Of a stretch of 52,389 nt of DNA, positions 1 through 52,389 are shown piece after piece. The position numbers and the translations under genes are program-made. Numbering within the stretch: the stretch's first letter is position 1; each line of letters starts with the position of its first letter. The DNA is from a virus. Its lineage: Duplodnaviria > Caudoviricetes. Below the pieces are notes generated by a model. The model saw only the letters and a program-made list of their open reading frames with translations, was not told where the DNA came from and searched no databases. Where the stretch lies: positions 1 to 52,389 of IMG/VR virus record IMGVR_UViG_3300037439_000020. One strand, written 5' to 3'.

Positions 1-168
1 GTTTGCCATGAAGGCGCGCTTCCCGAACGCAATTGCCGAAGCTGTCGGCATGCGATGCCAGCCGAAAGCGGTGAATGGTATTGCCGCGTTCACAATGGCA
101 ATATACCGCGCGACTTTGTTCCGATTGGTTGCCCACAATATGAGGCGCTGACAAATGCGAAAAGATAG
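1..168 (+). CDS. C-terminal part of Cas4/RecB-like PD-(D/E)XK exonuclease (continues from 51570..52389)
   Basis: Frame 1 reads VCHEGALPERNCRSCRHAMPAESGEWYCRVHN...TNAKR*, a Cys-rich continuation of ...KCVYCPMKQ at the window end. Confidence 0.85.
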   Translation, partial: VCHEGALPERNCRSCRHAMPAESGEWYCRVHNGNIPRDFVPIGCPQYEALTNAKR

Positions 169-379
169 CCCCGCACCTATCGAAGTTGAAGCGGCTAAAC
201 AAGTCGCTGAAAAGTTTGGTTATGATCAAATCATCATTATCGGGCGTCGCATCGGCGGCGACGGCAAAGAATGGGTGACGACTTACGGACGCGACCCGGC
301 GAACTCCGAAGCGGCTATATTGATCGGTGAATACTTGAAATATAAAATCATGAAATGGCCAAGGCGCGGCGGAAACTAA
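155..379 (+). CDS. hypothetical protein
   Basis: 74-aa ORF overlapping the exonuclease stop, co-oriented with the operon. Confidence 0.7.
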   Translation: MRKDSPAPIEVEAAKQVAEKFGYDQIIIIGRRIGGDGKEWVTTYGRDPANSEAAILIGEYLKYKIMKWPRRGGN

Positions 380-409
380 TTTTTATATAGCAACTTAGGT
401 ATAAACCAA

Positions 410-721
410 ATGATTAAGAAAGAACTTGTCGAGAAAATGACCAAAGATTTAATGACCCAAGGATTGATAATTAAAGCTGGTTGGTTTGGTTATGAACTTG
501 CTTGTATACCAGCAGAAGCAAGCGAACGTCAACGCAACGAAACAGAATGCGCGTTCTATGCCGGTGCATTACACTTGTTAGATTCTTTGATGAGCGGACT
601 AGACGAAGGAACAAAAGAAACAGATGCAGATATGAATAAAATGCATAATATTCAACGCGAATTGGATGAATTTCAAATTCGATTGCTTGAAATGTTCCCG
701 GAACTTAGAAAGCATGCGTAA
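410..721 (+). CDS. hypothetical protein
   Basis: 103-aa ORF, AGGT upstream, operon orientation. Confidence 0.75.
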   Translation: MIKKELVEKMTKDLMTQGLIIKAGWFGYELACIPAEASERQRNETECAFYAGALHLLDSLMSGLDEGTKETDADMNKMHNIQRELDEFQIRLLEMFPELRKHA

Positions 722-887
722 ACCGCGCTACCGGTATAGTTATAAAGCAGTCGGTTGGGTCATTATGGAATATGACCCAATTTATAACGTCTTTCCTACT
801 GTATTGCACTGTCAAATACCTGTTGAGCGCAAATCACGTTTAGCGCTTGCTAACCAATTTTCTAGCACCCGTCCGTACATTTGCTGA
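714..887 (+). CDS. hypothetical protein (MRKPRYRY...)
   Basis: ATG at 714 overlaps the previous gene end; stop is coupled (TGATG) to the next ORF. Confidence 0.55.
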   Translation: MRKPRYRYSYKAVGWVIMEYDPIYNVFPTVLHCQIPVERKSRLALANQFSSTRPYIC

Positions 888-958
888 TGGAACCGATTGT
901 TTTAATTATTGCCGCTTTGGCCGTCCTTTGGTGGATAGCTAAAAAGGCTCATGAATAA
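887..958 (+). CDS. 23-aa putative membrane peptide MEPIVLIIAALAVLWWIAKKAHE
   Basis: Fills the gap exactly: TGATG overlap upstream and TAA-ATG junction with the helicase; one hydrophobic helix plus a basic tail. Confidence 0.6.
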   Translation: MEPIVLIIAALAVLWWIAKKAHE

Positions 959-2593
959 ATGCAGCTTCGACCGTACCAAGACGAAGGCGTTTGCAGTATC
1001 TTTGACTATTTTGACAAAGGTAATACCGGCAACCCTATTGTCGCTCTCCCTACTGGCACCGGCAAAAGCTACATCATAGCCGAATTCTTACGCCGCGTTT
1101 TCAACCTTTGGCCGTGCCAGCGCGTTTTAATGCTAACGCATGTCAAAGAAATTATCGAACAAAACGCCGCCGAATTGTTTAATCTTTGGCCAACTGCGCC
1201 ACTTGGCATCTATAGCGCCGGCTTGAACGAACGAACACATACTTTGCCGATAACATTTGCCGGCATACAAAGCGTTTACAAAAAAATGTATTTGTTTGGT
1301 TGGATTGACTTAGTCTTAATTGACGAATGTCACTTGCTATCGCCAAAAGACTCTAGCATGTATCAAGCGGCAATTGCGATTTTGAAGCAAATCAATCCAC
1401 ACTTGAAAGTCATCGGCTTTAGCGCTACACCGTTCCGGTTGAAGCAAGGGTATTTGATTGAAGACGGTTTGTTTACTGATATCTGCTATGACATTACAGG
1501 CTATGAAGCATTCAATAGACTAATTGCCGAAGGCTATCTTTGCCCTCTCATTCCAAAACAAACAATAACACAAATTGACCTTCGCGGCGTTGGTATTGTG
1601 GGTGGCGAATTAAATCAGAAACAAGCCGAAGCGATCATTGATAAAGACGAAGTCGTTCACGCTGCCGTTAAAGAATCTATTGAAATGGGCCATGACCGCG
1701 CTTGTTGGCTCACATTCGCAGCAGGTATACGAAACGCTGAACACGTCGCGTCAATGCTTCAAAGCTTTGGCATTCAAACGGCGGCAGTTCATAGCGACCT
1801 TGACGGAAAAGAAAACAAACGCCGAATGAAAGATTGGAAGAACGGATATTTGCGAGCGATAGTCAGCATGAATAAGCTGACAACGGGCGTTAATCATCCG
1901 CCAATTGATTTTATTATCGATTTGCAAGCAACATGTTCACCGGGTAAACACGTTCAAAAGTACGGTCGCGGAACCAGACCATCACCAGCGACGGGAAAGC
2001 GCAATTGCTTAGTTGGCGACTTCGCCGGCAACACCGCGCGTAACGGTCCAATCAATGACCCGCGCATTCCTGGCAAACCCGGCAAAGGCGGCGGTGACTT
2101 GCCGATTCGAATTTGTGATTGTGGAATTTATAACCATGCCGCCGCACGTTTTTGCGGTGGCGGCAAAAGCGCAAAAGAAGGTATTCTAAACGGCGGTTGC
2201 GGTGAAGAATTCGTTTTTGAAAACAAACTATTTAAAACAGCATCTGAAATGGCATTGCTTAAAGACGATGCCCCGCAAATTGAATATTTCAACGTTACCA
2301 AGGTATTGTATAACCTCCACGAAAAGAAGAACGGCGAAGGCTTCTTAATTCAGCCGCCGTCTATTCGCGTCAGCTATATTTGCGGTATGCAAATGTTCAG
2401 CGAATGGGTAACGTTGGAGCATAGCGGCTTTGCCGGCAAGCGGGCGCGTGATTGGTGGAGGCAACGCCACGGCGAAGAACCGCCGCAGTACACTTATCAA
2501 GCATTGCAGCGTTGCAGCCAACTGAAACAGCCAAGACGCGTTAGAGTGTGGGTTAACAAACGTCATCCGGAAGTTTTAGGACATGAATTCTAA
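959..2593 (+). CDS. SF2 DEAD/DEAH-box DNA helicase (RadD/YejH-like)
   Basis: LRPYQ Q-motif, PTGTGKS Walker A, IDECH, SAT motif III, QKYGRGTR motif VI, followed by a Cys cluster. Confidence 0.92.
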   Translation: MQLRPYQDEGVCSIFDYFDKGNTGNPIVALPTGTGKSYIIAEFLRRVFNLWPCQRVLMLTHVKEIIEQNAAELFNLWPTAPLGIYSAGLNERTHTLPITFAGIQSVYKKMYLFGWIDLVLIDECHLLSPKDSSMYQAAIAILKQINPHLKVIGFSATPFRLKQGYLIEDGLFTDICYDITGYEAFNRLIAEGYLCPLIPKQTITQIDLRGVGIVGGELNQKQAEAIIDKDEVVHAAVKESIEMGHDRACWLTFAAGIRNAEHVASMLQSFGIQTAAVHSDLDGKENKRRMKDWKNGYLRAIVSMNKLTTGVNHPPIDFIIDLQATCSPGKHVQKYGRGTRPSPATGKRNCLVGDFAGNTARNGPINDPRIPGKPGKGGGDLPIRICDCGIYNHAAARFCGGGKSAKEGILNGGCGEEFVFENKLFKTASEMALLKDDAPQIEYFNVTKVLYNLHEKKNGEGFLIQPPSIRVSYICGMQMFSEWVTLEHSGFAGKRARDWWRQRHGEEPPQYTYQALQRCSQLKQPRRVRVWVNKRHPEVLGHEF

Positions 2594-2816
2594 ACAAATC
2601 GCAAACGATCACAAAGACGAACTTCAAGCCACACTTGAAAAGCATCAAAGACGATTAATTGACGCGCATATATGGCGAACATGCCTTAACTGTATCAACT
2701 GGTACGAAGTCCCTATGTCGGGTAAAACCTATGTTTGCCAGCTATACAAAGCAACTCCACCGCCGCAAGTCATCGTTCATGGTTGCCGTGATTGGGATGA
2801 CGATATACCATTTTGA
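2583..2816 (+). CDS. small Cys-rich protein with SSB-like C-terminal tip
   Basis: CLNC...C...C pattern; ends in DWDDDIPF. Confidence 0.75.
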   Translation: MNSKQIANDHKDELQATLEKHQRRLIDAHIWRTCLNCINWYEVPMSGKTYVCQLYKATPPPQVIVHGCRDWDDDIPF

Positions 2817-2826
2817 AAGGTGAATT

Positions 2827-3234
2827 ATGGACATGCAACAGAAACGTAAAGCCGCCGCCATGATGACGCTTAACATGATGCGAACCCAGCTAGACAGGTT
2901 GCCCGGACCTGACCGCCAAGCGGTTCAAAAGCATATTGAAGAACTACGCAGGCGCGTGAAAGATAATCGCTTTGATGCGGCTATGAAAATTGTTGCCGTT
3001 GAAACGCAACTTGGCGAACAAATTAATTTATTACCAGCCGAGCCGCCTAGCATTGAAGATCAGATAACGTTACAAAATAAAGAATTTGACGCCGTTGTAG
3101 CTTTAACGGAACAATATCGACGCATCGCCTGTACGTCGGTTGTTGAAGATGACTTTCCATCAATTCGACATGATTACGAACAAGCCATTCGCATGCTTAT
3201 GGAGGCTTTAAAAGCCAATGGCCGAACATGCTGA
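2827..3234 (+). CDS. hypothetical protein
   Basis: 135-aa ORF with AAGGTG RBS. Confidence 0.7.
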   Translation: MDMQQKRKAAAMMTLNMMRTQLDRLPGPDRQAVQKHIEELRRRVKDNRFDAAMKIVAVETQLGEQINLLPAEPPSIEDQITLQNKEFDAVVALTEQYRRIACTSVVEDDFPSIRHDYEQAIRMLMEALKANGRTC

Positions 3235-4426
3235 CGAAGCTTGGCAACGCGAAGCTTTCCCAAAGCTAGCTGAAATTATTTGGCAAAGGAAAGTAATCCC
3301 ATACTTGCAAGAGAAAGGCTTTATGACCGAAGTAACAGACAACGTTCCGGTTCCAGAATCGACTACAAAGAAAATAACAAAGCGAGCCAGGAAGAAGACA
3401 GCCGCCGCGAAACCTAGCGCCGCTGCCGAACTACTGGCGGCGTTAAAGTTCATCATGCCGGCACAACGCAACGCCGGCACGAACTACCAAACCCATTGCA
3501 TTATCAACGGTCATTGGTGCGTCGCCTTTGACGAAGTGTTGACAATTGGTTGCAAGGTTCAAGAGGATATTAGCGCTTGCCCACACTCTAGCAGCCTAGC
3601 TGCCGCGTTAGCGAAGTGTGGAGAAACCATCGCTATAACCCAGCTAAGCGAAGCGATTTTAAACATCAAGTCAGAGCGCTTTAAAGCGAATATTAATTGC
3701 GTTCGCTTTGAAGACATGCCGCTAAGCGCGCCCGATCCGCCGATAATGGCCGCGAATGACGAACTGAAGACCGCGCTAGGTGCGTTCGCTTGGCTATTGC
3801 TGGATAACGTAAACCCGGCGTTCGCCGCGTTTAAAGGCGCTGTTTTTCTTCAGTCGCAAACGTTAGTAGCGACGAATGGAATGTTAATGTTGGAGCATTG
3901 GCACGGTTTAGAAATCCCGGCTAGCGTTTTGATTCCGAAAGCGTCAGCCGTTGCCGTTTCAAAATGTGACAAGCAATTGGTTGCAATCGGCGGTTCTGAG
4001 AATTCAATAACGTTTCATTTCGCCGACGAAAGCTTTATAAAAACGCAACTGTTCAAGGACCATTACCCGAACTATACCGCCATATTTGATGCAACTGCAG
4101 ACAACCCGGCACCGCTGCCGCTTGGCTTCTTCGAAGCGATTGACGCTGTTAAGGATTTCGCCGACAAAGGCTTTGTTCATTTGAAAGGCGATAGGATACA
4201 ATCAAGCCGTCATGACGGTATTGGAGCTAGCTTTGATATTGACGGGGTTCCTGACGGCTTCAGCTTTAACCCGGAGTTCTTGAAGGGCGTTCAGCCGCAT
4301 TTTCACAATACAACGTTCGCTAATCATCGCGTGAAATTTCAAAATGGTAAGGTACGCGGCATCGTCATGGGCGGCAATGAACCGACCGAGCCGGTTCCGT
4401 ATAAACCTGCAATTGGCGGCGGCTAA
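3218..4426 (+). CDS. DNA polymerase sliding clamp (beta-clamp-like)
   Basis: Clamp-like patterns LVATNG, LIPK, FIKTQLFKDHYPNY and FSFNPEFL; lies directly upstream of the polymerase. Start uncertain. Confidence 0.75.
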   Translation: MAEHADEAWQREAFPKLAEIIWQRKVIPYLQEKGFMTEVTDNVPVPESTTKKITKRARKKTAAAKPSAAAELLAALKFIMPAQRNAGTNYQTHCIINGHWCVAFDEVLTIGCKVQEDISACPHSSSLAAALAKCGETIAITQLSEAILNIKSERFKANINCVRFEDMPLSAPDPPIMAANDELKTALGAFAWLLLDNVNPAFAAFKGAVFLQSQTLVATNGMLMLEHWHGLEIPASVLIPKASAVAVSKCDKQLVAIGGSENSITFHFADESFIKTQLFKDHYPNYTAIFDATADNPAPLPLGFFEAIDAVKDFADKGFVHLKGDRIQSSRHDGIGASFDIDGVPDGFSFNPEFLKGVQPHFHNTTFANHRVKFQNGKVRGIVMGGNEPTEPVPYKPAIGGG

Positions 4427-6292
4427 ATGATTTCAGTTTTCACTGACGACGAATTAATAAGCGTCCCGGTTGGCGACGCTTTCATATTTGACGTGGAATG
4501 TTACCCGAATTACTTCCTAGTTGTATTTCGTCATGTCGTCAGTGACAAGCTTGTTATATTTGAATCGTCACCGGTTGCGTCTATTGACACCGAAAAGCTG
4601 TCTTGGCTGATTTGGCGTCATTGTTTGATCGGGTTCAACTCCGGTGTATATGATATGCCGTTGTTGGCAATGGCGCTGCAAGGCAAAGACTATTGTGAAA
4701 TCTATCAAGCGTCTTGCAAAATCATTTATCAGGATGCTAGACCGAGTGATATAGAAGAAACGTTTGCAATACAGATACCGCCGTTAAATCACATTGACCT
4801 GATTGGCGTTGCTCCGCTGCAAGCGTCCTTGAAGCTATACGCCGGCCGCTTGCATTGCCCAGTAATGCAAGACTTGCCTATTGAGCCTGACGTTCATTTG
4901 ACGTATGAACAATCGCTAGAGATATTGCCTTATTGTGCTAATGACACTTTAAACACGAAACTGTTGTTGATCCACCTAGCCGAGCATATAGAGCTAAGGC
5001 AAATGCTAGGACGTGAGTATCAACGCGACTTTCGAAGCCTAAGCGACGCGCAAGTTGCCGAAGCGATCATTAACACCGAATTACACCGCGTTCTAGGCCA
5101 CTACCCGACACGCAACAAAAGCCCGCCTAGCGCGTGCCGCTACTACCCGCCCGCTTACCTTCAGTTCCAGTCGTCCGCCTTACAGGAGGCGCTAGCGACG
5201 GTCTGCCGGGCAATTTTTGTGATCGGCGAGAACGGCGCGGCCATCCTGCCGGCATCGATCGGCAAGCTTCGTCTGACAATCGGACAAACAGTGTACAAAA
5301 TGGGCATCGGGGGACTTCACAGCCAGGAGAAGGAAGCCGCGCACGTCGCAACGGATGACGTTCTAATTTTGGACCGTGACGTAGCGGCATACTATCCGCG
5401 CATAGTGTTAAATCAGCGTCTATTTCCGCTCCATTTGGGCGAAGCGTTCCTTCAGGTCTATAACTGGATTGTAGAAAAAAGACTGGCAGCGAAGAAGGCA
5501 AGCAACAAAGCCGTTGATTCTGGCTTGAAAATTGCGATCAACGGCACGTTCGGGAAACTTGGTAACAAGTTTTCAACACTTTATTCACCAGATTTGCTAT
5601 TAGCGGTGACGTTAACCGGTCAGCTGTCGTTGTTGCTGCTGATTGAAATGGCGGAGTCTGTTGACGGCGTATCGGTAGTTAGCGGCAACACTGACGGTAT
5701 AGTTATGAAATGCCGCAAGTCCAGCTATGACGCGCTTGGCAGCGTTATCAAAGAATGGGAACGGCTTACCGGTTTCCAAACTGAAGAAACGCGCTATAAG
5801 GCGATCTATAGCCGTGACGTGAACAACTACATAGCGTTGAAAGAAGACGGCACTTGCAAAACAAAAGGCGCTTACTGTGAAAAGGGTTCAGCGCAAAACT
5901 CGGTCTTATCAAAGAATCCGGAAACGTTGATATGTTCTGACGCTGTTCAGGCTCTTTTGTCAGCTGGTACGCCTATTGAAAACACCATTAAAGGGACGAA
6001 GGACGTTCGACGTTTTGTAAGCGTCCGCAATGTCAAAGGTGGTGCCGTAAAAGACGGTCATTATCTTGGCAAAGCAATTCGCTGGTACTACGCTCGCGGT
6101 AGTGTAGGCGTAATTAAATATAAACTAACTGGCAATAAGGTTCCAAAAACCGATGGCGCAAAGCCGCTTATGGTCTTACCTGACGAACTTCCTAACGACA
6201 TTGATTTTGATTGGTACATTCGCGAGACAACCGAAATACTATTTGACATCGGTTACTATCAACGGCCAAAGACACTTTCATTATTCGGTTAA
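4427..6292 (+). CDS. family B-type DNA polymerase with 3'-5' exonuclease domain
   Basis: ExoI FDVEC, ExoII GFNSGVYD, ExoIII YCAND; polymerase motifs DRDVAAYYP, KIAINGTFGK and NTDG. Confidence 0.9.
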   Translation: MISVFTDDELISVPVGDAFIFDVECYPNYFLVVFRHVVSDKLVIFESSPVASIDTEKLSWLIWRHCLIGFNSGVYDMPLLAMALQGKDYCEIYQASCKIIYQDARPSDIEETFAIQIPPLNHIDLIGVAPLQASLKLYAGRLHCPVMQDLPIEPDVHLTYEQSLEILPYCANDTLNTKLLLIHLAEHIELRQMLGREYQRDFRSLSDAQVAEAIINTELHRVLGHYPTRNKSPPSACRYYPPAYLQFQSSALQEALATVCRAIFVIGENGAAILPASIGKLRLTIGQTVYKMGIGGLHSQEKEAAHVATDDVLILDRDVAAYYPRIVLNQRLFPLHLGEAFLQVYNWIVEKRLAAKKASNKAVDSGLKIAINGTFGKLGNKFSTLYSPDLLLAVTLTGQLSLLLLIEMAESVDGVSVVSGNTDGIVMKCRKSSYDALGSVIKEWERLTGFQTEETRYKAIYSRDVNNYIALKEDGTCKTKGAYCEKGSAQNSVLSKNPETLICSDAVQALLSAGTPIENTIKGTKDVRRFVSVRNVKGGAVKDGHYLGKAIRWYYARGSVGVIKYKLTGNKVPKTDGAKPLMVLPDELPNDIDFDWYIRETTEILFDIGYYQRPKTLSLFG

Positions 6293-6489
6293 CCTGCCGT
6301 AGCATATCCATGAGTTTCATCCGATCCACCACCGCCACCGCTAGGAGGGTTAGTGCTAGGTTGAATCTTTAACGGTGTATATGGCATTAACAACGGCTCT
6401 GCAACGAAAATAGCCGAACCGCTAACAAGTCCAACAGTTGATTGAGGCTCATTGCCACCAGGATCGATATAAGGATGCGGAAGCGGCAT
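6289..6489 (-). CDS. small Pro/Gly-rich protein, last gene of the tail operon
   Basis: Starts 4 nt after the upstream stop; its stop overlaps the polymerase stop at TTAA 6289-6292. Confidence 0.55.
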   Translation of the reverse strand: MPLPHPYIDPGGNEPQSTVGLVSGSAIFVAEPLLMPYTPLKIQPSTNPPSGGGGGSDETHGYATAG

Positions 6490-6493
6490 GATA

Positions 6494-7366
6494 TTATTCC
6501 CAAAGCATAGCCGCTTTTAGATAGCTAGCGGCACACATATATGAAAACTGAGAACTCAACGCCAAGTACGTATGACTAATAGAACCGATGGGTGTAAAGG
6601 TAAATGTATTGTGCGCCAAAAATTCAGAATCACGAACCCCGACTAAGCCGAATACCGGCGTTACTCTAGGAAGCGGAATCCATGCTAAAGCGACTTGCGG
6701 ATCAAGCCCAACAAGCGAAGATGACGATGTTAGCATTGGCCAATGGCACAATTGAGCACTGTTAACATTAGTTTCAACAATAATTGACGTTGTTCCAGTT
6801 AACTTAAATGCATATATTGCAAAAGTAGTAGTACCGAGTTTAGCAACTAACAAGCCATCGCCCGTAGCAGCGCCGGTAGTGTAGTTGGCCGTTCTAGCAA
6901 TACCAAATAACATTTCGGTATTACCGGCTCCGACCTTCCAATTCATACCAAAGAAACCATCGGTATGACACCAGTAAGAATTTCGTAACGTATCACTTAT
7001 TTGACTACTATTCGAATTTCCCATTACAACCGGTGTGAAATTCAGGCCGGTTAACGTTCCTAACCCATCAGTCGAAGTGCCAACACCAACAAACATAGTT
7101 GGGATCGTAGTGCCGCCACCGCTTCTATATTCAAATCGAATGAACACCGGCACGGTCGATTGAAGCGCATCATCAAAGCGCCAAATCTGATAACCAGCTG
7201 ATGTATTGGGTGCCGGTCGCGTCGCCGTTCCGGTATTAATTTGGCCGGTATCGGCCGTTTGCACCAAACCGCATGCCGCTAGCTTGGTTGTCATTTCTTG
7301 AATCCATTCTTGAAACATCGCGTCAGAGTCGTGACGAATGCGGCTAACGCTTGTTGCTGTAGTCAT
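6494..7366 (-). CDS. putative tail/virion structural protein
   Basis: Thr/Gly/Ser-rich 290 aa, coupled to the tail tip gene. Confidence 0.65.
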   Translation of the reverse strand: MTTATSVSRIRHDSDAMFQEWIQEMTTKLAACGLVQTADTGQINTGTATRPAPNTSAGYQIWRFDDALQSTVPVFIRFEYRSGGGTTIPTMFVGVGTSTDGLGTLTGLNFTPVVMGNSNSSQISDTLRNSYWCHTDGFFGMNWKVGAGNTEMLFGIARTANYTTGAATGDGLLVAKLGTTTFAIYAFKLTGTTSIIVETNVNSAQLCHWPMLTSSSSLVGLDPQVALAWIPLPRVTPVFGLVGVRDSEFLAHNTFTFTPIGSISHTYLALSSQFSYMCAASYLKAAMLWE

Positions 7367-9645
7367 TATAAAACTGCCGAAGGTTGAAAAATAAACAATT
7401 GAACGCTGACAAAACGAAATAAGCTAGAACTATCCAAATTAAAAGCCAACCAATCGCCAGCGTTAACCGTCTTGTTCCAACCGGTTAAAGTAATATCTTG
7501 ATAGCTAACGCCAGCTGTAATCGTCGGTTTGGCACTAGCGGTAATACTGTCAGCGACTTGCGGCGGAAATACAGCATTCTTCCAAACGTCAACAACGCAA
7601 CTACCGTTAGTACCAATAGGCCCGGTTGCAATAACAACTTTAGCGATTTGTCCAGCAGTTGGACAATGAATATAAACAACATTTGTGGGAATTACGATAG
7701 CAGCGCCACCGCGAACCCAAGTTGCTCCGCGCATATCCACAACAGCCGCTTCAAGTGCCTTGTAACGCACTCCAGCCGCATCAGTTGAATCTGCAATTAA
7801 AGCTTCGCCATTAGAGCCAACCGGCTTGCGAACGTAATCAGTACCGTTAAAAACGATAATATCGCCTTTGTCCGTGAGTATGTCTGCAATCCAAGGTGGC
7901 GGTAATTGAATACCGTCAACATATTCATACCATTCATTCGCCGTTTCATCATAAATGAAAGTATGATTTGGAATCGGTGTAAACGTCCATGAATCGGTAT
8001 CGGGATCATAATCAGCAAATTCACCATCATGGCCTGCCCAATCACCAGTTGAACCCGGCGCTGGTATGTATGTGGAATTAGGATCAGGATCAACCGGTGG
8101 CGTTGTCGAGTTACTATTAACAATTCCAGGACCGCTTAAATTATCGCTGCCGTCATCTGGTGGCGGTGGATCACTAGGCGGTGTCAACGGTGGTTGAGTA
8201 ATAAGCCAACTTTCGTTGCTTTCCGCCCATACATCCGCAACAGCTTCAACCTTCATCATCGTCGTTTCAATATCGCCTTTACCGACTTTCAAAGCGCGAT
8301 AAACACGTGGCAACAAATGATGTACGGGCTCCTGATATTTGAAAACACCAGCGTACCCCATAGGTGAAGTACCGCGAAACACGTCAATTTTAATTTTCGA
8401 CATTGGCGATACACGCGTAAAAATTTCACGCGTCAAATGCGCTCTAGCTGTAGCAGCATCAGTCAAGCCAGGACGATCCAGCGTCATTGGTATTTCGGCA
8501 TTTTGCGACATTTGGTTTCCCAAATCATGCGCCGTAAAACTCGTCTGCTCAAAAGTTCGAATATCAGTATATTTCAACGTAATCTGATTAATACGTTCGC
8601 CATTGCCAACAGTTTCATACTCAATTAATTTTGAATTAGATGGAGTATAAAGCGGTATTGTCTCTACATCATAATCGCCGCGTAAAAGGACAAGTTGCCA
8701 TTTGCCAATGGTTTCATTCCAGCGTAAACCACCGCCCATGTGTTCACATACGCGATCAATAAACGCCTTGATTTCCATTTCATGCTCCCATTTAAAGGAG
8801 CCGCCTAAGCCTTCATCATAACATTTATCAGCGCACAAACGAAACGAAGCATCGTCGATTTGATCGCGACTACCACCCATTCCCCATTTAGAATTAGTCA
8901 AGGATTCGTAAACGATATGAGCAAAATTCATATCGTTATAAGGTTCATAGTCGTCAGGATCACGCGCTATGTTAATTTTTTCTGGATACCATATTTCACC
9001 ATCCCAACCTTCAGTTGTTCGTTCAAAATCGATAGTAATTTGCCGTAACTGTTCGCTGTTACCAATCCAAATGCCGCCAGGAGAACCGTTTTTATAAACA
9101 TCAACTGTAACAACACCTCTATATGCATTGTTATCCGTTATACCGTTCTTATATTGAGGCGCTGGCATTTGATCATCCCAACCGGCCCGAATATGCAAAA
9201 TACCACTAGCTCCACCGCCGCGCGTTTCACCACCAAAGAAATTTCCATCATCAAAGGGAATTTCATAAGAACTTGGTCTTAATAGAGTCAAATCAAACAA
9301 TGCAGCCAAAGACGGATTTATTTGTTTTTCACCAAACAACGGATTGCCGGCTTTATTAATCGGACCATGACAAAACGCCATTTGAAATTTAAGATAATAC
9401 TTATGACCAACTGTAGTTTTAGAAAAACCAGAACGCTTTCGAATACGACGAGTTTCCATATCACCAAACCAAGTTACATTTGGTGACTTCATTCTAACCC
9501 GACCAAATATAACCGGTATAGCCCGACCGTCTTCAGCAACCGGCACTTCAAGTTCATCTAATCCAGCCGCACGAGCATCAGGCGGTTTTTTTTGAGCCGC
9601 TATCGCAATAATCGTTAAAATCAAATATATAAAAAATTCAACCAT
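7366..9645 (-). CDS. tail tip / central tail hub protein with DUF2793-like domain
   Basis: IPVIFG, TVGHKY..AFCHGPI, AYRG and NFAHIVYE tail-hub patterns; Pro-rich linker followed by TTPP..STGDWAGHDGE..W.F. Confidence 0.75.
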   Translation of the reverse strand: MVEFFIYLILTIIAIAAQKKPPDARAAGLDELEVPVAEDGRAIPVIFGRVRMKSPNVTWFGDMETRRIRKRSGFSKTTVGHKYYLKFQMAFCHGPINKAGNPLFGEKQINPSLAALFDLTLLRPSSYEIPFDDGNFFGGETRGGGASGILHIRAGWDDQMPAPQYKNGITDNNAYRGVVTVDVYKNGSPGGIWIGNSEQLRQITIDFERTTEGWDGEIWYPEKINIARDPDDYEPYNDMNFAHIVYESLTNSKWGMGGSRDQIDDASFRLCADKCYDEGLGGSFKWEHEMEIKAFIDRVCEHMGGGLRWNETIGKWQLVLLRGDYDVETIPLYTPSNSKLIEYETVGNGERINQITLKYTDIRTFEQTSFTAHDLGNQMSQNAEIPMTLDRPGLTDAATARAHLTREIFTRVSPMSKIKIDVFRGTSPMGYAGVFKYQEPVHHLLPRVYRALKVGKGDIETTMMKVEAVADVWAESNESWLITQPPLTPPSDPPPPDDGSDNLSGPGIVNSNSTTPPVDPDPNSTYIPAPGSTGDWAGHDGEFADYDPDTDSWTFTPIPNHTFIYDETANEWYEYVDGIQLPPPWIADILTDKGDIIVFNGTDYVRKPVGSNGEALIADSTDAAGVRYKALEAAVVDMRGATWVRGGAAIVIPTNVVYIHCPTAGQIAKVVIATGPIGTNGSCVVDVWKNAVFPPQVADSITASAKPTITAGVSYQDITLTGWNKTVNAGDWLAFNLDSSSLFRFVSVQLFIFQPSAVL

Positions 9646-10463
9646 TAGATGAATACCGGTGTATCAAATGGATTTCGCGGTTTAAAATTTTGAAAGCCGC
9701 CATGATTAAGTTGATTGTCGAATATCATTCCACACGATTCATAATCATGCGGACAACCACGAAGCACGGCTACTGTAGTTCCTGGCTGCAACTCCGGCAA
9801 ACCATAAGTCATATCAGCATGATCCCCGTCATGATTCCATAAACCACGTTTATTAATTTGATTTACAGGAAATTCCCACAATAAAACGCCGCCGCTTGCC
9901 CAATTGCTACCGAGCGCGGCAAGGTCTGCTGAAGTAATGCGGCGTCCGTTAATTGCGTCAACTGTTATTAGTTCTGTATGCAATTCGGGATCGGCTTTGC
10001 ATTCGTTGCCATATAATCGATGTCCGCACACCTGTTGCACCTTGCGACGTAAACCGGAGCGCTGCAAGCTTCTCATATGATGTTCACAACGCAACTTACT
10101 AGCCGTAATACTTGGCCAACTTACATTCAACACACGTCCTAACCATTGATCACGAGCATCACCTTCACCAACCTGCAAACGTCTAATTCGAACCGTCACA
10201 ACTTCATCTGGTGGATAAGGATCGAACATAGCTGCAATAGTAAAATCTGACCGAGCCGTGATATCAACAAAACCGGAGTCGATACGGCCATTGTCTTCAA
10301 TCGCAGAGCGCTTTAAACCAGCATGCGTAGTCCAAATGTGGCCTTCGTACGAAATGTCACGATCACCACTATTATACCGATATAAGCGTTCGAATACGGC
10401 GAATTCGAATAGCTCTATAGGTTCGCTAGATTCAACACTAGCTTCGGCAGTTTCCCAAGTCAT
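9645..10463 (-). CDS. tail assembly protein (BR0599/DUF2163-like)
   Basis: PIELFEF N-terminus, CGHRLYGNEC and GCPHDYESC...NHGGF Cys motifs. Confidence 0.8.
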   Translation of the reverse strand: MTWETAEASVESSEPIELFEFAVFERLYRYNSGDRDISYEGHIWTTHAGLKRSAIEDNGRIDSGFVDITARSDFTIAAMFDPYPPDEVVTVRIRRLQVGEGDARDQWLGRVLNVSWPSITASKLRCEHHMRSLQRSGLRRKVQQVCGHRLYGNECKADPELHTELITVDAINGRRITSADLAALGSNWASGGVLLWEFPVNQINKRGLWNHDGDHADMTYGLPELQPGTTVAVLRGCPHDYESCGMIFDNQLNHGGFQNFKPRNPFDTPVFI

Positions 10464-12136
10464 TCAAATACACTCACAAGATTGACGGAAACAATTGCTT
10501 TACCGGTAATTGGATGACCTATGTTAGCTTTGTCACCATCAATTCGCATTAACATTAAAAAATCGATCTTATAAACTTGATTAACGAAAATAACTGAATC
10601 AGAAACAGCAGCGTTCAGCGATAAAACCTCATCTTGACCGTCCGCATTGCTGTCGATAATTCGTCTGAAAAACTGACTACCGTCCTTCAAGCTAATTCGA
10701 ATATCGGCCAATGGACGACGTTGGCGAATAAACGTCGAATAGCTAACATTCGCTATTCTAAGCGTTGTAGCGCCAGCAGCTATATCCTGTAATAGCATCA
10801 AGTCATGCATTCCACTCGGAACCCAAAATGATTTTTGACCAGTAAGGTAATGGAGCAATCGACGAATACGCCAAATATCTACCATAGTGTTCAAACTCCA
10901 AACTTTACTTGTTCTAATTTTGCTACGATCAGTCTGTGAAGTCTGATAAATCGAACCGCTTTTTGTATCGATCAACGAAATTGCTCTTGACAGATCATAA
11001 GGCTTAAGATTGCTTCCACCCATGAAATTAACATCAGTCAATACAACTCGACTGTCATAGAACGTTGCACCGGTTGTATCAGCAAGGTTGACATTAGTTA
11101 GGCTCAAAAACGTTGCCATTGTTCTGGTTGCGTTGACAGGGTACTTAGAACGCGCAATGCTATTAGATGCATAACAGTCGCGAATAGGCATAATCAACGA
11201 ACGTTCAAAATTCTGCGAAACTGGCGACTGAACTTCAATAGCATTCGTATTCACTTCTGTTATAGCTTGCGCTTCAAAGTTGTTTCTATCTTGATATATA
11301 AACAGCAAACCACCAACGCGAAAATCTCCATAAGCTGTATTCACTGGAACAATAAAGCTACCTTCCTCCACAGTAGATGACGCATAGCGTGCTTCAAACC
11401 ATACTGGAACGCCAAACACGCGCGGCTGCCAATCAAACAACAAGCTTTGCATATCAGCACTTGCAATATCATCGCTAAGAATTTCATATGTTAAACGTTG
11501 ACGCGGATTGCGAAGCCGAGCGCGACGTTCACTTTCATCATCACTAATGTCAACAACCGTTGAAAACTCCAAATTTTCGTCAATATCACTTTGTGGGATA
11601 TATGGAAACAATACTAAACGAGAACCGAAAACATGCAATTCAATTGTTATAAAAGTAAAATCAAATTCATAGGTAACATCGACATTTGGCGGACCTGATG
11701 CCGGAATAGACAATTCAAAAAACAACTGTTCAAATGGAGCAAATAGAATCGGTGTATCATCTTCACCGGGTTCTAAGTTAAGGTCTTCAGTACCTATTAT
11801 CTGTTCAATAGTTTCAAGCGTAGTTGGCTCAAAAAACGCATTGAAAACCCAAAAGCTAACTTGCTGATCACCTAAAACATTCCCAAGATTAAGTTCAGGA
11901 TATTGAAAATGAATTTTATTGTAGAAATGCAAAAAGCCATACAGCTCCACTGCATAGCCAACATGGGTCACCGGATTTTCATTAACCGGTTGTGTTGATG
12001 TTTGTATTCCAAACATAGGCAACGTTAATAAGTATGCACTTCGTTGCGGTACAAGGTCTTTTGATTCAAAATCGTCTAAGCCAAACGATGACGTTAGCAA
12101 GACGCTAGGAACCGCATTACCTGGAAACGTTGCCAT
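10460..12136 (-). CDS. virion structural (distal tail) protein
   Basis: Position downstream of the tape measure gene; E.R..LR.PR and FWVP patterns. Confidence 0.7.
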   Translation of the reverse strand: MATFPGNAVPSVLLTSSFGLDDFESKDLVPQRSAYLLTLPMFGIQTSTQPVNENPVTHVGYAVELYGFLHFYNKIHFQYPELNLGNVLGDQQVSFWVFNAFFEPTTLETIEQIIGTEDLNLEPGEDDTPILFAPFEQLFFELSIPASGPPNVDVTYEFDFTFITIELHVFGSRLVLFPYIPQSDIDENLEFSTVVDISDDESERRARLRNPRQRLTYEILSDDIASADMQSLLFDWQPRVFGVPVWFEARYASSTVEEGSFIVPVNTAYGDFRVGGLLFIYQDRNNFEAQAITEVNTNAIEVQSPVSQNFERSLIMPIRDCYASNSIARSKYPVNATRTMATFLSLTNVNLADTTGATFYDSRVVLTDVNFMGGSNLKPYDLSRAISLIDTKSGSIYQTSQTDRSKIRTSKVWSLNTMVDIWRIRRLLHYLTGQKSFWVPSGMHDLMLLQDIAAGATTLRIANVSYSTFIRQRRPLADIRISLKDGSQFFRRIIDSNADGQDEVLSLNAAVSDSVIFVNQVYKIDFLMLMRIDGDKANIGHPITGKAIVSVNLVSVFE

Positions 12137-12139
12137 GAC

Positions 12140-13036
12140 TTATGCTATTTGCCTTGACGCATATCCATACCAACCACTTGACGGCGTCGTTGAACCAATG
12201 CTTCCGTTGTTGTCGGTCCGAAGCGTATTAGGCCACATTCGCCAATCGTCGCCACCAATGTTGTCAAGGAAGCCAACCGGGTATAGTTCCATATTGACGC
12301 CGCGCAGATTCGGCACATATCCCACAATTGACCGTAAGCCTGACGGTCGAATTTGAAATATCAGCAACGGTTGCAAAATCGTTCGAAGACTGAACCGAGC
12401 ATGGCCGACTTGAAGCGAGTTATAGCCTAAGCCGCCGTTTCGGTAGTTGCCATGAAAGCCAGTAACGACTGACGAACCAGAATCAACGCCTGTTGACCAT
12501 GAATTAACGCGACCGTCAGTGTCACAAGATAAATGATGATTACTAATGCCGTTGGTGTCGGCTAAATATGCGTGTTGACTGGCTTCTTTACTATCAATAT
12601 AAGGAGTACTTAATAGATGATACGTTGCCGCTATATAGGTTCCACCGGTCCAAGCGCCAATTTTCACAAGCCGACACATTAGCAAATGACGGTAAATACC
12701 TGAACTAATTTCGATAGATGCATACAAACGTTCAGCGCCGCTTTCGGCGTCAGAATAAAAATGATAAGCCGGATATGGTCCAGCACCGACGTTACAACTA
12801 AAGCTAACGCCGGGGTTATTCGGTTGAGCGTTCCACGCAACCGCGCCGCTAGCACTCAAACCCCCGCACAATTGAATCGTTGTCGCGTCGGCCAAAATAC
12901 CGCAAACAATATCACTTTTAGATAGGACGCTTCCTACCGTTGCCGGTGTTACCGTCCAGCCATTTGCAGCGGCAAACGTTAGCAACTTGCTAACCAAATC
13001 AGACGGACCCGATGATGTTCCCGTTTCGTATGCCAT
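12140..13036 (-). CDS. virion structural protein
   Basis: MAYETGT...FAAANGW N-terminus; tail module position. Confidence 0.7.
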   Translation of the reverse strand: MAYETGTSSGPSDLVSKLLTFAAANGWTVTPATVGSVLSKSDIVCGILADATTIQLCGGLSASGAVAWNAQPNNPGVSFSCNVGAGPYPAYHFYSDAESGAERLYASIEISSGIYRHLLMCRLVKIGAWTGGTYIAATYHLLSTPYIDSKEASQHAYLADTNGISNHHLSCDTDGRVNSWSTGVDSGSSVVTGFHGNYRNGGLGYNSLQVGHARFSLRTILQPLLIFQIRPSGLRSIVGYVPNLRGVNMELYPVGFLDNIGGDDWRMWPNTLRTDNNGSIGSTTPSSGWYGYASRQIA

Positions 13037-13039
13037 AAT

Positions 13040-13951
13040 TTAGTCCAGCGAAACGCCGCAATAATTCCAACGATTAGTTTTAGCGCCATCTTGAATCATC
13101 AAATGGTCAATGCTGTCAATTTGAATGATGTCTTCCGACGCTGCCGAAAATCCAGGAATAGCGTAAGCGCCGTCAAGTTCACCTAGCAAATCATTCGTCG
13201 GCGAGTCAGCGAGTAATTCCAACGCAAAACGTGGATAGCTGCCGTCAAGGTTGTTTCGCATTTCACGCCAACGAGTAACGTCAACACTATTAAAAACGTT
13301 GCCGTTATATGGCCAAACGTAACAACCACTGGTTGACATTGTACTTTCACTGCTACTTTGACTAAAATTGCCGCCACTTTGCCAATTGCCGCTTGGTTGT
13401 AATATTTGAACGGTTGGGCCAGGATCAAAAAAACTTCTAATTCGATTATCGCTACTAGCAAGTGACCAACGATTATTGGCATCAGTCACCATGCCTAAAT
13501 AATAGGGTTGTGGATAGTCGCTAGGCGCGGAGCGCGGCAAAAACTTTCCCAAGTAACTAGAAAAGTATGATGTTGAAATTTTGGTAATAATAATGATGCG
13601 CTGACCGTTCGCTTTGAACCAATACGGTATAGCACTATCCCATACAGGCTGATAACGAACTAGTGACGTTCCAGGTTGACCCAAGTCACCAAATGTCGGT
13701 TCGTACATTTTATACATCCAACCCGTTAACGCATAAGCGTCATTCGGATTATCAGCAACATACCCGAAACCAAAATGAATTTCTTCCGTACCTGACAGGC
13801 CAGGAGCACGGAGCAAGACGCGATTGTTGACGCCGTCATAACGCAATTCGGTCCACCCTGCTCCACCACCGCCCGTCGAAGTCGTTAGAAACGTTCGAAG
13901 AAGCGCAAACAAATTAGCATGATCGGTTGCGGTGCCAGTTGCCATTACCAT
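13040..13951 (-). CDS. virion structural protein
   Basis: GTATDH N-terminus, YLGKFLP and LGELDG patterns; first gene after the tape measure. Confidence 0.7.
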   Translation of the reverse strand: MVMATGTATDHANLFALLRTFLTTSTGGGGAGWTELRYDGVNNRVLLRAPGLSGTEEIHFGFGYVADNPNDAYALTGWMYKMYEPTFGDLGQPGTSLVRYQPVWDSAIPYWFKANGQRIIIITKISTSYFSSYLGKFLPRSAPSDYPQPYYLGMVTDANNRWSLASSDNRIRSFFDPGPTVQILQPSGNWQSGGNFSQSSSESTMSTSGCYVWPYNGNVFNSVDVTRWREMRNNLDGSYPRFALELLADSPTNDLLGELDGAYAIPGFSAASEDIIQIDSIDHLMIQDGAKTNRWNYCGVSLD

Positions 13952-13954
13952 TTC

Positions 13955-16000
13955 TTAAACTCCCAACGCCGCGCGGAATTCATCGGGATATGTACTCAAT
14001 TGCTGAATGATTGCTTCTTTACCACGCCGTGACGCTATTGCATTTGGTATTTCGCTTTCACTTCGAACAAATACCATCGTAGGCGCGGCTTGTGACTGAC
14101 TGCCGTCAACTTTCGATTGATCCATAATTCGACCAGCTCTATTAGGAACGAAAACTTCCGGCCGACGTTTTTGATACGCTCGCTCATTAATCGTATAAGG
14201 CACACCTTTTTGCACCGAGCCGCCTTCAGCTTTTGGTGTAAAACCTAACGCACCAGCAGCAGCTGACATCCAACCACCTTGGCTATTCATTGCACCAAGA
14301 ATAGATTGCAATGCTTTGGCCGCTAATGCTTCAGCAAGCATTCGTCTAATGACATCTAAAAAGCCTTTAAGCATGCCATCTAAACCTTCGCTAAACGGAT
14401 CAAATAGAAAGTCAGCAAATGCGCCTTGAATATTTTTAGCAGCTTCTTTTGCGTATTCGTTACTTTGATCTTTAATTTGACCCATTACAAACTGAATATG
14501 ATTCCATGAGTCAGTTGCGGCCTGTTCGATGTCCTTTAAAGCTTCTTTGTTGACTTTGTCAAATGTTTCCAAAGCGCTGAAGTCAGATTGAGATTCAAGC
14601 AAGGCATTAGGTGACTGTTGCCATACCATAGAATTCGCTTTAATTTCAGCAGCGATTTCATCAAAGCTTTGTTCGCGCTTCTTCTTCGACATATCGCCGC
14701 CGGCAAGTGCAGCTTGCGCGGCTTCTGCGTCCCTGGCTCCTTTGTCCCAAAGTTCAACCAACGATTCAATGCGTCGCGACATATCACTAATAAGTTCGTC
14801 AGTTGTCTTCGCGGAACCTTCGATTAAATTGCGGTCGAAGTCAGCCATTGTTTCAGTTGCTATTTGACCGGCGCGCTTGAAGTCGCCAGAAAACAAAGCA
14901 ACAATAGTTGCAGCAAAGCCGCCAAGTAACTGACCAATGCTCTTGAACGTTGTAACAAAGATGCCTTTCAGCAAAGTAACAAACGCTTCAATTGCACCAT
15001 AAGCGATAATCACAGCGCTAGCGATTATCTGCATTCCTGAACTGACTTCGTCCATAGGTTGCAACGAACCCGTCAACGCCTGTCCAAACTGCATCACTAC
15101 TTTCGCCGCATCAATAACAAACTCAGCAAACGTTTTACCGGCTCCGCTCGCTTCATTCAACTTGCCAACTGTATCAACAATAGAATTACGCAAGACAGTA
15201 AACGCCGCGCCTATTGTGGGAGTGATCTTTTCAAATTCTTCTGCAACACCTGATGAAGATTTCTGCAACGCTTCTATGACTTTTTCAGCCGTCAATTCGC
15301 CAGCTTCGCTCAATTCACGAAGCTTGCCAATTGGCACACCTAAACCTTCGGATATTGCTCGCGACAGTCGCGGCATATTCTCCATTACTGAACGCAATTC
15401 ATCGCCACGTAATGTACCTGATGCCAAAGCTTGCGCAAACTGAATAACACCGGCCGAAGCTTCTTGCGCCGTTCCACCGCTAATTTGGATTGCTTTATTG
15501 ACCGTTCTTGTAATGCCTAAAACTTCTTTTTGTGACAAACCAAGATCGTCAGCATTTCGAGCAATACGAGCATATAAAAGCGCTGTTCCCTCTAACGGAC
15601 TTCGTGTTTCTTGCGCCAGCGTAAATAATTCAGCTTGAACAACGCGCAAGTTTTCGCTACCTGTCGTTACAAGCCGCAATTGATTTTGAATCTTGGAATA
15701 TTCATCAACCAAACCCGCAACAGCTTGCGCATAGCGCGTTACGTCACGTGCCAACGTTGTAAACGCCGCACCACCAAGTAAACCTTTAAACGCCTTACCA
15801 AACGAGGTAGCGCGTTTGGCAGTATTATCAAGACTTGTACTAACACCACCAAGCGCTGATTTCGCAGTTTGATTAATAGAGTTAAAGCCTCCTTGCGCAC
15901 CCATTGAGGCACGATGAATCCGATTTAAATCGGCTTCAACCTTTGCCGCGCCAGTTGCCGTTGCCGGGTCTATGGTTACTCGTATTACGCGTTCCGTCAT
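13955..16000 (-). CDS. tail tape measure protein
   Basis: Ala-rich helical protein with QFAQALASGTLRGDELRSVMENMPRL tape-measure domain; follows the chaperone pair. Confidence 0.9.
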   Translation of the reverse strand: MTERVIRVTIDPATATGAAKVEADLNRIHRASMGAQGGFNSINQTAKSALGGVSTSLDNTAKRATSFGKAFKGLLGGAAFTTLARDVTRYAQAVAGLVDEYSKIQNQLRLVTTGSENLRVVQAELFTLAQETRSPLEGTALLYARIARNADDLGLSQKEVLGITRTVNKAIQISGGTAQEASAGVIQFAQALASGTLRGDELRSVMENMPRLSRAISEGLGVPIGKLRELSEAGELTAEKVIEALQKSSSGVAEEFEKITPTIGAAFTVLRNSIVDTVGKLNEASGAGKTFAEFVIDAAKVVMQFGQALTGSLQPMDEVSSGMQIIASAVIIAYGAIEAFVTLLKGIFVTTFKSIGQLLGGFAATIVALFSGDFKRAGQIATETMADFDRNLIEGSAKTTDELISDMSRRIESLVELWDKGARDAEAAQAALAGGDMSKKKREQSFDEIAAEIKANSMVWQQSPNALLESQSDFSALETFDKVNKEALKDIEQAATDSWNHIQFVMGQIKDQSNEYAKEAAKNIQGAFADFLFDPFSEGLDGMLKGFLDVIRRMLAEALAAKALQSILGAMNSQGGWMSAAAGALGFTPKAEGGSVQKGVPYTINERAYQKRRPEVFVPNRAGRIMDQSKVDGSQSQAAPTMVFVRSESEIPNAIASRRGKEAIIQQLSTYPDEFRAALGV

Positions 16001-16352
16001 TGCTATGTTCCGATTTATCTTCAGACTTCTCGCTTAGAAACTTTCTAAATTCCGAATCCAAAGTGTTAATGATATCACAGAATTCTTCAACTTCTTCAGG
16101 TTCAAGCTTGTAGCGTTCCGCATATTCAATAACCTTGTCATATGGCAACGGCATAACACCATCAAATGATGCCGGGCGAATTGACGACAACTCTTGATAT
16201 GCAATGAGATAAAAATGCAAATCCTCTCGTAAGTCGGGCGAATCGTCTAAAGTTTCTTCAGGAACATCAAAACCAGCTTCAACTGCCGCCCGTGCTAACC
16301 AGTCTTGCTTGTCGCGCTTATCGGTGTCATCTGATTTATACGCGTCAACCAA
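15936..16352 (-). CDS. tail assembly chaperone, -1 frameshift extension (gpT-like)
   Basis: Lacks a good start of its own; in the -1 frame relative to the upstream chaperone and open through the slippery site. Confidence 0.75.
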   Translation of the reverse strand: MVDAYKSDDTDKRDKQDWLARAAVEAGFDVPEETLDDSPDLREDLHFYLIAYQELSSIRPASFDGVMPLPYDKVIEYAERYKLEPEEVEEFCDIINTLDSEFRKFLSEKSEDKSEHSNDGTRNTSNHRPGNGNWRGKG

Positions 16353-16357
16353 GACTG

Positions 16358-16777
16358 CTAAGAGTTTTTTACGGCGGCGTCTGTATCCTCCTTTCGAAAG
16401 TTCGCCAGCAACGCCGAATGTTCGCGAACAATCATAAACAATTCGGGCAAATCAGTAAGCAACGCTTCAGCACGTTCAATACTGTATTCAATCAGTTCGC
16501 CGTTGCGATTATAAACACCTTCCCAACCCTTAACAATATGTTCAGCAAACGGACGTGCTAGTAACTTTGCTAGCTTATCATCATTCAACAATCCGGCGTC
16601 TATTTGTCGCTGATACGGCTTCAAAATCGCTCGAACACGCTGATTATAAACTTGGTTCTTACCACCGGAGCGGGCAACCTTAAACCGTCCATAATCACCA
16701 AAATCCAATACAACACCTTCGCGTTCTAACTTAGCATCGGTTTCCAACGCGTCATAAATCGAAACTTGGTCTGTCAT
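16358..16777 (-). CDS. tail assembly chaperone (gpG-like)
   Basis: Between tail tube and tape measure genes; ATG 16777 has AAGGA upstream; ends GTA AAA AAC TCT TAG. Confidence 0.8.
   Translation of the reverse strand: MTDQVSIYDALETDAKLEREGVVLDFGDYGRFKVARSGGKNQVYNQRVRAILKPYQRQIDAGLLNDDKLAKLLARPFAEHIVKGWEGVYNRNGELIEYSIERAEALLTDLPELFMIVREHSALLANFRKEDTDAAVKNS
16364..16370 (-). promoter_or_regulatory. programmed -1 ribosomal frameshift site A AAA AAC
   Basis: X XXY YYZ heptamer just before the chaperone stop; the -1 frame continues LLAVLVDAYKSDD into 15936..16352. Confidence 0.8.
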
Positions 16778-16794
16778 GATCTGATCCTTTTCAA

Positions 16795-18273
16795 TTAGCG
16801 AGCGTACCAAAACCGCGACACGCTAGCGGTGTAACCTAACGTTGCATGCCGAATAGCCTGATACGACAGATTAATCGTTACGTCTTGATTTTTGCCCGGA
16901 ACGTCCGGCTGACCTTCGCTGAACTTCAAACGCGGCAGGTCGAAAACATATGCATGAAAGTCGTTATCCCTGACGACGCAGTCAAGGCTTGTTTCAGTGT
17001 TGTTAATCACCGCTTCAAGCATTGCCTTATCGCCAAAATACGTTTCAATATCACCAGTAACGCTCAATTCACCTTCGCCGATATCAGCAGCACCAAAGAC
17101 GCCAACCGCCTCTTGACGCCGTAGATTATTCGCCAATTCAAGCGTAAAGTTACGAATGTAATTCGGTCCGGTAATAAGCGCACCGCCGCGCGCAAAGCGC
17201 GCAACGTTTGTTGACGTATTCAAAACTTGGGACGCCGGAGCGGTGTCACGTAGAACCGTGCCGCTATAAATGTTACTGTAGTCGCCCGGTGCGGTCGGGT
17301 TGTACACCGCGCCCGTTGTGCCGAAGAACGTAGCGGTACCGGTCACAATTGCTTGCGGCTCGAACTCCACCGAAAGCGATTCAATAACATTGCCAAGAAT
17401 CAATTGCACCGTTTCTGGATTGTGATCGGTAAAGCGTTCTTCCACCGCAAACGACTGGCGCGTTACGCCATTCGTCAGGAAGTCACTGAAATACAGACCA
17501 ATCGTTTTGGCAGCGCCAACATCGGCGGCAAAGGTAGAGTCAACGAACAACCCTAGCGCGTTCGCGGCAATGCTAGTAACGCGGGCGTATGCGTTCGCCG
17601 CTACAGTGTTGTAGGCTTGCGCGGCAATGTTGCTATTACCAATTTTAATCCATTGACCAACCGCCAAACCAAGCGTCGTAAAATTTAACGCTGTTGAAGT
17701 AAGCCGCGTTCCGCCAGCCGTTACCGCGACAATATCACCTGACGCCGCTTGCCGACCAACGCGGATAATTTTGGCCGTTGTAGGCGGCGACACTTCAGCA
17801 ATTAGACCTGCCGCCGTAATGTTCGTTGCTGAACCGGCCGTAAGAACGAACAAGCCGTTATTGCCAGCGACGGCGAAGCCTTCCAAATAAACAATGTCGT
17901 TGGCAGCAAAAACGCCACCGCCAGCGCCACTAGTATCAATAACCGTCGCGATTCCGGCACCAACTGACGTAATAGACGCACCTTCGCGGAACGGCTGACG
18001 AACGTAGCGGTTAAAGTATGCGCCTTCAATCAAATCGTCTTGCGAACGAAACGACAATTCAAACGCTTCGTCGCCGCCGGCTTCACTACCCACAAGTATC
18101 AAATCCGTCACCTGACGGTCGGGGCGGATTTCGTTGGACGTGATTGTATTCGGCTGCATTCCGAGATTCGGAGCGCCGGTAATACGTTGAGATTTGATTA
18201 TAGGGTTTTCAGGCAGAACACCTAAGACGGCTTCACGAATAAGCGCCAAAGCAACGCGATTAGTACTAGACAT
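16795..18273 (-). CDS. major tail tube protein
   Basis: SNEIRPDRQ, GGDEAFELS and VTGDIETYF patterns; position in tail operon; contains a central insertion. Confidence 0.85.
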   Translation of the reverse strand: MSSTNRVALALIREAVLGVLPENPIIKSQRITGAPNLGMQPNTITSNEIRPDRQVTDLILVGSEAGGDEAFELSFRSQDDLIEGAYFNRYVRQPFREGASITSVGAGIATVIDTSGAGGGVFAANDIVYLEGFAVAGNNGLFVLTAGSATNITAAGLIAEVSPPTTAKIIRVGRQAASGDIVAVTAGGTRLTSTALNFTTLGLAVGQWIKIGNSNIAAQAYNTVAANAYARVTSIAANALGLFVDSTFAADVGAAKTIGLYFSDFLTNGVTRQSFAVEERFTDHNPETVQLILGNVIESLSVEFEPQAIVTGTATFFGTTGAVYNPTAPGDYSNIYSGTVLRDTAPASQVLNTSTNVARFARGGALITGPNYIRNFTLELANNLRRQEAVGVFGAADIGEGELSVTGDIETYFGDKAMLEAVINNTETSLDCVVRDNDFHAYVFDLPRLKFSEGQPDVPGKNQDVTINLSYQAIRHATLGYTASVSRFWYAR

Positions 18274-18290
18274 TTTCGTTTCCTTTGCGC

Positions 18291-18704
18291 TTACGAAGCG
18301 CGAATAGCGTCAAACCAAAATTCACTCGATACGTTCGCTTGCTGCCAAGCATTTGTCGGTCCAACGTAGCGCGGTCCGGCATTACGAAAAACAACCGGCA
18401 ACTGTTTAATAGCTTCGCCAGTTAAAAACGTTATTATGCGTTCTTGCAAGATGCGGTTGCGTTTCGATTGCAAACCTTTTCCGCGCGTCGTGAAGACCTG
18501 AACAAACAAAATGCCTTCGTAACGTTGCAAGGCGTTATCGCCTAGCGAGGCTTGCGAACCACTTTGAATCTGCCAGGAGAAACGGACGAATTCAGACTTG
18601 TTATCAGCCTTAAATTCGTTATCGTCCCAAGCTATCGGGGTTTCGCTATTCCAAAACGTTGTAAATGCATTTGCGACGGCTTCGTAAGCTTCGTCTTGTG
18701 TCAT
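18291..18704 (-). CDS. tail terminator-like protein
   Basis: IAWDD and GILFVQVF patterns; directly upstream of the tail tube gene. Confidence 0.7.
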   Translation of the reverse strand: MTQDEAYEAVANAFTTFWNSETPIAWDDNEFKADNKSEFVRFSWQIQSGSQASLGDNALQRYEGILFVQVFTTRGKGLQSKRNRILQERIITFLTGEAIKQLPVVFRNAGPRYVGPTNAWQQANVSSEFWFDAIRAS

Positions 18705-19150
18705 TTTAGAAGCTTCCTTTCGTTAGTGTTCACGCCGTTAGCCGCTAAGATAGCTTTTTCAACAAAACCAGCTGGCGCTTGACTTGACCAACCATCGTTT
18801 AATCGTTCGATATATGGAACGTTATTTTGAATATAGAACTTTTCATGCTTACCGCTACGATTAACCCATTCCTTAACAGCAGCACGAATCTCCATCAACG
18901 CGACTTGACCGCTAGCGTCAACGCCCGGCAATTCCGATGACGACTTAGAACCTATCGTTGCATGCCAATTGCGCCTCGCGTGACCGGGTACATAAGACGC
19001 AGGGGCTTTGGATTGCCATAGTGAAGGGTTACCGACCGGCGTAGCGTAGACGAGTGCTCCGGCAGTCCTATCCGCAGTATCTTGCAACTCTTGCGCAACC
19101 TCCCGGTCAAGGCTAGCCATGATTTCCGCGACGTTGAATTTTTTACTCAC
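18701..19150 (-). CDS. neck/tail completion protein (HK97 gp10-like)
   Basis: TPVG...GHARRNW...NNVPYIERLNDGWSSQAPAGFV. Confidence 0.8.
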   Translation of the reverse strand: MSKKFNVAEIMASLDREVAQELQDTADRTAGALVYATPVGNPSLWQSKAPASYVPGHARRNWHATIGSKSSSELPGVDASGQVALMEIRAAVKEWVNRSGKHEKFYIQNNVPYIERLNDGWSSQAPAGFVEKAILAANGVNTNERKLLK

Positions 19151-19524
19151 GGTGTCACCGCTATCGGTGCGCCAGCCGCCAGTTCAAGACGCCAAACAAC
19201 TTGTTGCGCTCCCGGTGCAACCAATTCGATTTTAGTAATGTTCCAAACCGCCGCGCCGTCAACAACTTCGTATTCGGTTGTAATATCGTATGCAGCGTCA
19301 GCGGCAATAAATACTTCCCCTGTTCGCTTTTGCGCGCCGTCTTCTTCAACGCGTTCGTCTTTCGTAAACGCTCCCTGCGCCGGAATACCCGCGCCGTCTT
19401 CCTTACCAAGCCAAGGTTTCAGCGCGTCAAGGTCAACGCCAGAAGGCGGCGTAAGCGATATACCGCGACCTTTCTTTTGAATAAGGCGCATCGCTGTCGC
19501 TATGGCTTTATCGTATTCAGCCAC
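19147..19524 (-). CDS. head-tail joining protein
   Basis: Size and position between the adaptor and neck genes. Confidence 0.65.
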   Translation of the reverse strand: MAEYDKAIATAMRLIQKKGRGISLTPPSGVDLDALKPWLGKEDGAGIPAQGAFTKDERVEEDGAQKRTGEVFIAADAAYDITTEYEVVDGAAVWNITKIELVAPGAQQVVWRLELAAGAPIAVTP

Positions 19525-20053
19525 GCGTCACCGAAAAAGTTCCAAAGCGGCCAGAATCACACAAAAAAGAAGCCAGCAAACGTTCCGCCACCGGCACCTT
19601 TCGCACCGTTGCAAGGTTAGCTGGTCTTCCGTAAGTAACCTCTTCTTCAATCGGTCCAACTTTCGACCGCTCCGATGTTACATAGCGATTCAATTCATCA
19701 AAGCCATAAGCGGCTTCAATTCCGCCCTTCAATTGCGCTAAAGCATATTCCGCCGTTGCTCGCTTCAATGCTTCAGGCAAACCGTCCAAACCACTATAGC
19801 CGGTTGGGTTGCGCGGAAACGCCGTAGCTTGAATCTCATTCAAAGGAGCGCTGACGATACATGGTTTAGCATCAACGTAATCAGTTGCAACAACAACAGC
19901 GCCTTGAATTTGTCCATCGGTATAAGGCGCGGTTGTTGCGGGGTCAACAATACTGTTGCCGCGATCAGAATGATATTCTTTGAAGTATTCGACGCTAATA
20001 TAGGCATTCGCGCCAACCACGTCACCTAAATCATTCTGAACTAGAAACGGCAT
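19517..20053 (-). CDS. head-tail adaptor protein
   Basis: GANAYISV, ATDYVD, FPR and KVGPIEEE patterns; position after the capsid genes. Confidence 0.75.
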   Translation of the reverse strand: MPFLVQNDLGDVVGANAYISVEYFKEYHSDRGNSIVDPATTAPYTDGQIQGAVVVATDYVDAKPCIVSAPLNEIQATAFPRNPTGYSGLDGLPEALKRATAEYALAQLKGGIEAAYGFDELNRYVTSERSKVGPIEEEVTYGRPANLATVRKVPVAERLLASFLCDSGRFGTFSVTRG

Positions 20054-20077
20054 TGTAACCCCGCAACAAAAGTCAGA

Positions 20078-20497
20078 TTACTGACCGCCTTTACCCGGTG
20101 TCCATTCCCCGCCCTTGGCTTTCCGTGCGTCGCGCTCCTTTGCAATGGCATCGGCGACGCTAACACGTCCTTTCAACCGTTTTTCTGCGTTTTCAATCGC
20201 AATCAAATCTTCGTCGGATAGTTCTGAAAGATTCGCCTTGATATTTTCAACGCTATCATCAACCCAGCTTTCGGCGTCTTCAGCCGTCATGCCATCATCG
20301 TCATCATCGTCGCCATCGTCATCAGAAACCGGTTCGCGACGATCAACCGCGTTGGGGTCATCCGATTGATTGACCGCGACGCTGCCGCCGCCTTGTTCTG
20401 GCCAAACTTCTTTCGGAAGTCCGCCGTCTTCACGCGCCTTCTGTTCGTTAGCGCGCTGTTTTTCGCGCGCCGCTTGCCTTGCTGCTAATGACTTCAT
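20078..20497 (-). CDS. acidic hypothetical head-module protein
   Basis: ATG 20497 with AGGT upstream; the ORF-track start lies inside a terminator. Contains a poly-Asp tract. Confidence 0.65.
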   Translation of the reverse strand: MKSLAARQAAREKQRANEQKAREDGGLPKEVWPEQGGGSVAVNQSDDPNAVDRREPVSDDDGDDDDDDGMTAEDAESWVDDSVENIKANLSELSDEDLIAIENAEKRLKGRVSVADAIAKERDARKAKGGEWTPGKGGQ

Positions 20498-20547
20498 GAC
20501 TTTACCTGTTAACAAACTGTGAATTGTGTGAATAAGTTGAACGCAAG

Positions 20548-20575
20548 AAAAAAGCGGCAAGCGTTAACTTGCCGC
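20548..20575 (-). terminator. intrinsic terminator
   Basis: GCGGCAAG/CTTGCCGC stem followed by T6 on the - strand. Confidence 0.75.
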
Positions 20576-20749
20576 CATTGCTCCGGCGTTAACCAACTTC
20601 GTCAGCAACGCGTCAAATTGTGTTTTCAACGCTGCTACATCAGCCGCTGCCGCCGGTGCCTGATTTGGCATTTGCAGCGGAATGGATGGTTTCCCGCTAG
20701 CGTTTCGCTTGCGAGCATTTTTCAACGTTCGGGGTAAACCCTTGGCCAT
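20564..20749 (-). CDS. small head fibre/decoration-like protein
   Basis: GGAG RBS before MAKGLPRTL; C-terminal ADVAALKTQFDALLTKLVNAGAMAAS resembles head-fibre coiled segments. Confidence 0.6.
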   Translation of the reverse strand: MAKGLPRTLKNARKRNASGKPSIPLQMPNQAPAAAADVAALKTQFDALLTKLVNAGAMAAS

Positions 20750-20774
20750 TATCGTAACTCCTGCGTTTGGCTTC

Positions 20775-20811
20775 AAAAAGCGGCGGTCAGGGTATTTAAT
20801 CTAACCGCCGC
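20775..20811 (-). terminator. intrinsic terminator after the major capsid gene
   Basis: GCGGCGGTTAG/CTGACCGCCGC stem followed by T5. Confidence 0.8.
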
Positions 20812-20852
20812 CCGACTTCATTCAACGTCACCAGACCATGTATAACGCTGAA

Positions 20853-21878
20853 TTACGCCTTCGATAGCAGGAACGCCAACGGCACCTGTTTACGCGTCAC
20901 TACGCGGTTCCAATGCGCTGCAAGCGCAAGGTCCGCATTCGTCGGCGAAAACTCAGTAAGAGTGCCTTCAATCCATGCAAAACCAAACGGATGAAGAATC
21001 AACGTACGACGTTCGCCAATTTCTTCTTGACCGCCGCCATGCCCGGCTTGTTCAATACGATTAACCCATGTCGGATTCATCGGAATGCCCTCACCGATTG
21101 CGAACGCATGGCCTTCGACACCACCGAAGCCAAACGCACCGGCACCAAATAGCACCGACATAAAGACACGGTCCGCGCCCGTACCGCTGACAACCGGCAT
21201 AGAGTCATCCACAATCAGCCGTTTGCCACGATAATAGGTCACCGGACGGCCGGCGCTATCGGGAATGGTGTCAATCAAGTCGTTCTTATCCATCCTGGCG
21301 CGAACTTGCGAATGCACCGCCATTGCCACCAATCCACCATAGGCGTCGCCCATAGTGTTTTCGGCGTCAATAACCGATTCGGGCGTAAAGATACCGTCGT
21401 CAACTGCAGAAATGTTTGTGACCATGTCACCGGCGTCATTCGCGACGTTATCGGCATAGACGCCGCGCAACGTGGAAATCAATCGGCGTTGGTCGCGACG
21501 CGCCCAATACACACCAAAACGATTTCGAATTCGTTGCATCGGGTTAGAACCGGCCAGTTCGCTAACCAAGTCCATTGCAGAATAGCTTTGGTTGACGAAA
21601 CACTTGCGATACTCCATTTGCCCCGAACCAAGCTTGTTCGGAACGGCAAAATCTTCAGGGTCATCGTTCGATTGATTTTCCTCAATCGTCGGATCAAGGT
21701 CCAACCAAAACGGAATGGTACCCGTCTTGCCGCCAGCGCGGGCAATTGCATCAAGAATAGGATTCGTTTGGATGATGCCGGAATCAAAAAACGCCGTCAG
21801 TTCCGGGTTATTCAAAGCCGGGCGATAGCTTTGATAGACTTCGGGAATGACGGCATCGCTTAAGCGTACAACTGCCAT
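20853..21878 (-). CDS. major capsid protein
   Basis: 341 aa after the scaffold gene, GGAG RBS, downstream terminator; IPFWLDL, LIVDDSMP and LHPFGF patterns. Confidence 0.88.
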   Translation of the reverse strand: MAVVRLSDAVIPEVYQSYRPALNNPELTAFFDSGIIQTNPILDAIARAGGKTGTIPFWLDLDPTIEENQSNDDPEDFAVPNKLGSGQMEYRKCFVNQSYSAMDLVSELAGSNPMQRIRNRFGVYWARRDQRRLISTLRGVYADNVANDAGDMVTNISAVDDGIFTPESVIDAENTMGDAYGGLVAMAVHSQVRARMDKNDLIDTIPDSAGRPVTYYRGKRLIVDDSMPVVSGTGADRVFMSVLFGAGAFGFGGVEGHAFAIGEGIPMNPTWVNRIEQAGHGGGQEEIGERRTLILHPFGFAWIEGTLTEFSPTNADLALAAHWNRVVTRKQVPLAFLLSKA

Positions 21879-21889
21879 TGGTGGAACTC

Positions 21890-22591
21890 CTAGTTCGGTG
21901 GAAAAAGCCTGTAAAACTCTTCGCGGTTGGTACGGAACAGGTTCTTGCGTTCCTCTTCCGTATACTCTTCAGGCTTTTTGGCTCCACCGGAGCCCCTGTT
22001 GTTCCCGCCAGCACCGCTGCCGGAAGCCTTCGACCCGATGATGATAGGCGTAAAATCTTCGTTGTCAACGAAGGTCTGTTTCAACTCAGCCAACGTAGTT
22101 GCCGAAGGCTTGCCATCCTTGCCCAAGACGCGCGTAACAGGCTCGTCACCGTCCAAGTCTGCCGTCAACATTGCGCGTATGTGAGGAAGAATCAAATTTG
22201 GCTTCGTTGAAATTTCCGCCGCCATTGTTTGCGCAACATTATCAACTAGCAAACACGACAATTGATCATCTTTCTTTTTCAACTTCGCTTCAAACTCTTC
22301 TTTCTGTTTCTTTAACTTATCCTTGTATGAAGTTTCCAGCGCGTCAATGTCGCCCTTTTTCTTACTTCCTTTTTCCTCCAATTCTTCAAGACGCGTATTC
22401 AACGCTTCAAGTTGCTCTTTAAGTTCTTGGCGTTCTTGCTTCAAACGCTCATTAGCACGACGCAATTCTGGCGCAACGTCATCATCATCTTCAATATCAA
22501 GCTTGTAATGGTCTTCGTCAGACTTTTTGTAAAGCGCCTTAATGGCATCATCCAACGCTTCCCAATCAACTTTTTTAATCTTACGCTTCAT
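21890..22591 (-). CDS. capsid scaffolding protein
   Basis: Highly charged coiled coil with ASGSGAGG near the C-terminus; directly upstream of the capsid gene. Confidence 0.8.
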   Translation of the reverse strand: MKRKIKKVDWEALDDAIKALYKKSDEDHYKLDIEDDDDVAPELRRANERLKQERQELKEQLEALNTRLEELEEKGSKKKGDIDALETSYKDKLKKQKEEFEAKLKKKDDQLSCLLVDNVAQTMAAEISTKPNLILPHIRAMLTADLDGDEPVTRVLGKDGKPSATTLAELKQTFVDNEDFTPIIIGSKASGSGAGGNNRGSGGAKKPEEYTEEERKNLFRTNREEFYRLFPPN

Positions 22592-22637
22592 ACTACACCG
22601 TAGTTTAAAAGACTGGCACCGCCAGCCGTGGAGGAAA

Positions 22638-25508
22638 TCAAGCCGCTGTCAACGCGTCTTTTGTGGGCGCAAGCGGAGCGCCATTAATGTCATAGCCACC
22701 AATAGTTCTATTGTCATAAACCGGAACGGCAAGTTCGCGCACAACAATTGGTGTCTGACCGGCAGTCGAAACAAATGCATTCGTAAATGTGGAACCAATC
22801 AAGTCAAAGTTTTCGCTATCAATAACGTCAACTTCCCAAATGCCATTTGCTTCAAGAGTACCGTCAACTTCCTGAATCAAAATCCAATCGCCGTCAACCA
22901 AACCATGACCGTCAACCGCTTGCGATCCATTTGGCGTTACCGCCGTTGTTGTCAGGCTGCAAGTAATACGAATAGCACCGCTACCGTTATCCGCAACGCC
23001 AGTAATACGGGGTGTAAAATATGTTCCTGGTGTATAGTCGCCGACATAGCCGAACTGATAACGCACTTTAACCGCTGCGCCAGGATTTGAAGCGAGCGTT
23101 AAGCGAATTTGATTCGCACTGATTAGCTCGATGGTGTCAATCGAAAGCTTGGTAGCGAAATCATCCGCACTCACTTCGAAGCCTGACACTTTAGCACCGG
23201 AACGAAGAATACGCAGTGCCGAACCGCCGTTTTGCGCAATAGCTAATGTAATAACAGCACCTGAACGCGATGCCGACATAATTGACGGACCTTCAGCACT
23301 ATTGCCAACAGCCCCAAGCTTAGCGGCGTATGAATGCGCAACACGTGCGGCAAGCCGCTTGTATATAACGTGATTCTTGTGCGAATTCAGCGGAACGGCG
23401 TTTTCCCACATTGGCTGATAGTCATTGGCGAAGCCGCCCCAAAACACATTATTGTCACCGGCGGCATTCTTGCGTTCAACCCAATCTTTATAGGCCATAC
23501 GGAACGAATGAATACTTGCCGGAGACAATGCCGACATGATGCCGCCAACAGTACTAAAGCCTTCAATTCCAAATTTGAAATCGTTATTGGGAAACTCCGC
23601 TTTAAAGAAGTCATAAAGCGTACCGAGCAAACCCCAGCCTGTATATGATCCCAATGACCCTGAATCGCTGAAATACTCGTTTTGACCAATGTTAGCTTGG
23701 CCGTGTATCCAATGAATTGACCCGATTTTTCCGGTATGCTTAGCATGAAGAACAGTAACCGCTCCACCGGTGCCGACGCCGGCATAGGTGTATGAACTGA
23801 AATATTGAATTGCTGCCGCACCGACAGCGCGATTAATCAACATAACAGGCATTTGTAGCTGACTTGAAAGATAGTTTCCGATGACACTATGACCATCTGC
23901 AAGTCCCGGTTGCGTCGTTAAATTCGGAATGCGAATTTTCGGAGCAACTCGATACAAAAATCCGCCGCTTGTATAAGCGTTGGTGAAGACCGAACCATTC
24001 AGCAAAATCGTATTGTTACCGTTGACTGTAATAATCCATTCGCCATTGGCTTCTTCCGTTCCGCCAACGAATGACGCGCGCACACGTTGACCTGTTCTAG
24101 CACCATGCGAATATTCAGTTTGAAGTTGAATTTGACCGCCAACATTAGTAGCGCCAACAATGTTAACGTCTTCTTTGCCAACCCCGTTAATCAAATAACC
24201 AACACGTTGCGACTCTGACCATAAGCCGTTCGGCGCAACTGAATTAGTTCTAACACCACCAACAAGCGGATTACTGGCACCACTACCAATGTTATCCATT
24301 GACGATTGACCCATTAACAGCACAACTTCACCAACGCCAATGCGTAACGAAGTCGTCATGACATTCGCAGAAGGCACGCCATCGATAACTTTGCGCGTCT
24401 GAAACTTATACCAGCCGTTTCGAGCCGGAAGCGATATTTCACCAGACCAAACGCCGCCGCTAGGTGAAGCTGCAACAGTAGTCCAATTGCCAACTGAAAG
24501 ATTCGTTGCCGAATCAATCGGCAGTACTTGAATCGGTGCGGCGTCGCCAATGTATGTACCTGATAGCGGTACTGTCGCGCGATTATTTGACTCGCGTTGA
24601 TATACCTTACCGTCATGCGTTGGTATAATAAAAACAGCGTCGTTAACTTCGCTGTAACCTAAACCACTAGCGGCAAAATAATTTGAAGTTAAGAAACGAG
24701 TAGCATCAATGCCGTTAAGTGTGCCGGTCCAAGTAGCGTTAGGCGGACAATTCGGCATATGATAGTCTGTCACTGCCGGCGTTCCGAAAGTACCAGGGTC
24801 AGCACCGCGCGCAGTAGCATCAATTTGCGCGTCGGTCAATGCATATGAAACAAAAAACAACTTACGAATCTGACCATGCCATTTAAAACTTCCACTGCGA
24901 TCCTGACCAACCCAAGTATTAGTTGCACTCCCTGTAAGCACACCAAACGTACTGAATTCTTCAGCGACTTTAACCGGCGCATGACCCGGCCATTTCAACC
25001 ACATTTGAACTAATGAACCTACTTTACGAAGGCAAAAGAATACCGCCATACCTAATGGCGGGTTAAATTGCGAAGATATGCCGCGCGAACTCGTATTGGC
25101 AGAATTGGCACTAGATACAGCAAACAAGTTGCCGGCGCTGTCTTTGCCGGTCGCTGTAATAATTTCATTACCAGCGTAAATATGAAAATGGCCGTTCGCT
25201 GTATAGATACTTGACGTAGGACCGACACTAAAAACAATACCGTTTGCAAGTGATTTAATCCAAAAACCAAGCGTCCAATCAGCAGCAGGAAACGTTGTGC
25301 CAAACGAGTAACGATTAGAAGTGACAGTTGAATTTAACAACGTCGCCGCGTCCGTATTTACTGCTGGCAATGCCGCTGCAACGTCTGGTTCAACAGGTGG
25401 TTCGGGTTCACCGCCGTCGTCTTCGTTGCGGCGTCGACGGTCGCGCTGATAGTCATAGTATTCTAACCATTCGCGAATAGAACGCGGACGTAAAACAAAC
25501 TTTCCCAT
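22638..25508 (-). CDS. multidomain LamG-like / SGNH (sialate O-acetylesterase-like) protein
   Basis: WTLGFWIK...GQIRKL..ALTDAQI (LamG-like); GVGEVVLLMGQSSM and WIHGQAN (SGNH blocks); two copies of an HG..G......GT.EANG.W...FTNA repeat. Confidence 0.65.
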   Translation of the reverse strand: MGKFVLRPRSIREWLEYYDYQRDRRRRNEDDGGEPEPPVEPDVAAALPAVNTDAATLLNSTVTSNRYSFGTTFPAADWTLGFWIKSLANGIVFSVGPTSSIYTANGHFHIYAGNEIITATGKDSAGNLFAVSSANSANTSSRGISSQFNPPLGMAVFFCLRKVGSLVQMWLKWPGHAPVKVAEEFSTFGVLTGSATNTWVGQDRSGSFKWHGQIRKLFFVSYALTDAQIDATARGADPGTFGTPAVTDYHMPNCPPNATWTGTLNGIDATRFLTSNYFAASGLGYSEVNDAVFIIPTHDGKVYQRESNNRATVPLSGTYIGDAAPIQVLPIDSATNLSVGNWTTVAASPSGGVWSGEISLPARNGWYKFQTRKVIDGVPSANVMTTSLRIGVGEVVLLMGQSSMDNIGSGASNPLVGGVRTNSVAPNGLWSESQRVGYLINGVGKEDVNIVGATNVGGQIQLQTEYSHGARTGQRVRASFVGGTEEANGEWIITVNGNNTILLNGSVFTNAYTSGGFLYRVAPKIRIPNLTTQPGLADGHSVIGNYLSSQLQMPVMLINRAVGAAAIQYFSSYTYAGVGTGGAVTVLHAKHTGKIGSIHWIHGQANIGQNEYFSDSGSLGSYTGWGLLGTLYDFFKAEFPNNDFKFGIEGFSTVGGIMSALSPASIHSFRMAYKDWVERKNAAGDNNVFWGGFANDYQPMWENAVPLNSHKNHVIYKRLAARVAHSYAAKLGAVGNSAEGPSIMSASRSGAVITLAIAQNGGSALRILRSGAKVSGFEVSADDFATKLSIDTIELISANQIRLTLASNPGAAVKVRYQFGYVGDYTPGTYFTPRITGVADNGSGAIRITCSLTTTAVTPNGSQAVDGHGLVDGDWILIQEVDGTLEANGIWEVDVIDSENFDLIGSTFTNAFVSTAGQTPIVVRELAVPVYDNRTIGGYDINGAPLAPTKDALTAA

Positions 25509-25510
25509 AG

Positions 25511-26452
25511 TCAGTCACCGTCAATAATTAAGTCAACGGAATTTCTAAAATCACTAGTTGTCAATCGCATCGGATTAGCTAGCTTCATTAAATCAGCGGC
25601 TTTCACTCGATTAGCGCGCAACATGCCAGCAGTTTTTGTACCTAATGCAATGTTTTGAATTGCATTGCCTTGACGACTCAAAAAACTAAAAAACGTTTCA
25701 GCTCTACTGTTCTGTCCTTCTTCATGCGGCGTTATCAGTGACCTGCAATTAATATGCGCTGGCGGAAGCGGACCTTCGCCATACTTAAACATTTTATTGT
25801 TTCGGCTATGACAAACATCAGTTGTTGCAGAGTCAATAACCGATATCCAACGGTAACGCCCAAACTTACCAACAGCATAACTTTGCGACACCATTGACGC
25901 AATGTGTTGAATATTTGTATTAGTAACGGCGTTCGATTGAAAGCGAATCTTGTTTAACGTCGCTTCAATATCTTGTACAGTCTGATGTTTCGTCTTGGCA
26001 TTCGCATACGCTTTGCGAATCATGTTTTCAATCTGAACTGTACCAGTCGCAGCAAACGACTTAACAAATACGCCCACAAATACACCATTCGCGCCTATCG
26101 GCTCCGATTGGATAGCGGACCAAATGCGCGGCGCTTTCTTCGGTTCGACTTCATAGACAGCGGTCAGGACTTCGCCCAATGCTTCGGCAAAGTCGCGCAT
26201 TTCATCGTTCAACGCTCCGACATAGCCGGCATAAACGCTTATTTGCAACTTGTGAATCTTGCCAACCAGCAATTCAAGTTCGCGCTTAGTTAGGCTATCC
26301 AAGCTTTCAGTTTTAACAGCATATACCAGCGCATTTATCTGCTCCGATAGTTCAGCAAAAACAGGATTAAAGAGCAACTGAAAGTTGACCTTTACGGCTT
26401 CTATCAGCAATTGCAGCCTGACAGAAGCGTCATATAAATCGCGGCTGGCCAT
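25511..26452 (-). CDS. minor head / head morphogenesis protein (SPP1 gp7, Mu gpF family)
   Basis: WISVIDSATTDVC...PPAHINCRS; follows the portal gene. Confidence 0.88.
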   Translation of the reverse strand: MASRDLYDASVRLQLLIEAVKVNFQLLFNPVFAELSEQINALVYAVKTESLDSLTKRELELLVGKIHKLQISVYAGYVGALNDEMRDFAEALGEVLTAVYEVEPKKAPRIWSAIQSEPIGANGVFVGVFVKSFAATGTVQIENMIRKAYANAKTKHQTVQDIEATLNKIRFQSNAVTNTNIQHIASMVSQSYAVGKFGRYRWISVIDSATTDVCHSRNNKMFKYGEGPLPPAHINCRSLITPHEEGQNSRAETFFSFLSRQGNAIQNIALGTKTAGMLRANRVKAADLMKLANPMRLTTSDFRNSVDLIIDGD

Positions 26453-28008
26453 TATGCAGCCGGCGGCGGCGAATTTTTGGTAACGGCTTTCGTTGTCTCG
26501 CCTATTTCTAATGCGGCGTTCTCAATCGCCTTCTGTTGATCAGCGTCAATCTCCGCTTTGGCTATTTCATCAGTCTGTGATGTAACGCCGTTCTTTCTGA
26601 GTACAGCGCGCATTTCAGTCCAGCTAATTGCGCCGTCAACCCAAGACTTGATAATTGCCGCCCGGTCAGCGGCTGACAGCTTCGCCAAGTTGAAGTCAGT
26701 ATTCAATTCGTACTTGATACCGGTTTCAGGTACGTTTTGAAACACCGCGCACCATTCCAAAGACCATTGCAGCGCCTTTGAAACGTTCTTGGCAATCGCT
26801 ACTAGCGTTGAATCCTCGCTAGAGTCTTCAAGCACGGCTTCCGTCGCGGTCCGTTGCGTTTCGCGTTGTTCAACTAGCTTGGCACCAAGCGCGACCATTT
26901 GACGTTCTTTGTGCTCCATCGCCTGAAACGCCATGGTTGATTCAGCAACCTGCAATATATCAGCGCCGCAATCCTTCGGCAGCGGCAAGCCGCTACGGGA
27001 ACCTATCGGAATTTCTTTGCCTAGAATTTCCCTATACCAATCTTCCGTCAGACCGGTAACAACGATAGTCGGCTGACCGATGATATAAACCATTTCTTCA
27101 TAGTCGGCACTGTTTCGGTAATGCGCTATGTTCAGGTCCGCCATATCATAAAGCGGCGGCGGATCAATCGTCGGTTCATTGTTTCGAGAGCCGAAGAACG
27201 TAAAAGGAATTTCGTCAAGTACGTTGCCCGCGCCGTCTTTCGGAAAGTAAGGATTGCCAAACTTTTCATAGTCCTTAGCCGTTGGGTTTTTCGTTCCTTC
27301 CTTCGGTCGCCATAGCTGAACGCGGTACATCATACCGACGACGCTAGGCAGCAAACGCAATTCGCGATACTGAATACCAGTTTCCGTTGCGAAGCCGTCA
27401 TCGCCGGTGGTATAGGATTCTTTCAGCACAACTAACGACAGCAACACACGCGAACCAATCGTAATAGTTCGCCAATTAATAATAGACGTTGCTTGGTAAA
27501 CGCTAATCGTCGGTCGAATGTTGCCGGTGACCTGTTCGGCTTTGCTGGTTGCTGTTCCTTCGCGCGGCGGGTAGTCAGTAAAGATACCGCCGCGACCGCA
27601 ACCGATAGCCTGCCAAACCGCGTCACGCGCCGTCTGTTCCAACGATATGCCACCGCCGTTAGAGTCAGTCACAACCTGTTCAAGCGCTTTCGGATATTCA
27701 ACAACCGGCGCACGGCTGAAGATTTCACCAAGTAAACCTAGTGCCGTCCGTTGCGTGACGTTATAAAATACCGCTCGTTTCAAATAGGCGTCAAACCGGT
27801 CAAGGTTCTTTTGCGTCTTGTTACTGGCATCAGGACGCGGTAAATAGATATCGCCTTTGTTCTTGACTGTCTCGCTTCCTTCAAGACAGTCGTTAATAAG
27901 CGTATAAGCTGAAAACTTCTTAGCCAAGTCGGCACGAATGAAAGTCACGCCGTCATTTACTGCGGTTGACGCTGTAATAGGCGCATTATCGATCACTTCA
28001 AATGCCAT
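26452..28008 (-). CDS. portal protein (DUF4055-like)
   Basis: YLKRAVFYN, IINWR, PPLYDMADLNIAHYRNSADYEE and TATEA; follows the large terminase. Confidence 0.88.
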   Translation of the reverse strand: MAFEVIDNAPITASTAVNDGVTFIRADLAKKFSAYTLINDCLEGSETVKNKGDIYLPRPDASNKTQKNLDRFDAYLKRAVFYNVTQRTALGLLGEIFSRAPVVEYPKALEQVVTDSNGGGISLEQTARDAVWQAIGCGRGGIFTDYPPREGTATSKAEQVTGNIRPTISVYQATSIINWRTITIGSRVLLSLVVLKESYTTGDDGFATETGIQYRELRLLPSVVGMMYRVQLWRPKEGTKNPTAKDYEKFGNPYFPKDGAGNVLDEIPFTFFGSRNNEPTIDPPPLYDMADLNIAHYRNSADYEEMVYIIGQPTIVVTGLTEDWYREILGKEIPIGSRSGLPLPKDCGADILQVAESTMAFQAMEHKERQMVALGAKLVEQRETQRTATEAVLEDSSEDSTLVAIAKNVSKALQWSLEWCAVFQNVPETGIKYELNTDFNLAKLSAADRAAIIKSWVDGAISWTEMRAVLRKNGVTSQTDEIAKAEIDADQQKAIENAALEIGETTKAVTKNSPPPAA

Positions 28009-28019
28009 GTTGTTGCTTC

Positions 28020-29675
28020 CTAAAATGCCTTTACCCGAATCTTACCTTGAGCGTTCTTGTTGCCAGCTAGACAGCGATACTTGATAACGTCATAAGCGTG
28101 ATTTTCATATTCGTTTTCGGCTTCATCCGGTTTCTCTTCGCTTCGCGGGATTGGCGGAACTAGCTCAATGGTGGCCGGACAATCGCGCGTGACGTATAGC
28201 GCTTTTCCTTCCTTGAGTAAAGCAGCTTCAAGCCGATCACGTATAACCTGCAACCCCATTGCGTTGCTTCCCTTAGATTTATCTGACTCAGTCCATTTGA
28301 CACCTTCGGCAGACATTTTGACTTCAATGGTTTCATTCGAAACATCCAACACATTTCGAATCTGATTGTCAGCCGGACCGGCAGACGGCTGACGTAATAT
28401 CAACTTACGTTCTAACCAACCTATTTCGCGCTTCTTAATTCCTTTCGCTATCATCGTCGGTGACATTTTCGCACCTTTGTTGGTGCCTATCATCGGCTTT
28501 CCTGTCACGTCATCCTTCGCACAAATATACCATTCGCGAAACGCTATCAAGCTTCCGGCAGGAGGCGCAAATATAGAGCCGTCAGGCAACTTCGCTTCTT
28601 CGCCGTTTGCTTGTGCAAACCAAATGACACAAGCTGGAGTCGAACTTCCCCAATCGAAAGCGCGATCAATATGCCATTCTTTCGGCGGAACGAAATTAGC
28701 CGGCAGAATATGAACGTTGTCATTCCAAAGATCATCAATAGCGCCGCCCGTCGTTACACTCCAGTCACCAAGCAACCAAGCGCGGCGCAAGTTCGGGTCT
28801 TTGATAGACTTCAGCCAAGCTACATACTTCGGATCAATAAAGCGGTTCTCCCGCCATGATCCGAATATATGAACATGGGTCATTTCAACCCATTCTTCTT
28901 TTTGCGTTTGCGGATTATAGACTTCCGTGCGTGTCGTGACAACTTCACCGGGTTCGCCAACGTCAACCATATCACGCTTAACCCAAGAACGTCCGCGCCC
29001 GCTTGGGTTAGTAGTATTGAAGACTTCTAGCGGAATCTTCGGAAGCGGCTTGCCGTTGCTGGTGAAGTAACGACGCCAAACGCGGTCAATGCCTTCGATA
29101 GCTCCGAGCGTATGCGCCGAAACAACTTCATGCGGCGTATGTTCTTCAGGCAGGAATGACGAACGATTGGTTGATAGTAACTTATAATATAAGTCACCGG
29201 TGCCATGCTTAGTCAGTTCGTTGAACCCTATAAACGGGTATTCGTGACCGTGAAACGCATCGTAATCTTCAAGCTTCTTTGCATGACGAAATAACAATTC
29301 TTCGCCAGTCGGCCAGACCCATTTGTATTCGCTGGCGCTGCTAATCCATTTCGCGCCGTCACCAAATGCTTCAAAAAAACGTTTTGATTGCTGAACAATA
29401 TCAGCTAAATTTTTAAACTCGCGATCAAAAATAACACCGCGCCAAAATTTGCCATACCCTAGCCCGACACGGCGGCGAAAGCGCATCAATTGAACAGCAG
29501 TCTTACCGACGCCGCGCGTTCCGTGATAAAGTGTCGAATGACACCGGGAGTCAAGCGCCAAATCTTGACTTGTTCCGCGTATTGGTTCCCAAATAACTTT
29601 ATGCGCCGCCGCTTCTTCTGGCGTCGGTTGCGGCGGCAGCGTTTCCTTAATTGCTTCTTTAAGCGCCGCTGACAT
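28020..29675 (-). CDS. terL: terminase large subunit
   Basis: GTRGVGKT Walker A, FIGFNE Walker B, TTNPSG, AWLLGDW, and nuclease motifs FDWGS and HAYD. Confidence 0.93.
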   Translation of the reverse strand: MSAALKEAIKETLPPQPTPEEAAAHKVIWEPIRGTSQDLALDSRCHSTLYHGTRGVGKTAVQLMRFRRRVGLGYGKFWRGVIFDREFKNLADIVQQSKRFFEAFGDGAKWISSASEYKWVWPTGEELLFRHAKKLEDYDAFHGHEYPFIGFNELTKHGTGDLYYKLLSTNRSSFLPEEHTPHEVVSAHTLGAIEGIDRVWRRYFTSNGKPLPKIPLEVFNTTNPSGRGRSWVKRDMVDVGEPGEVVTTRTEVYNPQTQKEEWVEMTHVHIFGSWRENRFIDPKYVAWLKSIKDPNLRRAWLLGDWSVTTGGAIDDLWNDNVHILPANFVPPKEWHIDRAFDWGSSTPACVIWFAQANGEEAKLPDGSIFAPPAGSLIAFREWYICAKDDVTGKPMIGTNKGAKMSPTMIAKGIKKREIGWLERKLILRQPSAGPADNQIRNVLDVSNETIEVKMSAEGVKWTESDKSKGSNAMGLQVIRDRLEAALLKEGKALYVTRDCPATIELVPPIPRSEEKPDEAENEYENHAYDVIKYRCLAGNKNAQGKIRVKAF

Positions 29676-30231
29676 GCTCTATAACTTCAGCTTCAGCTTG
29701 AATTTCAGCTTTCAAACGCTTCTGTTGATTTCTTAACTTGTCCGACCATTCAGCGTCATTGCCATGATCATATACAACCATAACGTTATGTTGAACATTA
29801 TTATTTTGAACGTTGTTTTGAACACTAACTTGCGGCTTTTCAATAAACCCGCGAATTTCGGCGTATAGCTTCAGTGCCTTAAGCCGGTCTTCGGTAAACC
29901 TCGCTTCGTCGCGCGCCATATTCCAAGCCAGCCGCGCCGCGTCCGCCTTTGTCGGAAGAAAAGTTATTTCGCCTTCAGCGTCAGTCAGTGACTTCTGAAG
30001 TTCGATCACAACCGGATCACGTGGCCACATAGACGCGACTTCTAGCGCGCGGCCGGTGTCGTCGGGATACAGGATAAGCGCGACTTTGAACGGCTCGTTT
30101 TCGCGAAGCATCAATTCCGCAAAGCGTTCCTTCTTCGCTAGAATCTCTTCGTCGGTCTCAATCGCGCGGACGCCGGGCCGCAGGGGCTCCGGATTCAACG
30201 GCATCGGCGCAAATGTTGCTAACAATTTCAT
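29659..30231 (-). CDS. terminase small subunit (putative)
   Basis: Overlaps the start of terL; helical, with an N/Q/V-rich C-terminal strand. Start uncertain. Confidence 0.65.
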   Translation of the reverse strand: MKLLATFAPMPLNPEPLRPGVRAIETDEEILAKKERFAELMLRENEPFKVALILYPDDTGRALEVASMWPRDPVVIELQKSLTDAEGEITFLPTKADAARLAWNMARDEARFTEDRLKALKLYAEIRGFIEKPQVSVQNNVQNNNVQHNVMVVYDHGNDAEWSDKLRNQQKRLKAEIQAEAEVIEHVSGA

Positions 30232-30421
30232 TGTGGGCCAAAATAGCTTTCACAGTGCCCGGCGTCAATCGATCTTCGCGGCTAATCATGATCGGCTTGG
30301 CCCATTCGCAAGAAGTATCAATCACGCGTGTAACGGTCACGCAACCGCTGTTCAGCGTCACTATCAGACAAACCGTCAACAACGTCTTGAATAGACTTTG
30401 CTTTGTTAACCAAGTCATCAT
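30158..30421 (-). CDS. o-spanin (Rz1-like lipoprotein)
   Basis: Hydrophobic signal with lipobox LNSG-C; overlaps the 3' part of the i-spanin in another frame. Confidence 0.75.
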   Translation of the reverse strand: MMTWLTKQSLFKTLLTVCLIVTLNSGCVTVTRVIDTSCEWAKPIMISREDRLTPGTVKAILAHNEIVSNICADAVESGAPAARRPRD

Positions 30422-30566
30422 GTTTTTTCCTAACTTGCCTGTTAATTTCGTCTTGCTTCGCCTTTTCCTTTTGCTTACCGACGCTGCGACCCTTTACATA
30501 CAGGCCACCGACACCAAGCAACGCCGCAATAATACCCACAATCCAGCCGATTAGATCGCCGCTCAT
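30318..30566 (-). CDS. i-spanin (Rz-like)
   Basis: N-terminal TM helix followed by a charged coiled coil; directly after the putative endolysin. Confidence 0.75.
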   Translation of the reverse strand: MSGDLIGWIVGIIAALLGVGGLYVKGRSVGKQKEKAKQDEINRQVRKKHDDLVNKAKSIQDVVDGLSDSDAEQRLRDRYTRD

Positions 30567-31063
30567 AAGTTGACCGCGTAAGTGAAATGTTTCAACGCTT
30601 CGTTTACGTCCCCTTTACCTTCGACGGTATTATAATGATTTTTCCAGTATTGCGCCAATGCAAGCGGAGTATTTGCCGGCAACGGTGGCCGCGCTCGAAT
30701 GTATTTGATACGAGTCATTGCAATGGCGTAACTCATATTTCCAATCAAATCAGTTGACGGCGGTGGCTTTTCATCGCCAGGACTTCGGCCAAGGATTCGC
30801 AACACCTTCTGACGCAGTTCAAAGCGTCCCGGCAAAAACGTCTTCCAAAGGTCATCATGAGTGAACGGCTCCATTTGGCCGACGCCAAGCGCCGGACCGT
30901 TCGGCCGTTGAATGATAAACTTTAGAAGACTTTCTTTAAGGCACGTTCCTAGAACCAAATTAACGGCAATTTGATTTGTGATAATTGTCAAGTCATAACC
31001 AAGATAGTCAATGACTGGCATAACGACATGAAACTTAAATTGCCTTGGTTCAATTCCGTACAT
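30563..31063 (-). CDS. putative endolysin (lysozyme/transglycosylase-like fold)
   Basis: CLKES and ALGVGQM motifs resemble the catalytic Glu and GxxQ of lysozyme-like folds; directly upstream of the spanins; no other lysin candidate. Confidence 0.65.
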   Translation of the reverse strand: MYGIEPRQFKFHVVMPVIDYLGYDLTIITNQIAVNLVLGTCLKESLLKFIIQRPNGPALGVGQMEPFTHDDLWKTFLPGRFELRQKVLRILGRSPGDEKPPPSTDLIGNMSYAIAMTRIKYIRARPPLPANTPLALAQYWKNHYNTVEGKGDVNEALKHFTYAVNL

Positions 31064-31370
31064 TATTGTTCTTCTGTTTCGATTGGTATGGAGTGTAACC
31101 GGGTAACGGTCTATCCCAATCCGGTTTCGTTATCTTCCTTTGTAAGCTTCGTCTAACCTTTTCTTTAACAATGGTATCGCTTCCGTTAGCTAACAATTCT
31201 CTTGCCAACTTTACATTGCTAACTTTGTATCGCTTCATTTGCTTGTACAAATAGGTTCGATTTACACCAGCCAGCTTAGCAGCTTCAGAAACAACACAAT
31301 TACAATTAACCAGAAGGCGCATTATATAACGCCTTCTGGTTTCATCCTTATATTCTTTCCAAGTACGCAT
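31050..31370 (-). CDS. Fis-family helix-turn-helix protein
   Basis: RRYIMRLL...VSEAAKLAGVNRTYLYKQMKRY matches the Fis/NtrC C-terminal HTH pattern. Confidence 0.8.
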   Translation of the reverse strand: MRTWKEYKDETRRRYIMRLLVNCNCVVSEAAKLAGVNRTYLYKQMKRYKVSNVKLARELLANGSDTIVKEKVRRSLQRKITKPDWDRPLPGYTPYQSKQKNNNVRN

Positions 31371-31372
31371 AA

Positions 31373-32281
31373 CTAGCGAACGATTTTAGTAACTACGTTT
31401 GAATTGGCGCTTTCGCTGCCATTGGTGGTAAATGCGCGAACGGCAAAGAAATATGTTCCGGCCGGCAAGCCGCCAATGGTATGCGTTCGAACGTTGGCAA
31501 CTTGAACGGTACTAGTCAGAGCCGTTGCTGACTTACCATAGCTGATTCGATAACCAGCTAAGTTAGTCAACGTTGAATTGTCCGTGTTCTGCGTCGGTGG
31601 CGTCCAGCTTAATACCGCCGTTCCTGTCCCCGGTTGTGGTTCTGGGTCCGGGTCAGGATCGGGCGGATTCGGTACTGTCATTGGCGTCGTTGCACTAATT
31701 ATCGAAGTCCAACCGCTAAGATTCGTACCACTATTGCAATAGTCATTTTTTGACGCAGCAATTCGATAACGATACGTTGCGCCAGGAGTCAGCGAACCGT
31801 GAACCCGTGTCGTTCCATTGGGATAACAACTAAGCTGACTAAAGTTGGTACAAGTAGCGCCATTGCATCGATGAATCAAATATCGTTTAGCACCTTCAAC
31901 CGCTTGCCAATTCAAATTCACCGACGTTGTTGAAATCGGCAGCGCGGTAAAGTTCTTCGGCGTTTCGAACGTTGACGATGGCGGCGGTGACACCGTTCCT
32001 GGCTTGAACGTAAACTTAAACGACTTCACACTGTAGCAGTTATAAAAAGCTTCACCGCCAGTGCGTTTCGCACCTTCAGCAACACCAAGCGCTTCAGCAG
32101 CAACAATACATGCTTCGCGCGTCGAATGCCTTGCACCCTGCAAACGCCCGGCAACGTCACGAACTTCATGAAATTCGCTTGATGTGTGCGTTTCGGCCGA
32201 CTTGGCTTCAATAAAAGCTAAGCTACCGAAAAACACTACCGCTAACAGTAGTGACCAATGTTTTGAATCTTGCTTTGTCAC
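31373..32281 (-). CDS. secreted fibronectin type III domain protein
   Basis: Signal-peptide-like N-terminus; two Fn3 domains (LNWQ...LTPGATYRYRIAA and LSWTPP...TYFFAVRAF) joined by a PD/PE linker. Confidence 0.8.
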   Translation of the reverse strand: MTKQDSKHWSLLLAVVFFGSLAFIEAKSAETHTSSEFHEVRDVAGRLQGARHSTREACIVAAEALGVAEGAKRTGGEAFYNCYSVKSFKFTFKPGTVSPPPSSTFETPKNFTALPISTTSVNLNWQAVEGAKRYLIHRCNGATCTNFSQLSCYPNGTTRVHGSLTPGATYRYRIAASKNDYCNSGTNLSGWTSIISATTPMTVPNPPDPDPDPEPQPGTGTAVLSWTPPTQNTDNSTLTNLAGYRISYGKSATALTSTVQVANVRTHTIGGLPAGTYFFAVRAFTTNGSESANSNVVTKIVR

Positions 32282-32285
32282 TGTA

Positions 32286-32519
32286 TTATTTCCTGTAACG
32301 CGCCTTCAATTCGTTAATCTTGGCTTCGGCTTCCGCTTCTATACGCTCGAATTCATTTCGAGCCTGCACGCTAAACTGTTCATAATCAGAGCGCACCGCC
32401 GTCCAACGCTTCGAAATGCTAGCACCTTGCTTGTCGCTCCATGTTCGCGCTTTCGGCCAAAGTGCCGTCACAATAGCGCCAACAAGGAACGAAAAAACAG
32501 CAATGATAATTTCAAACAT
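32286..32519 (-). CDS. small single-pass membrane protein
   Basis: N-terminal hydrophobic helix followed by a coiled coil. Confidence 0.7.
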   Translation of the reverse strand: MFEIIIAVFSFLVGAIVTALWPKARTWSDKQGASISKRWTAVRSDYEQFSVQARNEFERIEAEAEAKINELKARYRK

Positions 32520-32524
32520 GCGAG

Positions 32525-32863
32525 TTACTCCGAAGACGCCGACTTATCGGCAGGTTTAAACAACGTAATCTTTTCGACTTCGCCAGTTGCAACCTTTTCG
32601 GCCATCTTGGTTTCAATCACAACCGACGCTTTATTTTGTTGAATCAATCGAGCCAATAGCGTCAGAAGAAATACAATTAACGTAACATAGCGTTGCCATT
32701 CAATCGGAACGAATGACTTGATATCCTCCGGTAGCATTTGCCAAGCCGTTACAGCCGCATCAGGAAACGCCAAAAAATACGCGTATAGCAACGTACCGAA
32801 TGCCGCGAATCGGACTGACCAAAGCCGCCAAGCTGATTGCCAATAAGGAATAAGCTGAATCAT
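32525..32863 (-). CDS. putative holin
   Basis: LIPYWQSAWRLWSVR, two TM helices, ARLIQQ and a charged tail; ATGA-coupled start. Confidence 0.65.
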   Translation of the reverse strand: MIQLIPYWQSAWRLWSVRFAAFGTLLYAYFLAFPDAAVTAWQMLPEDIKSFVPIEWQRYVTLIVFLLTLLARLIQQNKASVVIETKMAEKVATGEVEKITLFKPADKSASSE

Positions 32864-33345
32864 AAATCCTCGCACGACGGTATTGTGTAACGACTTTGAC
32901 GCAATTCGTTGTATTCGTCTTGCTTTCGATCAATCTCTTTTGTTAAGCGTTCGCGCTCTTGATAATTGCCTTGCGCGCCGCGCTCCTTACAACGCTTCGA
33001 CGCAAGCAATCTAATTTCACCAGCAACGCTATTAGCAAGCGATACGGCTAACCGTCGAGTATTTGTTTCTTGACTTGCTGTAACTGCTATGATTGCAGTT
33101 TCTAGTTTCTTTATATCAGCTTGAACCGGTTTTAACGCTTCATCAATTTGCGGCTTAATGGAGTCAGCACGCGCAAAACCGAGCGGCGACGCCGCCCATG
33201 CCGCTATTACCAAAAGCGTCATGACAGCAATAGCAATGTTGAAATGGTAATTAGCGACACGTATATGATACGCACGCATTTTGTCCGGTTCATCAGACTG
33301 CGGCAATGTCGGCGGACGCAATATGGTAAGTAGGCGCTCAAGCAT
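32860..33345 (-). CDS. membrane/exported protein heading the lysis cassette
   Basis: One hydrophobic segment, then a coiled coil with two Cys. Confidence 0.65.
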   Translation of the reverse strand: MLERLLTILRPPTLPQSDEPDKMRAYHIRVANYHFNIAIAVMTLLVIAAWAASPLGFARADSIKPQIDEALKPVQADIKKLETAIIAVTASQETNTRRLAVSLANSVAGEIRLLASKRCKERGAQGNYQERERLTKEIDRKQDEYNELRQSRYTIPSCEDL

Positions 33346-33380
33346 AACGCAGCAGGCTATCGCAGAAGCTCGTAGAACGC

Positions 33381-33414
33381 AAAACGGGCACCAAGGTTGC
33401 CCAAGGTGCCCGTT
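33381..33414 (-). terminator. intrinsic terminator
   Basis: AACGGGCACC/GGTGCCCGTT stem ending in a T-run on the - strand. Confidence 0.7.
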
Positions 33415-33416
33415 CC

Positions 33417-33527
33417 GGGACTCGCGTCCCTAGCGCCTTCAGCTTTGCGTATTCGGCATGTCTCGCCGGCTAGATGATCCGGCCGGCACCTGACTACCGC
33501 TTTCGGCTAAGCTAGGTCAATCGCGCT
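33417..33527 (-). ncRNA. candidate structured RNA (3' of gene 33542..34282)
   Basis: Nested complementary segments plus a GGGAC-GCGA-GUCCC GNRA hairpin before the terminator. Confidence 0.35.
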
Positions 33528-33541
33528 TGCACTGTTTCGGA

Positions 33542-34282
33542 TTACTGACCCCAAGCCTGACCCTGCGTCGGTGCCAGAGTCGAAGCCGCCGCCGGCTGAC
33601 TTGCCGCCTTCAACGCGGCGTCAACGTGCTCGTTCTTTGGCTCGACGCGCCAGACACGAGAACCCTTCACGCCATTTTCGGTAACGCTACGAACGATGAA
33701 CTGACGCGTGTAACGCCGTACCGGAACGTTTTCTTTCTTCCGGTTCAGCATAATCAGCGGCTGACCATTCGGACCGTTAACAACTTCGCTGAAGCGCGCA
33801 TTCGCACCACTAACCGTACTGGCCAGATTCTTCGCCGCCTTTTCGACAAAAAACGACTGACCCACCTTCACCAGCTTATCAAACGGATAAACGCTAGTGC
33901 CCGGACCACGTCCGCGCCCGGTAATAGCAGGGACGGGAACGTCATCCTGAATAACAAAATCTGAACCGCCGCCGTTACCTGCCAGCTGTTCGGCGCTGAC
34001 GGTGCCAACGTCGCCAGCGGTCAGTGTATCGGTGCCTGTCTGAGTCTGATTTGCAGAGTTATTCACGGTATCGATACCCTTCTGAGTTGCGCGGGTAGCG
34101 ATTCCACCTTGACCGTCGTTCATAGCGGTATTTTGCTCCACCATGCCATCAGCCAGAAGGGAAGCAACCGCCTCCGCATTGTGATAAACAAAAGAATTCT
34201 GCAAAGTCGCTGCAACGATTGCTTTCAGTAATTCATTCATCGCCGTTGCCGCCTTTGCCTTGCTCTTGCTCTTACTCGCCAT
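33542..34282 (-). CDS. putative DNA-binding protein (YPF..L..G.SF family)
   Basis: Own promoter and GAGG RBS, basic N-terminus, VYPFDKLVKVGQSFFV...GSRVWRVE. Function is inference. Confidence 0.65.
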   Translation of the reverse strand: MASKSKSKAKAATAMNELLKAIVAATLQNSFVYHNAEAVASLLADGMVEQNTAMNDGQGGIATRATQKGIDTVNNSANQTQTGTDTLTAGDVGTVSAEQLAGNGGGSDFVIQDDVPVPAITGRGRGPGTSVYPFDKLVKVGQSFFVEKAAKNLASTVSGANARFSEVVNGPNGQPLIMLNRKKENVPVRRYTRQFIVRSVTENGVKGSRVWRVEPKNEHVDAALKAASQPAAASTLAPTQGQAWGQ

Positions 34283-34335
34283 GTTGAAAACCTCATTTGA
34301 TTGAAAATTGAACAAACTTCGTTAGAACGTCGCCA

Positions 34336-34378
34336 ACTATACGCCGATAACTTAAGCCGTCAAGCAAGAATCGTCACA
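34336..34378 (-). promoter_or_regulatory. sigma70 promoter with CRP-like half-site
   Basis: On the - strand: TGTGA-CGATTC-TTGCT overlapping TTGACG-N16-TATAGT. Confidence 0.7.
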
Positions 34379-34901
34379 AAATTAAGCTGTATGTCAAATA
34401 TTCTTGAATCGTTATCGCCGCTTGATGCCAACCAAAGCACAGCCGCCACGCAAATCCCTGTTCTAATACAAAGTTACCAAATTGGTATTGATCCGATGAC
34501 AAGTCAGACAGCTTGCCGTCAGCGCGCTTCATTTCGATATACAAACCACTTAACGAAACACGATTATGTATTCGATTTTCGAAACCACGGGGAACATGAA
34601 AACTTTTCACCGGTAAGAAAACATCGGCAATACCCGCTTTAACGCCTTCAGCTTTTAACTGTGCGGCAGCAACTTTGTTGCCACGCGCTCCAGCATTAGG
34701 AATAGCGTGCAACCATTTCAAAACCGGCACCGGCTGAAAAGGAAAGGCAGGTTCAGCACCACGCACACCTGTTGAATAAGCGCGCATATCATTAGCAGCT
34801 TCAAAGCCAAGCTTCGCCGCCATATTCGCCCAAGCGAACAATGCCATTTGTTCGGCATGTTCGGTACCTGATTTCGCCAGTTGTTCAGGGTTTAAGCTCA
34901 T
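34374..34901 (-). CDS. VRR-NUC domain nuclease
   Basis: EHAEQ...HAIPNAG...EGVKAGIADVFL...LYIEMK...Q. Confidence 0.85.
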   Translation of the reverse strand: MSLNPEQLAKSGTEHAEQMALFAWANMAAKLGFEAANDMRAYSTGVRGAEPAFPFQPVPVLKWLHAIPNAGARGNKVAAAQLKAEGVKAGIADVFLPVKSFHVPRGFENRIHNRVSLSGLYIEMKRADGKLSDLSSDQYQFGNFVLEQGFAWRLCFGWHQAAITIQEYLTYSLIL

Positions 34902-35071
34902 TTACTTAGCACCACAAGAATTTTTACTTGCCCTGATGTTTCTATTTGTTCATTCCAACAATAAATATTATTAACATCATAAATCTTTTCACTAACTTTA
35001 ATACCAACTTTTATATCACCGTATTCAATTTGACGTTGAATTAGCTCTAGGATCATTTCGGATATTTTCAT
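34898..35071 (-). CDS. 57-aa hypothetical protein (MKISEMILELIQRQIEYGDI...)
   Basis: Not in the ORF track; ATGA overlaps with neighbours at both ends. Confidence 0.65.
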   Translation of the reverse strand: MKISEMILELIQRQIEYGDIKVGIKVSEKIYDVNNIYCWNEQIETSGQVKILVVLSK

Positions 35072-35265
35072 TCGGTTGACTCCCGTAATTTAAAAAGGTC
35101 TGGTTCGTTACGCATGATAAGCGCCAACGCTTCAAGCTGATTCGCAGTATATCGACCGTCAAGAACGATATATTGTTTTTCTTCTTCGGTGCCGCTCCAA
35201 GCTACGCTATAACGCATGTATTCGTTACAGCCGAGCATATGCGCTATCGCTTCTTCGCGAATCAC
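35068..35265 (-). CDS. hypothetical protein
   Basis: GTG 35265 with AAGGAG RBS and GTGA overlap with the upstream stop. Confidence 0.65.
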   Translation of the reverse strand: MIREEAIAHMLGCNEYMRYSVAWSGTEEEKQYIVLDGRYTANQLEALALIMRNEPDLFKLRESTE

Positions 35266-35498
35266 TTCAAACTCCTTATCAAGTCCATAGCTAAAATATA
35301 TTCTTTGGTTAACTCTTTTGTAAGTCCGTGCAAAGACTTTTTCAATTCCCAGAAATAGCGCCATTTGAATGACGCTTTCCATGCTTCGGCCCGCGCATGT
35401 TCATATGCAGAAACGGAACAAACAGATTCTTCAGGAACTGAAGCAATTGCTTGCCTTAGATTATCATATGTAACTTCGCCTTCAAATCGCGAGTTCAT
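35262..35498 (-). CDS. hypothetical protein
   Basis: ATGA-coupled chain of small genes. Confidence 0.65.
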   Translation of the reverse strand: MNSRFEGEVTYDNLRQAIASVPEESVCSVSAYEHARAEAWKASFKWRYFWELKKSLHGLTKELTKEYILAMDLIRSLK

Positions 35499-35695
35499 TT
35501 GACAACCTCCAATTCTTCGACATAGACGCCAGCGATTGAGAACGCCGCGCCAATCTCAAGTTGCCCACACTCAACCAAGTGAGCCAAGAGCCGGGCAATT
35601 TGTTCATGCGGTTCATCAGAATGGCGTTGTTGTAACGCTTGTTCAAGCGTCATTTCGCGTTCGAATCCGAACGTTTTGAATTTGACGCGCATCAA
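35495..35695 (-). CDS. hypothetical protein
   Basis: Coupled chain, AGGAGG RBS. Confidence 0.65.
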   Translation of the reverse strand: MMRVKFKTFGFEREMTLEQALQQRHSDEPHEQIARLLAHLVECGQLEIGAAFSIAGVYVEELEVVK

Positions 35696-35904
35696 TCCTC
35701 CTGAAGAACGTAAATAAAACCAGTATGTTCGCCGCCGTCCCTATAGCTTAAAAGCGCGTGTTGCATGTCAAGCCAATAGCTTTCACCGTCAGCGCGAATT
35801 GGTCCGCCGGCAAACTTAGTTGACGCCATGAACTCTTCAAGTCGAACGCCGTCAACCGTTGCAGGCTCGCGCGATACGATGACAAGAAAATGAGTGACGC
35901 GCAT
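35692..35904 (-). CDS. hypothetical protein
   Basis: Coupled chain. Confidence 0.65.
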   Translation of the reverse strand: MRVTHFLVIVSREPATVDGVRLEEFMASTKFAGGPIRADGESYWLDMQHALLSYRDGGEHTGFIYVLQED

Positions 35905-35905
35905 G

Positions 35906-36256
35906 CTAGTTATGCCTTATGCGACGCTTCAGCGACGTTGTTAACTCTTTCAATCGCTTTTGACTTACGCCCGGTTGACGTTGACCGGCGATACTCCAGC
36001 TAATCAAGTCGCTTGATGCGTCAACCTGCATTTCGGCCGGCTCGCGAATGTAAACGCGCTTATACCAATAGCAGTAGTCTGCGAACAAGGCAGCGCGGTA
36101 TTCCTCCTTATTTGTTAGTGTAGGCTTCGGAATCTTGATGCCATCATCAACCTTGATGTCGCTCACAGATTTTGTTCCTTTACGAATACCGCACCATAGG
36201 CAAACAGCAGGCTTAATATTCAACACCCAAGCGTGATTACACTTCGACGGATTCAT
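35906..36256 (-). CDS. hypothetical protein with N-terminal C-H..CxxC motif
   Basis: AGGAG RBS; CNHAW...CLWC. Confidence 0.7.
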   Translation of the reverse strand: MNPSKCNHAWVLNIKPAVCLWCGIRKGTKSVSDIKVDDGIKIPKPTLTNKEEYRAALFADYCYWYKRVYIREPAEMQVDASSDLISWSIAGQRQPGVSQKRLKELTTSLKRRIRHN

Positions 36257-36471
36257 CGGTTCAACTCCTGAACTGGTAGTTCAAACGAATGACCAAGGTC
36301 ACGCGTAGTTGACACAATAGCTGCTATGACACAACAGGCCAGCAATGCGCAACATATAAACATAGGTATCGTCATATGGCGAATAACGCCAATAGCCCGA
36401 CCAAGCACAATAAAGAACAGGCTAAAGATACATAAGAACGTCAGGAATATAAAAATAAGCGTGGCGTTCAT
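36253..36471 (-). CDS. small two-TM membrane protein
   Basis: Two hydrophobic helices; AAGGAG RBS; ATGA coupling. Confidence 0.7.
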   Translation of the reverse strand: MNATLIFIFLTFLCIFSLFFIVLGRAIGVIRHMTIPMFICCALLACCVIAAIVSTTRDLGHSFELPVQELNR

Positions 36472-36701
36472 GGTGTCGGCTCCTTATGCGTTTCGTCCCA
36501 TTGGGCGCGCTTCTGACGCCAAATTGATATTAGTTCTTCATATGCCACCATGACGAACACAACGCCAACAGCGACAGCAACAAACCAGCGAAAGCCGATA
36601 AAGTGATAAAACATTGTCACACTGACGACTAAAGCCAAGCCAATGATTATGCAATAGCCGAATATTCGTCCTATGCGTTCAGCGCGTCGGTATGGGTTCA
36701 T
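36468..36701 (-). CDS. small two-TM membrane protein
   Basis: ATG 36701 with GAGGAG RBS; two hydrophobic helices. Confidence 0.7.
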   Translation of the reverse strand: MNPYRRAERIGRIFGYCIIIGLALVVSVTMFYHFIGFRWFVAVAVGVVFVMVAYEELISIWRQKRAQWDETHKEPTP

Positions 36702-36802
36702 TTGCGCCGCTCCTCGCATTTATCGCAAAAACGATGAAAACAATTTTGGCACAACAAAATACTTTTGCTGTTACGAGTATAACCGCATTTGCAACATTTC
36801 AT
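36698..36802 (-). CDS. 34-aa Cys-rich mini zinc-finger-like peptide
   Basis: MKCCKCGYTRNSKSILLCQNCFHRFCDKCEERRK; AAGGAG RBS and ATGA overlaps at both ends. Confidence 0.65.
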   Translation of the reverse strand: MKCCKCGYTRNSKSILLCQNCFHRFCDKCEERRK

Positions 36803-37035
36803 TTACGCCGCTCCTTATAGCTTCGAATTAGCGTCAGCTTGCGCTTCAGCGCGTTAGGATGCGCTACCTTATTCGGAAAGCCCATTTCAATAGCTTCTTC
36901 GCGCTCTAACGCCTTAACGTCAGGATGCGCTAGCTTCGCTTGCTCGCACTCTAGCTTCTTCAGGAACGATGACTTTGGAGTCATGCGCTTAACCCGCTTG
37001 TCTAGCAGGAAGCCTTTCTTGGGAGTGTATGTCAT
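36799..37035 (-). CDS. basic hypothetical protein
   Basis: Coupled chain, AAGGA RBS. Confidence 0.65.
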   Translation of the reverse strand: MTYTPKKGFLLDKRVKRMTPKSSFLKKLECEQAKLAHPDVKALEREEAIEMGFPNKVAHPNALKRKLTLIRSYKERRK

Positions 37036-37235
37036 AGCAAATCCTTTAATTGAACGTTATTGGGGTCATTGAACAAATGCGGCTGGTCAAGCTTCAGTTT
37101 CAGCGCTCGAATAGTTGACGCTGCAACGCGCAAACGTTTTTGCAACACCGGCTTATCGGTACAATGGTTAGCGGCTTCGTCAAGATTCTGCGCTGTCGCT
37201 AACGCTTCGTCAACCAGTTCAATTAATCGATTCAT
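37032..37235 (-). CDS. hypothetical protein
   Basis: Coupled chain. Confidence 0.65.
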   Translation of the reverse strand: MNRLIELVDEALATAQNLDEAANHCTDKPVLQKRLRVAASTIRALKLKLDQPHLFNDPNNVQLKDLL

Positions 37236-37318
37236 GATAGTGCCGCCGTTGCAATTAGCATAACTAACGTCATGCCTACAGTAACGCCATACACCACACG
37301 AGTCAAGTTAACGCGCAT
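37232..37318 (-). CDS. 28-aa hydrophobic peptide MRVNLTRVVYGVTVGMTLVMLIATAALS
   Basis: GGAG RBS; ATGA coupling to the downstream gene. Confidence 0.55.
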   Translation of the reverse strand: MRVNLTRVVYGVTVGMTLVMLIATAALS

Positions 37319-37523
37319 TAGTGCGGCTCCGACTATAAACTTCCCAAAGGGTTTTAGGTTTCGGCTTCAACTTCAAAAGGTCGCGAAAGCCTTCAACCAT
37401 TTCTTCGGCGGCTTGCTCAATGGTAGCAACGTTGATGCTGCCAGCAACCGTCAAATAATACCCAGCGTCTGGCATCGCGCGGCCAGTCTTGCGGCGGGTT
37501 TTGTGTTTGATGATCCAAGACAT
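37308..37523 (-). CDS. hypothetical protein
   Basis: First gene after the CRP-box promoter at 37556-37598. Confidence 0.65.
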   Translation of the reverse strand: MSWIIKHKTRRKTGRAMPDAGYYLTVAGSINVATIEQAAEEMVEGFRDLLKLKPKPKTLWEVYSRSRTNAR

Positions 37524-37555
37524 AATAGCGTCCGTCCGTTTAGTTGTTAGACGCT

Positions 37556-37598
37556 ACTTTAAACTTCAACTTATAAGTTCACTGTGATTCAATTCACA
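37556..37598 (-). promoter_or_regulatory. class II-type CRP-box promoter
   Basis: Perfect TGTGA-N6-TCACA (37583-37598) centred at -41.5 if TAAAGT (37561-37556) is the -10 element. Confidence 0.7.
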
Positions 37599-37722
37599 GT
37601 TTTTCTAGTTCGTCTAATTTGTCATGCAACCTATGATTACGTTCGCCTTCTCGATACAACAAATAGAATTGCATCAAAATAATCGCCCATTGAATCAAAA
37701 TGATCGCTATTGCAAATTTCAT
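37594..37722 (-). CDS. 42-aa single-TM peptide (MKFAIAIILIQWAIILMQFYLLY...)
   Basis: Open frame, hydrophobic N-terminus and charged tail; stop lies within the CRP box. Confidence 0.55.
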   Translation of the reverse strand: MKFAIAIILIQWAIILMQFYLLYREGERNHRLHDKLDELEKL

Positions 37723-37747
37723 AAATACCCGTTTGCCGGATATAGAT

Positions 37748-37816
37748 TTACCCGACTTCCTCATCGTTACGCTTTGCCAGAAGAATCAAAATCAAATAAA
37801 CAATGTAAATCGACAT
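37748..37816 (-). CDS. 22-aa hydrophobic peptide MSIYIVYLILILLAKRNDEEVG
   Basis: AAGGA upstream; TM-like core. Confidence 0.45.
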   Translation of the reverse strand: MSIYIVYLILILLAKRNDEEVG

Positions 37817-37946
37817 AGCGGCCATTCCTTTTCGTCAGACCGCCGCATAACCCTATTGCGGCACCGCATATATTAATAATGCGATGCCGCTGGTTCGAAT
37901 ATTTTACACTAATTTAAGGGTAAGGTATTACCCTAATACCAAATAA

Positions 37947-37962
37947 TGTGACTTGGTTCACA
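37947..37962. promoter_or_regulatory. perfect CRP consensus site TGTGA-CTTGGT-TCACA
   Basis: Exact consensus at a gene boundary; candidate -10 TAAAAT at 37906-37901 on the - strand. Confidence 0.65.
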
Positions 37963-38215
37963 AATTCTCATCAACCAAGCGCTTTAAGTCCAGCATTTCA
38001 AGCAATTTAGCTATCGCTTCGCCTTCAGTCTTGCCGTCAGCCATCGCACAACTTTCGTCAAAGCCATTCAACCCTGCCGCCCAACCACGACCCGTCGCAA
38101 GGTCAGCAAGGTTGCTATGCGCGGTTTCAACCATAATGGACTCTATCTTTCGCGTCTTTAAGTTCTTAACCCTAAACCGAACTTCGCGCAAGCTTCCAAT
38201 CGTCATGATTTGCAC
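37958..38215 (-). CDS. hypothetical protein
   Basis: GAACAGGAG RBS; true start may be ATG 38206. Confidence 0.7.
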   Translation of the reverse strand: MQIMTIGSLREVRFRVKNLKTRKIESIMVETAHSNLADLATGRGWAAGLNGFDESCAMADGKTEGEAIAKLLEMLDLKRLVDENL

Positions 38216-38403
38216 TCCTGTTCAATCGGATTGAGTTCAGCTAAATCCTTGTTCCACACTGTAAAGCGCGGACCGTTGGCAATTACAGTGCCTTCGCTAT
38301 GCGACGCAAGAACTCGGTAATGACGCACAACACCGTCAACGTCTTTATGCTTGACGATGTCGCCTTTCTTGTACGGTCCTTTGTCATCTCTAATCATCTT
38401 CAT
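38203..38403 (-). CDS. hypothetical protein (SH3/KOW-like start YKKGDIV)
   Basis: First gene after promoter 38425-38466; GAACAGGAG RBS. Confidence 0.7.
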   Translation of the reverse strand: MKMIRDDKGPYKKGDIVKHKDVDGVVRHYRVLASHSEGTVIANGPRFTVWNKDLAELNPIEQECKS

Positions 38404-38424
38404 TACTCCTGTTCAAGTGACGCT

Positions 38425-38466
38425 AGATTAACTTCGGCTTTAAACTTCGTCAAGAACTACGTCACG
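38425..38466 (-). promoter_or_regulatory. sigma70 promoter with CRP-like half-site
   Basis: CGTGA-CGTAGT-TC-TTGACG-N17-TAATCT. Confidence 0.75.
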
Positions 38467-38469
38467 TTT
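38448..38469. repeat. 22-nt exact repeat, copy 1 (copy 2 at 39363..39384)
   Basis: CGTCAAGAACTACGTCACGTTT at both positions. Confidence 0.9.
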
Positions 38470-38689
38470 TCTTGATGTCGCGTTCTATCTCCTGAATTGC
38501 TCGAACAATCGGCGCAATAATCCATGTCTGACGATACAGCCGGGTATTGTCCCTTATAAACTCGGTCACGTCATACTCTTTGCCGCGATACGTCAGCTTT
38601 TCGCCGCCGATATCGCCAAAATGGGCGTTCCTGAACAAAGCCGAGTCAAGCGCGGCGTTCAGTTGCTTCAACATGGCTTTCTTACGCAT
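38462..38689 (-). CDS. hypothetical protein
   Basis: 75-aa ORF in the operon. Confidence 0.65.
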   Translation of the reverse strand: MRKKAMLKQLNAALDSALFRNAHFGDIGGEKLTYRGKEYDVTEFIRDNTRLYRQTWIIAPIVRAIQEIERDIKKT

Positions 38690-38693
38690 GACG

Positions 38694-39194
38694 CTAATTA
38701 CCTACACTGTTGCAATAGTAATCAGCAATAACGAATGTCTTGGTTTTGTAGTTCGCTCCGGCGTAACTGTTCGCATTGGTGCGGGTCTTAAACCAACGTT
38801 GCCGGCCGAACGTAGCATTCAGGTTGCCGAACGCCGGGTTGACTTCAATCGCGCCCCAATGAAACGTTTTCGTCGGGTAGTCGCGCCAATCCTGCGGCGT
38901 CGGAATGTCCTTGACCATACGAGGATTCAGCCGCGTTCCGTCAGCCAACCGACAACGCTGTTCATGCGTGCATTCCGTCGCCGTTGGGCATTCCATGCAA
39001 ATGCCATGCTTAAAGAAGTCATGCGATTTGTTCAGCTCAATACACCGTGACGCTACTGCTGTAACGTCATATGACGGCGTATCACCAGACTCTACGCCGA
39101 ATTGATCCACCGGCGCATATAGATCGCCGCCGGCATCGGGGCGCGTTACCTTTATCGCGGCAAAAATTCGTTTCGTTCCTCGCGTCGTCTTCAT
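38694..39194 (-). CDS. hypothetical protein with central Cys cluster
   Basis: AGGAG RBS; CMEC....C.....C. Confidence 0.65.
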   Translation of the reverse strand: MKTTRGTKRIFAAIKVTRPDAGGDLYAPVDQFGVESGDTPSYDVTAVASRCIELNKSHDFFKHGICMECPTATECTHEQRCRLADGTRLNPRMVKDIPTPQDWRDYPTKTFHWGAIEVNPAFGNLNATFGRQRWFKTRTNANSYAGANYKTKTFVIADYYCNSVGN

Positions 39195-39217
39195 TAGCCG
39201 TCACTCCTGAGTTCGTT

Positions 39218-39279
39218 TAAAAAGCGGGGTTGGTGTCGAAGGAACCGCTAGCGGACTTTTCACCTAGCACCAACCCCGC
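39218..39279 (-). terminator. terminator-like long hairpin in a 5' leader
   Basis: GCGGGGTTGGTG/CACCAACCCCGC 12-bp stem followed by T5. Confidence 0.6.
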
Positions 39280-39339
39280 CAAACTTTGCGACCTTAGTTA
39301 CGACTTCGTCTGCCGTCTGAATCGCTTCACCATGTCGCT

Positions 39340-39381
39340 ACTATAGGCGTCAGTTTAAACGGCGTCAAGAACTACGTCACG
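39340..39381 (-). promoter_or_regulatory. sigma70 promoter with CRP-like half-site
   Basis: CGTGA-CGTAGT-TC-TTGACG-N17-TATAGT. Confidence 0.8.
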
Positions 39382-39394
39382 TTTCGCTAAACGT

Positions 39395-39595
39395 TTATTC
39401 CGGCAGCGGTTCGACAAACCGAATTGTAATGGTGTCACCTTCCCTAAGCGGCCAACCGCTGATTTGCTTTACTGCCCATTTGCTAAAGTCACCATTTTTA
39501 AAAATGTCACCATTACTGTCACATACAACCGTTGTCGAAGCGCTTGCAAATTCACCTCCACCGTTGTCGAGAACAATCTTCACTTTTCGCTTCAT
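39395..39595 (-). CDS. hypothetical protein
   Basis: AGGTG RBS; own promoter upstream. Confidence 0.7.
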   Translation of the reverse strand: MKRKVKIVLDNGGGEFASASTTVVCDSNGDIFKNGDFSKWAVKQISGWPLREGDTITIRFVEPLPE

Positions 39596-39626
39596 AAATC
39601 ACCTATTAAGTTAATCAAGCAACGTC

Positions 39627-39655
39627 ATACTAACACTATAACGTCATGGTGTCAA
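39627..39655 (-). promoter_or_regulatory. sigma70 promoter
   Basis: TTGACA-N17-TAGTAT. Confidence 0.7.
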
Positions 39656-39658
39656 GCG

Positions 39659-40102
39659 TCATTTACCTTTCCTCGGTGAAGTCATCTTCACTTCAATCGT
39701 CATGTTAATAAACTCGTCAACACGTTCAAAGTCAATGCCTTCGCGCGCCGCCCGTTGCGCCATGTCCATTGCATGCTGAAGATGTATCACTTGCGCCAAC
39801 ATATGCACGCATTCATGCTGCTGTTCAGATTCTTGCAACTTCGAACCCAACGCCTTTATACGTTCTTCTAGGTCCATTGCATCAAGCTTCGCTCTTTGCG
39901 TCGCTTGATACAGGATCGGCGAGTAAAGAAACAGGTTTAAAAGACGCGGGTCAACCGTCGTCGGACTGAACACCAGCGGTCCGACAAATTCGTTTTTAAG
40001 CTTGAGTCGCGACTTGCTGAAGAACCTGACGCAACCGCTTTGCGCCTCCACAATCATGCCGCCGTCAAGAATAACGTCATGCGTCAGATTAGATTCACTC
40101 AT
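39659..40102 (-). CDS. hypothetical protein
   Basis: 147 aa, AAGGTG RBS, ATGA coupling. Confidence 0.7.
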   Translation of the reverse strand: MSESNLTHDVILDGGMIVEAQSGCVRFFSKSRLKLKNEFVGPLVFSPTTVDPRLLNLFLYSPILYQATQRAKLDAMDLEERIKALGSKLQESEQQHECVHMLAQVIHLQHAMDMAQRAAREGIDFERVDEFINMTIEVKMTSPRKGK

Positions 40103-40395
40103 TTCGGTATCACCTTATCAAAGTGTTTCTGAATTTCACTATCACCCTTTTCCAATGTTTCCCACAATACGAGCGCACGACACCGCACGCACATACTAAC
40201 CCCTTTGCCGTGGTAAGGGTACTCGCGTCGACAGCCGCAAGGCATTAGCGCCAGTGCGGACGCTAGCTGATTCATAACCGCGCGTTCGTTGTTTATCCTG
40301 GCTTCAACCGGTCCTAGCAGTTCGTCAACATACTGCGGTGAATATACCTTGACGCCTTGCTTGAACTCGGCTAGCAGTTCGATTGACGTTGTCAT
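40099..40395 (-). CDS. hypothetical protein with CxC...CxxC
   Basis: Coupled chain; CGC...CVRC. Confidence 0.7.
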   Translation of the reverse strand: MTTSIELLAEFKQGVKVYSPQYVDELLGPVEARINNERAVMNQLASALALMPCGCRREYPYHGKGVSMCVRCRALVLWETLEKGDSEIQKHFDKVIPK

Positions 40396-40613
40396 TCTTC
40401 TAACTCTTTTAACAGTGCAATTAATTGTTGCTTGCGCAATGTCTTGTCTTTATACAAATGCACCACTTCAAGCCATGGCGGTAAAGCATCGTGCTTTGGG
40501 TTAGTTTCTTTAACAACTTCAATTTTGGCTTTATACCAAGGCGCGCCATATTTAAAACAACTACTCTGTTCAACACAAAGAGTTTTGTTGTTACATTCGC
40601 TGCAAAGATTCAT
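40392..40613 (-). CDS. hypothetical Cys-rich protein
   Basis: Coupled chain; CSEC...C...C. Confidence 0.65.
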   Translation of the reverse strand: MNLCSECNNKTLCVEQSSCFKYGAPWYKAKIEVVKETNPKHDALPPWLEVVHLYKDKTLRKQQLIALLKELEE

Positions 40614-40879
40614 TATTTAATCCTCGCTACTTCAATAGTACCGGAATCCCTATGCTTCATGACGCTAAACTTCTTGCCAGTCTTGCGACCAGCGTTAGAA
40701 GCTGAGAGCCGTATACTTGGTTCGTTAGCTTCAGCAAGAGGCATCCAAAAACATTGGCCAATTTTCAGCGAGTCAAACGGGTATTGACTTCGGTGATGAA
40801 TATTAACGAATGTTCCTATTGCATCGTCATAGCTCTTTATCTTCTTTGCCATTTCAGGCGAGCAATTATCGATTTGCAT
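40613..40879 (-). CDS. small protein of the YPF..L..G..F family (apparent paralog of 33542..34282)
   Basis: QYPFDSLKIGQCFWMP...KKFSV...IEVARIK. Confidence 0.65.
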   Translation of the reverse strand: MQIDNCSPEMAKKIKSYDDAIGTFVNIHHRSQYPFDSLKIGQCFWMPLAEANEPSIRLSASNAGRKTGKKFSVMKHRDSGTIEVARIK

Positions 40880-40899
40880 ATTAAATATCCATAAGTTCA

Positions 40900-41240
40900 A
40901 TGGGCAATTTGTATTATGTTAAATATCTATGAATAATTTCATCAACTTGCCAGCTTATACAGATATCACAGAATTTAGCAAGTGAATTTTTTCTATATGT
41001 AAAATATACACCCGCGCCAGCTCTAGCTCTCTCTATCTATAGATAATATATTTTTCTCTTTTATTAGGAGTATTAGGAACTGGAATCGTTTTATGTATTC
41101 TATATATTCGTGTGTATATCGCGAGAGTATAGTAGATACCCTATCTGAGCCTTATAAATGCAAAGTGTTGATTTTGCTGTAATAACAGCTCTATAACCGT
41201 AGTAGATTTAATAACTCCTATGTATAAGATAAAATTTACA
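40900..41240. other. AT-rich non-coding divergence region (candidate origin or genome end)
   Basis: Visibly AT-rich, no credible ORF, flanked by divergent transcription units. Confidence 0.5.
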
Positions 41241-41249
41241 CGCTAAAAC

Positions 41250-41293
41250 TGTGACGACGTTCACTCAAGTCTGACACCAAACAGCCGTATATT
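41250..41293 (+). promoter_or_regulatory. CRP-box promoter
   Basis: TGTGA-CGACGT-TCACT (9/10 consensus) centred at -42.5 relative to TATATT (41288-41293). Confidence 0.65.
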
Positions 41294-41328
41294 GTGGGCA
41301 CACGGTAACTGAACAGGAGCGAACGCAA

Positions 41329-41481
41329 ATGACGATGATCAAGTACGAAAAGGTTGTTGAAGTCCCGGCTCAAAAGCCGAGCGACAACCGCAAGAACGAT
41401 TACGCGCTGCACGTCAAGACACACACTGACGAACAGCTGAAGAATGCTGAGAAGCTGGCTGGCGGCTTGACGCTGGCTTAA
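41329..41481 (+). CDS. 50-aa hypothetical protein (MTMIKYEKVVEVPAQ...)
   Basis: Not in the ORF track; GAACAGGAG RBS; first gene after the promoter. Confidence 0.65.
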   Translation: MTMIKYEKVVEVPAQKPSDNRKNDYALHVKTHTDEQLKNAEKLAGGLTLA

Positions 41482-41549
41482 CTCCTGACGTAGTATCGCA
41501 AACATGAACACCGAACAACGTTATTGCATAGCCTTAAGGAGTTGAAGCA

Positions 41550-42131
41550 ATGAAATATGTATTAGGTGAGCGTTTGACTTTGCCCTCAGGTTCAGACCAC
41601 AAAACAATGTCGCCGATATTTCGCGAGTCTGACGGCGTTCTAATAGCCTTCCTAGGCATGGAGAACGGTTGGGGCAAAGCTTGGGAGTTCTATCCGATAA
41701 GACAGCGCGGCAGCGCTCATAACCTAGGATATGGAAATTTCGGACCTGACACTAATGCCGGAGTAGCGTTCTACAAAACAGGTTTGAAGCGCGAAGCTGT
41801 TGTTGAAGCATTTGAAGACATCTATAACGACAACCTTGACAAATTCAAAGATGCAAACGAGCGCGTAACTATCGATAAAGCTACAAAAGCAGCTACGGAG
41901 CAATTTTTTGAAGACTCCATAAACAATATGAAGTCGCTTAGAAGTAGCGCCGTTCGCCGCATTAACGCATTTAAATCTTTGTTATCGCGCGATGGAGAAG
42001 AAGGCAGCGACGTTATTTTAACTGGTGACGAAGTTGATGCCGTCAAAGAAGCAATTTTGGCGTTTGAAGCTGAAGTAAAGACGCTTGACGGCTCCATAGC
42101 ATTTGCAAAAAAGAAACAAAAAGAAGAATAA
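41550..42131 (+). CDS. hypothetical protein
   Basis: AAGGAG RBS, 193 aa. Confidence 0.75.
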   Translation: MKYVLGERLTLPSGSDHKTMSPIFRESDGVLIAFLGMENGWGKAWEFYPIRQRGSAHNLGYGNFGPDTNAGVAFYKTGLKREAVVEAFEDIYNDNLDKFKDANERVTIDKATKAATEQFFEDSINNMKSLRSSAVRRINAFKSLLSRDGEEGSDVILTGDEVDAVKEAILAFEAEVKTLDGSIAFAKKKQKEE

Positions 42132-42138
42132 AGCAAAC

Positions 42139-42180
42139 TGTGACGTATGTCTTGACGCCGCCATGAATGGCGGCTATAGT
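42139..42180 (+). promoter_or_regulatory. sigma70 promoter with CRP-like half-site and palindromic spacer
   Basis: TGTGA-CGTATG-TC-TTGACG-N17-TATAGT; the spacer holds GCCGCCAT-GA-ATGGCGGC. Confidence 0.8.
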
Positions 42181-42214
42181 CATTTCCAGTTCGAAACAAA
42201 CCGGAACAGCCAAC

Positions 42215-42382
42215 ATGACCGAAGAACAACTTAACTCGCACAACCTAATCCAGTACTCAAAAGAAGAGTTTTACAAAGCCCGTAACGAAGGCAAATCGTG
42301 GGCCGAAGCGCTTCAGCTGGCACGCGAATCTTACAACATGACCGACGCAGAATACGAACAGATGTTACACCAGCTGCATTAA
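42215..42382 (+). CDS. hypothetical protein (MTEEQLN...)
   Basis: First ATG downstream of the promoter. Confidence 0.6.
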   Translation: MTEEQLNSHNLIQYSKEEFYKARNEGKSWAEALQLARESYNMTDAEYEQMLHQLH

Positions 42383-42398
42383 TAGGAGCTAACAGACC

Positions 42399-43892
42399 AT
42401 GACACCTTCGAAGTATCAACAAGCGATTTATGACACCGTCGTTAACACCGCCTGTAACCTGATCATCGTCGCCGTTGCAGGTAGCGGCAAATCAACGACG
42501 TTAAAGCACGTCTATAGCCTCCTAAAAGGCTCACGCGTCATGCTGGCGTTCAACGCCGCCATTGCCAAGGAACTGCGCGACGCTGGCATGCAAGCCAAGA
42601 CGTTTCATTCACTGTGCCTGCAAGCCGTCTTGAACTTCAAGAAGCTTCGTAGCGCTGACGACGTAACCGGCAACAAGCTGTCACGCATTATAAAAGCGAC
42701 GTTCAGCAGTGACGATGCCCACAATTACGGCGCGTTTTGCACCAAGCTGGTTGGTCTGGCGCGCAACAACGGCGTCGGCATTGATGGCCTAATGCCTGAC
42801 ACCTTCGAAGCGTGGGAACGTTTGGTTCAGTTGCATGACATCGACCTTGACGACGCTAACGGCTGCACGATTGAGCGCGGCATTGAATTAGCGCATTGGT
42901 TGCTGGAAGAATCAAATAACTCACCCATGATCGATTGGGATGACGTTCTGTACATGGCAGTCAAGTTCAACCTGCCGTTGTCAAAGTTCGCTAACGTCAT
43001 GGTTGACGAAGCGCAAGATACCAACGCCATTCAACGTGAAATCATTCGTCGCATCTTGGCCCGTCAATGGAATGATTCTACAGTTGTTCTTGGCCGGTTG
43101 ATCGCAGTGGGTGACCCGGCGCAAGCCATCTACGCGTTTCGTGGCGCTGATAGTAATGCGCTCAACCTGATAGCATCTGAATTCAAGTGTGTTGAAATGC
43201 CGCTGTCTATCAGCTACCGCTGTGCCCCTGTCGTCGTCGAATATGCTCGTCAATGGGTCAACCATATCGAAGCCAACCCCGACCGCCATGACATTGGTGG
43301 CGTTGTGAACCTGGACACCGATTGGTTGCTTGACGACTTCGAAGAAACTGACTTGGTTATCTGCCGCACTACCCGCCCGCTGATTTCCCTGGCAATGCGA
43401 CGCCTTCAGGCGCGTCTTCCGGTTCGCATCATGGGCCGCGACATCGGTGAAGGCTTAATTAAATTCATCAAATCAATGGACGCAAACAGCATTGACGACT
43501 TAGAAACGAAATTGTTGGCGTACAAAGACCGCGAAGTAACCAAGGCGCAGAAGGCTGGCGAAGACAGCAAGATTGAAGCAATTAACGATAAGGTTGGCGC
43601 GATACATGCGCTTATGGGCGCGCTCACCGAAACTAACCGAACTGTTGACGCCTTGTTTGACGTTCTAAAAGAACTATTTAACGAGAATAAGAAAGCTGTG
43701 ACCCTGGCAACCATTCACAAGTCGAAAGGATTGGAAGCCCGAACGGTGTATTGGCTGAATCGAAGTCAATGCCCGTCACGTTGGGCGCGTCAGGAATGGC
43801 AGCAGAAGCAGGAGCAAAATTTGATGTACGTCGCAACTACGCGTGCTAAGGTATCGCTCCGGATGATCGAAGAGACTGCTCGCGCGGTCTAA
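42399..43892 (+). CDS. UvrD/Rep-like SF1 DNA helicase
   Basis: AVAGSGKS, VDEAQD, VGDPAQAIYAFRGA, SYRC, TIHKSKGLE and YVATTRAK. Confidence 0.92.
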   Translation: MTPSKYQQAIYDTVVNTACNLIIVAVAGSGKSTTLKHVYSLLKGSRVMLAFNAAIAKELRDAGMQAKTFHSLCLQAVLNFKKLRSADDVTGNKLSRIIKATFSSDDAHNYGAFCTKLVGLARNNGVGIDGLMPDTFEAWERLVQLHDIDLDDANGCTIERGIELAHWLLEESNNSPMIDWDDVLYMAVKFNLPLSKFANVMVDEAQDTNAIQREIIRRILARQWNDSTVVLGRLIAVGDPAQAIYAFRGADSNALNLIASEFKCVEMPLSISYRCAPVVVEYARQWVNHIEANPDRHDIGGVVNLDTDWLLDDFEETDLVICRTTRPLISLAMRRLQARLPVRIMGRDIGEGLIKFIKSMDANSIDDLETKLLAYKDREVTKAQKAGEDSKIEAINDKVGAIHALMGALTETNRTVDALFDVLKELFNENKKAVTLATIHKSKGLEARTVYWLNRSQCPSRWARQEWQQKQEQNLMYVATTRAKVSLRMIEETARAV

Positions 43893-43991
43893 GCGCCACG
43901 ATCAGGAGTAACCCGCTACCCTACCCGCCCCTACCCCGTTGCGCTTCACCTGAGTCATTAGGCGAAGCCTGACGAGGGTAAGGGTTTTACC

Positions 43992-44101
43992 GAGTCCCGC
44001 CCCGCTGTTGGTCTGTAGGACAATCCGGCTTGCCGGATTACGACGGACTAGACGCAATGCTGCCGTCATCTACGCGTCGGCCAACAGCGGGGAAATGGGC
44101 A
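43992..44101 (+). ncRNA. structured repeat element, copy 1 (branched hairpin)
   Basis: Arms GAGTCCCGCCCCGCTGT and CAGCGGGGAAATGGGCA, identical in copy 2; 12-bp perfect stem; inner hairpin AATCCGG/CCGGATT. Confidence 0.55.
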
Positions 44102-44133
44102 TCATAACGTCACCAACGTCAGGAGTCACACCA

Positions 44134-44313
44134 ATGAGCGATACGGTTTACACGGTTGAAAAAGAAGACGGCACAAAGCTTTACCTTGCCGCCGATTCGG
44201 AAGACGCCGCCTTTCAGAAGCTTCAGCGAAACGGCAATACCGACCCACGCGAAGCGCTGAAGTTTACCCCCGGCAAGCATGGTGACGTTCCCGAAGGTGC
44301 TGACGTTCTGTAA
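44134..44313 (+). CDS. 59-aa hypothetical protein (MSDTVYTVEKEDG...)
   Basis: AGGAG RBS at 44121; the longer ORF-track start runs through the hairpin. Confidence 0.7.
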   Translation: MSDTVYTVEKEDGTKLYLAADSEDAAFQKLQRNGNTDPREALKFTPGKHGDVPEGADVL

Positions 44314-44332
44314 GCGTTGGTTCAAGGAACAT

Positions 44333-44364
44333 AGCCTGTCGCTATCACTGGCGACAGGCTTTTT
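44333..44364 (+). terminator. intrinsic terminator between convergent genes
   Basis: AGCCTGTCGC/GCGACAGGCT stem followed by a T-run. Confidence 0.8.
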
Positions 44365-44369
44365 AATCT

Positions 44370-46721
44370 TCACAAATCAAAATAACGCGGATTCGCCATA
44401 ACATAAGAAACGGCACTTGTCTGGTATTTCATACCTAGCGTCGGCTTATCAATTTCCCGGAGCGCGCCAGCGTCAACCAAATTCTTGAACGTTCGCTTAA
44501 TCGCATTCGTCGCGCCGCTCTTATCTTCCTTAAAGTCCTTAAGGTTACTACATTTACGCTGAATCGTGCTAAGCGGAATCACCTTGTCACTGTGCATTGC
44601 TTGCGTACCGGTACTAATCTTTTCCCATTTATCCCAAGAGTCAAGAATATAAGTACGAATCCATTTGATAACAGTTCGTAACTGCCTATCTTCATCACTA
44701 CCTTTGATACTATTACCTATTGAACCCTCTTCGAACTTTACATGCAACCGTTCAATATCATCAATCACAATTTCAATTGCCCAACGTGCCGACGCTTCGT
44801 CAATTACCGGATCAAAAGCATGGCAGCCAATTGCGACCAATGCCGCTAACTTCATCGCCTTAATGTGGGCACGGTTCCATAACTGACGTGTTAATTCGCT
44901 TTGACTGCTGTTGATTCGTTCATCACAAAACTTATCGAAGCCTTTAAACAATTGTTCAGTTGCGACGTCGAATCTAACGTTAATAGCTTTATGTTGACTA
45001 TTCAACATAAGACTGTGAGCGCATAACGCGCCAAGACGATCAATCAAATAGAACGATGGGTTGACAATACGCTGTTCATTTAGCGGTGGACGTATACCAC
45101 TGTATTCAATTGTCAAGAAACGCGGAAGCAATCCTTCTTCAATCATGTCTTCTGACAACGCTTCGTAAAAACGCGACGGCGTTGATTCACCAATCAAACT
45201 AAACGCTGGTGATTGTATAGTGTTGGTATTCTTTTCTTTATCACTATAGATACGCGGTCGAAGTTGATCGCCTTCGCCGCTCTTATTAAACAAGTCAAGA
45301 AACAAACCTCGTAAGCTAATTAAATGTGCCGGTGCAAATGGCATAGACATGGTTTTAAGCGTCAAACCAAATTCGCCCATAATCGAAACAAAACTAGGCA
45401 TTTGACGCGATAAATACTTTATCAATGCTTGTGATGATGCAATTTCAGCTGGCCCAATAAAATCAACTGATGCGGGTACCGTCTTACCAACAGCTTTCAT
45501 TAGCTTTTCAATACCTCCTGCAATCGCTTCTTTGCCGGTACCGGTTGATGCTAACAATAAAACATACTGGTTAAGTCCGGTGCCGCTAACGTTGTATGAC
45601 CTACCCACAATACCGCACATGAGCCCGATGGCCGCAACCAAGGCGATTTCAGGTACCGGGCGCGGAGCCGCTGAATAAACGAACTGCGCGATTTCACCGA
45701 GTAAGCCAGGAGGCACCGAATATGCCTTTGACGTTTCAGCTTGAGTGGTCATCGTTTCGCTTTTTTGGCTTTTCGTTTCACCTTTTTTGCGTTTCGTTTC
45801 AGCAACAACCTCGGCAATTTGATTCTGTATGCTATCAAAATTGATCGGCATTGGCGTTCTATCGAACGCTCTATTAGTTATATGGTCTAAATACTTAACG
45901 CCTTTAATCGTTGTTTGTTTGTTACGCTCACCAAGTGCGGAGCAACGAAAGATTCGTTTAATTTGCTCTTTGTTCTTGCTGTAGAACGCCAGCATATCAA
46001 CTAAGGCAAAGTCAGCTTCAGATTGTGACGGGTAATATCCTTGCCATTTACCACCATATAACGCTTTAAACTTATCGCCGTTAGCAGCATTTAACGCACG
46101 TTGTATAATTTCGGTGTCGGTGTCAACCTCTTCAAGCGTGCCAGCATAGTACGCTGCAAGGTTAGCTGTCTCTTTGCTCATTTCGAGCCAAAGCGATTGC
46201 AAAGCGTCTTCGCAAGGTTGAATCGGTGCCGGCCGGTATACGTCACCGGTGACCGTCATATAGCGTTCGTTGCTATAGACTTCGACCGAGTCACGACGCC
46301 GGCCGCAAGGAACGTGGCCTTTAACGATAATGTGTAAACCTTTGCCGCTAGGCGACCGTTCCGCGTAGCTTGGAAACGTTTTGTATATACGTTGCTGACT
46401 TTCAACAATACGTTCTGGTTTATTATGCTTCGGCGAACCGTCAGGATTTAGCGCGTACGGGTCATCTAGGTCAATGAACGTAAACGGGTCATTATTACTA
46501 AGAACGAAACCAACACCAGAATAGCCGCCGCCATTAAGCGATGCTTCAACGGCCAAATCAAAATTCGACCAATGACGGGAATCAGTAACGCTAGCTTTAT
46601 GACCGCTGACGCTATAAGGAACCTTGGTAGGTTTGCCATTTTCATCCTGTTCGTTTTTCCAAACAATCCATTGGTCGAACTGCCGGAGTTCAACCGGTAC
46701 GTTATTATAGTTATTCGCCAT
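44370..46721 (-). CDS. primase-polymerase/helicase (NrS-1-like AEP plus DUF3987-like ATPase)
   Basis: FIDLDD, ERSPSGKGLHII, EVY..RYMTVTG, SQSEADFAL; C-terminal ASTGTGKE P-loop. Confidence 0.88.
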   Translation of the reverse strand: MANNYNNVPVELRQFDQWIVWKNEQDENGKPTKVPYSVSGHKASVTDSRHWSNFDLAVEASLNGGGYSGVGFVLSNNDPFTFIDLDDPYALNPDGSPKHNKPERIVESQQRIYKTFPSYAERSPSGKGLHIIVKGHVPCGRRRDSVEVYSNERYMTVTGDVYRPAPIQPCEDALQSLWLEMSKETANLAAYYAGTLEEVDTDTEIIQRALNAANGDKFKALYGGKWQGYYPSQSEADFALVDMLAFYSKNKEQIKRIFRCSALGERNKQTTIKGVKYLDHITNRAFDRTPMPINFDSIQNQIAEVVAETKRKKGETKSQKSETMTTQAETSKAYSVPPGLLGEIAQFVYSAAPRPVPEIALVAAIGLMCGIVGRSYNVSGTGLNQYVLLLASTGTGKEAIAGGIEKLMKAVGKTVPASVDFIGPAEIASSQALIKYLSRQMPSFVSIMGEFGLTLKTMSMPFAPAHLISLRGLFLDLFNKSGEGDQLRPRIYSDKEKNTNTIQSPAFSLIGESTPSRFYEALSEDMIEEGLLPRFLTIEYSGIRPPLNEQRIVNPSFYLIDRLGALCAHSLMLNSQHKAINVRFDVATEQLFKGFDKFCDERINSSQSELTRQLWNRAHIKAMKLAALVAIGCHAFDPVIDEASARWAIEIVIDDIERLHVKFEEGSIGNSIKGSDEDRQLRTVIKWIRTYILDSWDKWEKISTGTQAMHSDKVIPLSTIQRKCSNLKDFKEDKSGATNAIKRTFKNLVDAGALREIDKPTLGMKYQTSAVSYVMANPRYFDL

Positions 46722-46725
46722 GTCG

Positions 46726-46929
46726 TCAACCCGTCATGACAAAATCAATGACGGCTTTGACGCGAGAATAACCCGGATTCGGTATTTCACCAGCTAACAG
46801 CTTGTTCAACCAATCAACACTAACGTCAGTCTTTTCGGCAATATGAATCAGCTCCATTCGACGGGGTCTATTTCGAATAGCTTCCCTGATAGACTCTAGG
46901 CTAGGAACTGTGATAGGAGTAGTATTCAT
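46726..46929 (-). CDS. small XRE/Cro-like HTH regulator
   Basis: IAEKTDVSVDWLNKLLAGEIPNPGYSRV. Confidence 0.8.
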   Translation of the reverse strand: MNTTPITVPSLESIREAIRNRPRRMELIHIAEKTDVSVDWLNKLLAGEIPNPGYSRVKAVIDFVMTG

Positions 46930-46978
46930 TACTGTTTTTAAAGGAAAAATTGGCTAGTCCATTACACGGCAGCGCGGC

Positions 46979-47008
46979 AAGGTAGCACCGCCGCCGCTTA
47001 CGGTTCAA
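46979..47008 (-). promoter_or_regulatory. candidate promoter for the HTH-primase unit
   Basis: TTGAAC-N18-TACCTT with an extended -10 TGc. Confidence 0.4.
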
Positions 47009-47085
47009 CTGTAATCTTTCCCTTGACACCGAGAGACGATAGGGGCAGTGTGTCGCGCCCCGTACCCACAATAACAGGCGGACCA

Positions 47086-48132
47086 ATGAACCTTATTCAG
47101 TACCAGACCGAGTGCCAGAGCACCAAAAGCAATGAATTCTTCGGTGACCGCGTCACAAAGCTGTTCTTTAAGAATGCTATTCTTGAAGCGGTCGAAGCGC
47201 TGACCCGACTGGACGCAATTAAGAAGTCAATGTTCTACGGCAAAGCTTCAACGCGTTACCCGGTCAACGGCGGCTTTGAAGGCGAAGAAGATGGCAAGGG
47301 TAACGCTGTTGAAACATGCGCTTCGGTCAACGTGATTCTTGAAGATAGCGAACAAGGCGAACTAGCCGGTAACAAAGGCGTTGACGTTATTCACGGCATT
47401 CTAGGCAAAGCGACCGAAGCAAGCGAGCTGCTTGAAGCGCTCTATACAGCTGCATACAACGGTCAGCCTTTGGACCGTGTCAACCTTATCGAAGAAGTCG
47501 GCGACGGCTTTTGGTATGACGGCATTACGCTTGAAGCCGTTGGCAGCAACTTTCATGACGCCGCCGCTCGCAACAATGCCAAGCTGAAGAAGCGCTTCCC
47601 GAATAAGTTCACAACCGAAAACGCGGTTACCCGCGACCTGACCGGCGAACGAGAAATGCTCGAAATCCCGGCGTTCTTGCGTAAGGAAGATGAACCGATT
47701 GCCGAATCAGACGTGGAAATGCTGAAGCGCTTAGGGACTGACGGCAAATTGTGGGCACATGAATTAGAAAATCGTCTTCAGCGATTCGATGCAATTTTAT
47801 CGACCGATAGAGTCGATTACTTGCACGCTTGGTTCGCCAATGCCATTGAAGCCGGCGCAATGCGCGAAACGTCGAAGCTGGCGAAGAAGCTTAGCGACTT
47901 GGACAACTGCGTTGCAATTCAAAGCGGACCCGGCACCGGCGACACTGACCATTACATGCGCGGGATGGCAAACGGTCTGATTCTGGCGCAAAGCATCATG
48001 AAGGGTACAGAATGCAAGTATCTTGACGCCAATTGTGTGAAAGACGCCAATAAGGTAGCGTCAACCGACACCCCGCTTGAAGTCGGCGACGAAGCTGAAT
48101 CCGAACGAATCCGCGAAGAGAATGCCGGTTAA
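47086..48132 (+). CDS. MazG-like nucleotide pyrophosphohydrolase with C-terminal extension
   Basis: HGILGKATEASELLE...NLIEEVGDGFWY...NNAKLKKRFP acidic-helix motif; ATG 47086. Confidence 0.8.
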   Translation: MNLIQYQTECQSTKSNEFFGDRVTKLFFKNAILEAVEALTRLDAIKKSMFYGKASTRYPVNGGFEGEEDGKGNAVETCASVNVILEDSEQGELAGNKGVDVIHGILGKATEASELLEALYTAAYNGQPLDRVNLIEEVGDGFWYDGITLEAVGSNFHDAAARNNAKLKKRFPNKFTTENAVTRDLTGEREMLEIPAFLRKEDEPIAESDVEMLKRLGTDGKLWAHELENRLQRFDAILSTDRVDYLHAWFANAIEAGAMRETSKLAKKLSDLDNCVAIQSGPGTGDTDHYMRGMANGLILAQSIMKGTECKYLDANCVKDANKVASTDTPLEVGDEAESERIREENAG

Positions 48133-48217
48133 CGTTTAAGCCGCATATAAGCTTCCCCCAAAGTAAAAGGCGGCGTTGGTGGAGTCATCCTGCGAATTGA
48201 CAGAAACCAACTGAACG

Positions 48218-48247
48218 TTGACAAGCATGGCGGCGTTAGCATAAGCT
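48218..48247 (+). promoter_or_regulatory. candidate sigma70 promoter overlapping a terminator-like hairpin
   Basis: TTGACA-N18-TAAGCT followed by AGCGCC; overlaps GGCGGCGTTAGC/GCTAGCGCCGTC-TTTT. Confidence 0.5.
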
Positions 48248-48278
48248 AGCGCCGTCTTTTAATCGAACAGGAGTCAAT

Positions 48279-48845
48279 ATGCCGAAGCATGAAAGCGCCG
48301 CATTACCAATGATGCCGGCGGCAGAATATGTAAACGACAAAGAGCAAGCCGAAATTGCCCGTATTCGTGGCTTGCTGGAATGGGGCCAAAAGCTGAATGA
48401 CACCGACAAGGAAAGCTATTTCTATTTCTTGTTGCGTAATCAGCAACGCGTTAAAGCGGTTCTTGACCGAGTTAAAGCGGATGAAATGGCGTTTCGCGTT
48501 CTAGCAATTAATGTCGGCTTTGATACAAGCCGAACTGGAACGCAACGGGTTGAATTGGAAGGCGGCTATCAGGCTAAAGGCGTTATCAAATATCATTACG
48601 GCTTTGTCAAGACGCCCGAAGGCAAACTTGACAAGCGCGCCATTGACGCGGCTTTGACCGCCATCGAAGAACGTTCACCGGCCGGCGCGTATATCGCCGA
48701 ACATTTGGTGAAATGGACGCCCGACCTTAGCTTGACTGAATACAAGAAATTGCCAGCCGAAGACAAAGCAATTATTGATGAAGTCATTATAACGACGGAC
48801 GCCGCGCCAGTTCTCGAAATCGAAGCGCCAAAAGGCAGCAACTAA
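48279..48845 (+). CDS. hypothetical protein
   Basis: GAACAGGAG RBS, 188 aa. Confidence 0.75.
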   Translation: MPKHESAALPMMPAAEYVNDKEQAEIARIRGLLEWGQKLNDTDKESYFYFLLRNQQRVKAVLDRVKADEMAFRVLAINVGFDTSRTGTQRVELEGGYQAKGVIKYHYGFVKTPEGKLDKRAIDAALTAIEERSPAGAYIAEHLVKWTPDLSLTEYKKLPAEDKAIIDEVIITTDAAPVLEIEAPKGSN

Positions 48846-48847
48846 TT

Positions 48848-48917
48848 GAGTCCCGCCCCGCTGTCTGCGTAGGTCCGGTCTAAAATCGGGTAGCCAGCAG
48901 CAGCGGGGAAATGGGCA
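48848..48917 (+). ncRNA. structured repeat element, copy 2
   Basis: Same 17-nt arms as 43992..44101, with a different but still pairing interior. Confidence 0.55.
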
Positions 48918-48986
48918 ATGTCTTTCGCTTCAGTTGTTGCACACCTCCGCTGAAGGTGACTGCAAGACACCAATTGAAGCGACTTT

Positions 48987-49035
48987 GGTTGACGGCATCA
49001 GGCATCGTCTATGACTTTCCCTGATGCCGTCAACC
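48987..49035. repeat. perfect 16-bp inverted repeat
   Basis: GGTTGACGGCATCAGG ... CCTGATGCCGTCAACC. Confidence 0.9.
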
Positions 49036-49059
49036 CGTTTTAACAACATAGGTTAGACC

Positions 49060-49731
49060 ATGAAACAGGAAATTTATAAGTCGTCAACGCTAGGCGAAAT
49101 CCCGCTATCATTTACCGGCCGGCATTTGCTGCAAAATTTGCGCGAAGTGATTACAAACGGCATAGCGGCTTCAGCCAATGGCCAACCGATCAAATGGGAC
49201 GATATTTCAATTGCTCGCGGCAAGCTGGCGCAGTATATAAGCAAGCTTGAACAGCGTTCTGAACGTCCGCGCGCTTACGACTCCCACAATGAAGACGAAC
49301 CGCGCGTTCATGTTCATCACGTTCAGTCATTCGAAGAAGTTTTAAAAATCATGGCAGATTACGAAGCCGGCAACATGCCGCTTGAATCGAACGGCCAGGA
49401 AATAAAAAGCACACTTGAAGAAACTAACCCAAAGACGCAAGTACATGAAGCGCCGAACGGTTCGACGCTGGTATTGCCGGAAATCCCGGAAAACTACGTG
49501 TTGCGTATGGTTGGCGGCATGCTAGTAATTCAGCCGCTATCGGTCGAAGAATTGCAAGCCAAAGCCGACTGCGATTTTAATAAGCGCAACAACGAAAAGT
49601 TTTATCACTTGTTAAACGAATACCGTGACGCTTTGATGGCGGTACAAATACCCGGCGCAAGGCGTGATTGGCAAGAACACGTTGACAAAGCCCGTATGGC
49701 AATCATTCAGGCTTACGAAAAACCGTTATGA
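49060..49731 (+). CDS. hypothetical protein
   Basis: 223 aa, ATGA-coupled to the ATPase. Confidence 0.75.
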   Translation: MKQEIYKSSTLGEIPLSFTGRHLLQNLREVITNGIAASANGQPIKWDDISIARGKLAQYISKLEQRSERPRAYDSHNEDEPRVHVHHVQSFEEVLKIMADYEAGNMPLESNGQEIKSTLEETNPKTQVHEAPNGSTLVLPEIPENYVLRMVGGMLVIQPLSVEELQAKADCDFNKRNNEKFYHLLNEYRDALMAVQIPGARRDWQEHVDKARMAIIQAYEKPL

Positions 49732-50405
49732 ATATCGGTCAACTTAAGCCGGCGTCGCAACTAGCGCAACGGTTTGGCGTCAAGTCGGTATGCTTCGGCG
49801 GACCCGGCACCGGTAAAACACCGCTGACAAACACCGCGCCGCGTCCTGTATTATGCGTGACCGAGCCGGGTATGTTAACCATGCGAAATAGTAATATTCC
49901 GACTTGGGAAGCATACACGCCGGATCGGGTTGACGAATTCTTTGAATGGCTTCAACGGTCGAACGAAACCCGAAACTTTGACACCGTTTGCATTGACTCG
50001 GTATCGCAAATGGCGGAACTGTTTCTGTCGCGGGAATTGGCGCGTTGGAAGGACGGGCGTAAAGCCTATGGTGAAATGGCGCGGCATGTAATGGAGCTAT
50101 TGAACGGCTTGTATTACATGCCGCAAAAACATACTTACTTGATTGCCAAAGAAGGCATGATTGAACTTGGAGGCGTGACAAAGCGAAAACCATATTTCCC
50201 CGGTCAGGATTTGAACATTAAAGTTCCGCATATGTACGACGAAGTTTGGCATATCGGGTTAGCGAACATACCCGGTCAGCTGAAGCCAGTTGTTGCAATC
50301 CGAACTGTTGAAACGTTTGATACATTTGCGCGGGATAGAAGCGGGCGTTTGAATGAATACGAATACCCGAATCTTGCCGCGCTCTTTGAAAAGGCAATGT
50401 CGTAA
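49728..50405 (+). CDS. AAA ATPase, Sak4-like recombinase
   Basis: GGPGTGKT Walker A, VCIDS Walker B; adjacent to the SSB and exonuclease genes. Confidence 0.8.
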   Translation: MNIGQLKPASQLAQRFGVKSVCFGGPGTGKTPLTNTAPRPVLCVTEPGMLTMRNSNIPTWEAYTPDRVDEFFEWLQRSNETRNFDTVCIDSVSQMAELFLSRELARWKDGRKAYGEMARHVMELLNGLYYMPQKHTYLIAKEGMIELGGVTKRKPYFPGQDLNIKVPHMYDEVWHIGLANIPGQLKPVVAIRTVETFDTFARDRSGRLNEYEYPNLAALFEKAMS

Positions 50406-50414
50406 GAGGTTTAT

Positions 50415-51107
50415 ATGACTCAATTGATGCAACCATTTGACGCCAGCAAGGTTGACCCAACGCAAAGCGGCGGTCAAATGCCGGTTGGCAAACATCCCGT
50501 CGTTATTCGTGATTCTGAACTTAAGGCAACACAAGACAAAACAAGCGGCTATTTGCAACTAAATCTTGAAATTATTGACGGTCCATCAAAAGGTACAACC
50601 GGACCTTATCGGCTGAATCTGTACAACACCAACGAAACCGCTGTTCGCATCGCTCATCAGCAACTTTCAGCGATTTGTCACGCAATCGGTCAGTTACAAG
50701 AGTTTATTGACCCCGCTGTGCTATACAACCGGCCGTTCATTGTTGAAGTCGGTTTGCAGAAAGACCCCGACGCGGCGGCAAAGGGTTACACCGAAGTCAA
50801 AAAGGTATACGACATTAACGGCAATGAACCCGGCAAGGCTCCAGCCGGTGGTCAACCGGGCCCAAACCCCAACCAAGCCGGTAACGGTGGCGGTCAATGG
50901 GGCGCACAGCAAGGCGCGCAGCAAGCGCCGCCAGCAGGGGGCGGGGGTTGGGGCGGTGGACAATCGAGCGCGCCGCCACCGGGCCAAGGTAATGCGCCAG
51001 CTGGCAACCAACCGGCTTGGGGCGGTGGCCAGCAAGGCAATCAGCCAGCTTGGGGCGGCGGTGGCCAGCAAGGCGGTCAGCAAAACCCGCCTTGGGGTAA
51101 AAAGTAA
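50415..51107 (+). CDS. DUF669-like ssDNA-binding protein
   Basis: PVGKHPVVI...YLQLNLEIIDG...RLNL core with a Gly/Gln/Pro/Trp low-complexity tail. Confidence 0.75.
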   Translation: MTQLMQPFDASKVDPTQSGGQMPVGKHPVVIRDSELKATQDKTSGYLQLNLEIIDGPSKGTTGPYRLNLYNTNETAVRIAHQQLSAICHAIGQLQEFIDPAVLYNRPFIVEVGLQKDPDAAAKGYTEVKKVYDINGNEPGKAPAGGQPGPNPNQAGNGGGQWGAQQGAQQAPPAGGGGWGGGQSSAPPPGQGNAPAGNQPAWGGGQQGNQPAWGGGGQQGGQQNPPWGKK

Positions 51108-51116
51108 AGGCGAATC

Positions 51117-51147
51117 ATTCCGGCGATGTTAATAGCGTCGCCGGAAT
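51117..51147 (+). terminator. hairpin after SSB (possible weak terminator)
   Basis: ATTCCGGCGATG/CGTCGCCGGAAT stem with a short T tail. Confidence 0.55.
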
Positions 51148-51154
51148 TCTAACC

Positions 51155-51670
51155 ATGAAACTACCGGAACCAACGCATTGTGACGTTTGCGGCAGTGACA
51201 AAATTAAATTTATTAAAAACGATGAAATATACGGTCAACCGTATGGCGATTGGCCGTATGTTTGGCATTGTTCAAAATGCTACGCTTGTGTCGGTTGTCA
51301 TAAGGGAACTTATTCGCCGCTTGGCCGAATGGCGCATAAACAAACGCGACGCCTTCGATCAAAAGCACACACCGCTTTTGATCCAATTTGGAAGAATGGG
51401 TTATTACCACGCGCTGACGCTTATGACTGGCTTGCCGATATCTTAAAGATATCACCAGAACGTTGTCACATTTCTTGGCTAACCGACGAACAGTTAAAAA
51501 CCGTAACTTTGCATTCCGAAATATTCATTAGCGAACGGGAAATTAAACTAAGGCGACGAGCTAAAAAAGATGCAAAACAAGCTAAACAAACCCAACGAGA
51601 CATTGAATTCAGCCGAAGAAACAAATCAGGCCGTAAGCTTAGACTCGCCCGGCGTACCCGCGCTGATTAG
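51155..51670 (+). CDS. zinc-finger protein (DUF3268-like)
   Basis: CDVC...CSKC...VGCH...AHTAFDPIW...CHI. Confidence 0.75.
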   Translation: MKLPEPTHCDVCGSDKIKFIKNDEIYGQPYGDWPYVWHCSKCYACVGCHKGTYSPLGRMAHKQTRRLRSKAHTAFDPIWKNGLLPRADAYDWLADILKISPERCHISWLTDEQLKTVTLHSEIFISEREIKLRRRAKKDAKQAKQTQRDIEFSRRNKSGRKLRLARRTRAD

Positions 51671-52389
51671 TCGCAAACTTCGCTATGAAGTCAATCAGTA
51701 TGCCGTAACGGCGTACTACAAACCGCACCGCTGGCACCTTGGCGCGTCCTTGATCGGTCACGACTGCGCTCGCTATCTATGGTATGTCTTCCGTTGGTGC
51801 GGTCGGGAAGTCGGCAAAGGCGAAAATGATGAAGACCGACTTATAAACCTCGGTCGCGTTCAGCGGCTCTATAATCGCGGTCACCGTGAAGAAGACAAAT
51901 ACGTTGAATACTTGGAAGGCATTGGCGCAAAGGTTTGGACTTGGGATTCATCACAACCGGTAAACGAAAAAGGCGAACATCCGCAATTCCGAATGTCTGC
52001 TGTGAATGGCCACTTTGGCGGTTCACTAGACGCTGTTATAGAGTTACCGCCGCGATATGCAATCGAAGAACCGTTACTAGGTGAATTCAAGACGAACGGC
52101 ACCGGCTCCGGCTTTACGAAATTGATAGAACGCGGGGTTGCGCTCGAAAAAGCGCAACACTTCGTTCAAATGTCCAGTTATGGCCGCAAGTATAACTTGC
52201 GCTATGGCTTGTATATGAATACAAATAAGAACGATGACGACATGCATATTGAAGTTGTCAAGCTGAATTGGCAGCTGGCTGACCAAATGGAAGCCAAAGC
52301 GGAGCGAATCATATATTCCGAAGACCCGCCGCCGCGCATGTCTGAGTCACCAACGTATTTCAAATGCGTCTATTGCCCAATGAAACAAG
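51570..52389 (+). CDS. Cas4/RecB-like PD-(D/E)XK exonuclease, N-terminal part (runs across the window end into 1..168)
   Basis: RWHLGASLIGHDCARYLWYVFRW, GSLDAV, LGEFKT, HFVQM..Y and KCVYC; no stop before the end. Confidence 0.85.
   Translation, partial: MQNKLNKPNETLNSAEETNQAVSLDSPGVPALISRKLRYEVNQYAVTAYYKPHRWHLGASLIGHDCARYLWYVFRWCGREVGKGENDEDRLINLGRVQRLYNRGHREEDKYVEYLEGIGAKVWTWDSSQPVNEKGEHPQFRMSAVNGHFGGSLDAVIELPPRYAIEEPLLGEFKTNGTGSGFTKLIERGVALEKAQHFVQMSSYGRKYNLRYGLYMNTNKNDDDMHIEVVKLNWQLADQMEAKAERIIYSEDPPPRMSESPTYFKCVYCPMKQ

Follow-up and report, generated by a model that had tools for sequence, protein, structure and literature searches.

A conserved hairpin with a constant base and a fast-evolving top between genes of phage recombination and replication operons

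REP/BIME sequences, the intercistronic stabiliser palindromes of enterobacterial operons, occur in hundreds of copies and have a dedicated transposase-like partner. The attC sites of integrons are folded as single strands and combine 7-nt core sites with constant inverted ends and a variable centre, and put antitermination RNA consists of two stem-loops. In phages, promoter-early stem-loop (PeSL) motifs have been described as exchange points between unrelated sequences (PMC4122927). RNase III processing is reported (PMC1540722) to require about two helical turns of double strand around the cut as well as proximal and distal boxes that contain no inhibitory G-C pairs; cleavage is inhibited by such pairs within the proximal box, and internal loops or bulges can limit the enzyme to one cut, leaving a protective 3' hairpin.

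The 52,389-nt stretch of a Caudoviricetes record analyzed here (IMGVR_UViG_3300037439_000020; hereafter, the window) carries two copies of a hairpin element on its + strand, namely copy 1 (43992..44101, 110 nt) and copy 2 (48848..48917, 70 nt). Both begin with the exact 17-mer GAGTCCCGCCCCGCTGT (43992..44008 and 48848..48864) and end with the exact 17-mer CAGCGGGGAAATGGGCA (44085..44101 and 48901..48917), confirming the two copies with identical ends announced in the preliminary description. Each 17-mer has exactly two matches in the window, all on the + strand, against 0.05 expected by chance for the 5' arm and 0.12 for the 3' arm, and no further copy of either arm was found in the window at up to three mismatches. 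The interiors had been counted as 76 and 36 nt; in copy 1, 77 nt separate the strands of the main helix. RNA folding reproduced the structure proposed earlier, in which the arms pair, the interiors extend the stem, and copy 1 forms a three-way junction. In both copies, a basal GUCC/GGGC helix of 4 bp is followed by a CG/AAAU internal loop and by the 8-bp upper helix CCCCGCUG/CAGCGGGG, which is extended by UUGGUC/GGCCAA or CUGC/GCAG; within the family, this extension comprises approximately 2–7 bp, and the upper helix is nearly all G-C. The predicted folds are significantly stable (copy 1: −53.4 kcal/mol, z −4.4; copy 2: −36.4 kcal/mol, z −3.95; in each case 0 of 200 shuffled sequences were as stable). 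With DNA parameters, the base shifts register: CCCG/TGGG stacks immediately onto the 8-bp helix, and three nucleotides (AAA) bulge out. Since the two parameter sets give different basal registers, the pairing given for the lowest helix is provisional.

Copy 1 lies 99 nt downstream of the stop codon of a UvrD-like helicase gene (42399..43892, + strand; Pfam UvrD-helicase, E 2e-19; PHROG 1967, E 1e-98) and, 32 nt before the ATG, upstream of a 59-aa ORF (44134..44313, + strand) featuring an AGGAG-type ribosome-binding site and no match in Pfam or PHROG. This unit of helicase, copy 1, and small ORF is closed by a canonical intrinsic-terminator-like hairpin with TTTTT (44333..44360, + strand). An NrS-1-like primase-polymerase/helicase gene follows on the − strand (44370..46721; PHROG 3022, E 1e-234; Pfam NrS1-1_pol-like_HBD). 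Again on the + strand, a MazG-like pyrophosphatase gene (47023..48132; PHROG 229, E 2e-40) is separated by a terminator-like hairpin with TTTT (48229..48256) from a DUF7173 gene (48279..48845; Pfam DUF7173, E 5e-32). Copy 2 begins 2 nt past the stop codon of the latter. At a distance of 70 nt behind copy 2, a terminator-like 16-bp hairpin followed by CGTTTT (48987..49041, + strand) was read from the sequence, the terminator scan having missed it because of its 17-nt loop. The downstream operon (49060..51107, + strand) encodes a 223-aa ORF and, according to Pfam/PHROG annotation, a Sak4-like annealase (49728-50405) and a DUF669-type single-stranded DNA-binding protein (SSB; 50415-51107).

The analysis identified 12 distinct instances: the two in the window (62.5 bits for copy 1 and 66.7 bits for copy 2 under covariance model R1), seven on other viral contigs, and three on metagenome contigs. 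They span at least two phage lineages with almost no genes in common; element-bearing phages of separate lineages share 0–3 protein families, and their arms are nonetheless letter-perfect. No instance was found in cultured phages or in bacterial genomes, and a two-arm pattern search of 185,579 species genomes returned only one stretch, a chance match within a coding frame. The window holds two copies, and each of the five other complete phage records holds one. The element-bearing phages are approximately 51–66 kb in size, with primase-polymerases closest to those of cultured siphoviruses such as DLP_1. Among 80 loci around related primase-polymerase genes, only two carry the element, one of them being the element-bearing phage G001 itself. 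The element is rare among relatives and dispensable.

Positions 2–16 of the 5' arm (15 bases) are invariant in all 12 members, and in the invariant base as a whole, 15 positions of the 5' strand and 11 of the 3' strand are fixed. Twelve base pairs are unchanged across the 12 sequences, not even a compensatory substitution being found, and every member has the same U-G pair in its basal helix. Just inside the arms, covariation sets in (pair 17-93: UA 7, CG 4, UG 1; pair 18-92: UA 6, CG 2, UG 2, AU 1). Standard pairs account for 95.7% of pair cells, compared to only 39–54% in slid controls, and the covariation score was reached by none of 500 shuffles. The + strand gives the more stable fold in 10 of the 12 instances; folding with DNA parameters is likewise significant (z −3.0 to −4.7). 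The fold and the 12-member alignment support the earlier view of the constant part as the foot of a long hairpin. Of the interior motifs GTAGG and TCCGG, said to be kept, both occur in the two window copies but in none of the ten other family members. Overall, the element represents a real, rare, conserved structured hairpin that was previously undescribed, with a constant base and a fast-evolving top.

The variable interiors had been regarded as different RNA heads presented on a common scaffold, a proposal which the family does not bear out. Over the 12 instances, they share one layout, in which an extension of the stem is combined with a G.UR..CC stretch, a short CC/GG hairpin, and a stretch resembling CGGG(A/U)AGC. 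Identity reaches 0.64–0.68 in the best pairs of interiors, whereas the maximum for shuffled interiors was 0.62, and this holds between lineages too. Within the single lineage of G002, G003, and G004, identity amounts to 1.00 for the 5' arm and 0.88–0.94 for the 3' arm, but only to 0.67–0.80 for the upstream flanks and 0.50–0.59 for the interiors, which is close to random similarity. Intact orthologous arms between diverged interiors and flanks indicate purifying selection on the arms, and arms that stay fixed while interiors drift within one lineage point to a fast-evolving hairpin top rather than a swapped-in payload. The interiors are weakly homologous to one another, as the tops of a hairpin that diverge fast.

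In all 12 instances, the flanking genes run in the same direction and the element is on their sense strand, so that it would form an intercistronic hairpin in a polycistronic phage transcript, as do RNase III sites of the T7 type. Nine of them start 0–6 nt past a stop codon, and in nine of the 12 a purine-rich ribosome-binding site and an ATG follow 10–32 nt behind the element, which fills whole intergenic spaces. As such positions leave no room for a promoter of its own, the element is most likely co-transcribed with the flanking genes and is not a separate gene; nothing points to the discrete small RNAs, decoys, or self-cleavage considered previously. All instances with nameable neighbours reside in exonuclease/annealase/SSB/replication modules. 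Seven of the 12 (four of eight independent contexts) adjoin an SSB gene, and these SSBs are of gp2.5-like, canonical OB-fold, and DUF669 type, three families unrelated to one another; in G001 and the locus L025, the element lies before the SSB gene and not behind it. Only two protein families, the primase-polymerase and an SF2 helicase, are common to all six complete element-bearing genomes, a UvrD-like helicase being present in five of the six, and the element is always located within a few kb of primase-polymerase or helicase genes.

Like PeSL cassettes, the element also marks junctions of insertion, deletion, or replacement. Directly behind it, G002 encodes a 79-aa ORF, G004 a 129-aa ORF, and G003 none. 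In L248, an orthologue of copy 2 lies behind the DUF7173 homologue and is followed by approximately 1.1 kb absent from the window. The L210 locus encodes an SSB with 94% identity to the G002 protein, but neither the element nor the gene that follows it in G002 is present there. Moreover, between G001 and L025, identity over 100 nt per side is 0.82 before the element and jumps to 1.00 behind it. The data presented so far show the structure, conservation pattern, position, and orientation of the element.

Comparison with known RNA and DNA classes confirmed that the element does not belong to a recognised RNA family. Rfam 15 gave no match at gathering scores over the whole window (including self-cleaving ribozymes, Y RNA, CRISPR-DR, and leaders) and only chance-level matches at E ≤ 10; for the elements alone, the best scores were 12.4 bits for CRISPR-DR54 (threshold 39; E 5.6) and 12.9 bits for RF_site1 (threshold 40; E 3.7). 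An intrinsic terminator is rejected, since no T-run stands behind any of the 12 instances, the missing U-tail of both window copies having been noted correctly before, while the terminator-like sites of the window itself carry T-runs. ARAGORN detected no tRNA gene in the window, and the 5' arm followed by TC, examined as a tRNA or tRNA-end mimic, matched 34 stretches in the 185,579 species genomes, none of which overlaps a tRNA gene (tRNAs lie elsewhere in six of the 34 loci). Complementarity to rRNA did not exceed chance. A CRISPR-repeat mimic likewise found no support: two scans (3' arm core; helix strands with a short loop) revealed no array among the 120 loci listed for each, and the only double matches among these loci were one palindrome read on both strands. 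REP/BIME elements are excluded by one to two copies per phage record and no true match in the species genomes, as they require high chromosomal copy numbers. The core sites of attC are absent from the arms on both strands, and no recombinase occurs among the annotated neighbours, annotation of the window having covered part of its genes. A MITE is not supported either, because the perfect inverted repeat is internal, the outer 8–9 nt pair only partly, flank duplications are missing, and each genome has one or two copies.

We tentatively favour, as a possibility still short of even probability, a cis-acting intercistronic mRNA hairpin that holds up exonucleases or directs processing and additionally serves as a shared module-boundary crossover point, in the manner of T4 PeSL cassettes. 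The sense mRNA of recombination/replication operons would carry an expandable hairpin of approximately 70 nt, with a constant base (4-bp helix, small purine-rich internal loop or bulge, 8-bp G+C helix) below an irregular, fast-evolving stem. It would most likely act in cis on the polycistronic transcript: right behind the stop codon, it may stop exonucleases that advance 3'-to-5', mark the site of an endonuclease cut, or do both, and the message upstream, which in many cases encodes an SSB or annealing protein, may be held at a level different from that of the genes behind. Because variable slots of unrelated phages have the same sequence at their edges, the element is probably also a short homology patch for module exchange. 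We infer that the element is transcribed, and that it may be cleaved, stabilise messages, and take part in recombination. A plain exonuclease barrier, however, needs structure only and leaves 12 never-changing base pairs unexplained. Classical RNase III processing is doubtful in view of the short basal helix and a main helix of almost only G-C pairs, which are inhibitory in the proximal box.

The ssDNA hairpin signal proposed in the preliminary description was kept as a live, if unlikely, alternative. The + strand would fold when unwound, as lagging-strand template or resected recombination intermediate, and would be read sequence-specifically by a protein of replication or recombination; the primase-polymerase or a helicase, for instance, might load or prime there. 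An invariant helix lacking compensatory changes in 12 pairs may suit a reader of a B-form DNA stem better than most RNA–protein contacts, the shared replication genes named above always lie within a few kb of the element, and the significant DNA-parameter folds are consistent with it; sense orientation is equally expected of a lagging-strand-template hairpin if replication runs with transcription. In addition, plasmid pRN1 is cited, within PMC8718748, as having a stem-loop replication origin beside a primase-polymerase gene. On the other hand, with presence at two of 80 related loci, the element is not the general origin of these primase-polymerases. The two copies in the window, the T-G mismatch in the basal helix, and the basal register shift also speak against a DNA signal. 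Neither iterons nor an A+T-rich stretch adjoin the window copies, and the recognition motifs published for the NrS-1 enzyme (TTTGGTTA, GTGG/GTGA) are absent from both strands of both arms.

Letter-perfect arms across phages with so few common families suggest, instead, a partner outside the phage. The invariant base, with its 15 and 11 fixed bases, could dock a conserved cellular partner, namely RNA polymerase, a nuclease of the host, or a protein of a defence system that senses phage SSB/recombination functions. The whole RNA module of about 70 nt, placed next to SSB genes of unrelated families, would then be a portable means of hijack or counter-defence that unrelated phages exchange; this is decidedly unlikely, but would define a class of regulatory or anti-defence phage RNA that is new, by its invariant helix and not by its loop. 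It is quite improbable that the base docks a host or host-defence protein after excision from the mRNA, the element being a trans-acting or sponge RNA with which phages hijack the host or counter its defences and which they hand on to one another. Its sporadic, accessory distribution, its early-type operons, and a promoter-like TTGACG, 17 nt, GATGAT just upstream of the element in L204 agree with such a device, and RNA anti-CRISPRs show phages using small repeat-mimic hairpins in this way (PMC10651486). Against it stand the CRISPR, tRNA, and rRNA comparisons, which among the loci listed yielded no host sequence that it could mimic, the lack of promoter space in nine of 12 instances, and the lack of a terminator behind the element in most genomes. 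Contact with a partner as highly conserved as the RNA polymerase of the host might also explain the arms if the element were a put/nut-like antiterminator modifying the polymerase in cis for read-through of downstream terminators, and both sense-strand copies in the early-type operons of the window precede a same-strand terminator-like hairpin (44333-44360 at 232 nt; 48987-49041 at 70 nt). This is nevertheless highly improbable: within 1.5 kb downstream of the other ten instances, a crude scan independent of gene calls detected no strong terminator, only weak hairpins (−9 to −17 kcal/mol), and none at all in L248, G001, G005, and G003; most genomes hold a single copy, a boxA-like partner motif is missing, and one long hairpin contrasts with the two stem-loops of put. 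Finally, presence in unrelated phages but not in close relatives, location at indel boundaries, and occupation of whole intergenic spaces could reflect a functionless, selfish or neutral miniature mobile hairpin spreading between phages. We consider this very unlikely given the low copy number, the absence from bacterial genomes by pattern search, flanks without target-site duplications or terminal inverted repeats reaching the ends, no associated transposase-like gene, purifying selection on the arms, and strict sense orientation (12/12).

Among described elements, REP/BIME sequences resemble the favoured intercistronic hairpin as G+C-rich imperfect palindromes directly behind stop codons that can protect upstream operon mRNA; they are multicopy host elements, whereas the element was found in phages only. 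It shares with attC constant inverted ends that form two short helices around an unpaired spacer, and a variable, possibly branched centre, but it has no core sites or integrase-type gene nearby and lies behind genes of fixed operons, not in a cassette array. Its G-rich 3' strand recalls type I-E CRISPR repeats, presumably by resemblance only; 36–77 nt take the place of the tetraloop, and a repeat has nothing equivalent to the basal helix and internal loop. RNA anti-CRISPRs, which are solitary repeat units, are similarly short conserved intergenic phage hairpins with a sequence possibly fixed by a host protein (PMC10651486), although no CRISPR repeat with the arms of the element was found among the loci listed or in Rfam.

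In the DUF7173-side slot of related phages, other G+C-rich, U-less hairpins precede the next ribosome-binding site. One with a GCCCACA loop occupies the same position as the element, after the stop codon, in eight related viral loci and in Stenotrophomonas phage DLP_1, where it has CCCGCCCCG in common with the 5' arm. It escaped covariance model R1 and shows the opposite conservation, its stems covarying freely around a constant, TTGCCCACAA-like loop, while the element has a constant helix. T7 hairpins of the R1.1 type are comparable as internal-loop hairpins between genes of polycistronic phage mRNA, in which, according to passages of PMC1540722, a single cut leaves a 3' hairpin guarding the upstream message. 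In contrast, the lower helix of the element has only 4 bp, its main helix consists almost entirely of G-C pairs, reported to be inhibitory when located in the proximal box, and its arms are invariant, whereas RNase III substrates have no positive sequence consensus (PMC1540722, same passages). In the PeSL cassettes of T4-type phages, a terminator is joined to an early promoter, and each genome contains many such cassettes, while the element has one or two copies, no U-tract, and no conserved promoter-like site shared upstream or inside. Both are nevertheless small conserved intergenic stem-loops at the edges of variable slots (PMC4122927 and PMC2839356), and both are common to otherwise unrelated sequences; PeSL motifs have been proposed as points of homologous exchange (PMC4122927), a role that the element described here would probably share.

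Viral and metagenome contigs were scanned with exact and with gapped patterns, and the matches were sorted by script; together with searches using R1, a covariance model built on the first eight copies, these scans yielded 12 distinct instances of the structured intergenic element. Two of them reside in the window, which is a complete virus record of 52,389 bases, at 43992-44101 (copy 1) and 48848-48917 (copy 2), both on the + strand. Single copies were detected in each of five other complete phage records (G001 to G005), in contigs L025 and L248, and in metagenome contigs L199 (identical to L203), L201, and L204. The remaining pattern matches were G+C-rich chance matches, mostly located within apparent coding regions, and in 1.27 Mb of sequence surrounding related primase-polymerase genes (80 loci), R1 scored in just two loci, namely G001 itself and L248. 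Among 185,579 species genomes, the two-arm pattern retrieved one stretch, a chance match within a coding frame, while blastn searches of cultured phages with 11-base words returned three chance matches of 23 nt (E 9), at a sensitivity that is borderline for 17-mers. The letters of neither arm, as DNA or as RNA, were present in the full-text papers searched, and the sequencing runs listed with the window stretch comprised one DNA run and no RNA run. A group of 12 listed contigs carrying the 5' arm in a head-morphogenesis module (five distinct sequence variants, including L004, L006, and L007) is probably unrelated to the element, because of this setting and the missing 3' arm. A 10-mer inverted-repeat census for other constant-arm hairpin families, covering 80 related loci and the six complete genomes (the window and G001 to G005), returned only coding repeats and ordinary terminators.

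Both window copies share identical first 17 bases and identical last 17 bases. With up to three mismatches allowed, each of these 17-mers matched exactly twice in the window, always on the + strand (0.05 and 0.12 matches expected for the 5' and 3' arm, respectively), in accordance with the constant ends given in the preliminary description. RNA folding also reproduced the structure proposed there for both copies, in which a basal helix of 4 bp leads, via a 2-by-4 internal loop, to an 8-bp G+C helix running on into the interior, i.e., the variable hairpin top between the arms, with copy 1 forming a three-way junction. Folding energies of -53.4 kcal/mol (z -4.4) and -36.4 kcal/mol (z -3.95) were obtained for copies 1 and 2, respectively. 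The basal register is parameter-dependent: DNA parameters, unlike the RNA fold, give CCCG/TGGG with a 3-nt A bulge. Rfam produced zero matches at gathering scores and chance-level matches only at E ≤ 10, in line with the earlier remark that no RNA family could be recognized, and no tRNA genes were predicted in the window by ARAGORN.

In the alignment of all 12 sequences, the 5' arm does not vary at positions 2-16; on the 3' side, the same is true of seven helix-strand bases, the first loop A, and the basal-helix GGGC. A changed 3' arm was seen in L248 only. Of the 16 pairs tested, the 12 located in the arms showed no variation. The two pairs just inside the arms covary (UA 7, CG 4, UG 1; and UA 6, CG 2, UG 2, AU 1), and, overall, 95.7% of cells pair, compared to 39-54% in slid controls. 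Homologs and covariation, on which the preliminary description had made its proposal depend, were both found, with 12 instances and a covariation score equaled by 0 of 500 shuffles. Within the lineage formed by G002, G003, and G004, the element is orthologous, and identities amount to 0.67-0.80 for the upstream flanks, 1.00 for the 5' arm, and 0.88-0.94 for the 3' arm, but to only 0.50-0.59 (approximately random) for the interiors. These fixed arms and near-random interiors indicate that the arms are under strong selection and that the hairpin top is nearly free.

The interiors measure 77, 37, 42, 46, 36, 38, 36, 38, 52, 49, 43, and 42 nt. Their portrayal as unlike one another holds insofar as they span about 36-77 nt and are seemingly unrelated; however, the best pairs, including cross-lineage pairs, are 0.64-0.68 identical, above all shuffled pairs (maximum 0.62), and mean identity is 0.548 versus 0.507 in shuffles. 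Reading of the sequences by eye, in addition to this identity test, pointed to a common layout in which a G.UR..CC stretch, a short CC/GG hairpin, and a stretch resembling CGGG(A/U)AGC recur. When a MAFFT alignment was folded with RNAalifold, nothing was predicted above the stem extension, and this layout was not recovered. The motifs GTAGG and TCCGG, previously noted as retained, are parts of the layout and are indeed present in both window copies, but are confined to these two among the 12 instances.

The carriers have little else in common. Of 77 window ORFs, 29 are shared with G001, 15 with G005, one each with G002 and G004, and none with G003 (BLASTP, crude ORF sets). The only protein families present in all six genomes are the primase-polymerase/helicase and an SF2 helicase, while a UvrD-like helicase occurs in five of them (E 1e-3 in each case). 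The window primase-polymerase is 52-53% identical to homologues from cultured Pseudomonas, Stenotrophomonas, and Xanthomonas siphophages. Its gene (44370-46721, - strand) is oriented opposite to all neighbors and flanked by both window copies; it is likewise inverted in G001 and L248, each of which has a single element copy.

Wherever the neighbors could be assigned, the element adjoins recombination or replication genes. In the window, copy 1 is located 3' of the UvrD-like helicase gene, and copy 2 3' of DUF7173 and 5' of a 223-aa ORF, Sak4, and a DUF669 single-strand-binding protein (SSB). In G001 and L025, the element is flanked by Sak4 and the DUF669 SSB, and in G005 by the DUF669 SSB and a Cas4-domain exonuclease. 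It is located 3' of a gp2.5-like SSB in G002, G003, and G004 and 3' of a canonical SSB in L201, and in L204 it stands at the head of an operon that comprises an exonuclease and a gp2.5-like protein. The direct neighbors in L199/L203 belong to no known family, and a primase/helicase gene lies approximately 1.8 kb upstream. An SSB gene, from one of three unrelated families, thus adjoins 7 of the 12 instances and 4 of the 8 independent contexts, an adjacency roughly estimated to arise by chance less than once per 10,000 tries, assuming about 70 intergenic positions per genome.

Intergenic hairpins of phages are usually written off as terminators. T-runs were found at the window's own terminator-like sites (44333-44360, 48229-48256, and 48987-49041) and at none of the element instances, which bears out the lack of a U-tail reported previously; the element is not a terminator. 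A promoter-like site on the - strand at 44106-44129 (GTGACT, 17 nt, TATGAT; 9 of 12 matches) adjoins the 3' end of copy 1, and this putative promoter would launch an antisense transcript across the copy. Reading of the flanks by eye showed no conservation of such a promoter at the other instances.

Several further readings were tried and rejected. The 5' arm resembles the T-loop, T-stem, and acceptor 3' strand of a tRNA, but 0 of 34 genome matches of an extended 18-mer overlapped a tRNA gene. Mimicry of CRISPR repeats, considered against the background of the Racr paper, was discarded, with no arrays among the matches listed (120 loci in each of two scans). The longest complementarity to E. 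coli 16S, 23S, and 5S rRNA was 6-10 nt, no better than for shuffled arms. For the interiors as guides or DNA copies, the longest non-self match in the six phage genomes and the other loci compared was 13 nt exact, or 17 nt with one mismatch. ORFs on the opposite strand overlap some copies, yet the interior lengths share no common reading frame. Regarding primase recognition, the published NrS-1 motifs (PMC8718748) are missing from the arms. Two loci considered in connection with CRISPR-repeat mimicry, L369 and L378, hold similar short hairpins that look like chance, one of them lying between genes of a bacterial genome assembly and the other at an ORF end.

As the most economical reading, we tentatively propose a cis-acting intercistronic mRNA hairpin, while holding it to be somewhat short of an even chance. 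The element shares its strand with both flanking genes in 12 of 12 instances, and in 10 of 12 folding is more favorable for the + strand than for the - strand; in 9 of 12, it starts 0-6 nt past a stop codon, and in 9 of 12, a purine-rich ribosome-binding site and ATG follow 10-32 nt downstream. Such a hairpin might block 3' exonucleases and/or serve as an endonuclease mark, by which the level of the upstream message would be set apart from that of the downstream genes. The same barrier and processing logic is described for T7 hairpins with internal loops in the RNase III literature (PMC1540722); judged against that text, a classical RNase III site is unlikely, because the helices of the element are short and G-C rich.

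What the cis-acting mRNA hairpin leaves unexplained is that 12 base pairs show no compensatory change at all. This points to a sequence-specific partner, which could be a protein bound either to the RNA or, during replication or recombination, to folded + strand DNA. The latter would make the element an ssDNA hairpin signal, an explanation we regard as less probable than the mRNA hairpin. A docked or decoy RNA, for which the invariant arms would be the bound part, seems improbable. Still less probable is a selfish palindrome, a view to be weighed with the spread over dissimilar phages on the one side and the single copy per complete relative on the other. An antiterminator is very improbable, and the rest of the probability is assigned to none of these readings.

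At the module edges, an ORF follows the element directly, ahead of the same polymerase-exonuclease gene, in G002 (79 aa) and G004 (129 aa), and none does so in G003. L248 comprises approximately 1.1 kb absent from the window, and L210, whose SSB matches the G002 protein at 94% identity, possesses neither the element nor the downstream gene of G002. Between G001 and L025, the upstream region is ~82-90% identical and the next ~120 nt downstream 99-100%, with identical arms and an unalignable hairpin top. This non-coding stretch of ~120 nt from the element to the SSB gene (L063, the G001 locus, ~11595-11715; L025 ~278-400) is 99% identical, compared to ~88% for the flanking genes. It carries GTGACAGTACCG-like repeats in both orientations and may represent an operator/promoter region or another RNA.

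The gp2.5-like SSB genes terminate with ...GHMVRL at CTT TGA G (L066 of G002, ~13700-13800, -; L068 of G003, ~3840-3950, +; L072 of G004, ~8815-8930, -; and L210, 630-730, +). Past this site, a conserved +1-frame extension of 35-40 codons (..IVNGRLPG..MYPYDP.F.DD.IPF) ends in an acidic SSB-type tail, and both the site and the +1-frame protein sequence are kept in 4 of 4 phages. The arrangement resembles a programmed +1 frameshift of the release-factor-2 kind, which would produce tailed and tail-less SSB forms. The SF2 helicase of G005 (L074 5393-7165, +) ends with the SSB-protein tail motif ...QDDDIPF, and its window homologue (959-2593) ends with ...EVLGHEF, without this motif.

In eight related loci (L213, L214, L215, L226, L237, L279, L281, and L289) and the cultured Stenotrophomonas phage DLP_1, the slot behind DUF7173 is occupied by a different U-less hairpin with covarying stems and a constant GCCCACA loop, the loop motif lying just past the DUF7173 homologues of these loci. 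Strong hairpins are also present elsewhere in the DLP_1 module, in other gaps between genes. With at most one mismatch, TTGCCCACAA occurs eight times in the 16.3 kb DLP_1 replication module (L488 5584-5593 and seven further sites; 1.03 expected), a number reached by 0 of 200 shuffles. Behind the DUF7173 genes, it represents the hairpin loop, the stem of which covaries among phages; in the window, TTGCCCACAA is not enriched. Possible roles are those of a repeated operator, a priming motif, and an RNA loop motif.

The element is letter-perfect between phages with almost no genes in common, accompanies SSB/annealase genes of unrelated families, and borders variable gene slots. Should the element determine the fate of the mRNA, it would provide a small and portable part with which expression inside operons could be tuned; were it a crossover point, it would help to account for the shuffling of replication modules; and should a host factor bind to it, an unknown phage-host interface would be indicated. 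Its covariance model is usable for virome annotation. Among known systems, the promoter-early stem-loop (PeSL) cassettes of T4-type phages (PMC4122927) have been described in terms that fit the occurrence of the element at indel edges of unrelated phages.

Follow-up and report, generated by a model that had tools for sequence, protein, structure and literature searches.

Does a phage enzyme carry a copy of the C-terminal peptide through which the bacterial division protein FtsZ is read by its partners, and if so, was this copy selected or did it arise by chance? The question is raised by a 348-residue MazG-like protein (P0001) encoded in the window analysed here, which is a whole IMG/VR virus record of 52,389 bp (completeness 100% by CheckV) with a G+C content of 47% and in which no tRNA genes were found. 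The phage is of the siphovirus type. Structural genes annotated in the record encode a major head protein, portal, terminase, tape measure and tail proteins, while its replication and recombination genes comprise a helicase, a DNA polymerase with its processivity factor, a primase, a Sak4-like protein, an SSB and a Cas4-type exonuclease. The mazG-like gene is placed within this replication and recombination module (Table 1). We took ATG 47086 as the start of P0001; the list of open reading frames begins upstream, at TTG 47023. A search for a sigma-70-like promoter upstream of the gene found none.

The phage record has no FtsZ_C match, and no FtsZ or tubulin of its own was seen in it. The sole hint as to the host comes from bacterial-genome relatives of the MazG domain, which belong mostly to gammaproteobacterial MAGs. 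No near-identical phages were present in the phage collection when it was searched by megablast with a 12.4-kb query; four records matched, each over approximately 1% of the query.

Table 1. Coordinates of the mazG-like gene, of the segments of its product and of neighbouring features in the window.
Feature	Position	Strand	Evidence or remark
DNA primase/helicase gene, divergent	44370..46721	-	phrog_3022, 1.4e-234
MazG-like protein gene with C-terminal extension, 348 aa (P0001)	47086..48132	+	phrog_229, 7.5e-40
MazG-like all-alpha NTP pyrophosphohydrolase domain, aa 5-193	47098..47664	+	phrog_229, alignment, AF2 helices
LEIPAFLRK, FtsZ C-terminal-peptide-like motif, aa 192-200	47659..47685	+	nt CTCGAAATCCCGGCGTTCTTGCGTAAG
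Acidic linker EDEPIAESD, aa 201-209	47686..47712	+	length and sequence variable among homologs; lower AF2 confidence
Helical C-terminal extension, aa 210-348	47713..48129	+	modules found in other phage proteins
Terminator-like hairpin between mazG-like gene and next gene	48229..48256	+	12 pairs, then TTTTAAT; consensus match only
DUF7173 / phrog_2480 gene	48279..48845	+	syntenic with L264 4175-4648, 43% identity
223-aa ORF without family match, in variable slot	49060..49731	+	synteny with L264
Sak4-like ssDNA-annealing protein gene	49728..50405	+	67% identical to L264 5014-5694; synteny anchor

The original prediction had placed an FtsZ-tail-like peptide, LEIPAFLRK, right after the MazG domain of this protein. 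Indeed, the nucleotides at the site translate to this peptide, and the sequence context EREMLEIPAFLRKEDEP is read there as it had been given. The tail of E. coli FtsZ is printed as DYLDIPAFLRKQAD383 (PMC4117426), and the phage peptide agrees with LDIPAFLRK at eight of nine positions, the single difference being the D to E change noted at the outset. IPAFLRK (residues 194-200) is identical to residues 374-380 of E. coli FtsZ and follows the acidic E193, so that the core pattern of the tail, acidic-I-P-x-F-L-[RK], is present in full. I194 and L198 of P0001 are the equivalents of FtsZ I374 and L378, two residues described as critical for ZipA, FtsA and MinC (PMC4117426). Further upstream, the D-Y of the E. 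coli tail corresponds to E-M in P0001, inside a helix.

The two peptides also differ in their settings. In comparison with the FtsZ tail, the IPAFLRK core is identical, with an acidic residue before it and acidic residues after it. The FtsZ C-terminal peptide sits on a tubulin homolog and is terminal, following a long disordered linker, whereas the copy in P0001 sits on a phage NTP pyrophosphohydrolase, is internal and directly follows a folded helix. Terminal display after a flexible linker is thus absent from P0001, which counts against a tail mimic, while two further carriers described below, P0005 and a protein encoded at locus L264, have C-terminal copies. Finally, the FtsZ tail is conserved among orthologs, whereas the P0001 peptide is not conserved among its own.

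The protein that carries the peptide belongs to the MazG-like enzymes. The family phrog_229 (phage MazG-like pyrophosphatases) matches residues 5-199 with an E value of 7.5e-40, phrog_37613 matches with an E value of 9.6e-18, and the Pfam MazG profile (PF03819) reaches 18.3 bits, below its cut-off of 22. In an alignment of 66 sequences, E111, E114, E137 and D140 are invariant, and L192 and E193 are nearly so, marking the end of the MazG-like domain. The MazG of Mycobacterium tuberculosis (Mtb) has four acidic metal ligands, Glu119/Glu122/Glu138/Asp141 (PMC10014863), to which we relate the phage quartet by its spacing pattern and not by structural superposition. The invariance of the quartet argues that the carrier is a real enzyme and not a decayed gene, and the enzyme is probably active.

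The AF2 model of P0001 is all-helical, with a mean pLDDT of 80.7 and values above 90 over most of residues 11-50 and 101-190. A Foldseek search of the PDB with the whole model gave no match at E <= 0.001; its weak rows, all with E > 1, included mouse dCTPase, E. coli MazG and DR2231. By tblastn, 375 phage records match P0001, none of them covering 80% of the query, and the match stops at residue 193 in the 40 rows listed. Close counterparts of the enzyme are the phrog_229 proteins of Pseudomonas 73-like phages, Stenotrophomonas phages DLP1 and DLP2 and Xanthomonas siphoviruses. Their catalytic domain is homologous to that of P0001 (47-53% identity over residues 4-193) and their genes lie in the same neighbourhood, beside the primase; the primase of the window itself shares 52-53% amino acid identity with those of Pseudomonas phage 73-like, Stenotrophomonas DLP1 and Xanthomonas siphoviruses. 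These proteins differ from P0001 in being without its extension of about 155 residues and without the FtsZ-like peptide, the match ending at residue 193 in the 40 rows listed.

The position of the peptide relative to the fold bears on whether it could be read by a partner, since burial would have spoken against the original prediction. The MazG-like domain ends at L192-E193, in agreement with the claim that the peptide follows that domain. Among the 125 homologs with a recognisable domain end, 22 stop within five residues of the conserved L-E, which places the peptide outside the minimal MazG fold. In the AF2 model, a helix spans residues 185-193, a three-residue helical turn residues 196-198 and coil residues 199-208, and the pLDDT by blocks drops from 85 to 65 across the motif into residues 201-210. 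As modelled, then, the peptide lies outside the catalytic core and is not buried.

The extension that follows the linker is shared in part with other phage proteins, in which the modules MLxRLGTDxxLWAxE...AWFANAIEAG and HYMRGMANGLILAQ occur at other positions. For the segment from approximately residue 196 to 348, no Pfam family was found (best match LTM, E 0.091) and no PHROG family either; no short stand-alone homologs of it turned up, and the ESM Atlas yielded no usable lead for it.

We then asked whether the peptide is kept among homologs, the point on which the original prediction did not hold. At the P0001 site, the motif is absent from all six closest extended homologs (P0002-P0007), the nearest being P0002 (57% identity to P0001) and P0003 (54%). 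The linker from the domain end to the conserved block MLxRLGTD differs in both length and sequence in each of the six. As L-E belongs to the conserved domain end, only the seven residues IPAFLRK are new and specific to this lineage.

Such a pattern could have arisen by chance: a hypervariable linker would simply have happened to spell IPAFLRK after a conserved L-E, leaving a peptide without partner or function. We consider this a sizeable possibility, though not the leading one. The linker changes from one close homolog to the next, the motif is retained at that place in none of them, and two of the nine matching residues are supplied by the domain itself. The hexamer IPAFLR is expected 8.8e-4 times in the phage proteome of 16,402 aa, which amounts to about 219 chance hexamers over 250,000 windows of this size; a reader in search of motifs will therefore meet chance cases, and a single occurrence of IPAFLR on its own is not significant at that scale. 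What stands against chance within P0001 is the acidic coil after the motif, as expected of an exposed linear motif; further evidence against it comes from the recurrence of the peptide within the same family and the same gene neighbourhood.

To follow this recurrence we used 184 other homologs (45,305 aa), made up of 47 word-index matches and the best 150 of 6,166 HMMER matches, with overlaps between the two. IPAFLR occurs in one of the 184, P0005, at a different site: its C-terminus reads EGEALDIPAFLRC (ALDIPAFLRC), in a tail non-homologous to the P0001 linker, and may be a contig edge, the protein coming from a contig of 2,475 bp. A second IPAFLR in the family is difficult to reconcile with chance, given that 0.002 are expected per shuffled set of 184 homologs and that only 4 of 2000 shuffles reach one. 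The looser core pattern was found in none of 53 metagenome relatives, nor in any of 108 MazG-like ORFs taken from loci in genomes and viruses. The segment DLPQYIK of P0157 was considered as a tail mimic and was not counted, as it lies inside a variable insert of the MazG domain.

A third carrier came from the syntenic relative L264. When viral contigs were scanned for DNA patterns encoding the RR variant of the peptide, two of the contigs matched also encode MazG relatives, L264 and L270 (the same records as L228 and L229). In L264 (G020, 42,213 bp), the gene order is primase (- strand), 65-aa regulator (- strand), MazG, DUF7173, a protein X, Sak4 and SSB, as in the window. The MazG of L264 has 200 residues and is 43% identical to P0001, and the identities to the window are 43% for DUF7173 and 67% for Sak4. 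Protein X, encoded two genes downstream of mazG, has 103 residues and ends in EYLEIPAFLRRNDD, and no homologs of it were found. The slot that matches it in the window holds the 223-aa ORF, which is not similar to the 103-aa protein. A full FtsZ-like tail on a neighbour two genes from mazG also weighs against a chance origin.

When the open frames of 161 loci surrounding MazG relatives (590,528 aa) were searched for the loose motif, [DE][ILV]Px[FY][LIM][RK], the 103-aa protein of L264 was its single carrier. Among 26 near-complete related phage records, however, a real [DE]IPxFLR is present in only one, indicating that the motif does not belong to the core functions of the group. A match to [DE]IPxFLR in G025 was rejected, being in a spurious frame antisense to a 395-aa ORF. 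In all, one phage group contains three carriers, namely a MazG linker, a MazG C-terminus (P0005) and a neighbouring 103-aa protein, and the motif is sporadic, never conserved at one orthologous site. Short linear motifs in disordered segments, and accessory functions directed against the host, would be expected to be scattered in this way; the sporadic occurrence also keeps chance alive as an explanation for the P0001 copy. The interpretation first put forward is thus partly supported: the peptide matches the tail core, lies outside the minimal fold and recurs non-randomly, but it is not conserved at the site.

Scans of viral contigs showed that the same peptide occurs on many unrelated phage proteins. 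The scan for the K variant gave 101 loci, 24 of which encode [DE]IPAFLRK. The remaining 77 are of the DIPAF[LF]SK type (one DIPAFFRK), and almost all of them lie in short frames that lack a start; we regard them as artefacts, many of them being the same 27-codon frame. Of the 24 true loci, 14 lie in frames that possess a start and reach at least 100 codons. The other 10 are in short or cut frames and several of the 14 are single cases, both of which fit a chance origin. One lysine-rich protein family with KKSDIPAFLRKARGDKP contributes nine loci among the K-variant frames of at least 100 codons.

The scan for the RR variant gave 43 loci, of which 39 encode [LF][DE]IPAFLRR, 32 of these in frames that have a start and run to at least 100 codons. 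The RR-variant peptides typically come after acidic residues (DDGLDIPAFLRR), and many are found close to an end of the frame, 3-21 residues from the C-terminus or no more than about 36 residues from the N-terminal end. When 10 of the 32 RR-variant carriers were scanned against PHROG, five gave matches to ParB-like/DNA-methyltransferase families, one to a helicase, one to a DNA methyltransferase and one to a family of unknown function, and two matched nothing. None of the K- and RR-variant frames carries the tubulin G-box motif, and the frames are therefore not fragments of FtsZ.

Taken with the identity of the core to the FtsZ tail, these observations lead us to favour, at a little under an even chance, a selected mimic of the FtsZ tail, borne by an oligomeric early enzyme and competing for partners of the tail such as FtsA and ZipA. 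On this reading the peptide, which is specific to the P0001 lineage, would be a docking motif for host hijacking: the variable linker that follows the catalytic domain would have acquired a short linear motif copying the docking peptide of the host FtsZ. Oligomerisation is said to make the FtsZ tail a high-avidity ligand, as reportedly described by Du et al. in 2015. MazG-type enzymes had been called oligomeric in the original prediction, and the solved ones are dimers or tetramers (PMC10014863); a MazG-type particle would thus display two to four copies of the tail, and a peptide that binds weakly by itself (tens of micromolar) would in this way become a multivalent ligand.

Such an enzyme, abundant, oligomeric and made early, would compete with FtsZ filaments for the tail readers FtsA and ZipA, the latter in gammaproteobacteria, and possibly also for MinC, SlmA, ZapD and ClpX. 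The expected outcome would be a perturbed anchoring of the Z-ring and a delay of division during infection. The FtsZ tail has been described as a common address for ZipA, FtsA, MinC, ZapD, ClpX and SlmA, with Kd values for the tail peptide of 20 uM for ZipA, 50 uM for FtsA and 81 uM for SlmA (PMC4117426), and FtsZ fragments 354-383 are reported to be inhibitory in vivo (PMC10769210). Oligomeric display, binding and an effect on division are what we infer for P0001. A complex prediction of full-length P0001 with residues 185-328 of E. coli ZipA, a stand-in that may not be the ZipA of the host, scored 0.02 against a mark of 0.32, with controls unrun, and counts neither for nor against binding.

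Viewed across carriers, a wider proposal can be made, which we hold tentatively and at clearly less than even confidence: phages may, more than once, have fitted the FtsZ docking tail to oligomeric early proteins of their own, producing multivalent decoys or adaptors for the whole FtsZ-tail interactome, with the motif hopping between carriers inside one phage group. Proposed as carriers are the MazG enzyme, fusions of the ParB-like/DNA-methyltransferase type, helicases and small orphan proteins. Such grafting would amount to a general strategy for controlling the host through linear-motif mimicry that is undescribed in phages.

The nature of these carriers could also suggest a role in localisation, in which the motif would tether the enzyme or its C-terminal domain to FtsA or ZipA at the membrane or Z-ring, or to nucleoid-bound SlmA, and so enrich an enzyme of DNA precursors at the sites of phage DNA entry or replication. 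The carriers from the viral-contig scan that were assigned are mostly proteins of DNA metabolism, the mazG-like gene lies among genes of replication and recombination, and SlmA bound to DNA does bind the tail peptide (PMC4117426). We nonetheless judge this reading unlikely, as nothing indicates a benefit to a soluble nucleotide hydrolase, the carrier in L264 is small and non-enzymatic and would fit a decoy better than a tether, and the carriers, all of which are plausible oligomers, would agree equally well with decoys acting through avidity.

A protease adaptor or another hub could read the peptide in place of the divisome anchors, ClpX being one candidate; the motif would then serve as a degron that times the removal of the protein, or would act as a competitor and thereby spare or occupy ClpXP. 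ClpX is among the reported interactors of the FtsZ tail (PMC4117426) and one ClpXP recognition site is located at the FtsZ C-terminus (PMC3983244), but the motif of P0001 is internal and not C-terminal, and the matching core positions are the ones described as critical for ZipA, FtsA and MinC (PMC4117426). A role of this type appears very improbable to us.

The favoured reading, a selected mimic that competes for tail partners, may be set beside the known division inhibitors of phages. Lambda Kil, DicB and KilR have the same presumed outcome as P0001, an early phage protein interfering with Z-ring function, and the action of Kil depends on ZipA (PMC3961180). The descriptions of these inhibitors that we drew on set them apart from P0001: they are small dedicated proteins, whereas P0001 would be a docking peptide grafted onto an enzyme, and none of the three is presented there as a copy of the FtsZ tail. 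No description of a phage protein that copies the FtsZ tail was found in searches of openly accessible articles without their supplements.

Mimicry of short linear motifs is well known in viruses of eukaryotes, and P0001, if read correctly, would show that it operates in phages also. Division could then be disturbed by a phage without a dedicated inhibitor of FtsZ polymerisation: an address label of about seven residues, used by FtsZ for all of its partners, would have been copied onto an enzyme that would form oligomers in any case. Such copying would account for the sporadic appearance of these motifs on unrelated phage proteins. It would also mean that nature supplies competitors for the pocket in which FtsA and ZipA receive the FtsZ tail, a pocket discussed as an antibacterial target. 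For annotation, it serves as a warning that a gene labelled 'MazG' in this group of phages can have further functions, unrelated to the enzyme, in a C-terminal extension.

The C-terminal extension of the MazG-like protein consists of modules. One unit, about 60 residues long (GTDxxxWAxEF ... AWFANAIExGR), is shared with 11 or more phage proteins encoded elsewhere (loci L140-L154), in open frames that span 63-625 codons. The HYMRGMANGLILAQ unit is found at the N-terminus of two MazG homologs (P0012 and P0013) and at the C-terminus of the window protein; neither unit matched a Pfam family. The MazG-like gene is followed by a terminator-like hairpin of 12 pairs and then TTTTAAT, which separates it from the DUF7173 gene, so that the former may have a transcript to itself.

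Further downstream, the DUF7173 and Sak4 genes flank a variable slot, occupied in the window by a 223-aa ORF for which a family match was sought and none was found. In a phage syntenic with the window (locus L264, record G020), the same slot carries the gene of a protein with an FtsZ-like tail, a cysteine-rich orphan of 103 residues whose C-terminal end is EYLEIPAFLRRNDD, and for which neither a homolog nor a Pfam family match was found in the searches performed. Elsewhere in the window, one ORF of 956 aa located between head and portal genes gave no PHROG match at E <= 1e-8.

FtsZ-tail-like peptides of the DDGLDIPAFLRR type were also identified in viral proteins of DNA metabolism, namely ParB-like/DNA-methyltransferase fusions, one more DNA methyltransferase and an SNF2-type helicase. 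In most of these carriers the peptide lies 8-17 residues from the C-terminus, or about 105-109 residues from it in a longer form, and in the helicase it is close to the N-terminus.

Coordinates of features in the window and in related viral loci
Feature	Locus	Position	Strand
C-terminal extension of MazG-like protein	window	47713-48129	+
Terminator-like hairpin	window	48229-48256	+
223-aa ORF	window	49060-49731	+
956-aa ORF	window	22638-25508	-
103-aa cysteine-rich protein	L264 (also L270, L228, L229)	4694-5005	+
DDGLDIPAFLRR-type carrier	L267	4209-5588	
DDGLDIPAFLRR-type carrier	L268	11172-12551	-
DDGLDIPAFLRR-type carrier	L269	2966-4879	-
DDGLDIPAFLRR-type carrier	L274	4008-5612	
DDGLDIPAFLRR-type carrier	L287	2301-4640	
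DDGLDIPAFLRR-type carrier	L280		
DDGLDIPAFLRR-type carrier	L277		

The viral DNA-pattern scan (L001-L101) returned a lysine-rich family with open frames of roughly 350-510 codons (L003, L010, L015, L018, L036, L042, L059, L066, L068), probably disordered proteins, in which KKSDIPAFLRKARGDKP is conserved about 100 residues before the C-terminus. Around 50 of the loci L001-L101, such as L002, L004 and L007, share an identical 27-codon frame that lacks a start (...CIFRYFDIPAFLSKA). Found across many viral and prophage contigs, this frame evidently stems from a conserved DNA element or gene that is read out of frame.

An FtsZ-type end was observed in L071, where a minus-strand open frame of 202 codons terminates in ...PLDIPAFLRKQAD. 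The tubulin G-box is absent from this frame. Its final 12 residues match exactly those that close the E. coli FtsZ tail shown in PMC4117426, and the L071 frame may represent a captured 3' end of ftsZ.
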